A stretch of DNA of 63,949 nucleotides, counting the filler, from Octopus bimaculoides (taxonomy: Eukaryota), in the NCBI RefSeq assembly GCF_001194135.2. It is 4 parts of 4 records of this genome, joined end to end, with 100 filler letters (N's around TTAATTAATTAA, not from the genome) between each part and the next. Parts side by side here need not be neighbours in the genome. Positions count along the whole stretch, not along the records: positions 53,890 to 63,949 come from NC_069003.1; 3 more parts are not named here. One strand, given 5' to 3'. The position numbers and the translations under genes were made by a program. Under the pieces are notes generated by a model. The model was not told the DNA's origin. It saw nothing but the letters and a program-made list of their open reading frames with translations, and ran no database searches. Within the stretch, counting starts at the first letter, position 1. Each line of letters opens with the position of its first letter. Shown piece by piece: positions 1 through 63,949 of this stretch.

Positions 1-299
1 ATATATATATATATATATAAAAATTAACAGAATGAGATTAAAAAATCCAAAGCTGCGAATAGTTTTCACCCTCGATCGAATAACACCGTTTAAAAGACTT
101 TGTATGGAATGGCCAATTATAAACACCATTGGAATTCACGCACAGGGTACAGGAAACTTATATATACACCATTCTGCTTAGAGAATGGAACTGCAGATGC
201 AATATCCCTGCATATCTCACGTCTGTTTTCATTCCTCCACTTCACTCTGTATTTCATATCTTCTCTATAATAACTATCACTTAAACATTTTCTCGCACC

Positions 300-347
300 G
301 TCTCTGATGAAGGGATATTTAAAATATCCCCGGAACAGCTGTAAGAC
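300..347 (+). ncRNA. Minimal type-I hammerhead ribozyme motif (Penelope-type), with one core substitution
   Basis: GTCT-CTGATGA-A-GGGATATT/taa/AATATCCC-C-GGAA-CAGCTG-TA-AGAC. Stem I is GTCT/AGAC, stem II is 8 bp and stem III is the palindrome ACAGCTGT. The core GAAA reads GGAA. Confidence 0.65.
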
Positions 348-418
348 CTCTTTATAAATGTTCTGAAAACTATTCACTGTCTTGGATTTTTTATCTCATT
401 ATGTTAATTTTATACACA

Positions 419-500
<82 letters not shown>

Positions 501-530
501 TATATATGTGTATATATATATATATATATG

Positions 531-795
531 CATATGAGGACAGGACGTCACCAAACAGTAAATGTCAATAAATACGAAAGCAAAGGACAAGTAACATAAA
601 GAACGACCTTTCGTCAGTTGTCCGCTGTCAATCTACTCCAGATTTCGAGCATTGAACGAGAATATGAGTCTTCGAAGACAGTTGTTCCCATACGTACCAA
701 ATTAAAATTTGGGACTTAGGCAGGGCCAAAGTTGGGAACAAAAACAGGAGTGTGGAGACATACAAGGAAACCGAGCGAAAACAAACATGATATAT
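531..795 (-). repeat. Dispersed repeat of the same family as 63550-63843, in opposite orientation
   Basis: Its reverse complement aligns with 63550-63843 (caactgtcttcgaa..ctcatatt.tcgtt.aatgctcgaaat..ggagtagat.gacagc.gacaactga.gaa.ggtcgttc..ggtgacgtcctgt). The ORF track shows the same pseudo-peptide WEQLSSK in both. Confidence 0.85.
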
Positions 796-851
796 GTTAT
801 TTATATTGTTATTTAATTGAAAGCCATGCATCCATTTCCAAGTGTGTATAT

Positions 852-882
<31 letters not shown>

Positions 883-1930
883 NNNNNNNNNNNNNNNNNN
901 NNNNNNNNNNNNNNNNNNNNNNNNNNNNNNNNNNNNNNNNNNNNNNNNNNNNNNNNNNNNNNNNNNNNNNNNNNNNNNNNNNNNNNNNNNNNNNNNNNNN
1001 NNNNNNNNNNNNNNNNNNNNNNNNNNNNNNNNNNNNNNNNNNNNNNNNNNNNNNNNNNNNNNNNNNNNNNNNNNNNNNNNNNNNNNNNNNNNNNNNNNNN
1101 NNNNNNNNNNNNNNNNNNNNNNNNNNNNNNNNNNNNNNNNNNNNNNNNNNNNNNNNNNNNNNNNNNNNNNNNNNNNNNNNNNNNNNNNNNNNNNNNNNNN
1201 NNNNNNNNNNNNNNNNNNNNNNNNNNNNNNNNNNNNNNNNNNNNNNNNNNNNNNNNNNNNNNNNNNNNNNNNNNNNNNNNNNNNNNNNNNNNNNNNNNNN
1301 NNNNNNNNNNNNNNNNNNNNNNNNNNNNNNNNNNNNNNNNNNNNNNNNNNNNNNNNNNNNNNNNNNNNNNNNNNNNNNNNNNNNNNNNNNNNNNNNNNNN
1401 NNNNNNNNNNNNNNNNNNNNNNNNNNNNNNNNNNNNNNNNNNNNNNNNNNNNNNNNNNNNNNNNNNNNNNNNNNNNNNNNNNNNNNNNNNNNNNNNNNNN
1501 NNNNNNNNNNNNNNNNNNNNNNNNNNNNNNNNNNNNNNNNNNNNNNNNNNNNNNNNNNNNNNNNNNNNNNNNNNNNNNNNNNNNNNNNNNNNNNNNNNNN
1601 NNNNNNNNNNNNNNNNNNNNNNNNNNNNNNNNNNNNNNNNNNNNNNNNNNNNNNNNNNNNNNNNNNNNNNNNNNNNNNNNNNNNNNNNNNNNNNNNNNNN
1701 NNNNNNNNNNNNNNNNNNNACACACTTACATGCACACACGCACACATATTGATCAGTACAGCCCTCCCTGGGGCTTTGCCTTTTGCTTCGCTCTACTGAC
1801 TGCTCCCGGGCAGTGTTTTAGTTACTGCAGTAAAGAGAACAGAGGTAGAAAGGGAGAGAGATAGAGAGAGAGAGAAAGAGAGAGAGTGTGTTTGTGTGTG
1901 TTAGCATGATAGAGAGGAAAGACTGGAAGA

Positions 1931-1968
<38 letters not shown>

Positions 1969-2374
1969 TAGATAGATAGAAAGATAGACAGACAGACAGA
2001 CTGACAGCTAGTTAGATAGATAGACAGATAGATAGATAGGCGAGTAACTATGCAGGTGGTGGATAGAGAAACACAGAGACAGGAAGCTGACGGGTTAGAA
2101 TGATTAACAGCTATTTGAGGAGTTTAGACTGATGCACAAAGTCGAATTGAACAACTTGAACCAACTGCAATTATCAAAGCAATTTGTAGATAAAAACTCC
2201 CTCTAGGACTGTTCAGTGTAAAAGAAACGACGGGCAAAAGAGATGTCTAACAAGATCACGTTTGGAATTTTTAGACATTGCATCTTGTATCGGTTCTTCT
2301 GTTTAAAACCAATAGTTGAAAGCAGTCGATGTTTTTGGTATATTCCATCTCGTCAGTGAAGAACGACCCGTTTA

Positions 2375-2813
2375 TTCTTTTACTTGTTTCAGTTATATGA
2401 CTGCGGCCATGCTGGAGCACCACCTTTAGTCGAAGAAATCGACCCCAGGGGTTATTCTTTGTAAGCCTGGTACTTATTATATCGGTGTCTGTTGCCGAAC
2501 CGCTAGATTACGGGGACGTAAACACACCAACGTCGGTTGTCAAGCGATAGTGGGAGACAAACACACACACATGCAAATATACATATATAGAAGCCAGTCG
2601 CAAATTTATATATATNNNNNNNNNNNNNNNNNNNNNNNNNNNNNNNNNNNNNNNNNATATATATATATATAATTTTACGGCAGGCTTCTTTCGGTTTCCG
2701 TCTACCAAATCCACTCAGAAGGATTTGGTCGGCCCGAGGCTATAGTGGAAGATACTTCCCCAAAGTGCCACGCACTGGGACTGAACCTAGAACCATGTGG
2801 CTGAGAAGCAAGA
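2375..2813 (-). mobile_element. Near full-length tRNA-derived SINE (family 1) with an internal microsatellite
   Basis: The minus strand reads a tRNA-like head with B-box-like ggttcagtccc, a core (ggatttggtagacggaaac), an internal (TA)n/(TG)n tract containing a gap, and a 3' body ending ccagcatggccgcagtc...tgaaacaagtaaaag. At least 10 related fragments lie elsewhere in the window. Confidence 0.85.
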
Positions 2814-3524
2814 GAGGTCAATATACAGCATGATAGATTTAAATTTAGCGTTTAAATATGGAGAAAGGAGAAATAAATTGAATGGTATAATAAATAAGCG
2901 ATCCAATTGGTCAAAACCACTTTATATCATTCCCAAATTATCAAAAATCGAACATAAATATATATTAAAATAATAGGGCATCAAATGGTAAAATCCAACC
3001 GTATAAAATATACACATATACATGAATGAAAGGTGATAAAACCTAAAAGTTTAATAGGAGTGAAGTTGAATGAAGAAAAATATATGGAATAAATTAATGC
3101 ATAAAAAGGGCGACTAAAAATTGAAGGCAATGGAGCTAAAATAATATAAATATATAAAAATCTAAGAATATAAGTATGAAAAAATAAAGTGTAAGGTAAC
3201 CAGAACAGAGTCCATTTAAGCCTATCTCTACAATTACGATCGTTTCAAAGGATGCTGTTTCACATCGTTAATGTACAATCCATTTAGGAAATGCAACGGC
3301 ATATATATTTATATATGTCCATTCTAAGTTGATATTTACAATGATGTGATTGTGGCGAACAGCACTGCCACCACATCAGTACCTTAAACATCTAAACAAA
3401 AAAACTGAAGAATGAAATCGAACACTTACGTTTCGTTTTACTCGGAGGACGTCATCATTACACATGTTTCGGCTATCGTTCCAATCCTATAATAATAATA
3501 ATGATAATAATAATAATGATAATC

Positions 3525-3570
<46 letters not shown>

Positions 3571-5018
3571 TAATAATAATGATGATGATGATGATGATTT
3601 CTTTATTAACCACAAGAGTTTACACTAAGAGAAGTATTACGGACAGCACATGACAAAACAAAGAATGTTTGTGTGTGTAGGAGTGTGTGTTGTGAGGGTT
3701 TTGCGTGAAACAAGACTAACAAAATTATCAAAAAAAAAAAAATAATAATAATAATAAAAGAATGAAAGAAATCAATAATATGTATTCTTCAATATTTACT
3801 TATTTTTGAAGTGTGTTTTGTTTTAAACTGATGACGTAAACGGACATTGCATCTTAAGAAAAGGCATTGACTCCGACGCTCTACCGATTTCGCCAAGCCA
3901 ATGCTGTGATAATAAATATAAATAAGCGATGGCCATTCCTATAATCGTTGCACAATTATAATCTTTTATAATATTTCGTTGTTTATTCGTAGAAATACAG
4001 TCTGAAGAACATTCACAAGACAAATGCATTATATTCTATTGTCGCAAAAATAAAAATGGATAACATTATAATTGCTTATTATTTTTTTAACTCTTGATAA
4101 TTACTTCAATTTTTTTTATTTTATTTCATAAAGACATGCAAAGACTTGTTTATTGAACGAAATCTCGTTCTCTCGGTAACTTGCGGCTAGGATAAGATAT
4201 GTGATTCCGTGTAGAACTGAAAATTCAGCTGCAGACGGTACTTTCAGAAATTAAGATTTGTATCACAGTCATTTAACGTAAAGCTTGTAGCTGTGTTTGG
4301 AAATTTACAACTTGGAGAATGAAACAATTTGAAGAAAAAGATTCTTTCATTTCTACTTTCCATAGATTGATTTAACCATATGCAGCAGAAAAGTTGTACA
4401 AAATATAATACACAAGTTTTATAGTGAACCTGTGTACGTAGCAAGAATAAATTGTCAGATTTTCCCAGAACAAGGTTACAGAGTTTTTGAGGATGAAGTG
4501 TCGTTGATTCCTTAACTCCGGGAAGAAGAAAAATCTAAGTTATTCTCGTTGGAATTTGAAGTACGAATGTAAAAGATGATAACTGAATATTAGAGAATTA
4601 AATGAAACTATGCGTCTATGAGGGTTTCTAGTTATAGCACAAAATTTTTTATGTTTTGAGGGGGTTTTAGGGAGGTAAATCAGCAAAGAATTCGAAGACA
4701 GATTACAAAATAAATAAATAAATAAATAATAAAAAGCATAATGAATGAGAACATTTTTATGAGATTTTATAATGATTCCAGGGTTAGAATATTTTCCAAT
4801 TGAACCTCCATCCTTTCCACCGTCTCCAGGATTGTAATTGTCCTGAGAACTGCATCTTCCTATTCTCTGTTGTTTCTGTTGCTTCCTACACTAGTCTCAT
4901 TTCTGAGCGATTCCGATTCTTTTCGGCCAAAAGTACTTCAATGACCTTTACTGCCACATGTTAAGGGGTTGCCCTACATACAACTTCGGAACTATTTGAA
5001 AGACACAGAGAGAGGGAG

Positions 5019-5020
<2 letters not shown>

Positions 5021-5092
<72 letters not shown>

Positions 5093-5225
5093 GACAAACA
5101 GACTGACCGAGAAAGAGAGAGACAAGAAGAAGAAGAAGAAGAAGAAGAAGAAGAAGAAGAAGAAGAAGAAGAAGAAGAAGAAGAAGAAGAAGAAGAAGAA
5201 GAAGAAGAAGAAGAAGAAAAAGAAG
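5021..5225. repeat. Compound microsatellite (TG)n(GA)n...(GAA)n; representative of dozens of TA, CA, GA, GATA, GACA, TACA, TAA, TAG and CTA tracts
   Basis: About 30 pure GAA units. Other large tracts at 3490-3600 (TAA), 6550-6660 (GACA/GATA), 22375-22440 (TAG), 30064-30190 (CA), 41215-41285 (TAA), 45760-45895 (CT) and 53660-53789 (CTA/TAA). Confidence 0.97.
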
Positions 5226-5606
5226 AGGGAAATTAGGCAGCTTGCATTAAATACTCAAATAGTCTGTTGAGATTTCCGTAAATCACTATAAGCAGTGGGA
5301 ATGCTGGGATATTTGTTGTTGATCTAAAATCGAAATTTCGAGGGTTTTATTTTCCCTCCCAATTCTAATATTCAATTTTTATACATAAAAATGACTTCAG
5401 GAAGAGACCTGTGCAAAATTACCGATTCATTAAGCCAGCGTTTTGTTTTTATATCTGATGATGTCAACGAATGAATCTGGAAATAGTTGAATCGACCCGA
5501 TTTAGCAGTCAAATCGCCCTTATATGATATCCGGCCGCCTAAAAGATGGGGAGATACTTTAAGATGATGTAGACTGGGTAGCATTTATGCCTTAAAAAAG
5601 ATGGGT

Positions 5607-5798
5607 CTTTTACTGGTTTCAGTCATTTGACTGCGGCCATGCTGGAGCACCGCCTTTAGTCGAGAAAATCGACCCCAGGACTTATTCTTTGTAAGCCTAG
5701 TATTTATTCTATCGGTGTCTTTTGCCGAACCGGGGACATAATAAGCACACCAGCATCGGTTGTCAAGCAATGCTAGGGGGACAAACACGGACACACAA

Positions 5799-5800
<2 letters not shown>
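5607..5800 (-). mobile_element. SINE family 1, 3' half
   Basis: tttactggtttcagtcatttgactgcggccatgctggagcaccgcc... matches 2375-2580; runs into (TA)n and a gap. Confidence 0.85.
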
Positions 5801-5835
<35 letters not shown>

Positions 5836-6194
5836 NNNNNNNNNNNNNNNNNNNNNNNNNNNNNNNNNNNNNNNNNNNNNNNNNNNNNNNNNNNNNNNNN
5901 NNNNNNNNNNNNNNNNNNNNNNNNNNNNNNNNNNNNNNNNNNNNNNNNNNNNNNNNNNNNNNNNNNNNNNNNNNNNNNNNNNNNNNNNNNNNNNNNNNNN
6001 NNNNNNNNNNNNNNNNNNNNNNNNNNNNNNNNNNNNNNNNNNNNNNNNNNNNNNNNNNNNNNNNNNNNNNNNNNNNNNNNNNNNNNNNNNNNNNNNNNNN
6101 NNNNNNNNNNNNNNNNNNNNNNNNNNNNNNNNNNNNNNNNTAATGATTTAACCAATTAATTAGCTGCGTTGTAACTGGGGTAGACAAAAAATTC

Positions 6195-6261
6195 TTCAAG
6201 GCGATGCCCCAGCATGGCCAGAGTCTAATGATTGAAACACGTAAAAGATAAAATTTATGTA

Positions 6262-6292
<31 letters not shown>

Positions 6293-6515
6293 GTGTGCGT
6301 GTGTGTTTCTATCTTTTACTTGTTTCAGTCATTAAGCACGTGACTATGTTGGGGCACTGCTTCGAAGAGTTTTTGCCGAACTAACCGACCCAAGAACTCC
6401 TTTTTTTTAAGCCTGCAATTAATGTATCTATCTGTTTTGCCGAAACACCAAGTTACAGGGATGTAAACACATCAGCACCGGTTGTCAAGCAGTCGCGCAA
6501 GGACAAACACAAACA
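6195..6515. mobile_element. Two SINE family 1 fragments tail-to-tail (+ tail 6195-6252, - 3' half 6310-6515)
   Basis: ccccagcatggcc..tgaaacacgtaaaag on +, then (TG)n, then cttttacttgtttcagtcatt...gtaaacacatcagcaccggttgtcaagc. Confidence 0.7.
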
Positions 6516-6607
6516 GAAAGAAGCGCACATACACACACACAGAGTTAAACAGACAGACAGACAGACAGACAGACAGACGGGTAAATAGATAAACAGGCAG
6601 ACAGACG

Positions 6608-6661
<54 letters not shown>

Positions 6662-7327
6662 TTCTGCTTCGAATATTTAAAATACCAAGTATAGTCGAAG
6701 CGGGAACACTTTTCAGAGTGGACTTGTTGATCACCATTTAATCAGTGCTTAACCATAAGATTGACAACAACAACGCATAATTATAAATTAAACGCAAACT
6801 AACTTCGCCTTTTCTAACAAGAACTTTTCCGATCGGTTCTTGTAAACAAATCTATAAACAGCAAGAGTTATTCCCCTTATATGTATGTATGCAATATCTT
6901 TAGGCACCGCCCTCTATCCATAGTAGGCGTGTCTACATGTTATTGCTGACGCCTACATTGTTAATGCCTTAATACGCATCTTCAGCTCTCTCTTTGTTTC
7001 GTTTTAGACTTGTCTCCGCCCCGTTTTTCTTTCTGCTTCTTAACTTTTACACGCAACCATTAACACAGAATTCGCAAAGACTTAGATATTTATACACATT
7101 ATTCATTCCTTGTGTGTGACTGCGCGCAGACGAGCGTGCGTGTGTGATTGGGTGTGCGTGTCTGTGTGTGTGCGTGTCTGTGTGTGTGTGTGTTTCTTTG
7201 TGTGTGCGTGTGTGCGTGTGTTTGTGTATGCAAGTGCGCACTCACATACATACAGCTCGATACACATGCGTACACAATATACAAGTCAATACTAACACAA
7301 ATGTATATACTTAATACACACACACAC

Positions 7328-7364
<37 letters not shown>

Positions 7365-7454
7365 GCATACATATATTACACACACGCACATTCTTGAGAC
7401 AAAAAACTTCTGGTGGTAAAAATTTTCAACGCACTCCAGCTCATTTGAAAGACT

Positions 7455-7850
7455 ATAAATGTTCGTATCTTGATGTTACCTTGGAAGAAAGATGACTTGT
7501 CCAAAGATCCAAGCTTACTAGATATAGATGTAGTCGACATAAGTGAGACCAGAATTTCGTGACCTTCACCTTTACACACACCTTTAACGTCTACGAGTTG
7601 TACCTTTTCCAAGTCTGCATTAATCGGAAAGCAGTGTGTGTGGTAGTGTCATTTTAGAAAGATTTAGATTTTGAGGTGTAGAAGATCTTACAAGACACGA
7701 ATTTGAAGTCGGCAGCACTGAGCGTGAGCATCAGAGAAAGCGCTGCCTTCAGACAAGTGTCAATCTAAAATAGGAGTATTCACAAATTCAACCGGTCGGC
7801 AACGCAGTCTGCAAATTTGTGATCAGCGTGGCCGATTTATAAACAAGGTC
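7455..7850 (+). mobile_element. Decayed L1/Tx1-clade LINE apurinic endonuclease remnant
   Basis: My translation across stops and frameshifts gives NVRIL..WK..DL...LDIDVVDISETRI, then FNVYELY, VCVVVSF*KDLDFEV and AFRQVSI. This is the order of APE motifs (NVRG, SETR, GVAVL.RK, FRLVAVY). Confidence 0.55.
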
Positions 7851-7851
7851 C

Positions 7852-8487
7852 CGTCCAACGTACCATTCTCCCTGCCTTCCAGTGACTCCACTCCGACCCC
7901 TCCACCTCGTACATCTTCCCCAACCTACCCCTTCCCTCCTTCAAACGAGCCCNNNNNNNNNNNNNNNNNNNNNNNNNNNNNNNNNNNNNNNNNNNNNNNN
8001 NNNNNNNNNNNNNNNNNNNNNNNNNNNNNNNNNNNNNNNNNNNNNNNNNNNNNNNNNNNNNNNNNNNNNNNNNNNNNNNNNNNNNNNNNNNNNNNNNNNN
8101 NNNNNNNNNNNNNNNNNNNNNNNNNNNNNNNNNNNNNNNNNNNNNNNNNNNNNNNNNNNNNNNNNNNNNNNNNNNNNNACCGATTCCTTTACATGTACTT
8201 ATAACTTCGTTATTTACTGCATCTCCTGCTCTTTCTGCCCTTCTGTGTACGTCGGTTGCTTGGCTGACCAGTTCGTGAAGCATCTCCGAGACATCAAACT
8301 CAACAATGACACCCCGGTCTCGCACCGTTTCCGCTCTACCGCTCGTTCACTACAACACCTGTCTGTGTTCGGATTGTCTTTGCGCACGGGCCATCCGGAC
8401 TCACGCCTTCACCGTGAACAGGATTTAATCTTCTCTCTTCGCTCCTTTGCGCCACATGGGCTCAACTCCCCTCCTCTCTTCATCTGA
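7852..8487 (+). mobile_element. Penelope-like element remnant: RT-EN linker and GIY-YIG endonuclease
   Basis: Before the gap, SDPSTSYIFPNLPLPSFKRA (linker FP.PP...FRR). After it, FTCTYNFVIYCISCSFCPSVYVG..LADQFVKHLRDIK...PVSHRF...REQDLIFSL...PHGLN: GIY and YIG motifs, CCHH residues and the terminal GLN. The GET/RL segment is deleted. Confidence 0.85.
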
Positions 8488-9280
8488 CTCCCCTCCTCTC
8501 CTCACTCCTATCCACCTCTCTTCATTGATACCGCTCACACACCCTACCCCCACACATCTATCCCTACCCCACCACATAGCCCCACCCCACACTACTACTA
8601 CTTACTGTTCCTGCTACCACTGTTGCTATTACTACAATTACTACCCATACTTTTGCTGCTGCTGCTGCTGCTGTTGCTACTACTACTATTACTACTAGAG
8701 TTGTGAAAGAAATGAGTCCAGAAACTAAAAATTAAACGTAAATACAAAAAGTATGTATCAGGCAAAAACAAACACATCCCGAGATTTAAATGGGGTTAAC
8801 TTTCGTTTTCCTATTTTTAAAAGGAAAGCGTAAAATTAATTAAAATGGCTGAAATTCAAGCAATAAAAATAAAACTAACCTAAAAATATCTCCGGTACTG
8901 ATGAAACTCCAAAGAGGAATAAAAAATGGTAAACAATAAAATCAGTCAGCAAGACGGGATCAAACGGCATGCATGTATATATATATATATATATNNNNNN
9001 NNNNNNNNNNNNNNNNNNNNNNNNNNNNNNNNNNNNNNNNNNNNNNNNNNNNNNNNNNNNNNNNNNNNNNNNNNNNNNNNNNNNNNNNNNNNNNNNNNNN
9101 NNNNNNNNNNNNNNNNNNNNNNNNNNNNNNNNNNNNNNNNNNNNNNNNNNNNNNNNNNNNNNNNNNNNNNNNNNNNNNNAACAGTTTCAATAGTTTGAAG
9201 TTAATAGTAATAATAAATCCATTTGAAAAAACAGAAAAATGACGAAAGGAAATCTGAAATATATTTAATAAACATATAAA

Positions 9281-9338
<58 letters not shown>

Positions 9339-10805
9339 TAAAGAGAGGGAGAGGAAGAGATGGGAGAAATTGGTAGAGAGTGTGAGGCACTCCAAAGCAA
9401 AATGAAAAGCCTGTCTCTCTTTGTCTGCCTGTAAATTTCTCTTTCTCTCACAATCTCTACTCTCTCCCGCTCTCTTTATCTCTCTCTCACTTTCTTTCTC
9501 TTTCTCTCCCACGCGCGCGCGCGTGCACGTACAGCCCCTATCATTAGTATCAAATTGTCTGTTAAGGTTTTTTGATTTCAATTGAACTATTTTTTTCGTT
9601 GTTCAATGTTTATACACACTCACACAGGCACTCTCTCTCATACACATACATACACACACACGTATTAGCTCTTCTATTTTATTGTATTTTATTTTTATGT
9701 TACTATTTCAAAACGGAAATCGTCTCATTTTGTCTGACATTGGTTTGTTGCTTCCGTCGTTGTTTTGGTCAGGATCAAAAATAGAAAGGGTCAGTGGTCT
9801 TTATTATTATTATAGTCGTTTAATAGTGTATTAAAGTATGAAAGCAGGTAGGGTCGAGATCATGACCTTCGGAAGGCCTCTCACTTTCTCTCTCTCTTCT
9901 TTTCTTACTCTCTCCATCCCCTTGGCAGAAATTTAATGGTTTTAGGCTTGTATTTACTGATTTTTAGCAATTATACAAGATCCTCATAAAAGATTGGAAC
10001 GATATCGTTGGTAGTAACCAAGAGTTTCGGCTCTTAACTGGTGATGGATTTCCTTGACACACAAAGGGGTAAAAAAGGGAAGTCGGCACTGGATACGTGC
10101 CGTGGCGACGACCACTTTTGATGACTTTGAGACATGTTCAATGTGGAGTGCAGTACGGAGGAACCGGTTAAATTGCTTAGGTTTGATACAGACCTAAGAA
10201 ATGAAACGAGGTGATATGCAAAATGGCCAATCTCATCTAGAAATGGGCTGAAAGATGTCTCAGAAGGGTAGGGCCGAAGTGGAGGACACCAACATTGCAC
10301 CCACCATCTGTTGACACCTGAATACCGTACCTTGTCCAGCTTCGTGCCTGACAAGAACGGAACTCTTGTACTTTCGCTTCTTGTGTAGGTGATGTGTTCC
10401 GCCGCTCAGACGGTCCATTTGCTGTCGACCTCCGCTACAAAGAGGATTGGGCTTGCCATGGTTAATAATATACAGACATGAGCTACAGCTGCGACATCTT
10501 CAGCTTTCCTTGACAGCAGGAGTGGTTGCCACAGGTCATCCATTTCATAGAGGTGTACTCGTAGATCAAGTGTAAATGGAGGAAGGGTGAAATATGCCGT
10601 TTTATCAGAGGAACTTGAAGTAGACAGGGTTATAAATACTAGCGAGTGAAATATTGGATAAAAAAAAAACCTTGAGATAGACAAAATATCGAAGGCTGTA
10701 CTTGGGACACGAACCCACATCTGTGAACACAACAGATGTGCTATCAAGGGAATCTTTCGAATGTTCAGGTTCCAACTTTTTCTCACTAAAAGTTTTTCAA
10801 TCTGA

Positions 10806-11027
10806 TATTCTGGTGCTGAGAAGCTCCTGGCATTAAGAGTATCGCGAAAAGCCTGGTTGGAGGCCCAACGTTCCTAATTCTTTAACAGGGTTTAGAAAAA
10901 AACTGAAGGACTGCTGCAATAAATGAGTGAATATGTGAGGGAAATATGTTAAATAAAATCATAATTAACTGATCCTCTTGTATTTTCCTGTACCCAAAGC
11001 CAGGAACTTTTCAGTGCCCTTCCTGTA
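10806..11027 (-). mobile_element. Tc1/mariner-type MITE with terminal inverted repeats
   Basis: Left end ggtgctgagaagctcctggc and right end gccaggaacttttcagtgcccttcctgTA. The internal sequence is the reverse complement of 28572-28748. Confidence 0.75.
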
Positions 11028-12487
11028 TATATACAAACGCATACAAAGAGACAAATTGGCAAAAGTACAAACGACAGATATTGTTAATTTTCACTCACCG
11101 GCAAAGGGACATAACTGCCCGTGGTTGGCGCTCGGCATGACGTCATGTTTTGACCTCCACATATCTACGAAAATAAGCGAAAATATTATGAATTTAGTAT
11201 TTTTATTTGGTACGAATAAATATTTCAACAAGTTTGTTATGATCGTAATCGATAGTATCATTCAACATTGCCATAGACGCTATTTACCCGTCTCCCTGGC
11301 AACAAGAATGGAAAGTACATAAATGGCATTGGAAAGAACGGGACCTGCAATGAACAAAGAGAGACCTGGGGAAATCAGATATGCGAAACAACGCTGACAT
11401 TGGGTTAAAACAAACCGGTATTTTTTTAAAGGAAATTGTCCAAGGACGATAGGCACATGAAAGGTGAAGCTGATTACGAAGAGCATTCTACGTTCACTCA
11501 CTGCACAAAAGATTCATCATAATGAGAATTTCAATGACGTAGAACGCACTAAATATTTTATTTCAAAATTTAATTTCGTTCCCAGAATACACAAGGTTCT
11601 GGCTTCAAATCCATCGATAGCTAAGTTAAATTCATGAAAGAAAAAAAGTAGAAAAAGCGAAAGAAAGTCTAGTTACTGCTGATGCATCGTTTCTGCAGGA
11701 ATTTGGTCATTCCAATGAATTTTGGTATGTGTGCATTGAACGTCAGGAACTACCCATCTACTGTCATTTTTATGCTGTCCAACCAAGGTTTTGAAGCTTC
11801 CATTTTTTAGTGCACTTCGGTGAGTATAGTAGACATCTTCACCAGTTTAGTTCTTCTCAGAAACCAATTTCTCCATGCATCATAAAACTCCTATAAATCA
11901 TCTGAATTCTAAATATATCGAAGAGACCATTTTCTCCGCAAAAGTCTGGAAGCTTTGTAGATATAATGGAATCAATTCTAAAGCTTTCGCCCTTATTTGT
12001 AAATCAAATAAAAATGTCTGCCTGTAGCCAGCTGCATTTTTCTATGGCACTAGGGATGAGAATATCATTTACAGCAAACTTGTTCCGTAAACGCCTACAT
12101 ATGTTTCTGGCCGAAATTTCAACAAGCATTCCTAAAATTTGAACTTCCAATTAATTAATTAAATTAGTTGATAAGCTAATTTCTAACTGATGAACTTATC
12201 AAATCTCATAAGCAAATGCTTTACGTTTATCTAAAGTTCATTTATATGAGTGTGTGTATGTGTGTGTGTGTGTAAATGTATGTGCGCACACACACATTCA
12301 CACGCACACAGACATATACATATATATGTGTATTTACGGGTATGTTTTTTCGTGTGCGCACGAGTTTGTATATCCTACACAAAGTACAGTGGAAGGGTTC
12401 CGTTAGTATGTCACAGCACCAGCTTACAGAGGGATAATTTAGCCCACACACACATTATACTTACCAAAATGTATTAACCTAAGCAGG

Positions 12488-12528
<41 letters not shown>

Positions 12529-12926
12529 TATATACATACTCAAGGAGTACGACATCAATAGAATCGCGCACTCATTCATAGAAAGCAGGTACTCAATAAC
12601 ACTCATAGATTACCAGAATCGGTAGACCGTTGCAAAAAACACTTAACGCTATTTAGTTACGGACTTTTGTGCTTTGAACAGCAGAGATCAGTTTGGAGAT
12701 CAATAAAATGCAGTAGCAGTCGAATACTGGACTCGATTTAATCGATTAACATCTTCGCACATTTTTCTAACATTATACTTACGTCAGCAATTATTATTAT
12801 TTCGATTATCCTTGGAGGACATCTTGTACCTGCAGGACTACATCTCCATCACCCAACCCTTTTAATGTTTTAATCTTTCTCTACTTTCTTTTCATTGAGT
12901 ACTGCGCATACTTATTCCTTTTGTTA

Positions 12927-12969
<43 letters not shown>

Positions 12970-12970
<1 letters not shown>

Positions 12971-13158
12971 TCTTTTACTCTTTACTCTTTTACTTGTTTC
13001 AGTCATTTGACTGTGGCCATGCTGGAGCACCACCTTTAGTCGAGCAAATCGACCCCATGACTTATTCTTTGTAAGCCTAGTACTCGATTTATTTTTGACG
13101 AACCGCTAAGTTACGTGGACGTAAACACACCAGCATCGGTTGTCAAGAGATGGGGGGG
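12970..13158 (-). mobile_element. SINE family 1, 3' half
   Basis: (cttttact)n-tgtttcagtcatttgactgtggccatgctggagcacc...gtaaacacaccagcatcggttgtcaag, then a gap. Confidence 0.85.
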
Positions 13159-13709
13159 NNNNNNNNNNNNNNNNNNNNNNNNNNNNNNNNNNNNNNNNNN
13201 NNNNNNNNNNNNNNNNNNNNNNNNNNNNNNNNNNNNNNNNNNNNNNNNNNNNNNNNNNNNNNNNNNNNNNNNNNNNNNNNNNNNNNNNNNNNNNNNNNNN
13301 NNNNNNNNNNNNNNNNNNNNNNNNNNNNNNNNNNNNNNNNNNNNNNNNNNNNNNNNNNNNNNNNNNNNNNNNNNNNNNNNNNNNNNNNNNNNNNNNNNNN
13401 NNNNNNNNNNNNNNNNNNNNNNNNNNNNNNNNNNNNNNNNNNNNNNNNNNNNNNNNNNNNNNNNNNNNNNNNNNNNNNNNNNNNNNNNNNNNNNNNNNNN
13501 NNNNNNNNNNNNNNNNNNNNNNNNNNNNNNNNNNNNNNNNNNNNNNNNNNNNNNNNNNNNNNNNNNNNNNNNNNNNNNNNNNNNNNNNNNNNNNNNNNNN
13601 NNNNNNNNNNNNNNNNNNNNNNNNNNNNNNNNNNNNNNNNNNNNNNNNNNAATTGACTATTCCTCTTCCTCAAATTCCAGGCCTTGTGCCTATAGTAGAA
13701 AGGATTATT

Positions 13710-13778
<69 letters not shown>

Positions 13779-14119
13779 CTTACTCATATATACATATTTT
13801 CACATAAAGAAATGTACACCTTCTCCTCCATATCGCATTCTAAACGAAAACCGAATCTACAGACATATATATATATACACTGACATGTATATACATACAC
13901 ATACGCACACGTGTATATATATATACATACACTATATATATATAGACACACACATACACTATATATATATACATATGCACACATACACTATATATAGACA
14001 TATACACACACATACACTATACAAGCATACACACATGCACACAAACACACACATACGCCACATACGCATATACACCTTTAGTTCTGAACATGCGGATGCG
14101 TACATATGGTAATGTTTTA

Positions 14120-14259
14120 CAGAAACCGGAAGTGTAGGTCTGCACTATACAGTTTGACGCATGGGCTATCGGAAGTCGCAGACAACGCTGCTGCTTTTGT
14201 CATCATCCATCCGCATGTTTATAAATGTAGGCGCATGTGTGCTTGAGTGTCTACACATG

Positions 14260-14311
<52 letters not shown>

Positions 14312-14505
14312 GTCAGCGATTGTTTGTTAGCATTCACAATGTTCGGATGCTGGAGTGGTGATTAGTGGTAACAAGCAATCGTGTTAATGCAAACCGGCAA
14401 CACAACTTGTAAGAGCCGCTGCTCTTCAATACACAAACAATTCCGCCATATTGGCTCGTTCTTCCTGTATTCATTTAGAGCCGACATGTTATTTCCGCTT
14501 CCGTT
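14120..14505. promoter_or_regulatory. Candidate housekeeping-type promoter or enhancer motif cluster
   Basis: ETS ACCGGAAGTG (14125), TCGGAAGT (14169), YY1-like CCGCCATATT (14443) overlapping ATTGG, CTTCCTG (14461) and tandem ETS TTCCGCTTCCG (14493), in CpG-retaining sequence. No transcript evidence. Confidence 0.35.
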
Positions 14506-14939
14506 TATCGTTAATGACATTATTATTACTAATATTTTGTTATTGCTATTGTTACAATTATTGTTAATATTATTGTTATTCATTTTATTATAATTATTGG
14601 TTTTTGCTTCGTTTTTTTATTGACGTTGATGTTATTAATAATGGCGATTTTCTTGTTGTTATTATGGTTTCGTTCCTGGTCAATCCCGATCATGCAAATA
14701 TATAAAGAAAGACATTCCAAGCATGACCATTTCGTCCGTTTTCTTGTCTCTAATACTACATTGTCTAATATATTTGTACCACATTTATGAAAATATGTCG
14801 TAATTTGAGGAAAATCTGGATGCTGCATCTAACCACTCCGACGACCATCTTGAGACTCTTTGCCTTCAGTTATAAGCTCATCACGGTTGATGTGAGCTTG
14901 ATTCTTAAGGTTTATTATGAGTTAGATGCCATTTGTGTT

Positions 14940-15095
14940 GTGGCTGTGTGTGGTAAGAAGTTCCCTTTTCAAGCATATGGCTTGAGGTTTAGTGCCAACG
15001 TGTGGCAACTTGGACAGCAGTCTTTTAATATAGCCTCGGGTTGACTAAAGCCTTCTGAGTGGATTTGGTAGACAGGAATTAAAAGACGCACGTCG
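14940..15095 (+). mobile_element. SINE family 1, tRNA-like head and core
   Basis: gtggctgtgtgtggtaagaag...gagtggatttggtagacagg, followed by (TA)n and a gap. Confidence 0.75.
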
Positions 15096-15110
15096 TGTGT
15101 GCGTGCGTGC

Positions 15111-15142
<32 letters not shown>

Positions 15143-15600
15143 NNNNNNNNNNNNNNNNNNNNNNNNNNNNNNNNNNNNNNNNNNNNNNNNNNNNNNNNNN
15201 NNNNNNNNNNNNNNNNNNNNNNNNNNNNNNNNNNNNNNNNNNNNNNNNNNNNNNNNNNNNNNNNNNNNNNNNNNNNNNNNNNNNNNNNNNNNNNNNNNNN
15301 NNNNNNNNNNNNNNNNNNNNNNNNNNNNNNNNNNNNNNNNNNNNNNNNNNNNNNNNNNNNNNNNNNNNNNNNNNNNNNNNNNNNNNNNNNNNNNNNNNNN
15401 NNNNNNNNNNNNNNNNNNNNNNNNNNNNNNNNNNNNNNNNNNNNNNNNNNNNNNNNNNNNNNNNNNNNNNNNNNNNNNNNNNNNNNNNNNNNNNNNNNNN
15501 NNNNNNNNNNNNNNNNNNNNNNNNNNNNNNNNNNNNNNNNNNNNNNNNNNNNNNNNNNNNNNNNNNNNNNNNNNNNNNNNNNNNNNNNNNNNNNNNNNNN

Positions 15601-15632
<32 letters not shown>

Positions 15633-15841
15633 CTGGTGATCATAGTCCCTGTCAGTATATATGTATACAATTATGTGCTTTGACTACAACATTAGAGCAT
15701 TTTAGCTCTTATCTCTAGCACTCTAGTCACCCTAGTCATATTTAATGACAATTATAGTATTCCTTTTTGGTAAAATATTGCACGCGACTCTGTGTGTGTG
15801 CGTGTGTGTAGACTGACAGACAGACAGACAGACAGACAGAC

Positions 15842-15873
<32 letters not shown>

Positions 15874-16169
15874 TAGGAGAGAGAGAATCTCTATATGAGA
15901 ATGTGTATGAGAAAAATATTTGCGAGTGTGGCTGTTTGGTTGTGTGACTATGTGTGTGTGTGTGTGTGTGTTAGTCTAACAGTGTATGCTAGTAGTGAGT
16001 ATGCAAGAAGCTATCAGCGATTGTGGGTATAAATACATGCAGTTTTGTGTTTACGTACGTTTTCTGCGTATCTTTGCTCTGTGAGTGTGTGTGTATACAT
16101 GTAGGTTGCGATTTTTGCGCGCGTCCGTTAACCTTGCTATTTTGCGTGTGCGTATCTGAGTGTATTTCT

Positions 16170-16258
<89 letters not shown>

Positions 16259-16940
16259 TGTGAGGGTGTGTGTGTGTATTTCTATACATATACTCGTAAA
16301 TGTATGTGGAGATGGCGTTCGCGTGTGCGTGTTCATGCAGCCAATCAATGGCCTCGCTGTGGTTTTACTTGACACGTGATATCATTCATTCATAGGAAAC
16401 ACACGCAGCGTTACTTTTCCTTCATTAATTAACCCTTTCACGACATCACATGTGTGCATGCGTATGTCCTTGAGACACAGCACGTCACCGCTCAGCCTCA
16501 AGGGTCTACACGCACACAATCGCGCGCGCACTTTTGCTTGGCTCTTTATTAATATAAGCATGTATGTGCATATCTACATTCCTAGATACACCATATATAT
16601 TTATATATATATATATATATATATATACATACATACACACACATGTATACACACACACGTGCATATCTACATTCCTACATATACACATGTATATATACAT
16701 ATACGCACATACATATATATATGCATACACACAAACATATGTATATATAACAGTTCGATGAATGCTTAGCTGGACGAAACTTCGAAGTCACTATGAAAAC
16801 TATCTTGTTAAAGAATGACAAAATTTTACTTTACGAAAAGTATTGAATAATCCTTCAGTTTAATGTAAATCTTTTCATTAAAACAGTTTTACATAAAAAC
16901 AACCATTAAAGTGTGTGTGAGCGTGTACACACACGTCTGC

Positions 16941-16984
<44 letters not shown>

Positions 16985-17779
16985 GCTCACTGTACACACA
17001 TATTGTTTATTTTTAAAATTTAATCTGTAGAATTACAAAGTAACCCAAAGCTGAAGAGATTGATACACTGCCTCATATATCAAATATGTATGCATATACA
17101 CATATACATATACACACACGCATAACACACACATGCTTATACATATGCACCATACATATTTACATTTACTAATGTACACATTTACCCACGCGTGTGTGTA
17201 CGTGTCGAGCGCACACATACACACACATATCACAGGGGTGAGCAGTGGTGCTGATTCGGCGCTGTAGAAAAATAAGAAAAACACGATGACTGAGCTTATG
17301 TGAACAACACCTCACACTACAGGGTTACTAAATATATCAGGGAAACACGCACACAGACAAAAATATCTTCGTTGTATTCCGCAAATAATTTACAATGAAA
17401 AACAATATTATTCCTTAACAAATTTCAAGCTAGTGACGCCATTATTGTTTTATAATCTTAACGTTTCGGCTTTTGTGCTCTCCGACCAACTTCACTTTTG
17501 CCTATCGTATTTTGTAAGGCATTTGGTTGTTGGATCACTTGATTTATCAGCTGGTTAAAATTGCTTTCATTCCGTTGTCCATACCAGGAATATTCACCAA
17601 TTACTTAATGAGTAAGTTGCATTGCTGCTTGTTCGTTCCGCTTGAACTATTATTTTGTTTGCGTTTTTGGTAGCCCATCGCTTGACAACTTGCGTTGGTT
17701 TGTTTATGTCCTAGTAAGTTAGTGGTTCTGCGATAGAGAGTTGATTGAATAAGCACCAGAATTTAAAATAGTTTTGAGA

Positions 17780-17900
17780 AAATCCTCACGATCCGGTTAC
17801 CTTATGTCAAGGCTGTGTCGGAAGAAATTTAGAAGATCCTTACAATGCGAAGTTAGCAGTCAAAAGTAGGTTTGTCCTTCGAGATTTAAGCCGGGACAGA
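17780..17900 (+). mobile_element. Possible Penelope-like linker remnant
   Basis: Translates IRLPYVKAVSEEI*KIL, similar to the PLE motif IPYVKGLSEKIRRIL; short and degenerate. Confidence 0.35.
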
Positions 17901-18539
17901 TTGAGAAAGACTGATCATATGCGGAGGGAAAAGGGGAAAATCGAGAGCGAACAACTTTAGAAGACAATATGACCGAAAGATAAGCGCACGTGCTGGGTTT
18001 TGATTACCACCTCCGCTAGCCTAAAGTACAGATGCTAGCAGCCAAGTTTCCACTAAATGAGAGCCTTAAATTCAAAAAGATTATGACGCCGAAATCCATA
18101 AAAATGAAATGAAAACTTGGGTTTAAAGCTCCAAATTTCCGCCATGGTAATTGGCCTTAGGTTTCAGAGCATAATCTGTGAAGTGTTGATTTTGTGTTCA
18201 GTGTACCAGTTTATGGGGTGAGCATGAACCAGTGCTTGAGTCAGCGGGGTTAAATACGCTCCGGTCTCTGACTCAATAAACATGCTGCATTACAAGCTGG
18301 AAATTAAGTAGGACGATAAAGATCTACAACAGTAGAAGTAAGCTCTTAGAAATAGGATCACTCAGTTTTAGACATGAACGTTCTGATCGAAAACGTTAGA
18401 TAAATCCTGTCCGTTTATATGAAAGACGCAAATGTAAACTACAAATACAAATGCAAATAGTAAAATCTCATCCGAGAAGAACATTTAGATTGTTCTCCAC
18501 AAGTGAAGCACGACATAAAGAAATCCAGAGAATAAAACA

Positions 18540-19195
18540 GTCGTTAGTCAACAACGGCTAATATTTTTGCACCGTACGGGGAAAATTCAGTTGAGGCGGG
18601 AGTTAATTTGTCACAAACAAGTGGGTATATATTTTAAATACTTTATGTAAATGTAAACATTCGTAAATAATTATATTTTACGATAATGGATTAACAAACG
18701 AATGGAAAAAATCCGCCCGTGTCTTCATACATTTGAGCGATGAAATAAAATGAAAGAAGAATTAAGCAGATTTCCCGATTTATTTTCATTTGAAGTCCAT
18801 CCATGGATAAGAGATCGTTTTGGCTGTGATATAAAATGCGTCAGTAAAAATATCCAAGTACTTATTGAACTAAAATGCAATGATGAATTTAAAAACAGAT
18901 TTCAAAATGGTGGAATAACTGAATTATGGCTGTCAATTATAGCTAAACAGCTACATTTGGCAGCATGTGGTCTGAAATGGCGAGAATATTGTTGTGCTTT
19001 CAAACTTCGTATTTTGGTAGAATGTGGATTTAGTGAAGTGAATGAAATCTTGACAAAAGAAAGAAATAAAATCGATATATGTATACAAAGAGATGTTAGA
19101 CTACAGCTCACAAATTTTAGTTTAAATATAAAATAAAAAATCAAATCTAAAAGAAATCTGCCAGCATCAACCGCAAGGATGACATTAAATAAACG
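18540..19195 (+). mobile_element. hAT (Charlie/Buster, SCAND3/ZBED8-like) transposase C-terminal remnant
   Basis: MKEELSRFPDL..HPWIRD.F...LIELKCNDEFKNRFQNGGITELWL...LVECGFSEVNEILTKERNKIDIC...DVRLQLTNFSLNIK...HQPQG*H matches the Buster dimerization region (YLVECGFS, GDLRLKLT..EPNI, HQAQGSH). Frameshifted. Confidence 0.8.
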
Positions 19196-19432
19196 ACGTA
19201 AGTAAAGTATTTTAAATAGACACAAATACTCAGCCATTGTCAACAATTAATTAGGTTACCTACGAAGACATTCCAAGAACACCAAAGTGAGCGATCTCCG
19301 GAGACAAACACTTTCAGTTTTACAAGAATGAGACGAAGAAATTCTCAATCGAGCGTCACGTGTCTGCAGTCCCGTCAACGACTGCCCGACCGGATACCAC
19401 ACACACGCACAAACGCGCGCATACACACGTTT

Positions 19433-19615
19433 TTTATTCTTTCAGTCATTATTTCACTGCGGCCATGCTGGAGCACCGCCTTTAGTTGAACAGTTCGAAC
19501 CCAGGACTTATTCTTCGTAAGCCGAGTACTTATTCTATCGGGATTTTTTTTTTTTACCGAAACGCTAATTTACGGGGACGTAAACACATTTGCATCAATT
19601 GTCAAGCGATATATA

Positions 19616-19660
<45 letters not shown>

Positions 19661-19892
19661 NNNNNNNNNNNNNNNNNNNNNNNNNNNNNNNNNNNNNNNN
19701 NNNNNNNNNNNNNNNNNNNNNNNNNNNNNNNNNNNNNNNNNNNNNNNNNNNNNNNNNNNNNNNNNNNNNNNNNNNNNNNNNNNNNNNNNNNNNNNNNNNN
19801 NNNNNNNNNNNNNNNNNNNNNNNGTAGTGGGACTGAACCCGGAACCATGTAGTTGGGAAGCAAGCTTCTTACCACACAGCCACTCCTGCACC
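19433..19892 (-). mobile_element. Full-length SINE family 1 copy with a gap in its internal microsatellite
   Basis: 3' body at 19433-19610, (TA)n, gap, then head gtagtgggactgaacccggaaccatgtagttgggaagcaagcttcttaccacacagccactcctgcacc with good A/B-box-like motifs on the minus strand. Confidence 0.88.
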
Positions 19893-20224
19893 TATATATA
19901 TTTACTTCACACATATATATATATATATATTAATTAATAGAATGGTAAAATTAATTAATTTAATTAATTAATCAATCAATAATGTTACCAAGTATTTCGG
20001 TACGTTAAAATAACCTTTATAGGTAAAATTATACAAATATTCTACAATTATCAACATAATTATAATTAGGTGTCAGCTAATTGCTTCACCACATACCGAA
20101 TTTAGACATAGGAGATAAAAATTCTTTTTTTACTACCGTAAGCAATTAGCTGACCCCTAATCATAATTATGCTTATAATTATAGAATATTTCTGTGTGTA
20201 TATATGTATGTATGTATGTAGAGT

Positions 20225-20437
20225 TTCGTAGCTCTTTCTACTAAAGGTAGAAGGCTTGAAATTCTGGCGGAATGTGATTAGTCGACTACATCGAGCCCAT
20301 TGCTCAACTGGTGTCTATTTCATCGATCTCGAAAGGACGAAAGGCAAAGTCGACATCGCGGAATTTAAACTCAAAACGCAAAGACGGATGAAATGCCGGT
20401 AAGCGTTTTCCTCGGCGTGGTAACGATTCTGCCGTCT
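20225..20437 (-). mobile_element. tRNA-derived SINE family 2 (other copies at 25065-25212 on - and a tail at 13651-13715 on +)
   Basis: The minus strand reads ggcagaatcgttaccacgccgagg...gagtttaaattccgcgatgtcgactttgcctttc... ending near tagtagaaag. The 13651 fragment ends gtgcctatagtagaaagg(att)n. Confidence 0.7.
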
Positions 20438-21060
20438 TATGTCGAGTTATAATAGAAACAATTTTACATTAAACTGAAGGATTGTTCACTACTTTTTATG
20501 GCGCATGTATCTATCGTTCTTCTACAAGAACACTGTTGACAGTGACTTCGACGCTTCCGATGAAGTATGGCAAACCAAAACTTCGAACTCACTATCAAGA
20601 CGACACACAGATATACGCACATATGCATACATACTAACATTATATATATATATATATACACACACATTACTCATCGAAGTTTTAAAAGTTTACGATTTCA
20701 AATTTTGAAATTCCATCCATTGTCTTCATTTTAAACGAGACTGTAGGTACAATTATTTTTTTCAACTACTTACATTTTTAACAAACAACAAATAGCGTGA
20801 AAAGAATTATTTATCTCTCCTTTTTAACGTATGTCTTCAATATTGTTGTTGATATTGTTGTTTAAGCATTGCGCAACTTTCAATATGTAAGACCAAACAA
20901 AATGCTTTTTTTGCAAAAACATCATGTATGCACACATAGATGTATATACATACATGCATGCATGCAGGTATACATACGTACATACATAAATCTATGTATA
21001 TATGATTAATTTTAAAATGTTTTAAAGTAGTAAAATATTTTTTAAAATTTTCATATTACC

Positions 21061-21092
<32 letters not shown>

Positions 21093-21864
21093 CATCATCA
21101 GGATTGTTGTTGTTGTTATTATCATCATTTTGAGTATAAGTCAATATTTCAATGTAGTTTTTGTATATTTTATATTTTCTTTCTCCTTTCATTATATTAT
21201 TTATTATTATATATAGGTTAGCAAGATGTTTTTTTTGGTTTTTTAAAATTTTTTTATCATTTATAAAATATTGTCTGGCAATATTTTTTTAACATATTTC
21301 CATCTCTTATCGACGCATATATTCATACACACACACATGTATAAACATATATATNNNNNNNNNNNNNNNNNNNNNNNNNNNNNNNNNNNNNNNNNNNNNN
21401 NNNNNNNNNNNNNNNNNNNNNNNNNNNNNNNNNNNNNNNNNNNNNNNNNNNNNNNNNNNNNNNNNNNNNNNNNNNNNNNNNNNNNNNNNNNNNNNNNNNN
21501 NNNNNNNNNNNNNNNNNNNNNNNNNNNNNNNNNNNNNNNNNNNNNNNNNNNNNNNNNNNNNNNNNNNNNNNNNNNNNNNNNNNNNNNNNNNNNNNNNNNN
21601 NNNNNNNNNNNNNNNNNNNNNNNNNNNNNNNNNNNNNNNNNNNNNNNNNNNNNNNNNNNNNNNNNNNNNNNNNNNNNNNNNNNNNNNNNNNNNNNNNNNN
21701 NNNNNNNNNNNNNNNNNNNNNNNNNNNNNNNNNNNNNNNNNNNNNNNNNNNNNNNNNNNNNNNNNNATATATATGAATTAAATATTTCTATATGCGTTTG
21801 TTTCTACTCATACGTTTCTATATAATGTAAAATATATAAATGTTATATATAAATGACGTATATA

Positions 21865-21901
<37 letters not shown>

Positions 21902-22384
21902 GCACGCTAACAGGTAACAGCTCACCTCGCTCACAGACACCGTTTCAAACACACACACACTCTCATTGTGCAGACTGATAAACAACACACAACACGTACA
22001 AACACACGAGAGTGTGTTGCTGTGCGCGTGTGTGCGTGTGTGTGGTGGTGTGTGCGCGCGCGTGTGGCTTGCTCGTATGAAGACGATTGTTTTTCGAAAT
22101 TTATATTTGTCTTTTGGGGCTTTTTTTTTTTGTTTTTCAAATGTTATTTCAAATTATTTCCAAAAAATATACTTCTGCAGAAAGTCGGTGGTACATACAA
22201 ATATCTATACATACACACGCTCTCGCGTATGCACACACACTTGCAAACGAGGAAACACAAACGCACACACGAATACACAATCTCCCAAACACACACAAAC
22301 TTACATATACGTTTATATATACACACAGATTTATGCATGCATACGCACGTATAATAATAATAACTACAATAACAATAGTAGTAA

Positions 22385-22443
<59 letters not shown>

Positions 22444-22475
22444 TATATATATATATATATATATACATACACACA

Positions 22476-22527
22476 CATATGACGGAATATCCCATATTCT
22501 GGGATATCCCAGAAACAGTTGTAAAAC
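22476..22527 (+). ncRNA. Degenerate copy of the same hammerhead family
   Basis: CATATGA-C-GGAATATCCC/atattct/GGGATATCCC-A-GAAA-CAGTTG-TA-AAAC. GAAA is intact; the CUGAUGA box and stem I have decayed. Confidence 0.45.
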
Positions 22528-22604
22528 AATCTTTTTTCCAGTAATAATAATGTATATGACTTGAGATGGTTGCCTTACCTTAACGTTTGTCCTCTTTAGC
22601 AATT

Positions 22605-22638
<34 letters not shown>

Positions 22639-24750
22639 TATGTTAGCGTTTGGTAAACATAGTAAATATAAAAGAAGGGGAGACAGGAAGATGTATAATA
22701 AAATATGCAGCATATCACATTCCTGAAAAATTTCTTTTTTTTGTTTTTTCGTATGTCATGTTGGAACTTCTTGAATATCTGTTAATATCGGAATATATTT
22801 CTTTATATCGATAACCTGAAACGAAAATAACTACTGACATAAAACCAGTCTCTTTAGCTACAATAATTCTATTCACATAAGGTAAGGGTGTATTTCTAAT
22901 TAACTACATAACGTCCAGAAATAAGAAGCGTTTCTCTTTCCAGCCTTGAAGCTCACGAAGTCAAAGAATAGCTAGATTTTGAAGGATGTGAGACTGAGAG
23001 TACAAGGAGAGACGCCATTCACTTCCGATGCCGCTTGCGCTGATTCTTCTGTGGAATGTACTGGAGCAACATGAAGCGAAGTGCCTTTAATCATAACAAA
23101 ACCTGCTGTTGAAGGACCAGACTCATGGTGGAGAGGTCGTGAGTCCAATACATTTATCTCTGAGCCACGTGCTTGCATTAAATGTAGAATTAAACGCGCT
23201 AAGCAGTCAAAGAACAGTTTTAAGGTCATTGAGTCGATGGAACTCAAGCTTCATTTGGTGCCCAAACTTATCGAAAGAATAGTTTAAGCGTTCTGAATCC
23301 TCCAGAAATATAACTCGTTGAATCATTCTTAGCACTAACTCATTATATTCGATGTACAAAATTACCCGACGAGAGTCTTCAAAAATGTTTGCATTTGGTG
23401 CCTTCTGTAATGTCCAACGTAATATTCCAAACCTATGTTAGTATTTGTATTAACTGTACTTCTGTAAACAATACTTTTGATAGTGTACCTTTGTTCTAGT
23501 GGACATTCGTTTGTTTGATACAATTACAAATCATAAAGTGTTGGTAAGCAGTTGACTCATATAATTTGAATCTACTCAGATTGGACAATATCTGCCCAAA
23601 ATTAGATGTAGAAGAATAAGTAACTTTAACGGAACGCTGATTAATACTGTTAAAATACTTGTGGTCGAAAGGAAAGTTTTTCAGCAGTTCAAATGAATTT
23701 TTTGACACTGCCGTCAGGAACTGTCGATATAAGGCTGCTTATACCAAGTTATATCTCTACTTTTATTTTTCTTTCAATTGGTCGGATAATCTCTTTTAGC
23801 ATATTTAATTTTAACACGGAAATTTTAGAAAATCGTTATATTTTGAGAGGTGTCATTAAAAATACTCCCCATCGAAAAGAAAGGGGGAAAACCTTTTGGG
23901 TGGTTTTCGAGAAAATAACAAAAATCTATTAGTGTTGTTTATTGACTTTGTTTTTGTAGACAGTGAAAACTTTTCTTTGATAAAACTGAATGTAACACCA
24001 AAGCAAATACATTTATCAACCATTATATTTAATATAATTGTCTTAAAAAGTTATGGAAAATATTTGATGCAGCCAGAACTATAGTGTAAACAACAAGCTG
24101 TGTTATGTATCGTAGACTCTTTTCATAACTACTTTCAAGGGTTCGTCACAGACCAAGAAATCGGAAGTGTTCTCAAGTTATTCACCTAGATGGCACCGAA
24201 CGTTTATTATGCTCCAAACGTCTAGCTAATAATTTTATACATCAAATAATGTTTACCTCTTTGTCAAATCTGTGAAATTTATTACAACACATTTAAGTAA
24301 TTTTTCAGATAATTTTATGATTCAAATAAAATTAGTGTGACGTTCCAACTCTTAAACATATTCAATTATTCATTCTAAATTTTTATAAATTATTTTGATG
24401 GGACATTCACCTTACCTTACGTAAAAACAATTATAATGCCCAAACAAACTGTCTCATTTATTTAGCTTTTCTTCCCGTCTTCAATTATCATAATAAACCT
24501 CTAAATATTCTATTGAACTCTTACAGAAAATATTCTACCATAACATCTGAGATAAACGACAAAAGTGGATGAGGATCCGATTTAAATTACCTCCTATAAA
24601 AGTTTCATCTTTTAAATATTTCTTTTCATTATCTCAAATTGCTGCTTCTTCTAATTTTAGTTATGACTCTTGATGCTCTGTCCTCAAACCTCTTCTTCGT
24701 TGATGTAGGCAAAACTGTAACAATATTCTCCAGTAATATTTTCAAAATAC

Positions 24751-25055
24751 CAGGATATATCGGACAAACAGTAAATCGGAAAAAGTAAAATACCCGGATA
24801 TTTCGGACAATAGTAAAACACCCGGATATTTCGGACATCAAAATACCCGGATATTTCGGACAACAGTAAAATACCCGGATATTTTGGACAACAGTAAAAT
24901 ACCGGGATATTTCGGACAACAGCAAAATATCCGGATATTTCGGACAACAGTAAAATACCCGGATATTTCGGACAACAGTAAAATACCCGGATATTCTGGA
25001 CAACAGTAAAATACCCGGATATTTCGGACAGCAGTAAAATACCCGGATATTTCGG
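24751..25055. repeat. 28-bp minisatellite, about 10 copies (AAAATACCCGGATATTTCGGACAACAGT)
   Basis: Directly visible tandem units with few substitutions and one shortened unit. Confidence 0.95.
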
Positions 25056-25949
25056 AAAAAGAATAACTGACCTCAGTACTTAGCTGTTGTTTTATTTATC
25101 GCCTCGAAAGAATGGAAGGAAAAGTAAAACCTTGGTGCGATTTGAACTCAGAATGAAGAAACGAGTGCCACAAGGCATTTTATCTGATGTGTTAGACAAC
25201 TCTGCCAACACACCATCTTATTATTGCGGGTGAAAACAGAGAGAAGTGATACATTTCAAGAGCAGTTATGTGAAGGGGAATCTCAACTCTCACAGCCTGA
25301 CCAACTCCATTGTGGTCATCATCAGAATCTACAAAGAGAGAGTTAAACAAAACCACGGACCTACAAAGTACACGATTCCTTACCGATCTGAATGTCGTCA
25401 AGTACAGTGTCCTTGCCCTCAACTGGGCGAGGACATTGCATAAATAAGAGAATAGATAAAGGGTTAGGGACGGGGCCACACCTCGTTGTTCGGCTGATTA
25501 CTTCTCTGCGTATAACTGTTTTACTTGGGATATTTAGGGTTCCGCAAAAGCACCTGCATGTAATCTATGGGACTGATTAGTCAGGATAGACTTTGCGGGT
25601 CACACCACAACTGCATATGCGCTAAAGGATTTTTAAATCAAGGGCTGACCTAGGGACTGTACGGCAGCAGCTAATCCATCATCATCATTATCATCATCAC
25701 CGTGTTTATAATAGTTAGCATCGTCATCAACGTCATAATGATATAAATAATTTATTTGTAATCGCTAGGATTGCCAACTTCACAACATGGTCACCACCAT
25801 CACCGGAAACATCAAATCTAGCTGCTTGAATAGCGAAAAATAGCAGTTCATTCGCCCTTATTTCACATTCTGCCGTCTCTTAGGAGAACGACGTATGTAC
25901 GAATGCATGCATTAATATATGTATTCGTGATACATGTATTATCACCACC

Positions 25950-26035
25950 ACCACCACCACCATCACTACCACAAGCACCACCACCATCACTACCACAAGC
26001 ACCACCACCATCACTACCACAAGCACCACCACCGT
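25950..26035. repeat. 24-bp tandem repeat x3 derived from (CAC)n
   Basis: caccaccaccatcactaccacaag repeated three times. Confidence 0.9.
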
Positions 26036-27899
26036 CATCATCATTGACAGCAGCAGCTCGATTAATTCCGTCATCGGGTGACAAAGGAATACATCTTGAT
26101 ATGATGTCACTTTTTNNNNNNNNNNNNNNNNNNNNNNNNNNNNNNNNNNNNNNNNNNNNNNNNNNNNNNNNNNNNNNNNNNNNNNNNNNNNNNNNNNNNN
26201 NNNNNNNNNNNNNNNNNNNNNNNNNNNNNNNNNNNNNNNNNNNNNNNNNNNNNNNNNNNNNNNNNNNNNNNNNNNNNNNNNNNNNNNNNNNNNNNNNNNN
26301 NNNNNNNNNNNNNNNNNNNNNNNNNNNNNNNNNNNNNNNNNNNNNNNNNNNNNNNNNNNNNNNNNNNNNNNNNNNNNNNNNNNNNNNNNNNNNNNNNNNN
26401 NNNNNNNNNNNNNNNNNNNNNNNNNNNNNNNNNNNNNNNNNNNNNNNNNNNNNNNNNNNNNNNNNNNNNNNNNNNNNNNNNNNNNNNNNNNNNNNNNNNN
26501 NNNNNNNNNNNNNNNNNNNNNNNNNNNNNNNNNNNNNNNNNNNNNNNNNNNNNNNNNNNNNNNNNNNNNNNNNNNNNNNNNNNNNNNNNNNNNNNNNNNN
26601 NNNNNNNNNNNNNNNNNNNNNNNNNNNNNNNNNNNNNNNNNNNNNNNNNNNNNNNNNNNNNNNNNNNNNNNNNNNNNNNNNNNNNNNNNNNNNNNNNNNN
26701 NNNNNNNNNNNNNNNNNNNNNNNNNNNNNNNNNNNNNNNNNNNNNNNNNNNNNNNNNNNNNNNNNNNNNNNNNNNNNNNNNNNNNNNNNNNNNNNNNNNN
26801 NNNNNNNNNNNNNNNNNNNNNNNNNNNNNNNNNNNNNNNNNNNNNNNNNNNNNNNNNNNNNNNNNNNNNNNNNNNNNNNNNNNNCTAAGGTACTAAGCTT
26901 ACAAAGAATAAGTCCTGAGATCGATTTGCTCGACTAAAGAGCAAGCAACTTTCTACAAATGAAAAAGTTAGAGGATATGAAGGAAATCATTGGGGGGGGG
27001 GGCTACAGTTCTCATTAGACAACCGTGAAGGAGAAAGAAGTTTTGTGGTCTGAGAAGAGAAAGAAGATAGTCCTGATATAATTTATAGCCCCATGGGGAA
27101 CAACGATTGTGATCAAGCTTTGAAACAGAAAAGTACAAAATAAAAGAATCTTTTCTTGGATTGCAAAGAGAAATAATACCAGACATGATTATTCCTAATC
27201 GATGTCGGCTGTAGAGAAATCTTTGTTTAGTCAAAGTGGAAAAGACTTAGAGTAACCAGAAGAACAGGAAAAGGGAGACAACAGTAGCAATTTATTAATC
27301 AGCATTCCACGAGGGAATCCACACTTTAAATCCTGAAATAGAGCATATCGGGTGTTAAATGAAGTGTAATGGTTTCGATCGAGAATCGAGATTGAGTCTC
27401 ACTAACACAAGTTTAATGTGGCTTTAGAAAGTTCATGAGTGATCGATTTTCGAGATATAACATGAATAAATCTTTCAATCACATATTTAATCACATATTT
27501 AATCACATATTTAATTAAGCTAACTTCACATGTTTTGAAGTTTCGGGTTTCGGGTTTCGGTTTTTCAAGTTTCGGGTTTCGGTTTTTCAAGATTTCCTCA
27601 CTACAGTAACAATAATCCAAGACGTGTCCTCTATTTTACCTTTCTTACTGCTACTACTTCATCCTCTGCTCTAATCATCTGGTTGCAATCCAGGCCTAAC
27701 CCCGTCAACACATCCTTTTCTATCTCCCTGTCCCTCGTGTGTCTCACTTTAACTAAAGAAACAGAAAAGAATCTGTTTTCCTTGTTCGTTCAAACTTCCC
27801 CGTCTGGACATTGCTCTCAAGCCCCATTATTTCTTATTCTTATTCGTCAAAACGAAGATGATCCGCATCGGATTTACCAGTCTGGATATCTTTTTATCA

Positions 27900-27999
27900 N
27901 NNNNNNNNNNNNNNNNNNNNNNNNNNNNNNNNNNNNNNNNNNNTTAATTAATTAANNNNNNNNNNNNNNNNNNNNNNNNNNNNNNNNNNNNNNNNNNNN
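27900..27999. other. Artificial scaffold spacer 44N-TTAATTAATTAA-44N
   Basis: Exactly 100 bp; the same layout recurs at 36995-37094 and 53790-53889. The 12-mer gives stops in all six frames. Confidence 0.95.
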
Positions 28000-28571
28000 T
28001 ATATATGTTTACACATAGACATATATCTTTTACTTGTTTCGGTCATTAGACGGCGGCTATGCTGGTATATTTCACTGAAGAAAAATATTAGAAGCAATAA
28101 TTTGATACACTGGGCGTGAAGCGAACCTGGATGGGTTGCTTGTAAGGCAACCATGTTAAGCGTTTCACAACTACACAACCATATAATGATAATTACCCTC
28201 TATTATAATAATTTTTTTATCATCATGATCATAACCTACATCATTATTTTTATTACTATAACCATTAAACGAAAACACTCCAGTGGATATTACTAGCGAT
28301 GTAACAACATAAGTTCTAACCGACTTTTAAAGTACTTTCTCCAGTACTTCAACATAATCTCTAATTAATAGACATTAGATCGATACCAATCATTGCTAAA
28401 GTGGAGTATTTGCTCTCTTGGGCAAAATGAGGAGATTGTTCTTCGATCATATTCATCTTGTGCGTGTGTTACATTATTTCTTTGCTTTTTAAATAATTTT
28501 CTCGGTGTAACTTCATCCTCTAGAATTTAAAGAATATGTGATATTTTAGATATAAATTTGATATTTGAATG

Positions 28572-28748
28572 TACGAAGGGGTACTGAACTGTTCCAGATT
28601 TTGGGTAGAAGAAAATACAGAATGATCCGTTAACTATGATTTTACTTATCATATTCCTTCCTCAGATTCACACACTTATTCCAGCGGTCCTTCTAAGCCC
28701 TGTAAAATAACTTGGAAGTTTAAACCTCAAACCAGGCGTTCCGTGTAT
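28572..28748 (+). mobile_element. Same mariner-type MITE, truncated at 3' by (ATAC)n
   Basis: Starts TAcgaaggggtactgaactgttcc; shares gatc.gttaa.tatgatttta, cacttatt.cagcggtcctt and caaaccaggc with 10806-11027. Confidence 0.7.
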
Positions 28749-28784
28749 ACATACATACATACATACATACATACATACATGTGA

Positions 28785-28935
28785 AGATGCGTGGACTAGT
28801 GGTTAGTGTGTTGGTCTCACGATCACAAGACTGCGTGTTCCATTCGCGGATGAAGCGGTACGCTTTGCTCCCGTGCAAAGCACTTCATTTCACGTTGCTC
28901 TCCTATCATGTAAGCGTCGGACGTGTAACACACTT
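28785..28935 (+). mobile_element. tRNA-derived SINE family 3 head (related copy at 38790-38985 on -)
   Basis: gatgcgtggactagtggttagtgtgttggtctcacgatcacaag...gcacttcatttcacgttgctc. The 38.8-kb copy carries the reverse-complement core gctgagtgaactagagc.aagtgaaatgaagcg.tttgctcaa. Confidence 0.6.
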
Positions 28936-30063
28936 GTGCACATCTACAGACAACTTCAATTTGTTGGAGAGACCGAGCGAACGTACAGCGGATATATTTG
29001 ATCAACATAAACACATCATTTGTGCAGGTTATTTAGCAAAGATTGACCACTCAAACGAGGTCTACGGCAGGAGACCCCCCCCCCTACATATATATATACA
29101 TCCACATCCACACAAACACTCATACAAACATATATCTGAACATGGAATCTGAAAATTTTTGCCTTCTGTCCTTTATATAATGTGACTGGAAACTTACGAT
29201 TTAATTATGCTTAAATATGAAATTAAAGAAAATGGGTAAAATAACGTATACCCCACCCCTACACACATTACTATGCGCGAATCCACGAGTAACCACAGAT
29301 CGTATTGTATTACGATTGTTAGTTTCACTTTTTCTGGAAGTCATCGGTTAATGATGCTAATTCCTTCTTTGGATTCTTAAAAATTACAAAATACAAAACA
29401 AAACAAAAACGTAGGGATTTTATTTGAGATAATTGCTGCATCATCTGTGCCGTCTTCTCCGTTTAGAAAGGATAGTTTGTAAAGCGGTCGTGGCAGAGAA
29501 CAGTGAGCCTCATCCACTGCAGTGGAGCTAAGGGTTGACGGGTCGCCTTTCTCATACGCCACCACCTCATCCAAATGTGATGCAAGAGTCATATACTTGA
29601 ATCGTTTGTCTTTTACTTCTTACTTGTTTCGGTCATTATGCCGCGGTCATGCTGGGGCATTTCTAGATGGATGAGTCAACACGTTATTTATTGTACTCTT
29701 GCTTTAAGCCTGATACTCTCTGCCGGAATATTGGAACAGGTTGTCACAGTTGAAACATCTTACCAGAAAGGTTTGCACAAGCAACAGCAAGTATGATACC
29801 GTCTGGAATAACGTCTTAGATACTCTCTCGACGTTAGCTGAAATGGTCACGATCCAGATTCTGCAAGATCGAAGCTGACCTGGGGCTAAATATCTAAGAA
29901 AATAACGACCATGTGACTAGAACCGCGTTAATCTTTCAATTCCACTTTGTATTTTCTTCAGAGAGTCTAGTTTGCTCATCAGTTTTTGCATAGTCTCTGT
30001 CTATCTGTTTGTCTATCTGTCTAACAATAATCTCTCTCTGTTTACCACTCTCTCCCTGTACGT

Positions 30064-30173
<110 letters not shown>

Positions 30174-30311
30174 ACACACACACATACACACACACAGATA
30201 TATGTATGTATACATGTATGTATGCATGCATGTATGTATGTACGATTCGCCATGCTGGACCGCTGAAATCTACAAATTTCTTTTCTTCTCTCTGTTTATT
30301 TTCTCTTATTC

Positions 30312-30347
30312 CTTTCTGTTGAAGAGCGTAGGCTCGAAACGTAAATG
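30312..30347 (+). ncRNA. Minimal hammerhead motif of a second family
   Basis: CTTT-CTGTTGA-A-GAGC/gtag/GCTC-GAAA-CG-TA-AATG. Stem II is perfect, stem III is the palindrome ACGT and stem I pairs 3 of 4. The core reads CUGUUGA rather than CUGAUGA. Confidence 0.55.
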
Positions 30348-30945
30348 ACTTTTCCTTTTCTTTCCAAGTGTAAAACTAATACACTTGCTTGTTATCCCTA
30401 CACCTGTCTTCCTCTTTTGTTTTTCTATAAATTTCAACTATATATATATATGTACCCGAATTATATCAAACAACTTGCAACATTGGATGTTATGTAACAA
30501 TATATAAATTTGAAATAGATGAAACTTCATGATATAATATACTTTAACTGTAGCTTTGAAACTGGCATATGATATATAACCGCGGTATGGCTATAAACAT
30601 GAGCCAAAATATATGCCTCAGACATAGCTACAAGATCGTGGTATACATAATATATACAATATACATTTGTAACATAGCTATCTGTCTGGGTTATGCTACA
30701 TATCTGAGGTTACGTTGTCAACCCTGAGTATAGCTATTGCCCTGGGGAATATAAAAATCTGGTTATATATAGACTAGAGAATCTATTCTAAAATGTGATT
30801 AACGAAGTAAATCTTAACACGTTACTAATAAGCTTAACGTAACAATAATATGTTAGATAACACATGTAATCTTGTATAATACAACATCGTAATAAGTTAC
30901 TGATGTAGACACAACTCGCACAACATACACACACATATATAAACG

Positions 30946-30982
<37 letters not shown>

Positions 30983-31020
30983 GTACGAGTGAGTGTGTGA
31001 TTGTATGTATGTGTGTATAT

Positions 31021-31105
<85 letters not shown>

Positions 31106-31668
31106 TATACATATTTACATGTGTGTGTGTGTGTAAAAATACATGGATGTCGGTGAAAGTTTCTGCTTTTAGTTGCTCGATCAAAGCTCCTCGAATTAGC
31201 GTGCATAATCGGCCGAGTATCCCAAAGATACATTTATCCTTAACGTAATGCTCTCAAGCAAAATCAGCGTGACATAATGTAGCACACACTGACCTCTAAA
31301 TTAAAGGGAAAAGTCCAAGAGTTGGGCTTCCTCACAGTTTCCATCTGCCTGATTTGTGTATAGATGTGTATTCATGTGTGAAATATGCATGTACGTATGC
31401 AATTATGACTGTTTATATATACATGCAACTGTGTGCGCGTGTGCGTGTGGCTTTTGGTCAAAAACTCTTTAAACAGGAGAGAAGAGATATTTCTTAATAC
31501 AATATTGTTATATTTGTACGAGCTCGGAACTTTTTCTGGTTGTTACTCACTCTCCCATCTTCCGATAATGATTTCAAATGACGAGGCATTGTGAATGAAA
31601 TTACGTAGATATATATATATATATAGATATAGATAGATAGATAGAAAGACAGACAGACAGACAGACAT

Positions 31669-31709
<41 letters not shown>

Positions 31710-32219
31710 CAGATAGATAGATAGATATATGGATAGATAGATAGGTAGATAGATAGATAGATATGTGTAGATGAGTTCGAGCGTCTTGCCTGAGTGTACT
31801 ATTATATATGTGTGTACCTCATAGAAGACAAATCTGCCATTACGTATACGACACCCTTATTACGACACCCCTATTATTTTCTAGAGAACCCAGGGTTCTC
31901 TAGAAAACTTCCAACTCCCCAAAAGAGTGAGAGAAGAAGGAATTCAGCAAAAAACTAGGATCCCCTTTTGATCAGGGACTTAATCAACGAACTCAATAAA
32001 GCCGTCACTATTTCTTAAGATTAATCCCCTCCGTCGACTGCCATGCCCACCACCTTCTGATGATACTCTATAAATTCTAAACGCCAGTGATGGTGTTCAG
32101 CTTTACATCACTACCCGCCTGTATCATTGTTAATATACTCCAACCTCAACACACCTCATTTTGCGTCCATTAACACCTTGCCTGGATGTGTGACTGACAT
32201 GATGTTCTGTGACACGCAA

Positions 32220-32250
<31 letters not shown>

Positions 32251-32487
32251 AATGTATATAAGCATATACGACGTTGACACACCCACATACACAGACACAC
32301 ACTCGCGTATAGACACACAGGTGTATGGACACAGACACACACACACACATACGCACATGCACGTTTATGTATTTATATTTTCCTTCAATGAAGAATATTG
32401 ATGTGGACATGTGTGCGCTTGAGAGTGTTTATAATATACATTTATATAGCCATGCATATAATATACTACAGTATAATTATCTATCTA

Positions 32488-32520
<33 letters not shown>

Positions 32521-32578
32521 GCTTGAGTGTGTATGAGGCAGTGATCCAGCATGGCCGCAGTCAGAAACAAATAAAAGA

Positions 32579-32609
<31 letters not shown>

Positions 32610-32709
32610 CATACAGATGTAGATCTTAATATATATACATGAACTAAAGGCANNNNNNNNNNCATATATAAATATATATATATATACAAATATATATATG
32701 TTGTGTGTG

Positions 32710-32744
<35 letters not shown>

Positions 32745-33244
32745 GGGTGAAAAAGAGAGAGAGAGATGCATACGTACATATACATATATTCGTAAATTCG
32801 CATACACACACACATATATATCGGTGAATGGTGAACAGGTTCTGTAAATAATATCTGTTAAATAAATACATTAGTTTATCGTTACAAATTCCTATATTTA
32901 GTACTGCGTATCATTGTAGCGTCTGGTATGTTTTAATATAAACATATACAACAGCAGTCATAGAAAACTCAGAGTAAATAACAGCGAAAACTGCACAGTG
33001 CGCTAAAAGCAACGATCCATATCAATTCTATACAATGTGGATATGTGCGTCGGAGCGTGACATGGTGTTAATATAACAGCGGATTTCCCTCTCTTTGAGG
33101 TTATCGATAGTCAATTTTTAATATGTTGCTGTTTATTTAGGTCTTTTAGTAAGTTTCTTGGCCACACATATGCCAGGTTAACGCACATGACATTTCTTTG
33201 TGTGCATCTTAGCATCTTGTTTTACCACACACACACACATACTT

Positions 33245-33281
<37 letters not shown>

Positions 33282-35381
33282 CACACATATGTATGTATAT
33301 GTATATGTATATATATATATANNNNNNNNNNNNNNNNNNNNNNNNNNNNNNNNNNNNNNNNNNNNNNNNNNNNNNNNNNNNNNNNNNNNNNNNNNNNNNN
33401 NNNNNNNNNNNNNNNNNNNNNNNNNNNNNNNNNNNNNNNNNNNNNNNNNNNNNNNNNNNNNNNNNNNNNNNNNNNNNNNNNNNNNNNNNNNNNNNNNNNN
33501 NNNNNNNNNNNNNNNNNNNNNNNNNNNNNNNNNNNNNNNNNNNNNNNNNNNNNNNNNNNNNNNNNNNNNNNNNNNNNNNNNNNNNNNNNNNNNNNNNNNN
33601 NNNNNNNNNNNNNNNNNNNNNNNNNNNNNNNNNNNNNNNNNNNNNNNNNNNNNNNNNNNNNNNNNNNNNNNNNNNNNNNNNNNNNNNNNNNNNNNNNNNN
33701 NNNNNNNNNNNNNNNNNNNNNNNNNNNNNNNNNATATATGTATGTATGTTTAGCTGTGCTAATGAGAAAAATCAAACACAGTTCCATTCACATCCACAAT
33801 GCCGTATTTCGTCGGCCCCGGTAATCGACCACACACCTTGCTAACCCGTCGTCCTTGATATTCATGAAGGGCTGCTACACATTAAATCACCCGTCTAGCC
33901 TCGGATATTCACAACCCTATAGTTCCCAGTTTAAGATACTCTAAGAATGATTTCCAATTACATCGTCTTCACAAAGCCGATAAAATAATGATCGATGACA
34001 TTCTGGTATCGATTAAATTGGTTTGTCATGCCAACACTTGATTTAGAAATTTCTGTTTGTTTGAACACCCATGAGATCATTCAGGTCATATGGTGGCTTG
34101 GTGCCTCTCTTACGCCACATATCATCCTAGAAATAGAAGTAAAATCTGTCTATACTCCTACCCAGTGGTCTTTAAAACAGCAGCGAAGAATGTATTTGAT
34201 AATTTACTCCGAGATTCAATGTGAATAAAAGATGGGATGGTCGCATTCGGAGCGCCTCTGATTATAAACTTGCCCTCTCAAATACTGAATACAATGACTA
34301 GATGTTGTCGCCTGTTTGTGCTTATACGATCTCCTAGAAATAGCAGTCAGTTATTTCTTCAATCACATTCTTTTCCTATCAAAAGGAAGGCTACATTGTA
34401 TTATACGGAATGGTCACGACTGGGAGATTTTCGACCAAAGGTCTGCTCAAAGGATTACTTACAACAGCAGCAAGTTAATTTTACAAATGACTTGCTAGAA
34501 ACAACAGTCAAATCTATCCCTTTCGAATGACAAGAATAATACATTGGGGAATGTAATTTTTGATGTACAACAGAATGGCTATAAGTGGAATGGATTTTAT
34601 AATAGGCATTCTGGATCAGTATAGACCTGGGGTTAAAGACATTCGGCGTCCTTGAACTATAGCAGAAAACATTTGTCCAAGGTGCCAGGACGGAATTCCG
34701 ACGCGAGATCTTTAAACGGACAGCCATTTATTTTATGGAATTTAAGTGATTCTTCTTGCACTCACAGACCACCTGGAGTCAGAAGAAATTCTATCGATTA
34801 AATCAAGCACTTTACATCAACAGCATCACTTTCGCTAGACGCGTTCCAGATTTCTTGGTTTGGTTAGCTTAGAATGATTCTATCTTGGCTGTGAGACTCT
34901 ACAATTCTTGGTCAAGGCTGGAACGAAAAAGAAAAAAAAAAAAGAGAAAAAAAACTCAAATTCCACTTGATAAATATTTGCCAAATCGATCAAAAACCAA
35001 TATCGATTACATTCGATCAGGAATTGGCAAGAGAACTTGGGGAGGGCTGGTGGAGAAATCGATAACTTCCGATACATGTGTATTCTTCTTTGATTGATTG
35101 TTAATCACTGGACTGCGGCCATGCTGGGGTATCGCCTTCAAGGTGCTCACTCAAAAATATCGATCCCTATACTCTGTCTGGTGTTTATTGCATCGATCTT
35201 GTAAGATACGAAAGCGAGCAGTAAACAGAGGCGCAAAGAGGAGATAATTCGATCGGAAATTACTTTGAGGCCCTTTCTGCTCGCATGTACCGGTCCTCAC
35301 TGCGTTCTGAGATTAAGACATTCTCTAGAAGGACACACACACACACACACATACACACACACGCACACACTCACACATGCA

Positions 35382-35457
<76 letters not shown>

Positions 35458-36444
35458 TATCCACAGACACAGTTACATATTTGAATACTCAGAGTCATAT
35501 GAGAGGTAATTCTGTGCCACCCTGGGTAATATTAGGAAATATGGTAATCTTATAGTAATTACAACTTAATTCAAATTTTTTTGTACTTCTAGAAAACCAC
35601 GAAATGTATCCTAATTTTCAAACGAAAAATATTTCTCATTTAGAAATTAGAGAAAACCAATTTCTTCCGTTCCTCGTCCCATCAAAACTCCGTTATTTAC
35701 TTCCTCTGTCCCTCTTACTCTGTCTCTATGATCCTCTCTCACCACTCCTCCTACACCTCTTATGTTAAAACTCCCGTTATTGTTCTTTCACTCTGTTGTT
35801 CTCTTCCTCCCCCTGTGAAGCGCGAGTAGACACATCCACCAACCAGCCAACCACCCAACCAACCAACGTTTATTTACATCGGCTATTATTATACAGAAAT
35901 ACATGGCGGGCTGTAAACACAATCATACTCTACCAAATATATTTATTGTAAACGGTTAAACTGATGCGAGACTAACTTACAAGAACAATGCTTGAGAAAA
36001 ATGCATTATCGTTCTGATAAGCCCAAAAGCTCACGGGAGTTTTGAAAGAAGCATTCTTTAACTTCGTAACCACAAGCCTCTCTTGTACCCATATCGTTTT
36101 TAAGACAGCTTCCCAAGACCACAAAGTTTAACACTAATTCTTGTCAAATTTAATTCTACACCTTAATGAATGTGATATTAAATAACAAATCTTTAACTCG
36201 ACAGAATTTTTTGTTTCATTCCTGATGTTTCCTCCTGGAAATCCTCCACCAAAATATAAGAATGACAAGGAAAATAACCGTAAAGAAATCAGGCCAAAAT
36301 ACAATTAGGAAGATGATTGTAATCGTTGTTAAGAGATCAAATGGATACACACTCATATTTATATTTTATGATTTAGCAAAGGAAAAGAGGATAAAAAATA
36401 TACATATAAAATATGCTTTAGGGCGTGTGTGTGTGTGTGTATGT

Positions 36445-36475
<31 letters not shown>

Positions 36476-36759
36476 GAGTGTGAGATGGGGTGTTGTATGT
36501 CTGTCTCTTCCTTACGCTCTTACAAGATATGAACTTGTAAATAACATAATAAATCTATGTTTATTCAAATATATATGTGGGGTGGGTGGTTAGAGGTGTG
36601 TGAGCGTGTGCATGTGTGTGTTATTACATGTGTCAGTGTGCGTCTATATGTGTGTGCTTATGTATGAAGACATGTAGATACAAAGACAGGTAGATAGATA
36701 GACAGGTAGATGTGTAGGCAGAGAGACTGATAGACAGACAGACAGGTAAATAGACAGAC

Positions 36760-36805
<46 letters not shown>

Positions 36806-36994
36806 ATGAATACATAGAATGATAGTACTATATAGATTGGTAGCTACATAGATAGAACGGTAGTAAGATAGATAAATTGATGGATAGATAGATAATACGT
36901 TGATAAATAAGAAAGTACTTAGGTAGACAAATAGATAGAAAGATAGATAGATAAATAGATAGAAAGATAGATAGATAGAGATATGTTGAGGAGC

Positions 36995-37094
36995 NNNNNN
37001 NNNNNNNNNNNNNNNNNNNNNNNNNNNNNNNNNNNNNNTTAATTAATTAANNNNNNNNNNNNNNNNNNNNNNNNNNNNNNNNNNNNNNNNNNNN
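36995..37094. other. Artificial scaffold spacer
   Basis: 44N-TTAATTAATTAA-44N. Confidence 0.95.
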
Positions 37095-37465
37095 CGTACG
37101 TACGTATGGATGTAGGTACGTACCTACGAACGTACGTATGGATGTACGTACGTACCTACGTACGTACATGCGTGTACCTACGTTACTACGCATCGATGTA
37201 CGTACGTACCTACGTATGGACTTACGTACGTACCTACGTATCTAGGTATGAATGTACGTACGTACCTACGTATGGATGTACGTACGTACCTATGTACGTA
37301 CGTACGTATGGGTGTACGTACGTAATGATGTACGTACGTACTTACATACGTACGTATGGATGTATGTACGCATGGATGTACGTACGTATGGATGTATGTA
37401 CGTATGGATGTACGTACGTATGGATGTACGTACGTATGGATGTACGTACCTATGGATGTACGTAC
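37095..37465. repeat. TACG-based minisatellite (unit about TACGTACGTATGGATG)
   Basis: Repeated cgtacgtacgtatggatgta with variants; begins immediately after a scaffold spacer. Confidence 0.92.
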
Positions 37466-40400
37466 TGCTACACCTCCCCCCAGAAGACAAATGCTGCATA
37501 CATATGGATAGTATGCAAAACCATAGGAAAGAGAATGGAAACTAGATAACATTGTTCACAATATGCCAAGGTGTGTGGTACGATGTTTTGAACTCTATCA
37601 CACTAAAGTCAACTTTTGAATTCACGTGAGTGTAGATACATGAAGTTGATCTGTCTTGTGCTGTCGTGTGATCTTATTTAGTAATAATACCACATGAGCG
37701 TCCTACACAGTGTTATAGTTTAGGTAAATAAATAATATTTGTCTAAAGTAGTTTTCGTATATATACGCTGAACTTTATCTCGCACTAAATACTGACCTCA
37801 ATCGGCGCGATTACCGTCGCCGATTCCTGGCAAACGAATGAATCACCGGCGTAAACTGGTTACAGCAGTTGACATAAATATACGCCGAACCATTGTCGTG
37901 CTCTAACTGCTTATCGCAGCCGAGATGATCACCGTCAATGCAACCTAGTTGCCTGATAAAAAATAAATCCATTGTCATGGGGTTAACATGAATTGTGTAT
38001 TCTCTAGTTTCGTATGCCAACATTCAATCCTGCAATTTATTTGTAGCATTCAAATCCCACTGCAATAATCTTGATGTTGTTAAAACAATTTCAGCATTGA
38101 ATGATGTATTTAAATAATTTAACTTTACAACACTTAGTCACGGAATGAAACGCTTCTGCACAAAATCATTTATTAAACTTATAATAGTGAAAATTACGTT
38201 GACATTTATAACATTTTGCCATATTGTCTAGGATTGTTGCTTATTAAATTATATATTAGAATACCTGATGTTGACTGGTTATCATACTCTTATTACAGGC
38301 CTCCTCTTGGTGTTTCTGAATCCCATGAATCCTCTCCATATTTTCACTTACTCTACAGAACATATATCAGTCTTGTCACTTTAAGAATTATCAAAACAAT
38401 ATAAATGCCAACATCATGAAAATACACCCTGCATTGCCCTATCTACATATGAAGGAAACTATCACAATTTTCAAAGGCCCTATGAATATTTCCTTCATAG
38501 TTCTTTATAATTCTCATTGCAAGCGTAAATGCCTAAACGTATCTCCCACGAAAAAGACCGACAACCACCAATACTGCTTTTGCATACAAAAAAGATAATT
38601 TTTTAGTACGTCCCCACCCACACACACACACACACATACACACACATATTTATAGTGCCCCATTCTCTGCTCATTAAAAACTCGACCATGCATTCATATT
38701 GCGTTACAAGATATATCTGTATCAGAGAATACTAAGATCTTAAATCTTTGGCATGTCTTCTGAAGTACATAAAAGCCGGGTTTCTGGACCCTGTCGCAGA
38801 CATATCACTACTGAGCTGGACGGGATGCGGGTTCATCAAAGACTTACTTCTGTTTTGCCAGCTGAGTGAACTAGAGCTAAGTGAAATGAAGCGTTTTGCT
38901 CAAAAACACAATGCGTAACATGCTCTAGGAATCGAAACGTGAATATTACTATCATGAGTTCAACTCTACAATCTCTAAACCAGGGGCCGCTACATCTGTT
39001 GTCGAATCTGTAAGTATTACAATTTCATATACTACTATGAACTAATTACATAAGTAATATACCATGTACTCATGCTCTTCCGATACAACGACGCCTTCCA
39101 TTTTCGGTTTAGTTCAGTTCTGCTTCTCTTGAGCAAACATTATTCAGAAATTTCTCATGAATGTATCCACATATAAAGTCGAGTAGAGCATAACTCTATG
39201 AAAATCTTAATTATTGTATCCGTGTAACAGTCATGGGACTTTCCTCCACTTTATAACATAAATATTATACATACATATATCATCCTAGAAGAGAGGAACC
39301 TAAGGATAACGTAGATCTTTATTTAAATTCATAAAGAAACAATGTTTCAATAAAACTGATTATCCACACACCAAGAGTTACTAATATCAGGTATAGATTT
39401 ATGGAAATACACTCTAGGGTATGTTCTTATATACAACGCGTACGTTCTATGGACAATAATCATTACACTAAATGAGAGGGTGCAGATTATTTTGACACTA
39501 ACTCATAGCTTATTGATTTCGACATAAATTGCGAAATATAGCAAATTCGTCTTTCCTTTGAATATACTTACTTTGATTTTTGCCATATTTCTGTTTCATT
39601 TTTCTATTAAACATATTTTATCTTACATTTGTAATATCGTTTTTCCTGCACCCCTTCATTTCGTTATTTCACATTTGCATACAGACCGCATTGTTCATTC
39701 AGATTACTATGGAATTGGCTTTGTCAGAACACATTCTCATTCCATAGTTACTCTTCAAATTATGAGATCAGGAATGTAAAATTTATTGTAGTAAGTATAT
39801 TAAAAACACTGAAGTTATAACAGACAGACACAAACAATCTTTTTTATAATATATATTTGGTATTCTTGCATTAGCGAAACTAATAATAACCTGAATGTTG
39901 GGTGCAAACGTGCCTGAGCCAGTTCTCAAAGACAGTCATTTGGTGAGGCAATTGGGAAATAGATGCAATTTACATTGTCATATTTTTCGTCAGTTCGACG
40001 TCAGGCTTATTATACTTACTTAACTTAAATGAAAATAGTTTGGCTAATTTAGTCAAATATAATTTCCCAAGAGACCTGAATTTTAGACTTCAATATAGTT
40101 TTCCCAGCAAAACAACAATTAGCTTCTGTATTGCATTTTGTTATTTCGCTGCTCCATACCTAAGGTGAGACAAAATAAATATCTATTCTATAAAATAGAA
40201 AAAAATGTTAGGTGATTGTTCTTTGTCACCTCTCATTCCAGATATATTGCAGACCCAATCGCAGATAATCATGCTGTTGCCTTGTTTGGTGTTAGATATG
40301 TTTTCAGACAAGTAGAAGTCTTGCATGGATAATAAACAAGTTAACCTTATATGATAATTTCATGCGCATGAATATATGCATTTTAATAGAATCTTGTGTC

Positions 40401-41134
40401 ACGAATGGAAATTAATATTAAATTTTAAAATTTCTTACTTGAAGTGAAGTAATAAAGTCACTTGAGATAAATAGAGTTTGGGATATTTTATTAAGGTAAC
40501 ACAGAAGAAAACATAATATCTAAAACAATATAACACCAAAGCTTCTAAAGATTGTGGAAGTATAATGCAAAAACCTTTATGAAATACTTGTACCAAACAA
40601 ACAGGTTTCTTTCATTTTTGCTAATAATATGTTTTGCTTTTAAAATATCTTAAGATGATGAGTAAAATATGAAAGTAGAATGAAAGATTAATAATAAAAA
40701 AATAAGGATATTTTTGAAAAACAATTTAATTAAAAACTATATTACATATTCTTAACTTCAACAACATTAGGAGCGAACATATAAATAATATATTGAAAAA
40801 TGCAACGAAGAAATGTGATATCGAACAGCCGGATTAAATTGTATGCTAATTTGTTAACAATAATATTTTCATGTATAGATTCGTGTTCAAGTTTCATGCA
40901 AGAAAAGGCAAAACAAATGAGCTGTGTGGCAACAAATCTCATAAACGTTATCCACAATTGGTCGACAACAAAGAAATTCTTCAGTGCATATCCGTGATGT
41001 ACCAAGCATAATATACTCAATCTTTCACTTAGAAAATCCAGTAGGTATTGACAGCAAATAGGGTGGTCTGATGAGTGAAATGCTGTCCCTCTCGGCCACC
41101 CAGATAGGCCACCCTGCTTGTGATTTCGTCCCAG

Positions 41135-41214
41135 ATCTCCATATAGAGATCGAGAATGGGCTTCTTGTATTTTACCTCAGTGTCACTTTGATGGCATGCA
41201 CTGCTCTCTGACTC

Positions 41215-41286
<72 letters not shown>

Positions 41287-41290
41287 TGTA
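41135..41290 (+). mobile_element. 3' end of a TAA-tailed retroposon
   Basis: cttcttgtattttacctcagtgtcactttgatggcatgcactgctctctgactc directly followed by (AAT)n. I recall this as a common octopus repeat end; family not verified. Confidence 0.45.
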
Positions 41291-41789
41291 ATAATAGGCT
41301 AAATAACAAAATAACAACATGAATGTACAGTAAGATCTCTCCACAAAACAAACTTAATCCAATAATATCGGTGCAATGGAAGGAAACCTTCGAGTTCCAA
41401 CTATGGGTAAAGTTCCGCTAAAGCAAAGAAACTAAAGAATCCGAACGATTTTTGTTAAATACACTGTAATTTCTTTCTTAAATATGTGATATCTCAATGT
41501 GACATACTGCTCCAGCATCCCTGGAAAAACACTCCAGCCACACCAATTACACAGTAAGTACGTAAGGATTAACTATGCTTACAAATGCCTACACATCCAT
41601 GTGCGCATGCTAAATGTTAGAAGCAGCATAAATAATGCTTAAACGACATACACGTGCACAAACAGAAAATAGAATAAAAACACGTGTCACGAGCGAAGCC
41701 GAACCAAACAGAAATAAGGCGACTTTCCACAAACGAATATAAAAGGAGCAAAACTGTTCACTCAGTTTAAAACATTATCAACCAGTTAT

Positions 41790-43390
41790 GCCCGGAAACA
41801 TAGCTACCAACGAAAAGGCAATTTTCGACAAATATATCCATTCGGAGAACAAAGATGCTGTGTCGTGTCAAAAAGTCAACCTCGAACAAGCAGAACCGTC
41901 TCCTATTGTTATCGTCTATGCTTTAATGACGAGCCAAATCTCATGCCGGATCGGTCATCACCCGGGACAAGGACCGTGTTACCCGGTCGGGAACCAGAGT
42001 GGGGTCGAAAAGTCTGCTGCTGGAACTAACTCTTAAGAAAGGAAGTAACAAGAACCAGGATAACCCTAACCCTAGACCTGTAGCGACACCACTTACAGCA
42101 ACACGCATGAAATGGACTACAGACGATTATATAGATGTGTTGAAAGCTTTCTATACAGGCCAAGTAAACCCAAAGAATAATCTTATTGTACAAACATACA
42201 CTTCATGGAGAAACTTAGGAGGCAACGGAGTATGCAGATACATAGCCGTAAATAAATTAAGCAACGTACGTAGAGACATCATTAAGAATAAAAGGTTAAC
42301 TGACACTGAAATTAGCCAAATTAGGCGACAATTATTTCACGGTAGACCAAATGCAGATGAAATAGGTAACAGATGCACAGAACCCAGTGTATAAACCGAA
42401 CGTCAAAAAGAAGCTGTGAAAAAATAGCAAAGAACAGATATGGTAAAAAAGTGGAGAAAGTAGACCTATGTCAAAACCGCCAGAATAGATATGACAGAAT
42501 TTGAGATGAATAATAAAGACAAGATCACCGAAGCAAAAGAAGTTATGACAGTACTCAGCAAGAATGAATTTACTGACATTATCAATTGAGAAGCGCTGCC
42601 AAAGCACTCAAACAACATAAAAAATAACAATACAGTCATGATATATAATGTTGTTGCTTTTAGATAGATCTTAATAAATAAAGAAAATGAACTAACAACC
42701 TTAAATAATATAATCTATTCCACTGCTAATGTTTTAACTGCTCAATTAGGTATCAGGACGACACAGAAAAGGAGTAACCATATCAACAAACCTCCTAAGT
42801 GCAAAGTAGCAACACAAAAGAGTTCGAACTTTTGCAGGCGGATCTATCAGTTCTCGTGAACATGCTAGAGGATTAAATGTTAAGACGAAACGTGCTAGAA
42901 AAGTCAAGCAAAAATATGGAATCAAAGGTTTTATAAACCTCCCTGCAACCAAGGAAATAGTGAAAGTTCAACGAGGCCATGGGAGACTTCTGGCAACACA
43001 CTGCTGTCCACTCTCAAAGAATGAAACAGGAAACAAAGCCGCGTTCTCTGAGATGTAAAACAATAATAATACACAGGTTGTTGAACAATTACGATGAAAT
43101 AAAGTGGGAAATACGCTGGTTGTGGGCAATGTAAAGATTGGATGTGATGCCAATATTGATTGACGCCTTCAGAAGTATGAGCACTCAACAACAAACATGG
43201 ATCCAAAATATTGGTACAAATGTAAAAAAAAGAACACCTACAAAATTCACTAACCCTTGGAACTGCGAGCGTTCTCTGCAGCGTTCTTGAAGCAAGATCA
43301 GTAAACAAGTGTTACCTTAGTCAGTAGGCTGTAGGCAGCTGGTACTTTCCATTATATCCAGCAAAACAAGGTGAATGTTGTCATCAAAAT
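41790..43390 (+). mobile_element. R4/Dong-clade non-LTR retrotransposon, internally deleted and lacking RT
   Basis: N-terminal KWTTDDY...KLSNVRRDIIKNKRLTDTEISQIR, then LTTLNNIIYSTANVLTAQLG..KPP and KVKQKYGIK..NLPATKEIVK. It jumps at about 42970-43000 to the RLE end, NYDEIKWEIRWLWAM*RLDVMPILI...EHLQNSLTLGTASVL..VLE. The 3' UTR resembles 53520-53610. Confidence 0.8.
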
Positions 43391-44167
43391 ACGAAAGGAA
43401 AATCTTGTTCATGTTAGGAACAGGAGACGAGGTATTAGGGAAGAAATATAGTAAGCTATTAAGGAAGTATAAGAAGAATGCATAGTAAACTTAAACAATA
43501 ACCTGGGGAGAAAATTTATACGAAATTACTTAAACAAAATATTGAGGGAAAGAGACCTTTTTTTTTATGAAGAGTGTGTAATTTAAAGAAGACTTTATTT
43601 GATACGTGATATGGTAAATGATATTATGTAGTAGAATTGATACTGAGATCACGAGTTGCTGAGTGTAATCTTCATAACTATGCAGCCTGATTACATTTGA
43701 TTTTTCCAGTCTGTAATCTTCTGGTAGACTGAAGCATACATGTTACATACATACATCCATCCATCCATCCATACATACATACATACATACGTGCATACAT
43801 ATATGTATATATGTGTGGGTGTGTAAGTCTACCTATCTGTCTCTCTAGCCACAGAAGTGCACACACACAAACAAACACCTCCCTCAAACACATATATGAT
43901 AAATATTATTTCGCTCAGGTATAGCGATACTAATAACCTGTTATAACTTAATACTTGCATGCTTCAGAACAAAGCATCATCTGAGTACAGGGCAGTAATA
44001 TGAAAATAAAATGACAAAGTAAAAGAAATTATGTTATAATCTCATTTGCATACCGCTGTTTCCATTATTAGTTGGAGTGTACTCACATTTCATGCTTGTA
44101 TATCTTCCAATAGATTCATGGCTGCTTCAGATATGAAACGCAATTTTACTTGGGAAAGAAATTACGT

Positions 44168-44267
<100 letters not shown>

Positions 44268-45201
44268 GATTATCTATATATATGTCTGTGCATCTGTGCG
44301 CGCATGTGTGTTTGTGTGTGTGTATAAGGAGAGGTACAGGAAGAACCCTTATGAAAATAATTAAGAAAGAAAACGAACAACAATTTATCCCGTGAATATA
44401 GATAAATTGAAAGTTATCAAATAAGAGATAGTGAAAGAGAAAGAGAGCAAGAAAATTGAGACAAAGCAAATAAAAAGAGTAAAAAGTGGAGCGGATAAGT
44501 GTTTATGAAGGTCAGTAAAAAATTTTCTATATAATCATCTTCACTTGGTTGAAAATTTACAGAAAGGGAGAGAGGTAAGCGAGTAACTAGGGAACGTTTG
44601 ACAGATAACAATGTGTGTATAGATTCATACATAGATACATAGATATTCTTTACACATTGATCTTCATTTTCTGTCTCAGTATTGTTAATGTTGGCAAGCT
44701 ATTGTGGATTGCAGGATATATTTTAAGATCAAAATTTCTTGGTAATAAATGTTTCCTGAAATTAAATGAGGCAGGAATGGATGGAATCTACAGCTTTCAC
44801 AACATTTCCGCATAGACATATCAACTGAAGGAACCTTATCATAGAAGTTGCATATCTGATTTGGCGATAGAATTACATTTCATGATGGCACTACTATTCG
44901 TTTGTTGGTCACTTAAATGTTAACTTGTAGATAGTCTCTTGTAAAACGTTTTCAAATTTATGAGGAGTATTATCCATAGTAAGATATTGTGTAGAAAAAT
45001 ATCGTGTAGAGATATCTTCAAGCTGTAACTCCCTACCATAAGCGTTCATAATGTTTTATAAGCGCGTGGTCATTTCTTGAGAATAATCTGCAAATATAAT
45101 CGTATTGGGAAACTATTTTTAAATTGCAACCTGGCATCTTAAAATTAGTGACATATTCTCAAGGTATTCTCGGATGCGTAAATCATGATGGAAAGATATT
45201 G

Positions 45202-45287
45202 ACTGGAACATCCTTTATGCCTTTCATTTACTGGAACATCCTTTATGCTTTTCATTTACTGGAACATCCTTTATGCTTTTCATTTAC
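45202..45287. repeat. 28-bp tandem triplication (ACTGGAACATCCTTTATGCTTTTCATTT)
   Basis: Three near-identical copies. Confidence 0.95.
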
Positions 45288-45779
45288 CGAGGTTTATCCA
45301 TAGGTTTAAATACTAACAATTATGACAAACTGACCGAAAAATCATTTCCCAAACGAGATAACTCTGATTTGCATTATGTTTCTTTAAAACAGAAGATACT
45401 TTTTTTCCTCTACCCTATTGAATGAAGGAACGTTTGACCTAATACTTTGAGCACTGAAATGATTGGTACTTGCCACTTTTGGACTTCATTTTTCATTTAT
45501 TTTTATATTCAATCCTTCTTACATACATCGACTTATAATTTTTTACACTTCAACTACTCCTTAGAACCATATCTATCATTTCACCCGAATTTCATTTTAC
45601 TTCTTTGATTTTATTTCTTACTTTCGTCTCCGATCTTATCCACACATCATCTTTTCTCATCCCAAACATTCTCATTATCACATTTCCCATTTAGAAGCAT
45701 GCGTGCATATAATACTCTTTTCCAAACAGACTAATTACCTCCAAACTTCCTCCCTCAGTTCTCTCTCTCTCTCTCCCTC

Positions 45780-45898
<119 letters not shown>

Positions 45899-48239
45899 CA
45901 TTCTTCCGTCATACACACACGTTATTTTATCCATAACACGGGAGCAAAGAAAATTTCTAATTGGCCTAGTCTATAAACCAAACGTACTCGAGGAACTTTT
46001 CCTGTTGTCATCGTATATTTCTCTGTTCTAGCTTTTGTGATAGGCTATAGATTTCCAGCCAGCCATGATACTTAAGTATTCCTTTCTTTCTGAGGTTGTT
46101 AATCACAAATGAAACCGCCTTAGTTTGTTCGAATACGGATTTTAATTTGATTGAAACAACATGAAAGACTTGAGAATCACCTGCTGAGGTTTTATATCAG
46201 ATAACAACGCTAAGTACAAAGCAGCAGATGATAAACTGCAAGTTCTATAAACTCCACATTAATTTCGGATATATCCATAGCAACATGAAAATGTGACGTT
46301 TTAGATATATTTGATTAGAATACATAAATGCAAACAAAATTGTGATTCTTCAGTAAAAGTTATTAAAACCATATGCTCTTTCTCATGGTGTCCTATCGGG
46401 ATAGCAAAACGAACTTCGTGGCGAGAAGAAGGAAAATGGATCTTTTTCTTATCTTTTTTCAAAGTGATTTCAGAGCACCAGTCTCTTACCTTACAAACTG
46501 AACAGACCATGTACTCAGAGCCTTAGGATTGATTGGAGATACGATGTGTATTATAAAAGCTGCGTAGACCGGTGTCTTCGGAGGAATAAAGAATTAGTAG
46601 CTCGTATGCTTATACTGTGTACATTACAAACTCACGCATACAGACAGACAGACAGACGCGCACACACTACAAAGAGACAAATGGTTTATCAATTACAGCT
46701 ACAATTATTGCAGGTAAAATCTAAAATCGCGACGTAGGTATTGCTTCGTTAGGTATGTGATATGTAAAACATTCATAAGAATGTGAGACTTTACTCAACT
46801 CTCAGCTCATAAGGTTCGCGAAACCAATGCACACAATTCCCGTTCATGACAGCCTTACTAAACGCTGTCCGTCATTTTCACAGCTTCGTATTAACCTCGC
46901 AGTGTAAGAATTATAGAATCATCACAATACCCGATGCACGAATAATGGTAATGCATGGAAAAATATTGCCCAATTAACTGAACAGCTTGTTCAGCAAATG
47001 TTAGGAGATAATATGGCACAATTTCATTTAATCAATGTATTGATATCATATGGCAGATTTATATGATATATTGGATGTTTTCTAGTAATTTAGAGCTATA
47101 TATTCTACACACATAATTTTATTGATAAATAAATACCTAAAAATAAAATAAAAACATGCCGATACTCAAATTGGTTGAAATGGACCTTGAAAACATTATT
47201 TCATCATATTTTAGGAGATTTTCCGCTGGTACCCCATTTCGTATTGGCAGTCAGCCACAAAATACAAAGAATATGATATAAGCATATACTCATATACATA
47301 CATACATACATACATACATGCATATATATANNNNNNNNNNNNNNNNNNNNNNNNNNNNNNNNNNNNNNNNNNNNNNNNNNNNNNNNNNNNNNNNNNNNNN
47401 NNNNNNNNNNNNNNNNNNNNNNNNNNNNNNNNNNNNNNNNNNNNNNNNNNNNNNNNNNNNNNNNNNNNNNNNNNNNNNNNNNNNNNNNNNNNNNNNNNNN
47501 NNNNNNNNNNNNNNNNNNNNNNNNNNNNNNNNNNNNNNNNNNNNNNNNNNNNNNNNNNNNNNNNNNNNNNNNNNNNNNNNNNNNNNNNNNNNNNNNNNNN
47601 NNNNNNNNNNNNNNNNNNNNNNNNNNNNNNNNNNNNNNNNNNNNNNNNNNNNNNNNNNNNNNNNNNNNNNNNNNNNNNNNNNNNNNNNNNNNNNNNNNNN
47701 NNNNNNNNNNNNNNNNNNNNNNNNNNNNNNNNNNNNNNNNNNNNNNNNNNNNNNNNNNNNNNNNNNNNNNNNNNNNNNNNNNNNNNNNNNNNNNNNNNNN
47801 NNNNNNNNNNNNNNNNNNNNNNNNNNNNNNNNNNNNNNNNNNNNNNNNNNNNNNNNNNNNNNNNNNNNNNNNNNNNNNNNNNNNNNNNNNNNNNNNNNNN
47901 NNNNNNNNNNNNNNNNNNNNNNNNNNNNNNNNNNNNNNNNNNNNNNNNNNNNNNNNNNNNNNNNNNNNNNNNNNNNNNNNNNNNNNNNNNNNNNNNNNNN
48001 NNNNNNNNNNNNNNNNNNNNNNNNNNNNNNNNNNNNNNNNNNNNNNNNNNNNNNNNNNNNNNNNNNNNNNNNNNNNNNNNNNNNNNNNNNNNNNNNNNNN
48101 NNNNNNNNNNNNNNNNNNNNNNNNNNNNNNNNNNNNNNNNNNNNNNNNNNNNNNNNNNNNNNNNNNNNNNNNNNNNNNNNNNNNNNNNNNNNNNNNNNNN
48201 NNNNNNNNNNNNNNNNNNNNNNNNNNNNNNNNNNNNNNN

Positions 48240-48273
<34 letters not shown>

Positions 48274-51149
48274 TAGGTGGTGGTAAAATATGAATATAAG
48301 AATAATGATACACGCATATATTTTCCCATTTAAGCAGAAGTACTCAGCAACAAACTCAGAACTCACGAATGTTTGGCTTAAATTTCAGTGTCCCGTGGTC
48401 TTAGAATGTGATACATTAGTTCTGTAAATGAGACCTCCAATTAAAATAATAACATCCAATAAAAACTAACTATCTTCACAAGCTGCATCGAACAGAGTAA
48501 TTTTTGTTGTGGCACTAGTTCGTGCATATTTCTAAAAGAGTGGTATATGTGTGATAGGGTAGTATAATAACTCTTAGATATTAAAGCACTAAGCAACACA
48601 GGTTTTGTTTGATTAAAATAATCTGCTGTACTTAATTAATATTTTTTTCTCTTTCATCGGATGATATTTCACAAGTAGTTTTAAAATAACATGCCATAAA
48701 AATAGACCTGTTCTACAATTGTTTGACAACTATATATTTTATTGATTTTAAACACATTTTCGAGCTCAATAGCTATTGCACCTTCCCATGTATAGTGGAT
48801 ATTAATAGTGTTTTTTTTTATTATTATAAATATAAGTAACTCAGTAATTCAGGTTTATGGTTGAAAAACTGGGCCTTCAAGAAGAGGCACGCGAAGCTCA
48901 CGCTAAAAAGACAAAAGATATTTAATCAAACGTAAAAAATTATGTAACTGTCTACCTCTAACCCTCTTCTGTTTGACATTGTACTGGGTCGCTTTCATAG
49001 GAATTGATCGGGTGTTTATGCTAACGTGCGGCAATATGAGTCCCTAAGACTGAAATGGTGAGTGGCGTATGAGGAGGAAAGTTTTTCTGCATTTGAATCT
49101 TGAAGGCTATGAGTCAATTAAAGCATATACTTAGACGCAACGATCGATGGATTTTTTCCGCTGAAAACAAAAGATATAATCAGAATTTACAAATAATACT
49201 TTGTTACCGTTTAATTCAAAGACTTATATAGTTCTCGTAAATATGTGATTGTATACTTTTACTTTGGTACTGGTCAGTTTTAGCTAAGGAGACCAACGAC
49301 AAAGAAATGTTGGCCTTTAATCATGCTTCAGTTTAAGCATTCAGTCGAGCAATATCTTTCTAATAACATAGCCCGCATCAGATTTCATGATGGTATACTT
49401 TAATTTGAGTATTCGAGTGTAATCTCTAGTTTTCCATTTACTGATGAAAACAATACCTCTTATTGAGTCACTAATTCAAAATAACATTGGATATGAATCT
49501 TTGCAACTACCGCAATATCCTAATAAAAATATTAGGTGTAATTAAAGTATTGTTACAATATATGGTGACACTAAAGTTCAAAAGATTTGAAATATTAAAG
49601 AGAAAGTTGAAACAGTCAATCTATAATATGCGACCTATATATTGAAATTTATTGCGCATTCATAAATGAGATATATTGCGGACAATCAGTGTGGTTAACT
49701 ATCATTCATCCCTAATTTCAGTATAACAATATGCTCGTACGAGACTAGATTTTATTTGATTTGCCTTACTCGTATAAATATCATAGCTGATACTGGGGAG
49801 ATATACATTCAAATTAAATAGTAAAGTAATAAAATATCACGACGTAACTTTGAGAACGTTACTGAATTTCCGAAACATCATTTTAGTTAGGTTACTGCCT
49901 TGTTTCTAAGTCCCTAGAAAATAGCGATTATATATATAGCAGAAAACCTTGTGTTGATTTCGTACTTTATGGGGCGGGAATTTTAGGTGTTATTTATAGA
50001 AGTTTGTGTGATCATTTAATATTTCTCTGATATGCTTAGACTTAGATTCTTTTACTATTTTATTCTCCTCCTGACTTCAGTTGTTAATCCATGGCCACGC
50101 TGAAATACCAAGATCACGCGCTTTAGTTGCATGCTCATATCCCAACCAGATATACATTGGAGACTTTTATTGAAACGTTCAATCACATAGGAGGATACAA
50201 CAAAAACACATGACTATACATATAAGTAAATATACAACGCATTTCTTTGTATCTACCGCCAACCGAGTTTTACTGATAAAGCAATGGCAATACTGGCACT
50301 AAACCAAAATAAATTTACCCGGTGTGTCACGCAATAAGATTGAGCCTGGAGGCTCGAAACTGTAAAGCCTAACTCTTAAATATACGACCTTTCTTGTCCC
50401 TATAACTAGTTATTTCGCAACATGTTTTAGAGCAAATTTTCTTGATATGTGATTCATTATAAAAGCAGAGGGAACTAAATGTTGATCTAAGTGATACTTT
50501 TCGTTTTGATCTTCTCTCGATGGAATTTACTGCATGTACATTGACAATATGTATCAATAAAAATTTTCGCAATAATTTACATCAATAATTACATAGAAGA
50601 ATAATATTCAGTGAACATAAGATGGAATTATATCGATGTTTGAAAATTATTATGTTCCTTGAAGATATGCACTCGTAAATTGCTTAATTTTTATAAAATT
50701 GGATGGTAGAATTCTACTGAAAAAAAAGTACCTTCATATATCAGGAAATTCTGCCCATATTGTTATATTTGTCTTTGCTATAATTTTAAAGAAACGACAC
50801 AAATATGTATGATGATTGAAGTAATTCTTTTACAAATATCAGGATTGAGAAGATTGTTAAACACCGATGGAATTCTTTCTTCTCAAACGCAGTGAGTCTT
50901 TGGTGTGCCATTCTCTAACGTGAGAACTGCATGTGTTTAGAAATACGCAAACCCTGTTTTAGATCTAATCTCGTTTTAACCGTTTCTATTCACTTAGCCC
51001 ACTACAGCAGGTTTTATGGTCAACAGCAATACCAACATATACATAGTCTGTTGTGTGAGAAGTAGTCACAGATAGGCAAACGTCCAAGCTTTATGCTAAA
51101 AGCAAGTAAATTACTTCCAAAAACAGAGGAATGTATACAAATATACTGA

Positions 51150-52380
51150 ACATATCTACCCCATATTCAAATTACTATCCCTTCAGCTCACCTCGGACAG
51201 AAATTAGGAAACGAAATACCCAAGCCTTAATAGTTAATTATCGATAATAACTACAATTACATATCATCTCTTCAATACTTTCTTATTCGACAACAATTGA
51301 TTTACTGCTCGAGCAGACCTATGTTCAGATTCATTCTAGTATCGATCATCTTGTTTATTTATTTGTCCAACACTAAATTACTTATCACATTGCTACCATG
51401 TTAAGACCGTACTCTATCATTCACTGTTATTTGGCCAAGAGCTAATCTCTCGCCCAGTACGTCTTTCTGCAGCGCCTCTTCTAGATTTCCAATTTGCTGT
51501 TGTTCCAGTTTAGACATATCTATCCTTAATTTTTCACAAAATCTTATCGACTCTGCTATAATAGCCATTGTATAGGGCTACCCAAGATTGGTTTTTGATG
51601 ATTTCTCCTCTCAAATTCCGGTTAACAAATGTAATAATCTACTGAGAAAGATGCATTCAGTGTCCAGCAACCTTCTCACTGCATATGACATATGCGTAGC
51701 TTTACCTTACAATTGAATATCGGTACAACATTTTTGGTGGGTGTGTTTTGTTCATGCTGAGTGTGTGCTTGTCTTTGCAGGTACTTCTGTTATGTTTAGG
51801 AGGGAAATGTTGAAGGTGATTGCAAAGAGTATTTCTTTGTACTACCAAGCACATGGTGCTGTCTTTATTGTGTAGTAAATTTAGAAGGTTTGTTTAGAAG
51901 TGGTGCATGTTTCTAAATATTCATTGTGAAAGTTTATTTTTGTTTTAATTTTCCCTATCGAAAACTGAGGTTTCTTCGCATCTTTTCCATATTCTCAGAT
52001 TTGACTGAAAGGAGGGTTTCCAGTGTACTTCAAAATCAAAAATTATCCAACACAACATAAGTTAATATCCTCTGTCGTCCAACCCACGTGGAACTCACTG
52101 CGGTTTAACACGATACGTCCTCCTTCCGAAATGCCCTGCGTGAAGGACATTTTCCCGTTGTGCATATGAACTATGGAGGATCTAATCAGAATTGCACTTG
52201 ATTGTGTTCTACAGCTTCTAGGTGTCGGGCGTTGTCGACACTCATTGAAGCAGCACCGCTTTCCTGACAGGTGATAATAAAATGTCACCTGTAATTACAG
52301 CTGTGCTCTGCATGTCAGGCATTACTCCGTCTCTTTAGGGTGGACGAAAAATATTTCATTGCTTTGCCGTCATAGCTATT
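51150..52380 (-). mobile_element. Decayed N-terminal half of an R4/Dong-like element
   Basis: Minus-strand translation gives GWTTEDINL.., KIL*KLRIDMSKLEQQQIGNL and EQ*INCCRIRKY*R, resembling the R4 pre-RT region; many stops. Confidence 0.45.
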
Positions 52381-52859
52381 ATTCATATACGTCCGTCTCC
52401 TGTTGATATTAAACGATATCGTTGCTTTTCATTGTCGTTCTTGTTGATACAGTTGCTGCTCATCATAGTTAGCATTGTTGAGAATATCACTATTGTTGAA
52501 CTTGTAGATGTTGGTATTTCTGTGACCGCTGCTGGTATTGATGCTGCTTGCTGCTGCTGCCTTTGTTGCAGCTTTCGTTGGACCTGTTTTTATTTTCCTC
52601 GAATTCATCTCTCACTGTTGCCGACGGTAATCATGCTTGTGAGATGTTTGAGTTAAGATAACAGAAGTCGCTCATATCCATTGTCTTAGATAAATCAATT
52701 TCTCTCCGACATTTCATGCAGTATATTGCGTGCTACTGTTTGTATCACCACAATTTTAGACACTAAAGGTTATGATTGGTCCCAGTCTTATTGTCCTCCA
52801 CACCACACTGTGAAATTGGGACTTTTATTCAACAAATTGTCGAAAGAAAATTAGACTAG

Positions 52860-53640
52860 ACAACCTATTTGCAACAAAAACAAAACAAGCTTTTAAAAGC
52901 CGAAGCGAAGAACATACAGCAAATAATAATGATAATAATAATAATTTGCATCAAATACAAAATAGACGATGCATCAGAAAGTGATAAGTGCAGAATTTGT
53001 GGTCAAAATGGTGAAGCCGTACGGCATATTACCAGTCAATGTACGCCACTAGCCCAGAAAGAATATAAGACACTTCATTAAAATATAGCAAGGATTGTCA
53101 ATTGGAAACTTTGCAGCAAGTAGGGACTTGACACATCAAATACGTGGTACGAGCATAAACCTGAAGACATCATCGAAAAGGATAATGAGATATACTATGG
53201 GATTTTATGCTTCATTGCGACCATGAGATAGAGAATACGAAACCAGATATAGTGTTAATTGAGAAAGCAAATAAACTATGCTGGATCATAGATATAGCAT
53301 GTCCAGCTGACAACTAGGTATGTGATAATGAAGAAAGAAAAGTCGATAGATATGACAGGTTAGTTGGGGGAGGTTAAGAAGTTATGGTCGATAAAAAAAG
53401 GTGGTAGTAGTACCAATAATTGTCGGAGTCCTGGGAATAGTGAGCACAAAATCTTGAGAAATACAGGAAACAAATAGGGGCTGCAATAAGGGTGGAGCAG
53501 TTGCAGAAAACAGCACTGCTTGGAACTGCTCGAATAATCCGGATAGTGCTCTAAAAGTAAGGGCTGTTGCCTTAGTTCACTGGTAGTGAACAGCTGACAC
53601 CGCAGTGCATCTCCAGCATTAGAGGTCGTGCAATGACAAT
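52860..53640 (+). mobile_element. R4/Dong-clade 3' fragment: CCHC zinc knuckle, restriction-like endonuclease and 3' UTR
   Basis: LKAE...KYKIDDASESDKCRICGQNGEAVRHITSQCTPLAQKEYK, WYEHKP, LWDF...DHEIENTKPDIVLIEK..CWIIDIACPAD, VVVPIIVG.LG, EQLQKTALLGTARIIRIVL*. Followed by (CTA)n and (TAA)n; Dong-type elements are known to target TAA repeats. Confidence 0.9.
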
Positions 53641-53697
53641 AAAATAGTACTAATAGAAACAACTACTACTATTACTACTACTACTACTACTACTACC

Positions 53698-53747
<50 letters not shown>

Positions 53748-53789
53748 AATAAAAATAATAATAATGATAATGATAATAATAATAATAAT

Positions 53790-53889
53790 NNNNNNNNNNN
53801 NNNNNNNNNNNNNNNNNNNNNNNNNNNNNNNNNTTAATTAATTAANNNNNNNNNNNNNNNNNNNNNNNNNNNNNNNNNNNNNNNNNNNN
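53790..53889. other. Artificial scaffold spacer
   Basis: 44N-TTAATTAATTAA-44N. Confidence 0.95.
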
Positions 53890-56800
53890 GTACGTAAGTA
53901 CGAACGAAAGTACATACGTACGTACGCACGAACGAACGAAAGAAGGAATGAATGAACGAACGTACGCACGTACGAACGAACGACCAAACGTACGTACGCA
54001 TTTACATAAGTAAGTACGAACGAACGAAAGTGCGTACGTACGTACAAACGAATGTACGTACGTACGAACGAAGGAACGTACCTTATGTCCGTACGTACAA
54101 ACGAACGAACGAACGTACGTCCGTATTACGAATGATCGAACCTGCGTACGTACGTGCAAACGAACGAATGGACGAACAAATGAACGATCGAACTCAGATA
54201 CGTACCTACGTACACACGATCGAACGAAAAAACGTACGAACTAACGAACGAACGTACGTGAAAATGTACGTACGAACGAACGAACGTACGTACTTACGTA
54301 AGCACGAACGTACCTTATGTCCATACGTACAAACGAACGAAGCAACATACGTCCGTATTACGAACGATCGAACCTGCGTACGTACGTGTGAACGAACGGA
54401 CGAACGAACGTAAGAACGTACTAACGAACGTAAGTACAAACGAATGAACGAGCGCACAAAACAACGTACGAACGAAAAAAACTTACGTACAAACGAACGA
54501 ACGAACGAAAGAAAAAGAAAACGAACGTACGTAGGTGCGTGTCTGAGTTCGTTCGTTCATTCGTTCGTATTTACGTACGTTCGTTTATTTGTTCGTCCGT
54601 TCGTACGTACATACGTTCGTTCGTTTGCACGTACGTACGCAGGTTCGATCGTCCGTAATACGGACGTTCGTTCGTTCGTTTGTACGTACGGACATAAGGT
54701 ACGTTCCTTCATTCGATCGTTCGTAAGTACGTTTGCACGTATGTTCGTTCGTTAGTTCGCACGTACGTACGTTCTTTCGTTCGATTGTTCGTTCGAACGT
54801 ACGTATGTATGTACATTCGTTCGTTTGTTTGTACGTACGTACGCACTTTCGTTCGTTCGTACTTACTTATGTAAATGCGTACGTACGTTTGGTCGTTCGT
54901 TCGTACGTGCGTACGTTCGTTCATTCATTCCTTCTTTCGTTCGTTCGTGCGTACGTACGTATGTACTTTCGTTCGTACTTACGTACGTACGTTCGATCAT
55001 TCGTTCGTTCGTTCGTGCGTACGTACGTATGTACTTTCGTTCGCTCGATCGTTCGTTCGTACTTACGTACCTACGTACGTTCGTTCGTTCATTCGTTAGT
55101 TTGTTCTTTCGTACGTACTTACGTTCGTTCGTTCGATTTCACGCTCGTGCGTTCGTTCTTTTGTGCACTCGTTCATTCGTTCGTTCTTTCGTTCGTATGT
55201 ACGAAAGAACGAACGAACGAATGATCGAACGACCGAACGTACGTACGTATTTACGTAAGTAAGTACGAACGAACGTAACTTATGTCCGTGTGTAAGAACG
55301 AACGAACGAAAGTGCGTACGTACGTACAAACAAACGAACGAATGTACGTACGTACGATCGATCGAACGAACGAATGAACGTACGTACGTACAAACGGAAG
55401 AACGGACGAACGAACGAAGGAACGTACCTTATGTCCGTACGTACAAACGAACGAACGAACGTACGTCCTTATTACGAACGNNNNNNNNNNNNNNNNNNNN
55501 NNNNNNNNNNNNNNNNNNNNNNNNNNNNNNNNNNNNNNNNNNNNNNNNNNNNNNNNNNNNNNNNNNNNNNNNNNNNNNNNNNNNNNNNNNNNNNNNNNNN
55601 NNNNNNNNNNNNNNNNNNNNNNNNNNNNNNNNNNNNNNNNNNNNNNNNNNNNACGAATGAACGAGTGTACAAAAGAACGAACTCACGAGCGTACAAACGA
55701 ACGAACGTACGTACGCACGAATGAACGAACGTACATACGTAAAAACGAACGAACGAAACGATGGAACGAAGGAACAAACGAACGTACGTACATACAAACG
55801 AACGAAGGAATGTACGGATGAACGAACGTACGTACTTACGTTCGTTCGTTTTTACGTAATTTTTTTCGTTTGTACGTTCTTTTGTGCGCTCGTTCGTTCG
55901 TACTTACGTCGTTCGATCATTCGTTCGTGCGTACGTTCTTTCGTTCATTCGAACGTACGTATCTTCGTTCGTTTGTACTTACGTACGTAACTACGTACGT
56001 TCTTTCGTTAGTCCGTTCGAATGTTCCTACGTACGTTCGTCCTTTCGTTCGTTCGTTCGAACGTACATACTTACGTACGTCCGTTCGTTCGTACATATGT
56101 ACGTTCTTTCGTTCGTACGTACGTACATACGCACATTCGTTTGCTTTTTCTTTCGTTCGCTCGCTCGTTTGTACCTACGTACGTAAGTTCGTTCGTTTGT
56201 ATGNNNNNNNNNNNNNNNNNNNNNNNNNNNNNNNNNNNNNNNNNNNNNNNNNNNNNNNNNNNNNNNNNNNNNNNNNNNNNNNNNNNNNNNNNNNNNNNNN
56301 NNNNNNNNNNNNNNNNNNNNNNNNNNNNNNNNNNNNNNNNNNNNNNNNNNNNNNNNNNNNNNNNNNNNNNNNNNNNNNNNNNNNNNNNNNNNNNNNNNNN
56401 NNNNNNNNNNNNNNNNNNNNNNNNNNNNNNNNNNNNNNNNNNNNNNNNNNNNNNNNNNNNNNNNNNNNNNNNNNNNNNNNNNNNNNNNNNNNNNNNNNNN
56501 NNNNNNNNNNNNNNNNNNNNNNNNNNNNNNNNNNNNNNNNNNNNNNNNNNNNNNNNNNNNNNNNNNNNNNNNNNNNNNNNNNNNNNNNNNNNNNNNNNNN
56601 NNNNNNNNNNNNNNNNNNNNNNNNNNNNNNNNNNNNNNNNNNNNNNNNNNNNNNNNNNNNNNNNNNNNNNNNNNNATCTTTCGTTCGTTCGTAAGTTCGT
56701 ACTTACGTACGTTCGTTTGTACGTACGGACATAAGGTACGTTCCTTCGTTCGTACGTACTTGTGTAAGTACGTTCGTTCGTACGTACGTTTGCACGTACG

Positions 56801-59800
56801 TTCGTTAGTTCGTACGTACGTTCTTCCGTTCGATCGTTTGTACGTACGTACGTTCATTCGTTCGTTTGTACGTACGTACGCACTTTCTTTCGGTCGTTCG
56901 TACGCACTTTCGTTCGTTCGTTCTTACGCACGGACATATGGTACGTTCGTTCGTACGTTCTTACGCACGGACATAAGGTAAGTTCGTTCTACATACTTAC
57001 GTAAATACGTTCGGTCGTTTGATCATTCGTTCGTTCGTACGTACGAGCGTGCGTTCGTTCATTCTTTCGTACATACGAACGAATGAACGAGTGCACAAAC
57101 GAACGCACGAGCGTACAAACGAACGAACGTAAGTACGTACGTACGAACGATCTAGCGAACGGACGAAAGTACATACGTACGTACGCACGCACGAACTAAC
57201 GTACGAATGTACGAAAGAACGAACGAACGAATGAACGAAGTACGCACGTACGAACGAAAGAATGTTCGAACGACCGATCGAACGAACGTACATTTTGTCC
57301 GTGCGTAAGAACGAACGAAAGTGCGTACGTACGTACAAACGAATGTACGTACGTACGAACGATCGAACGAAGTAACGTACCTTATGTCCGTACGTACAAA
57401 CGAACGAACGTCCGTATTACGAATGATCGAACCTGCGTACGTACGTGCAAACGAACGAATGGACGAACAAATGAACGATCGAACTCAGATACGTACCTAC
57501 GTACACACGATCGAACGAAAAATCGTACGAACTAACGAACGAACGTACGTGCAAATGTACGTACGAACGAACGAACGTACTTACGTAAGCACGTACCTTA
57601 TGTCCATACGTACAAACGAACGAAGGAACATACGTCCGTATTACGAACGATCGAACCTGCGTACGTACGTGTGAACTAACGTAAGTACGAACTTATGAAC
57701 GATCGAACGAACGTACTAACGAATGAACGAGCGCACAAAACAACGTACGAACGAAAAAAACTTACGTACAAACGAACGAAAGAAAAAGCAAACGAACGTA
57801 CGTACGAACATTCGAACGAACGATCTTTCGTACATACACAAGAACGTACGTACGTATGTACGAACGAACGAACAGAAGTACGTAGGAACATTCGAACGAA
57901 CGACCTTTCGTACGTACCTCCGAACGAATGAACGGACGTACGAACGACCGAACGAAAGAACGTACGTTGTTACGTACGTATGTAAGTGTGTAAGTACAAA
58001 CGAACGAAGATACGTACGAACCAACGAACGAAAGAACGAACGTACGTACGAACCAACGAACGAACTAACGCACGTACGTAGGTGCGTGTCTGAGTTCGTT
58101 CGTATTTACGTACGTTCGTTTATTTGTTCGTACGTACATACGTTCGTTCGTTTGCACGTACGTACGCAGGTTCGATCGTCCGTAATACGGACGTTCGTTC
58201 GTTTGTACGTATGGAGATAAGGTACGTTCCTTCATTCGATCGTTCGTAAGTACGTTTGCACGTATGTTAGTTCGCACGTACGTACGTTCTTTCGTTCGAT
58301 TGTTCGTTCGTTTGTACGTACGTTCATTCGTTCGTTCGAACGTACGTATGTACGTACATTCGTTCGTTTGTTTGTANNNNNNNNNNTCGTTCGTTTGTAC
58401 GTACGTTCATTCGTTCGTTCGAACGTACGTATGTACGTACATTCGTTCGTTTGTTTGTACGTACGTACGCACTTTCGTTCGTTCGTACTTACTTATGTAA
58501 ATGCGTACGTACGTTTGGTCGTTCGATCATTCGTTCGTTCGTACGTTCGTTCATTCATTCCTTCTTTAGTTCGTACGTGCGTACGTACGTATGTACTTTC
58601 GTTCGTACTTACGTACGTTCGTTCGTTCGTTCATTCGTACGTACTTACGTTCAATTGCACGCTCGTTCTTTTGTGCACTCGTTCATTCGTATGTACGAAA
58701 GAACGAACGAACGAATGATCGAACGACCGAACGTACGTATTTACGTAAGTAAGTACGAACGAACGAACGTACGTCTTTATTACGAACGATCGAACCTGCG
58801 TACGTACGTGCAAACGAACGAATTTATGTACGTACGAACGAACGGACGAACAAATGAACGAACGAACGTAAGAACGTACGAACGAAATAATGAACGTAAG
58901 TACGAACGAACGAGCGCACAAAAGAAGTACGAACGAAAAAAACTTACGTACAAACGAACGAACGTACTTACGTAAGTACGTACGAAGGTTCGAGCGTTCG
59001 TAATACGTACGTTCGCTCTTTCGTTTGTTCGTTCGTTTGTAAGTACGTACATAAGGTACGTACTTACGTAAGTTCGTATTTACTAACGTACGTTCTTTCG
59101 TACCTACGTTCGTTCGTACGTACGGACGTACGTATGTACGTTCGTAGGTGCGTATCTTCGTTCGTTTGAACTTACGTACGATCTTTCGTACCTACGTAAG
59201 TACGTCCGTTCATTTGTTAGTTCGTTCTTTCTTTCCAATGTTCCGACGTACGTTCGTTCGGTTGTTCGAAGGTACATACTTACGTTCGTTCGTACGTATC
59301 TTCGTTCGTTTGAACTTACGTACGATCTTTCGTTCGTACCTACGTAAGTACGTCCGTTCATTCGTTAGTTTGTTCTTTCGTTCGTACGTACGTACGAAAG
59401 ATCGTTCGTTCGAATGTTCCGACGTACGTTCGTTCGGTCGTTCTTTAGAAGGTACATACTTACGTAAGTATGTATGTTCATTCTTTCGTTCGTTTGTTCG
59501 TACGTTCGTTCTTTCATCCATCCGTACGCATGTACATACGTACGTTCGTAGGGAATTTCGATCGTTGTTACCTTCGAACGTTCGTTCATTTATTCGTTAT
59601 TTCATTCGTTTGTTCGGACGTACGTTCGTTCTTTCGCTCGTACATACGTTCGTTCATTTGTTCGTTCCTTCGTTCGTTTGTACTTACGTACGTACGTTCT
59701 TTCGTTCGTACGTACGTCCGTTCATTCGTTAGTTGGTTCTTTCGTTTGTTCGTACCTTCTTTTGTACGCTTGTTCATTCGTTCTTTCGTTCGTATGTACT

Positions 59801-60527
59801 TACGTGCGTTCGTCCGTAAGTTCGTACTTACGTTCGTTCGTACGTACGTACGTAGTTTTTTTCGTACGTTCGTTCGTTTCGCTCGTTCTTTCCTTCGTTC
59901 GTTCGTTTTTTCTTACGTACGTACAAACGTTCATTTGTTTATTCGTTCGTTCGTAAGTTCGTGCGAACGTACGTACGTTTGTTCGATATTTGATGTCTAC
60001 ATACATACGTACGTTAGTTCGTTCATTCATTCGTCCGTTCCTTTGTTGGTCCGTTCGTTCATTCTTTCTTTCGTTCGTTCGTACGGACATAAGGTACGTT
60101 CATTAGTTCGATCGTTCGTACGTACGTACTTAAGTAAGTACGTACGTTCGTTAGTTCGTACTTACGTTCGTTCATTCGTTTGTACGTACCTTAGGTACGT
60201 TCGTTCGTTCGTACATACATTCATTAGTTCGTTTGTACGTACGTACGCAATTTCGTTCGTTCGTTCGTTCTTTCTTTCGTTCGTACGTACGTACGTTCGT
60301 TCGTTTGTACGTACCTTCATTCGTTCGTTCGTTTGTATGTACGTACGCACTTTCGTTCGTTCGTTCTTATGTACGGACATAGGGTACGTTCGTTCGTACG
60401 TACATTCATTAGTTCGTTTGTACGTACGTACGCACTTTCGTTCGTTCGTTCGTACATACGTACGTTCGTTCGTTTGTACGTACGTTTTTTTCGTTCGTTC
60501 GTTCGTTCTTTTGTACGCTCGTTCGTA
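53890..60527. repeat. Complex CpG-rich satellite built from ACGT/AACG tetramers, with alternating orientation and higher-order repeats
   Basis: Continuous TACG/AACG/TTCG-derived sequence with recurrent landmarks (gtaccttatgtcc, gtccgtattacg, gatcgaacctgcg, gaactcagatacg) in both orientations; three internal gaps. Confidence 0.97.
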
Positions 60528-60714
60528 CCATGTGGTTGGGAAGCAAGCTTCTTACCAGACTGCCATTTTGTGTATTATAGAAGTATAAGCAATTTTATTG
60601 CAGATAAATTTTAACAAGAAAATATCATATGGATCCTAGTTGAGAACAACTGCTCAGTATGGTCACTCAGTCTGCTAGAAATAACTCATATTTCTCTCCA
60701 ATCACAGTTGACAT

Positions 60715-60942
60715 CAGTGGTTCTCAACCATCTTTTTTCCGTGGACCCCTTCAAACCCCCATTTTACTCTACTGGACCTCCACTGCTATTAACTGTATAT
60801 ATAAAAAAAATCTTACTGTGTTTTTATAATTAAATATTTTGTATATTGTAGAAGTATAAGTGATTTATTGTAGAGAAACTTCAACAACGAAATCTTATTG
60901 CTCCCACCAAGGGTCATATGGACCTCCAGTTGAGAGCCACTT
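60715..60942 (+). mobile_element. hAT Charlie-type MITE (a partial second copy lies at 60563-60652)
   Basis: TIRs CAGTGGTTCTCAAC and GTTGAGAGCCACTT. The upstream fragment shares gtagaagtataag..tttattg.aga.aa..t.aaca..aaa and ends catatgga.c..agttgagaacaactg. No matching 8-bp TSD. Confidence 0.75.
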
Positions 60943-60990
60943 ATCTAATGGTTCTGCTAATATCTCTCACTAATACCTGTTGTGTTGTAG

Positions 60991-61215
60991 GTAGCTGTAT
61001 TGATCCAAGACAATCAAAATTTGGAAGCCAAAGTTGAAGAGTTGGAGAAGAGGTTGATGGACACAAACAAATTAGAGGCGGAACTGAAGCAGTTACAACT
61101 ACGATCCGAAAAGGTGTGTCGTCGTTGTGGTAATGAAATCAAACCATGTCTACCAGCTGGAGTCCTTGGCAAAGAAGTGGAGCATGATGAACCACAGATG
61201 ACAAGTGAAGGCAAG
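60991..61215 (+). CDS. CDR2: Penultimate coding exon of a CDR2/CDR2L (cerebellar degeneration-related protein 2, centrocortin family) homolog; coiled coil
   Basis: Acceptor tgtgttgtag| at 60990 and donor aag|gtatgt at 61215/61216. The 225 nt are open in phase 0: VAVLIQDNQNLEAKVEELEKRLMDTNKLEAELKQLQ..., resembling CDR2 GLVLKENSELEQQL...ELEAEVAEMRQ as I recall it. It splices in frame to the 62405 exon. Confidence 0.8.
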
Positions 61216-61314
61216 GTATGTACATCAAGCTAAGCTTTGTCCGATGTAGTTTTCGTACAGATCTACAAGCATGAGATGTTTTGGTGATGCATATTTTCGA
61301 TTGTCTTACTCTCA

Positions 61315-61791
61315 ACATCATCATCATTCAATGTCTGTTGTCGTCCATGCTGGCATGGGCTGGACAGTTTGACTAGGGCTGGTAAGTTGAAGGGCTGCAT
61401 CAGACTCCAATCTGATTTAGCATGGTTTCTACAAGTGGATGCCAACCATTCCAAAAATGTAATGTGTACTTTTACATGCCACTGGTACAGGTGCCAGTTG
61501 CATGATACTAGTATCTACCATGACTACAATTTCACTTGGCTTGATGGGTCTTCTCAAGTATGGCATATTGCCAAAGGCCTCAGTCATTTGTCATTGCCTC
61601 CGTGAGGCCCAACGCTTGAAAGGTGCTTTTTATATGACACTGGCATTGGCTATGACTACAATTTCACTTCGCTTGACAGGTCTTCTCAAGCACAGCATAT
61701 CACCAAAGGTCTCAGTCACTAGTCATTGCATCTGTGAGGTCCAATGATTGAAGACCATGCCTCATCCCATGTCTTCCTGGGTCTACCTCTC
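61315..61791 (-). mobile_element. RTE-clade LINE 3' end with an internal ~131-bp tandem duplication
   Basis: The minus strand encodes RGRPRKTWDE (RTE C-terminal motif) and ends in an RTE-type tail (ggcatccacttgtagaaacc...ccatgccagcatgga..(gat)n). The unit atgactacaatttcactt.gcttga..ggtcttctcaag occurs at 61521 and 61652. Confidence 0.72.
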
Positions 61792-61934
61792 AGATGTTTT
61801 AATGTTCCTTTTGTTTCAATGTTTCCCCAATGCTCTCTCTTAGTTTATATGTGAGAGCATTTAATTATTATGTTGGTTCCTCTATCTGTATGTGTATATT
61901 TCTGTACATGTGTGCATGCTTGTGTCTAGTGCTA

Positions 61935-62280
61935 AAATGAACTGCTAAGTTATAGTAACATAAACAAACCAACACTGATTGTCAAGTGGTGGAAGGGATA
62001 AACACACACACACACACACACACAAAAGAGTCCAATAAAATATGTACCAAGCTTTTAAAAAGTGATGTACAGGGGTCAATACATTCGACTAAAAGTGCCC
62101 CAGTATGGCTGCAGCCTAGTGACTGAAACAAGTAAAAGGTAAAAGAATATATATTTATACATGACAGGCTTTGGTTGGCATGGGACTATAGTGGAAGACA
62201 CTTGCCCAAGGTGCATTGCAGTAGGACCGAACCTGGAACTATGTAGTTAAAAAGCAAACTTCTTATCATTCAGCCATGCC
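61935..62280 (-). mobile_element. SINE family 1 in the last CDR2 intron, with a + strand tail fragment nested at 62030-62145
   Basis: Proximal 3' body at 61935-62010, (CA)n, + strand tail (ccccagtatggctgcagcc..gactgaaacaagtaaaag), then head at 62160-62280 (gacacttgcccaaggtgc...gaacctggaactatgtagtt). Confidence 0.75.
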
Positions 62281-62404
62281 AGTATATTAGACCAATTTTC
62301 TTGTCTCGGATGCTATCAAGTTGTTTTTTGCTTTAGCAAATTCCAAACCAGTGTTCCTAAATCTAAAGATGTTATTTTGGTCTCCTTTCTCTATTTTTCT
62401 GCAG

Positions 62405-62926
62405 GTTGCACGTTTAGAGGATGGTGGCAGTGTGTATGGTAGTAATGAATCTATTCACAAAGTCCTCATGGAGACTCGGGAACAACTGTCAGGCAACGGT
62501 GTACAGTCTAATGTCTCCATTCTCAGTGAGCTCGAGTCACAGTACTACGCTCTATGTCAAAAATACGAGTCTCTCCTGCAGCACAAATTGCGGAGACCTC
62601 GATCAGGTACAGACTTTGATGAAGATGAAGCCGACAGGAATTTCCGTGTTTCGCACAAGGAAGTGCAGACCCTCCTTGTAAACCTGCATCGCTGTGTCGA
62701 GGTGAATACAGACGTTGGAGACTCCACGACAAGCCCACCACCGTATCGGTCCCTTTTCAAAGACATCTTTGCTACCCTGCGCAAATCTCGAATCGAAGAG
62801 TCTCCAGAACAGCAACCGGCCCCCACTGCAAATCAGGGCTCACAGCAATCAAAATCAGCCACTGGTACACCGATAACCACTCCTATAACAGAAGATAGTC
62901 CAATGACAAAGAGTGCTCATGCATGA
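62405..62926 (+). CDS. CDR2: Last coding exon of the CDR2/CDR2L homolog
   Basis: Acceptor ctatttttctgcag| at 62404 (phase 0) and stop TGA at 62924-62926. Three motifs match human CDR2 in order (human sequence from memory): SILSELESQYYALCQKYESLL (SLLHEVDTQYSALKVKYEELL), SHKEVQT (SHKAVQT) and PPPYRSLFKDIFATLRKS (PPEYKALFKEIFSCIKKT). Confidence 0.87.
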   Translation, partial: VARLEDGGSVYGSNESIHKVLMETREQLSGNGVQSNVSILSELESQYYALCQKYESLLQHKLRRPRSGTDFDEDEADRNFRVSHKEVQTLLVNLHRCVEVNTDVGDSTTSPPPYRSLFKDIFATLRKSRIEESPEQQPAPTANQGSQQSKSATGTPITTPITEDSPMTKSAHA

Positions 62927-63549
62927 AAATATATCGAGAAATAGAAAACCAATTAAAAACTGCTCAATATTTTATTTTATGTTATTTTCCTTGCAGCAGC
63001 CTACAAACCATGATGGAATAGTTCTTTGTTAACGTCATGTTTGTAAAATCCGATTTTGTACAGTCCGATGATGATCTTCATCAACAGGTGTCGTATTAAA
63101 GAGCAATGAAATTGTTTTAAATGTAATATTTTAGACAACAGATGATAAGGCTTAATATTTCATCGATATCGATAAACTTGTCTAATTAGTTTAAATGTTT
63201 TAAACCACAGAGTCTTGTTGACCCTCAGGTAAACGGATGAGGTTCATGGCATGCACGTGCATTATAGGTGATGCCTTTCACACACACAACTTAATGTTAT
63301 TTCTATAGTCTTAATTTGGTTTACACATTTCCTTTGTCTTCTCAAAACACAACTCCACTCTTAAATTTCAATGGTGTCCAGTGATTTTACACAATATTTT
63401 TACTCAACTCCTTTCTTGGCATATGTGTGTGTTTGCATGTATTTTGCTTTTTGTTCTACAAAACAAAGAATGTGTGCTCAATATATACTTGCATAAGAGG
63501 TGTTTATACAGACGTCTTCATCTGTTCTCTTTCTGGTCCAACGACCCTC

Positions 63550-63843
63550 CATGTTTGTTTTCATTCGGTTTCTTTCAATGTCTCCACTGTCCTGTTTTTT
63601 TGTTTCCAACTTTGACCCTCCAGAAATCCCAAATTTTATTTTGGAATTTATGGGAGCAACTGTCTTCGAAATCTCATATTGTCGTTGAATGCTCGAAATG
63701 AGGAGTAGATGGACAGCTGACAACTGATGAAGGGTCGTTCTGTGTTTACTTGTCCTGTTTTCCATTTTTATCTCTTGTTGTCTGCGTATTTGACTCATTT
63801 GTTTTCGTACTTCATGTTGTTTACAGTTGGTGACGTCCTGTAA
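63550..63843 (+). repeat. Dispersed repeat of the same family as 531-795
   Basis: Direct alignment to the reverse complement of 531-795; flanked by a (TA)n microsatellite like the other copy. Confidence 0.85.
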
Positions 63844-63882
63844 CGATATAAGCATATATTTATATATATATATGTATATATA

Positions 63883-63913
<31 letters not shown>

Positions 63914-63949
63914 TTATTTATATATATATATATATTTATTTATTTATAT

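What the first reader, a model, noticed from the sequence alone, without database searches (positions are those of the whole stretch)
53890..60527. 6.6-kb fold-back satellite with palindromes at three scales beside a CDR2 exon
Seen: (1) the basic tetramers are self-complementary (ACGT, TACGTA); (2) the array alternates between AACG-strand and TTCG-strand blocks, flipping near 54530, 55200, 55835, 57070, 58075, 58690 and 58985, often with a local hairpin at the flip; (3) the flip junctions themselves are repeated. gtacgtaggtgcgtgtctgagttcg occurs at 54527 and 58075, cgtatgtacgaaagaacg at 55196 and 58689, and its reverse complement at about 57070. About 53.9-55.3 kb is therefore directly repeated at about 57.3-58.8 kb (offset 3.3-3.6 kb), with an inverted copy in between. 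Inference: amplification by repeated fold-back or template switching rather than simple slippage, giving a cruciform- and Z-DNA-prone, extremely CpG-dense domain in an AT-rich genome. I know of no description of this satellite.
Basis: partly seen in the sequence, partly recalled or inferred. Interest (0 to 1): 0.75.

Follow-up and report, generated by a model that had tools for sequence, protein, structure and literature searches.

The report
Mirror-patterned CpG-rich satellite in an intron
A 6.6-kb non-coding repeat array inside a mollusc CDR2-like gene is built from 4-base CpG units in blocks that alternate between the two strands; this arrangement is unusual but of a known kind, and no sequencing reads were available to confirm it.

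Summary
Places 53890-60527 are a complex satellite in strict 4-base register, (WWCG)n. WW is AA, TA or TT, and CpG is 3.3 times the expected frequency, against 0.47 in the flank. Eight blocks of 0.3-1.5 kb alternate in strand. 460 of 470 asymmetric units agree with their block. The seven flips lie inside contiguous sequence, not at the N gaps. Both junction types recur in diverged copies. A block of about 1.3 kb (54018-55275) recurs at +3.3 to +3.6 kb, with inverted homologous material in between. Unit-permuted controls give no long inverted matches, against 23 observed.

Best reading: a neutral intronic satellite that grew in three ways. Tetramers slipped, inverted duplications arose at GTAC/TACG microhomology, and a compound unit of about 3.5 kb was duplicated in tandem. 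Fold-back priming and ordinary inversion cannot be told apart here.

Caveats:
- The 10-N gap is flanked by an exact 73-bp overlap, which is an assembly artefact.
- The first 160 bp are a 100% inverted copy of 54827-54986.
- Two other gaps cannot be bridged.
- Copy number in the genome is unknown.

No matching description was found in the paper library. Interest is moderate.

The parts
53890..60527 (.). Whole (WWCG)n complex satellite array. It is cut on the left by the edge of the piece, so it is at least 6.6 kb long.
   Evidence: 4-mer census and CpG o/e 3.26; CpG spacing a multiple of 4 in 95.6% of cases; TRF periods 4, 12, 24, 28, 72, 80, 144 and 232
53890..54526 (+). Block B1, AACG strand: arm A of module M0 (to 54213) plus spacer S (54214-54526)
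   Evidence: 49 of 49 asymmetric units are A-type; landmark order L7 L6 L4 L7 L1 L2 L3 | L1 L2 L5
54527..55197 (-). Block B2, CGTT strand: arm A' of M0, with the landmarks of arm A in mirrored order
   Evidence: 53 of 54 units are T-type; order L3- L2- L1- L7- L4- L6-; 54616-54715 ~ rc 54065-54168 at 93%
55198..55835 (+). Block B3, AACG strand; contains the 172-N gap
   Evidence: 43 of 43 units are A-type; 55363-55478 ~ 54017-54132 at 92%
55836..57069 (-). Block B4, CGTT strand; contains the 472-N gap
   Evidence: 60 of 62 units are T-type; 56710-56853 ~ rc 54200-54339 at 85%
57070..58073 (+). Block B5, AACG strand: arm A (57072-57504) plus spacer S (57505-58073) of module M2. It is a direct copy of B1.
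   Evidence: 54018-54501 ~ 57309-57780 at 91.5%; same landmark order as B1
58074..58689 (-). Block B6, CGTT strand: arm A' of M2, a direct copy of B2
   Evidence: 54560-54795 ~ 58095-58310 and 54787-55008 ~ 58413-58638
58690..58985 (+). Block B7, AACG strand; its start is a direct copy of the start of B3
   Evidence: 55192-55275 ~ 58686-58765 at 95%; 25 of 25 units are A-type
58986..60527 (-). Block B8, CGTT strand, running to the right edge of the array
   Evidence: 113 of 117 units are T-type; 56809-56922 ~ 60276-60474 direct at 87-90%, which keeps the period of about 3.5 kb
54527..54551 (+). Junction J1 (+ to -), copy 1. It is the reverse complement of landmark L3 (54189-54213) and joins at a shared GTAC.
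   Evidence: Exact 25-mer here and at 58074; reverse complement with 2 mismatches at 54189 and 57480
58074..58098 (+). Junction J1, copy 2
55169..55228 (.). Junction J2 (- to +), copy 1: local palindrome with 29-base arms, 26 pairs and a 2-base loop
   Evidence: DNA fold -24 kcal/mol, z -5.4
57056..57087 (.). Junction J2, the inverted copy
   Evidence: Reverse complement of the 18-mer with 1 mismatch at 57060-57077; 32-base J2 landmark with 2 mismatches at 57056-57087; fold z -3.8
58678..58709 (.). Junction J2, copy 3 (direct)
   Evidence: Exact 18-mer at 58688
58304..58459 (.). Exact 73-bp duplicate on either side of the 10-N gap: probably unmerged contig ends and not real sequence
   Evidence: The last 73 bases left of the gap equal the first 73 bases right of it
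53890..54049 (.). First 160 bp of the piece, a 100% identical inverted copy of 54827-54986; its placement is doubtful
   Evidence: (160/160), while the neighbouring arm segment is 93%
55481..55652 (.). Assembly gap of 172 N; A-type sequence on both sides; cannot be bridged from paralogous copies
   Evidence: By the matches the left flank maps to about 57423 of M2. By eye, not aligned, the right flank resembles about 57075. That order is not collinear.
56204..56675 (.). Assembly gap of 472 N; T-type sequence on both sides; cannot be bridged
60527..60566 (+). Truncated tail of a SINE-like element, directly next to the array
   Evidence: 31/40 identity to 62238-62277; 0 of 500 shuffles score as high
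60991..61215 (+). Exon of a CDR2-like gene, downstream of the array
   Evidence: Translation; 42% identity to residues 139-352 of P0001, whose cluster holds a chiton 'cerebellar degeneration-related protein 2-like'
62405..62926 (+). Last coding exon of the CDR2-like gene, stop codon at 62924-62926

Best explanation
This is a real, non-coding complex satellite lying in an intron of a mollusc CDR2-like gene. Its base layer is a 4-base register, WWCG. The unit TACG is its own reverse complement. AACG and TTCG are each other's complement, so they mark the strand.

On that layer sit higher-order units of about 230-640 bp with recognisable landmarks. These units occur in eight blocks that alternate in orientation. 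The map reads A-S-A' | J2 | B-S'-B' | J2(rc) | A-S-A' | J2 | B..., which is about 1.9 copies of a compound unit of about 3.5 kb.

Three processes most likely built it:
(a) Slippage in steps of one tetramer. This is shown by the indel lengths.
(b) Inverted duplication, in which a 3' end pairs with a short self-complementary GTAC/TACG tract on its own or the sister strand and copies backwards. This is inferred from the anatomy of J1 and from the kept register.
(c) One tandem duplication of the compound unit. This is shown by the direct repeat.

I take the array to be a neutral by-product of replication errors with no coded function. As single-stranded DNA, or as pre-mRNA, it would fold into very long hairpins.
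For: Register and composition.

Block purity: 27 transitions against 229 +/- 11.

Mirrored landmark order U+ ... U- ... U+. Long direct and inverted matches are absent from 40 unit-permuted controls.

The flips are not at the gaps. Self-complementary tracts are 14 bp at most, shorter than any assembler word. Each junction type occurs in two or three copies whose flanks have diverged.

J1 is the reverse complement of L3, joined at a shared GTAC, with a loop of 313 bp in M0 and 569 bp in M2 (read).

The CpG register is kept across 6 of 7 flips. 57 of 80 indels are multiples of 4.

Intron position: the two exons match residues 139-352 of a 401-residue homologue, so at least 138 residues of upstream exons are missing.

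Hairpin potential: DNA -470 kcal/mol for 53890-54986. RNA -325 against -201 +/- 5 kcal/mol, z -25.9, for 54065-54715.

Background from the literature: in Octopus bimaculoides fewer than 10% of CpGs are methylated and repeats are largely unmethylated, satellites somewhat more (PMC9476566). That would let a CpG-dense repeat persist, if this genome is an octopus. The octopus origin is not shown by any tool here.
Against: - No reads and no second assembly could be consulted, so the order and number of blocks rest on one gapped scaffold.
- One gap is flanked by an artefactual 73-bp duplicate.
- The first 160 bp are a 100% inverted copy of an internal stretch. The arms of M0 are 97.5% alike and those of M2 only 88.5%. 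An assembler borrowing sequence from the other arm could produce this.
- With lenient gap scoring, any two parts of the array reach 83-86% identity, so the weaker homologies (M1, M3) are only modestly above background.
- Fold-back priming and two-break inversion within a higher-order array predict the same map.
- Beyond about 30 bp the arms around J2 are only about 70% alike in a stricter alignment.
Confidence: 0.6

Rival explanations
1. The long-range pattern is partly an assembly artefact. The flip junctions exist in the genome, but local read-walking or gap closing in a repeat wandered between paralogous copies or strands. Alternatively, two haplotypes were laid in tandem. Either way the number and order of blocks and the 3.5-kb duplication are not real.
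For: Three N gaps. An exact 73-bp duplicate around the 10-N gap. A 160-bp 100% inverted copy exactly at the start of the piece. Arm identity is uneven between M0 and M2. The piece ends in repeats on both sides, as a small unplaced scaffold would.
Against: All seven flips lie inside contiguous sequence, and the strand type is the same on both sides of every gap. Palindromic tracts are 14 bp at most, so a word-graph cannot flip strand there without reads that carry the junction. The copies differ by 4-9% plus many indels. This is too much for re-use of the same reads, and high for alleles.
Confidence: 0.2
2. The same map arose by ordinary two-break inversions inside a one-way higher-order repeat array. 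These could come from recombination or end-joining between units that happened to lie inverted. One tandem duplication followed, with no fold-back priming.
For: In an array whose higher-order unit is about 640 bp, inverting one unit also gives mirrored landmarks. The arms of M2 (88.5%) are no more alike than neighbouring direct units at 85-90%. J2 is a good palindrome for only about 29 bp.
Against: J1 joins precisely at a shared self-complementary GTAC, with the geometry of a primed hairpin. The register is kept at 6 of 7 flips, which random breakpoints would do one time in four. The arms of M0 are 97.5% alike, above the level of direct units.
Confidence: 0.3
3. The modules are copies of a Foldback-type mobile element, or the cargo of another transposon. 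Such elements have long inverted terminal repeats made of short tandem repeats. Here the copies would have inserted next to or into each other.
For: Each module has inverted arms built from tandem subrepeats around a spacer. The right edge of the array cuts a SINE-like element abruptly, as an insertion would.
Against: There is no non-satellite DNA between modules and no transposase-like reading frame. All long frames are translations of the repeat. Searches with them found only microsatellite translations. No target-site duplication can be sought because the left end is missing. Dispersed copies could not be tested.
Confidence: 0.1
4. The array has a function. It could be a CpG-island-like regulatory or chromatin domain of the gene. 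Or it could be a source of long intronic double-stranded RNA that is edited by ADAR or cut into small RNAs.
For: CpG o/e is 3.26 inside a CpG-poor gene. It lies on the sense strand of an intron. The predicted RNA hairpin is very strong, z -25.9.
Against: There is no evidence of transcription, editing, small RNAs, methylation or conservation, and none could be tested. The copies drift by indels and CpG decay: 227 TG/CA units among 1379.
Confidence: 0.1

Closest known systems
Higher-order-repeat satellites with strand inversions (for example human HSat2/3 and alpha-satellite arrays in complete assemblies); cited from general knowledge, not tested here
   Same: Short asymmetric units ((GAATG)n in HSat2/3, AACG here), higher-order units on top of them, and large blocks that switch strand inside one array.
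   Different: This array is only 6.6 kb or more and lies in an intron. Its flips are every 0.3-1.5 kb. Its neutral unit (TACG) is self-complementary, so flips keep the 4-base CpG register. It is very CpG-dense.
Palindromic amplification by fold-back priming at short inverted repeats, and breakage-fusion-bridge ladders; cited from general knowledge
   Same: Head-to-head and tail-to-tail copies, junctions at short self-complementary microhomology, and spacers (loops) between arms.
   Different: Those cases involve large genic amplicons in cancer, yeast or ciliates. Here the scale is hundreds of bases inside a satellite. The arms have diverged by 3-12%, and a direct tandem duplication is superimposed.
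Foldback (FB) transposons of Drosophila and similar elements
   Same: Long inverted arms built from short tandem repeats around a central region.
   Different: No defined termini, target-site duplication, dispersed copies or coding part could be shown. The modules abut one another without host DNA between them.
Ordinary (AACG)n and (TACG)n microsatellites
   Same: The same tetramers. Such tracts are common in eukaryote-like metagenome contigs and in predicted 'proteins'.
   Different: In the 120 loci sampled they are 180 bp or shorter, one-way and of one unit type. Here the array is several kb of mixed units with landmarks, higher-order periods and seven flips. The longest perfect run is only 7 units.

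Membership tests
Satellite DNA with higher-order repeats | Head-to-tail repetition of a short unit over kilobases | tested here: met
   Period 4 throughout; CpG autocorrelation about 4-fold at every multiple of 4 out to lag 40; TRF arrays
Satellite DNA with higher-order repeats | Longer periods made of diverged short units | tested here: met
   TRF periods 232 (81%), 144 (78%), 80, 72 and 37; recurring landmarks in fixed order
Satellite DNA with higher-order repeats | Many copies or long arrays in the genome, typically heterochromatic | not testable with these tools
   No genome or reads of the source were reachable. Landmark scan of metagenome contigs: 0 hits.
Simple microsatellite | Long, nearly perfect runs of one 1-6-base unit | tested here: not met
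   Longest perfect (WWCG) run is 7 units; TRF period-4 match is only 63-71%
Fold-back (inverted) duplication | Two arms in inverted orientation that are copies of each other | tested here: met
   Arms A/A' are 97.5% alike (M0) and 88.5% alike (M2) over aligned bases. BLAST inverted matches reach 164 bp; none in the controls.
Fold-back (inverted) duplication | Junction at short self-complementary microhomology, with a spacer equal to the hairpin loop | tested here: met
   J1 begins with GTAC, shared with the end of L3; loop 54214-54526 or 57505-58073 (sequence)
Fold-back (inverted) duplication | The event adds length (a duplication) rather than only turning a segment | tested here: inconclusive
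   In a higher-order array an inversion gives the same mirrored landmarks. There is no outgroup or intermediate.
Foldback-type transposon | Defined termini with a target-site duplication | not testable with these tools
   The left end lies beyond the piece. The right end abuts a cut SINE-like tail.
Foldback-type transposon | Dispersed copies at unrelated sites | not testable with these tools
   No access to the source genome
CpG island | GC of at least 0.5 and CpG o/e of at least 0.6 over 200 bp or more (the usual vertebrate rule) | tested here: not met
   o/e is 3.26 but GC is only 0.44. The CpG density comes from the repeat unit. Methylation state was not tested.
CDR2 / CDR2-like protein (flanking gene) | Sequence similarity to annotated family members | tested here: met
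   E 5e-37 and 42% identity over 226 residues to P0001. Its 90% cluster holds XP_064613841, 'cerebellar degeneration-related protein 2-like', from Liolophura sinensis. The local Pfam copy gave no hit for the fragment.

The most novel reading that the evidence does not exclude
The array lies on the sense strand of an intron and its arms pair over hundreds of bases. Every transcript of the gene would therefore carry a very long near-perfect RNA hairpin. In a coleoid cephalopod, a group with exceptionally heavy A-to-I editing, such an intronic fold-back satellite could be a strong ADAR substrate or sink. It could also be a source of endogenous small RNAs that affects splicing or dosage of the CDR2-like gene. 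If the same satellite family is dispersed in introns, it would play the role that inverted Alu pairs play in primates.
Probability: 0.1. Interest if true: 0.75.

Novelty: new member of a known kind. Interest (0 to 1): 0.4.

Why it matters
If long reads confirm it, the locus is a compact case of a satellite growing by strand-switching as well as by slippage. All junctions are readable, and the 4-base register acts as a built-in ruler for each event. It also shows that a repeat with CpG at 3.3 times expectation can persist inside a CpG-depleted gene. This bears on how methylation treats repeats in molluscs. Repeat pipelines would probably mask it as '(ACGT)n/(CGTT)n simple repeat' (not tested here) and miss the higher-order mirrored structure. 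The predicted intronic double-stranded RNA gives a concrete, testable link to RNA editing.

Tried and rejected
- Independent assemblies through the flanking gene. The best protein hits are only 42-44% identical, so the source genome and its close relatives are not in the protein collection. No orthologous locus could be fetched.
- Satellite reading frames as protein probes. The word-indexed search found nothing. The exhaustive search gave 1271 hits, and the 13 best read were low-complexity proteins or translations of ordinary one-way microsatellites. Among the 150 best hits listed, only P0026 mixes FVR and YVR motifs as this array does. Its contig L121 carries a 330-bp one-way (TTCGTACG)n in a GC-rich eukaryote-like contig.
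- Metagenome contigs. Landmark 24-mer: 0 hits. Generic (WWCG)7: at least 120 loci, all short single-unit microsatellites.
- Literature. No paper holds any of ten 14- to 18-mers from the array or the SINE-like tail. No cephalopod satellite description was found.
- Rfam and tRNA scans of the piece: nothing. PDB: nothing for the homologue.
- Rejected: the idea that the flips are only AA-to-TT unit drift in a (WWCG)n tract. Complex landmarks recur in mirrored order, and the controls give no such matches.
- Rejected: each flip as the centre of a long perfect palindrome. Beyond about 30 bp the arms around J2 are about 70% alike. The true inverted arms are offset by spacers.
Full report
SCOPE. Only places 53890-63949 are genome. 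The array occupies 53890-60527 and is cut by the left edge of the piece. The right end of the piece is an AT microsatellite.

BASE LAYER. The twelve commonest 4-mers are the rotations of GTAC (5.3-5.5% each), of TTCG (4.3-4.6%) and of AACG (3.1-3.3%). Successive CpGs are 4, 8, 12... bases apart in 95.6% of cases. The CpG autocorrelation is about 4-fold at every multiple of 4 out to lag 40, and close to zero at small lags between them.

Read in register, the array is (WWCG)n. Of 1379 in-register units, 893 keep CG, and their WW is TA (292), TT (272) or AA (198). Among decayed units, TG plus CA (227) is the largest class, then CT plus AG (162). TACG is its own reverse complement. AACG and TTCG (read as CGTT) are complements, so only they mark the strand.

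It is not a microsatellite. The longest perfect run is 7 units and the longest (TACG)n tract is 14 bp. CpG o/e is 3.26 at GC 0.44. The flank has o/e 0.47 at GC 0.38.

BLOCKS AND FLIPS. AT skew and unit counts give eight blocks:
- + 53890-54526
- - 54527-55197
- + 55198-55835
- - 55836-57069
- + 57070-58073
- - 58074-58689
- + 58690-58985
- - 58986-60527
460 of 470 asymmetric units agree with their block. There are 27 type changes, against 229 +/- 11 when the order is shuffled. The CpG register is unbroken within 48 bp on either side of six of the seven flips.

GAPS, TESTED FIRST AS ASKED. None of the three N runs coincides with a flip, and the strand type is the same on both sides of each.

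The 10-N gap is flanked by an exact 73-bp overlap, 58304-58376 = 58387-58459. The paralogous copy at 54787-54866 shows no such duplication. I read this as unmerged contig ends, a false duplication of about 83 bp.

The 172-N and 472-N gaps cannot be bridged. By the matches, the left flank of the first maps to about 57423 of the second copy. By eye, its right flank resembles about 57075. That order is not collinear. The left flank of the second gap has no long match anywhere.

HIGHER-ORDER STRUCTURE. TRF finds periods of 232 (81% match), 144, 80, 72 and 37 bp. Self-BLAST finds 18 direct and 23 inverted matches of 80 bp or more. Permuting 4-mers or 12-mers inside each block gives no inverted match in 40 trials. 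The matches therefore do not follow from the self-complementary unit.

Eight landmarks occur in fixed order. I call the stretch L6 L4 L7 L1 L2 L3 unit U. The map runs as follows:
- U+, then a spacer (L1 L2 L5)
- U- in mirrored order (L3- L2- L1- L7- L4- L6-)
- junction J2
- U+ again, then a diverged stretch with both large gaps
- J2 in reverse orientation
- the same U+ spacer U- J2 U+ once more

I call the stretches between J2 centres modules. They measure at least 1306, 1874, 1619 and 1838 bp, and each is '+ then -'.

Direct matches link 54018-55275 to 57309-58765 at 91-95% identity, with offsets of 3291-3626. They also link 56809-56922 to 60276-60474 at 87-90%. The array is therefore about 1.9 copies of a compound unit of about 3.5 kb.

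With lenient gap scoring, inverted homology runs through the J2 centres: 54527-55480 against rc 56686-57504, 91.8% of aligned bases. Unrelated parts of the array reach 83-86% under the same scoring, so I give this little weight.

JUNCTIONS. J1 (+ to -) is an exact 25-mer at 54527 and 58074. It is the reverse complement, with two transitions, of landmark L3 at 54189 and 57480. Read, the + strand runs ...GAACGTAC and then continues as the complement of what lies left of the GTAC at 54210-54213. A 3' end that folded back on that GTAC and copied its own strand would produce exactly this. The loop would be 313 bp (M0) or 569 bp (M2). The extra bases in M2 are an indel flanked by the repeat GTACGTA.

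J2 (- to +) is exact at 55194 and 58688, and inverted with 1 mismatch at 57060. It is a local palindrome with 29-base arms, 26 pairs and a 2-base loop. Its DNA folds have z -5.4, -3.8 and -2.0. Beyond about 30 bp its arms are only about 70% alike.

Both junction types recur with diverged flanks. They were therefore formed once and then copied. They are not random chimeras.

HOW IT GREW. Shown:
- Indels between copies are multiples of 4 in 57 of 80 cases, against 25% by chance. This is tetramer slippage.
- There is a tandem duplication of about 3.5 kb.

Inferred: inverted duplications by template switching at GTAC/TACG microhomology. The anatomy of J1 and the kept register support this. Two inversions inside a higher-order array would give the same map, and I cannot separate the two.

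One thing is unexplained. The arms of M0 are 97.5% alike and those of M2 88.5%. The outer 160 bp of M0 (53890-54049) are 100% identical to rc 54827-54986. This could be gene conversion between arms, or the assembler borrowing the other arm at a scaffold end.

ARTEFACT OR NOT. A strand flip inside a contig needs reads that carry the junction. Palindromic tracts of 14 bp or less cannot mislead a word graph. I therefore take the junctions to be real. The number and order of blocks are unverified.

SURROUNDINGS. The array ends at 60527 against the tail of a SINE-like element. 60527-60566 matches 62238-62277 at 31/40, and 0 of 500 shuffles score as high. The fuller copy has at least 78 more bases on its 5' side. 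From memory this resembles the common octopus SINE; that is a lead only.

Exons at 60991-61215 and 62405-62926 align to residues 139-352 of P0001. Its cluster holds a chiton 'cerebellar degeneration-related protein 2-like'. Upstream exons must lie beyond the array, which makes the array intronic and on the sense strand.

The species is not established by any tool. The only tool evidence on origin is that the best-matching, and only named, relative of the flanking gene is a chiton protein. That points to a mollusc but does not prove it.

PHYSICAL PROPERTIES (COMPUTED ONLY). 53890-54986 folds as one hairpin of -470 kcal/mol as DNA. 54065-54715 folds at -325 kcal/mol as RNA, against -201 +/- 5 for shuffles, z -25.9. 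Alternating purine-pyrimidine tracts of 12 bp or more cover 1038 of 5984 bases, against 81 of 3326 in the flank; the longest is 25 bp. Whether cruciforms or Z-DNA form in vivo is not shown.

COMPARISON AND NOVELTY. (AACG)n and (TACG)n microsatellites are common. In the 120 metagenome loci sampled they are 180 bp or shorter, one-way and of one unit type. Protein-space hits to the repeat's reading frames are of the same sort.

Satellites with strand inversions and palindromic amplification are known kinds. This is a new member. Its particular feature is that the self-complementary neutral unit lets flips keep the register. No description was found in the paper library.

In O. bimaculoides repeats are largely unmethylated and satellites somewhat more methylated (PMC9476566). 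If this genome is an octopus, that would explain how such CpG density survives.

VERDICT. The array is a new member of a known kind. Interest is 0.4, held down by the missing read validation, the single locus and the lack of any sign of function.

Noticed in passing
window 60527-60566 and 62160-62285: The array's right edge cuts into the tail of a SINE-like element. A fuller copy lies in the next intron. The missing 5' half might sit at the unseen left edge of the array, which would show that the array arose by insertion or expansion inside a SINE.
   Followed up: partly
window 58304-58376 and 58387-58459: Exact 73-bp duplicate on either side of the 10-N gap: very likely unmerged contig ends, so about 83 bp here are not real.
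   Followed up: yes
window 53890-54049 vs 54827-54986: A 160-bp inverted copy at 100% identity, exactly at the start of the piece. Neighbouring arm segments are 93%, and the arms of the second copy are 88.5% alike. Either gene conversion or assembly borrowing; unexplained.
   Followed up: partly
window 61489-61752: Two tandem 132-bp copies (79% alike) in the intron, next to a SINE-like head at about 61300-61480.
   Followed up: no
window 60565-60595 and 60836-60866: A direct repeat 271 bp apart (87%) between the array and the exon. By eye it extends further if gaps are allowed.
   Followed up: no
window 62002-62024 and 63854-63949: (AC)11.5 in the intron. An AT-rich microsatellite runs to the very end of the piece. 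With the satellite at the other end, this suggests the piece is a whole small scaffold broken at repeats.
   Followed up: no
window 62735-62790: The motif YRSLFKDIFATLRKSRIEE near the C-terminus of the CDR2-like protein is almost unchanged in the chiton-cluster homologue (YKALFKDIFATLKKSQIEE), while the surrounding sequence is only about 40% identical.
   Followed up: no
L121 1175-1500 and 2461-2499: A metagenome contig of eukaryotic appearance with a 330-bp one-way (TTCGTACG)n tract read as part of a called gene. It ends in CCCTAA repeats like a telomere.
   Followed up: no
window 57781-58073: The spacer of the second copy is about 277 bp longer than that of the first. The extra stretch includes an 80-bp tandem repeat (57791-57966) and is bounded by the short repeat GTACGTA, as a microhomology-mediated indel would be.
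   Followed up: partly
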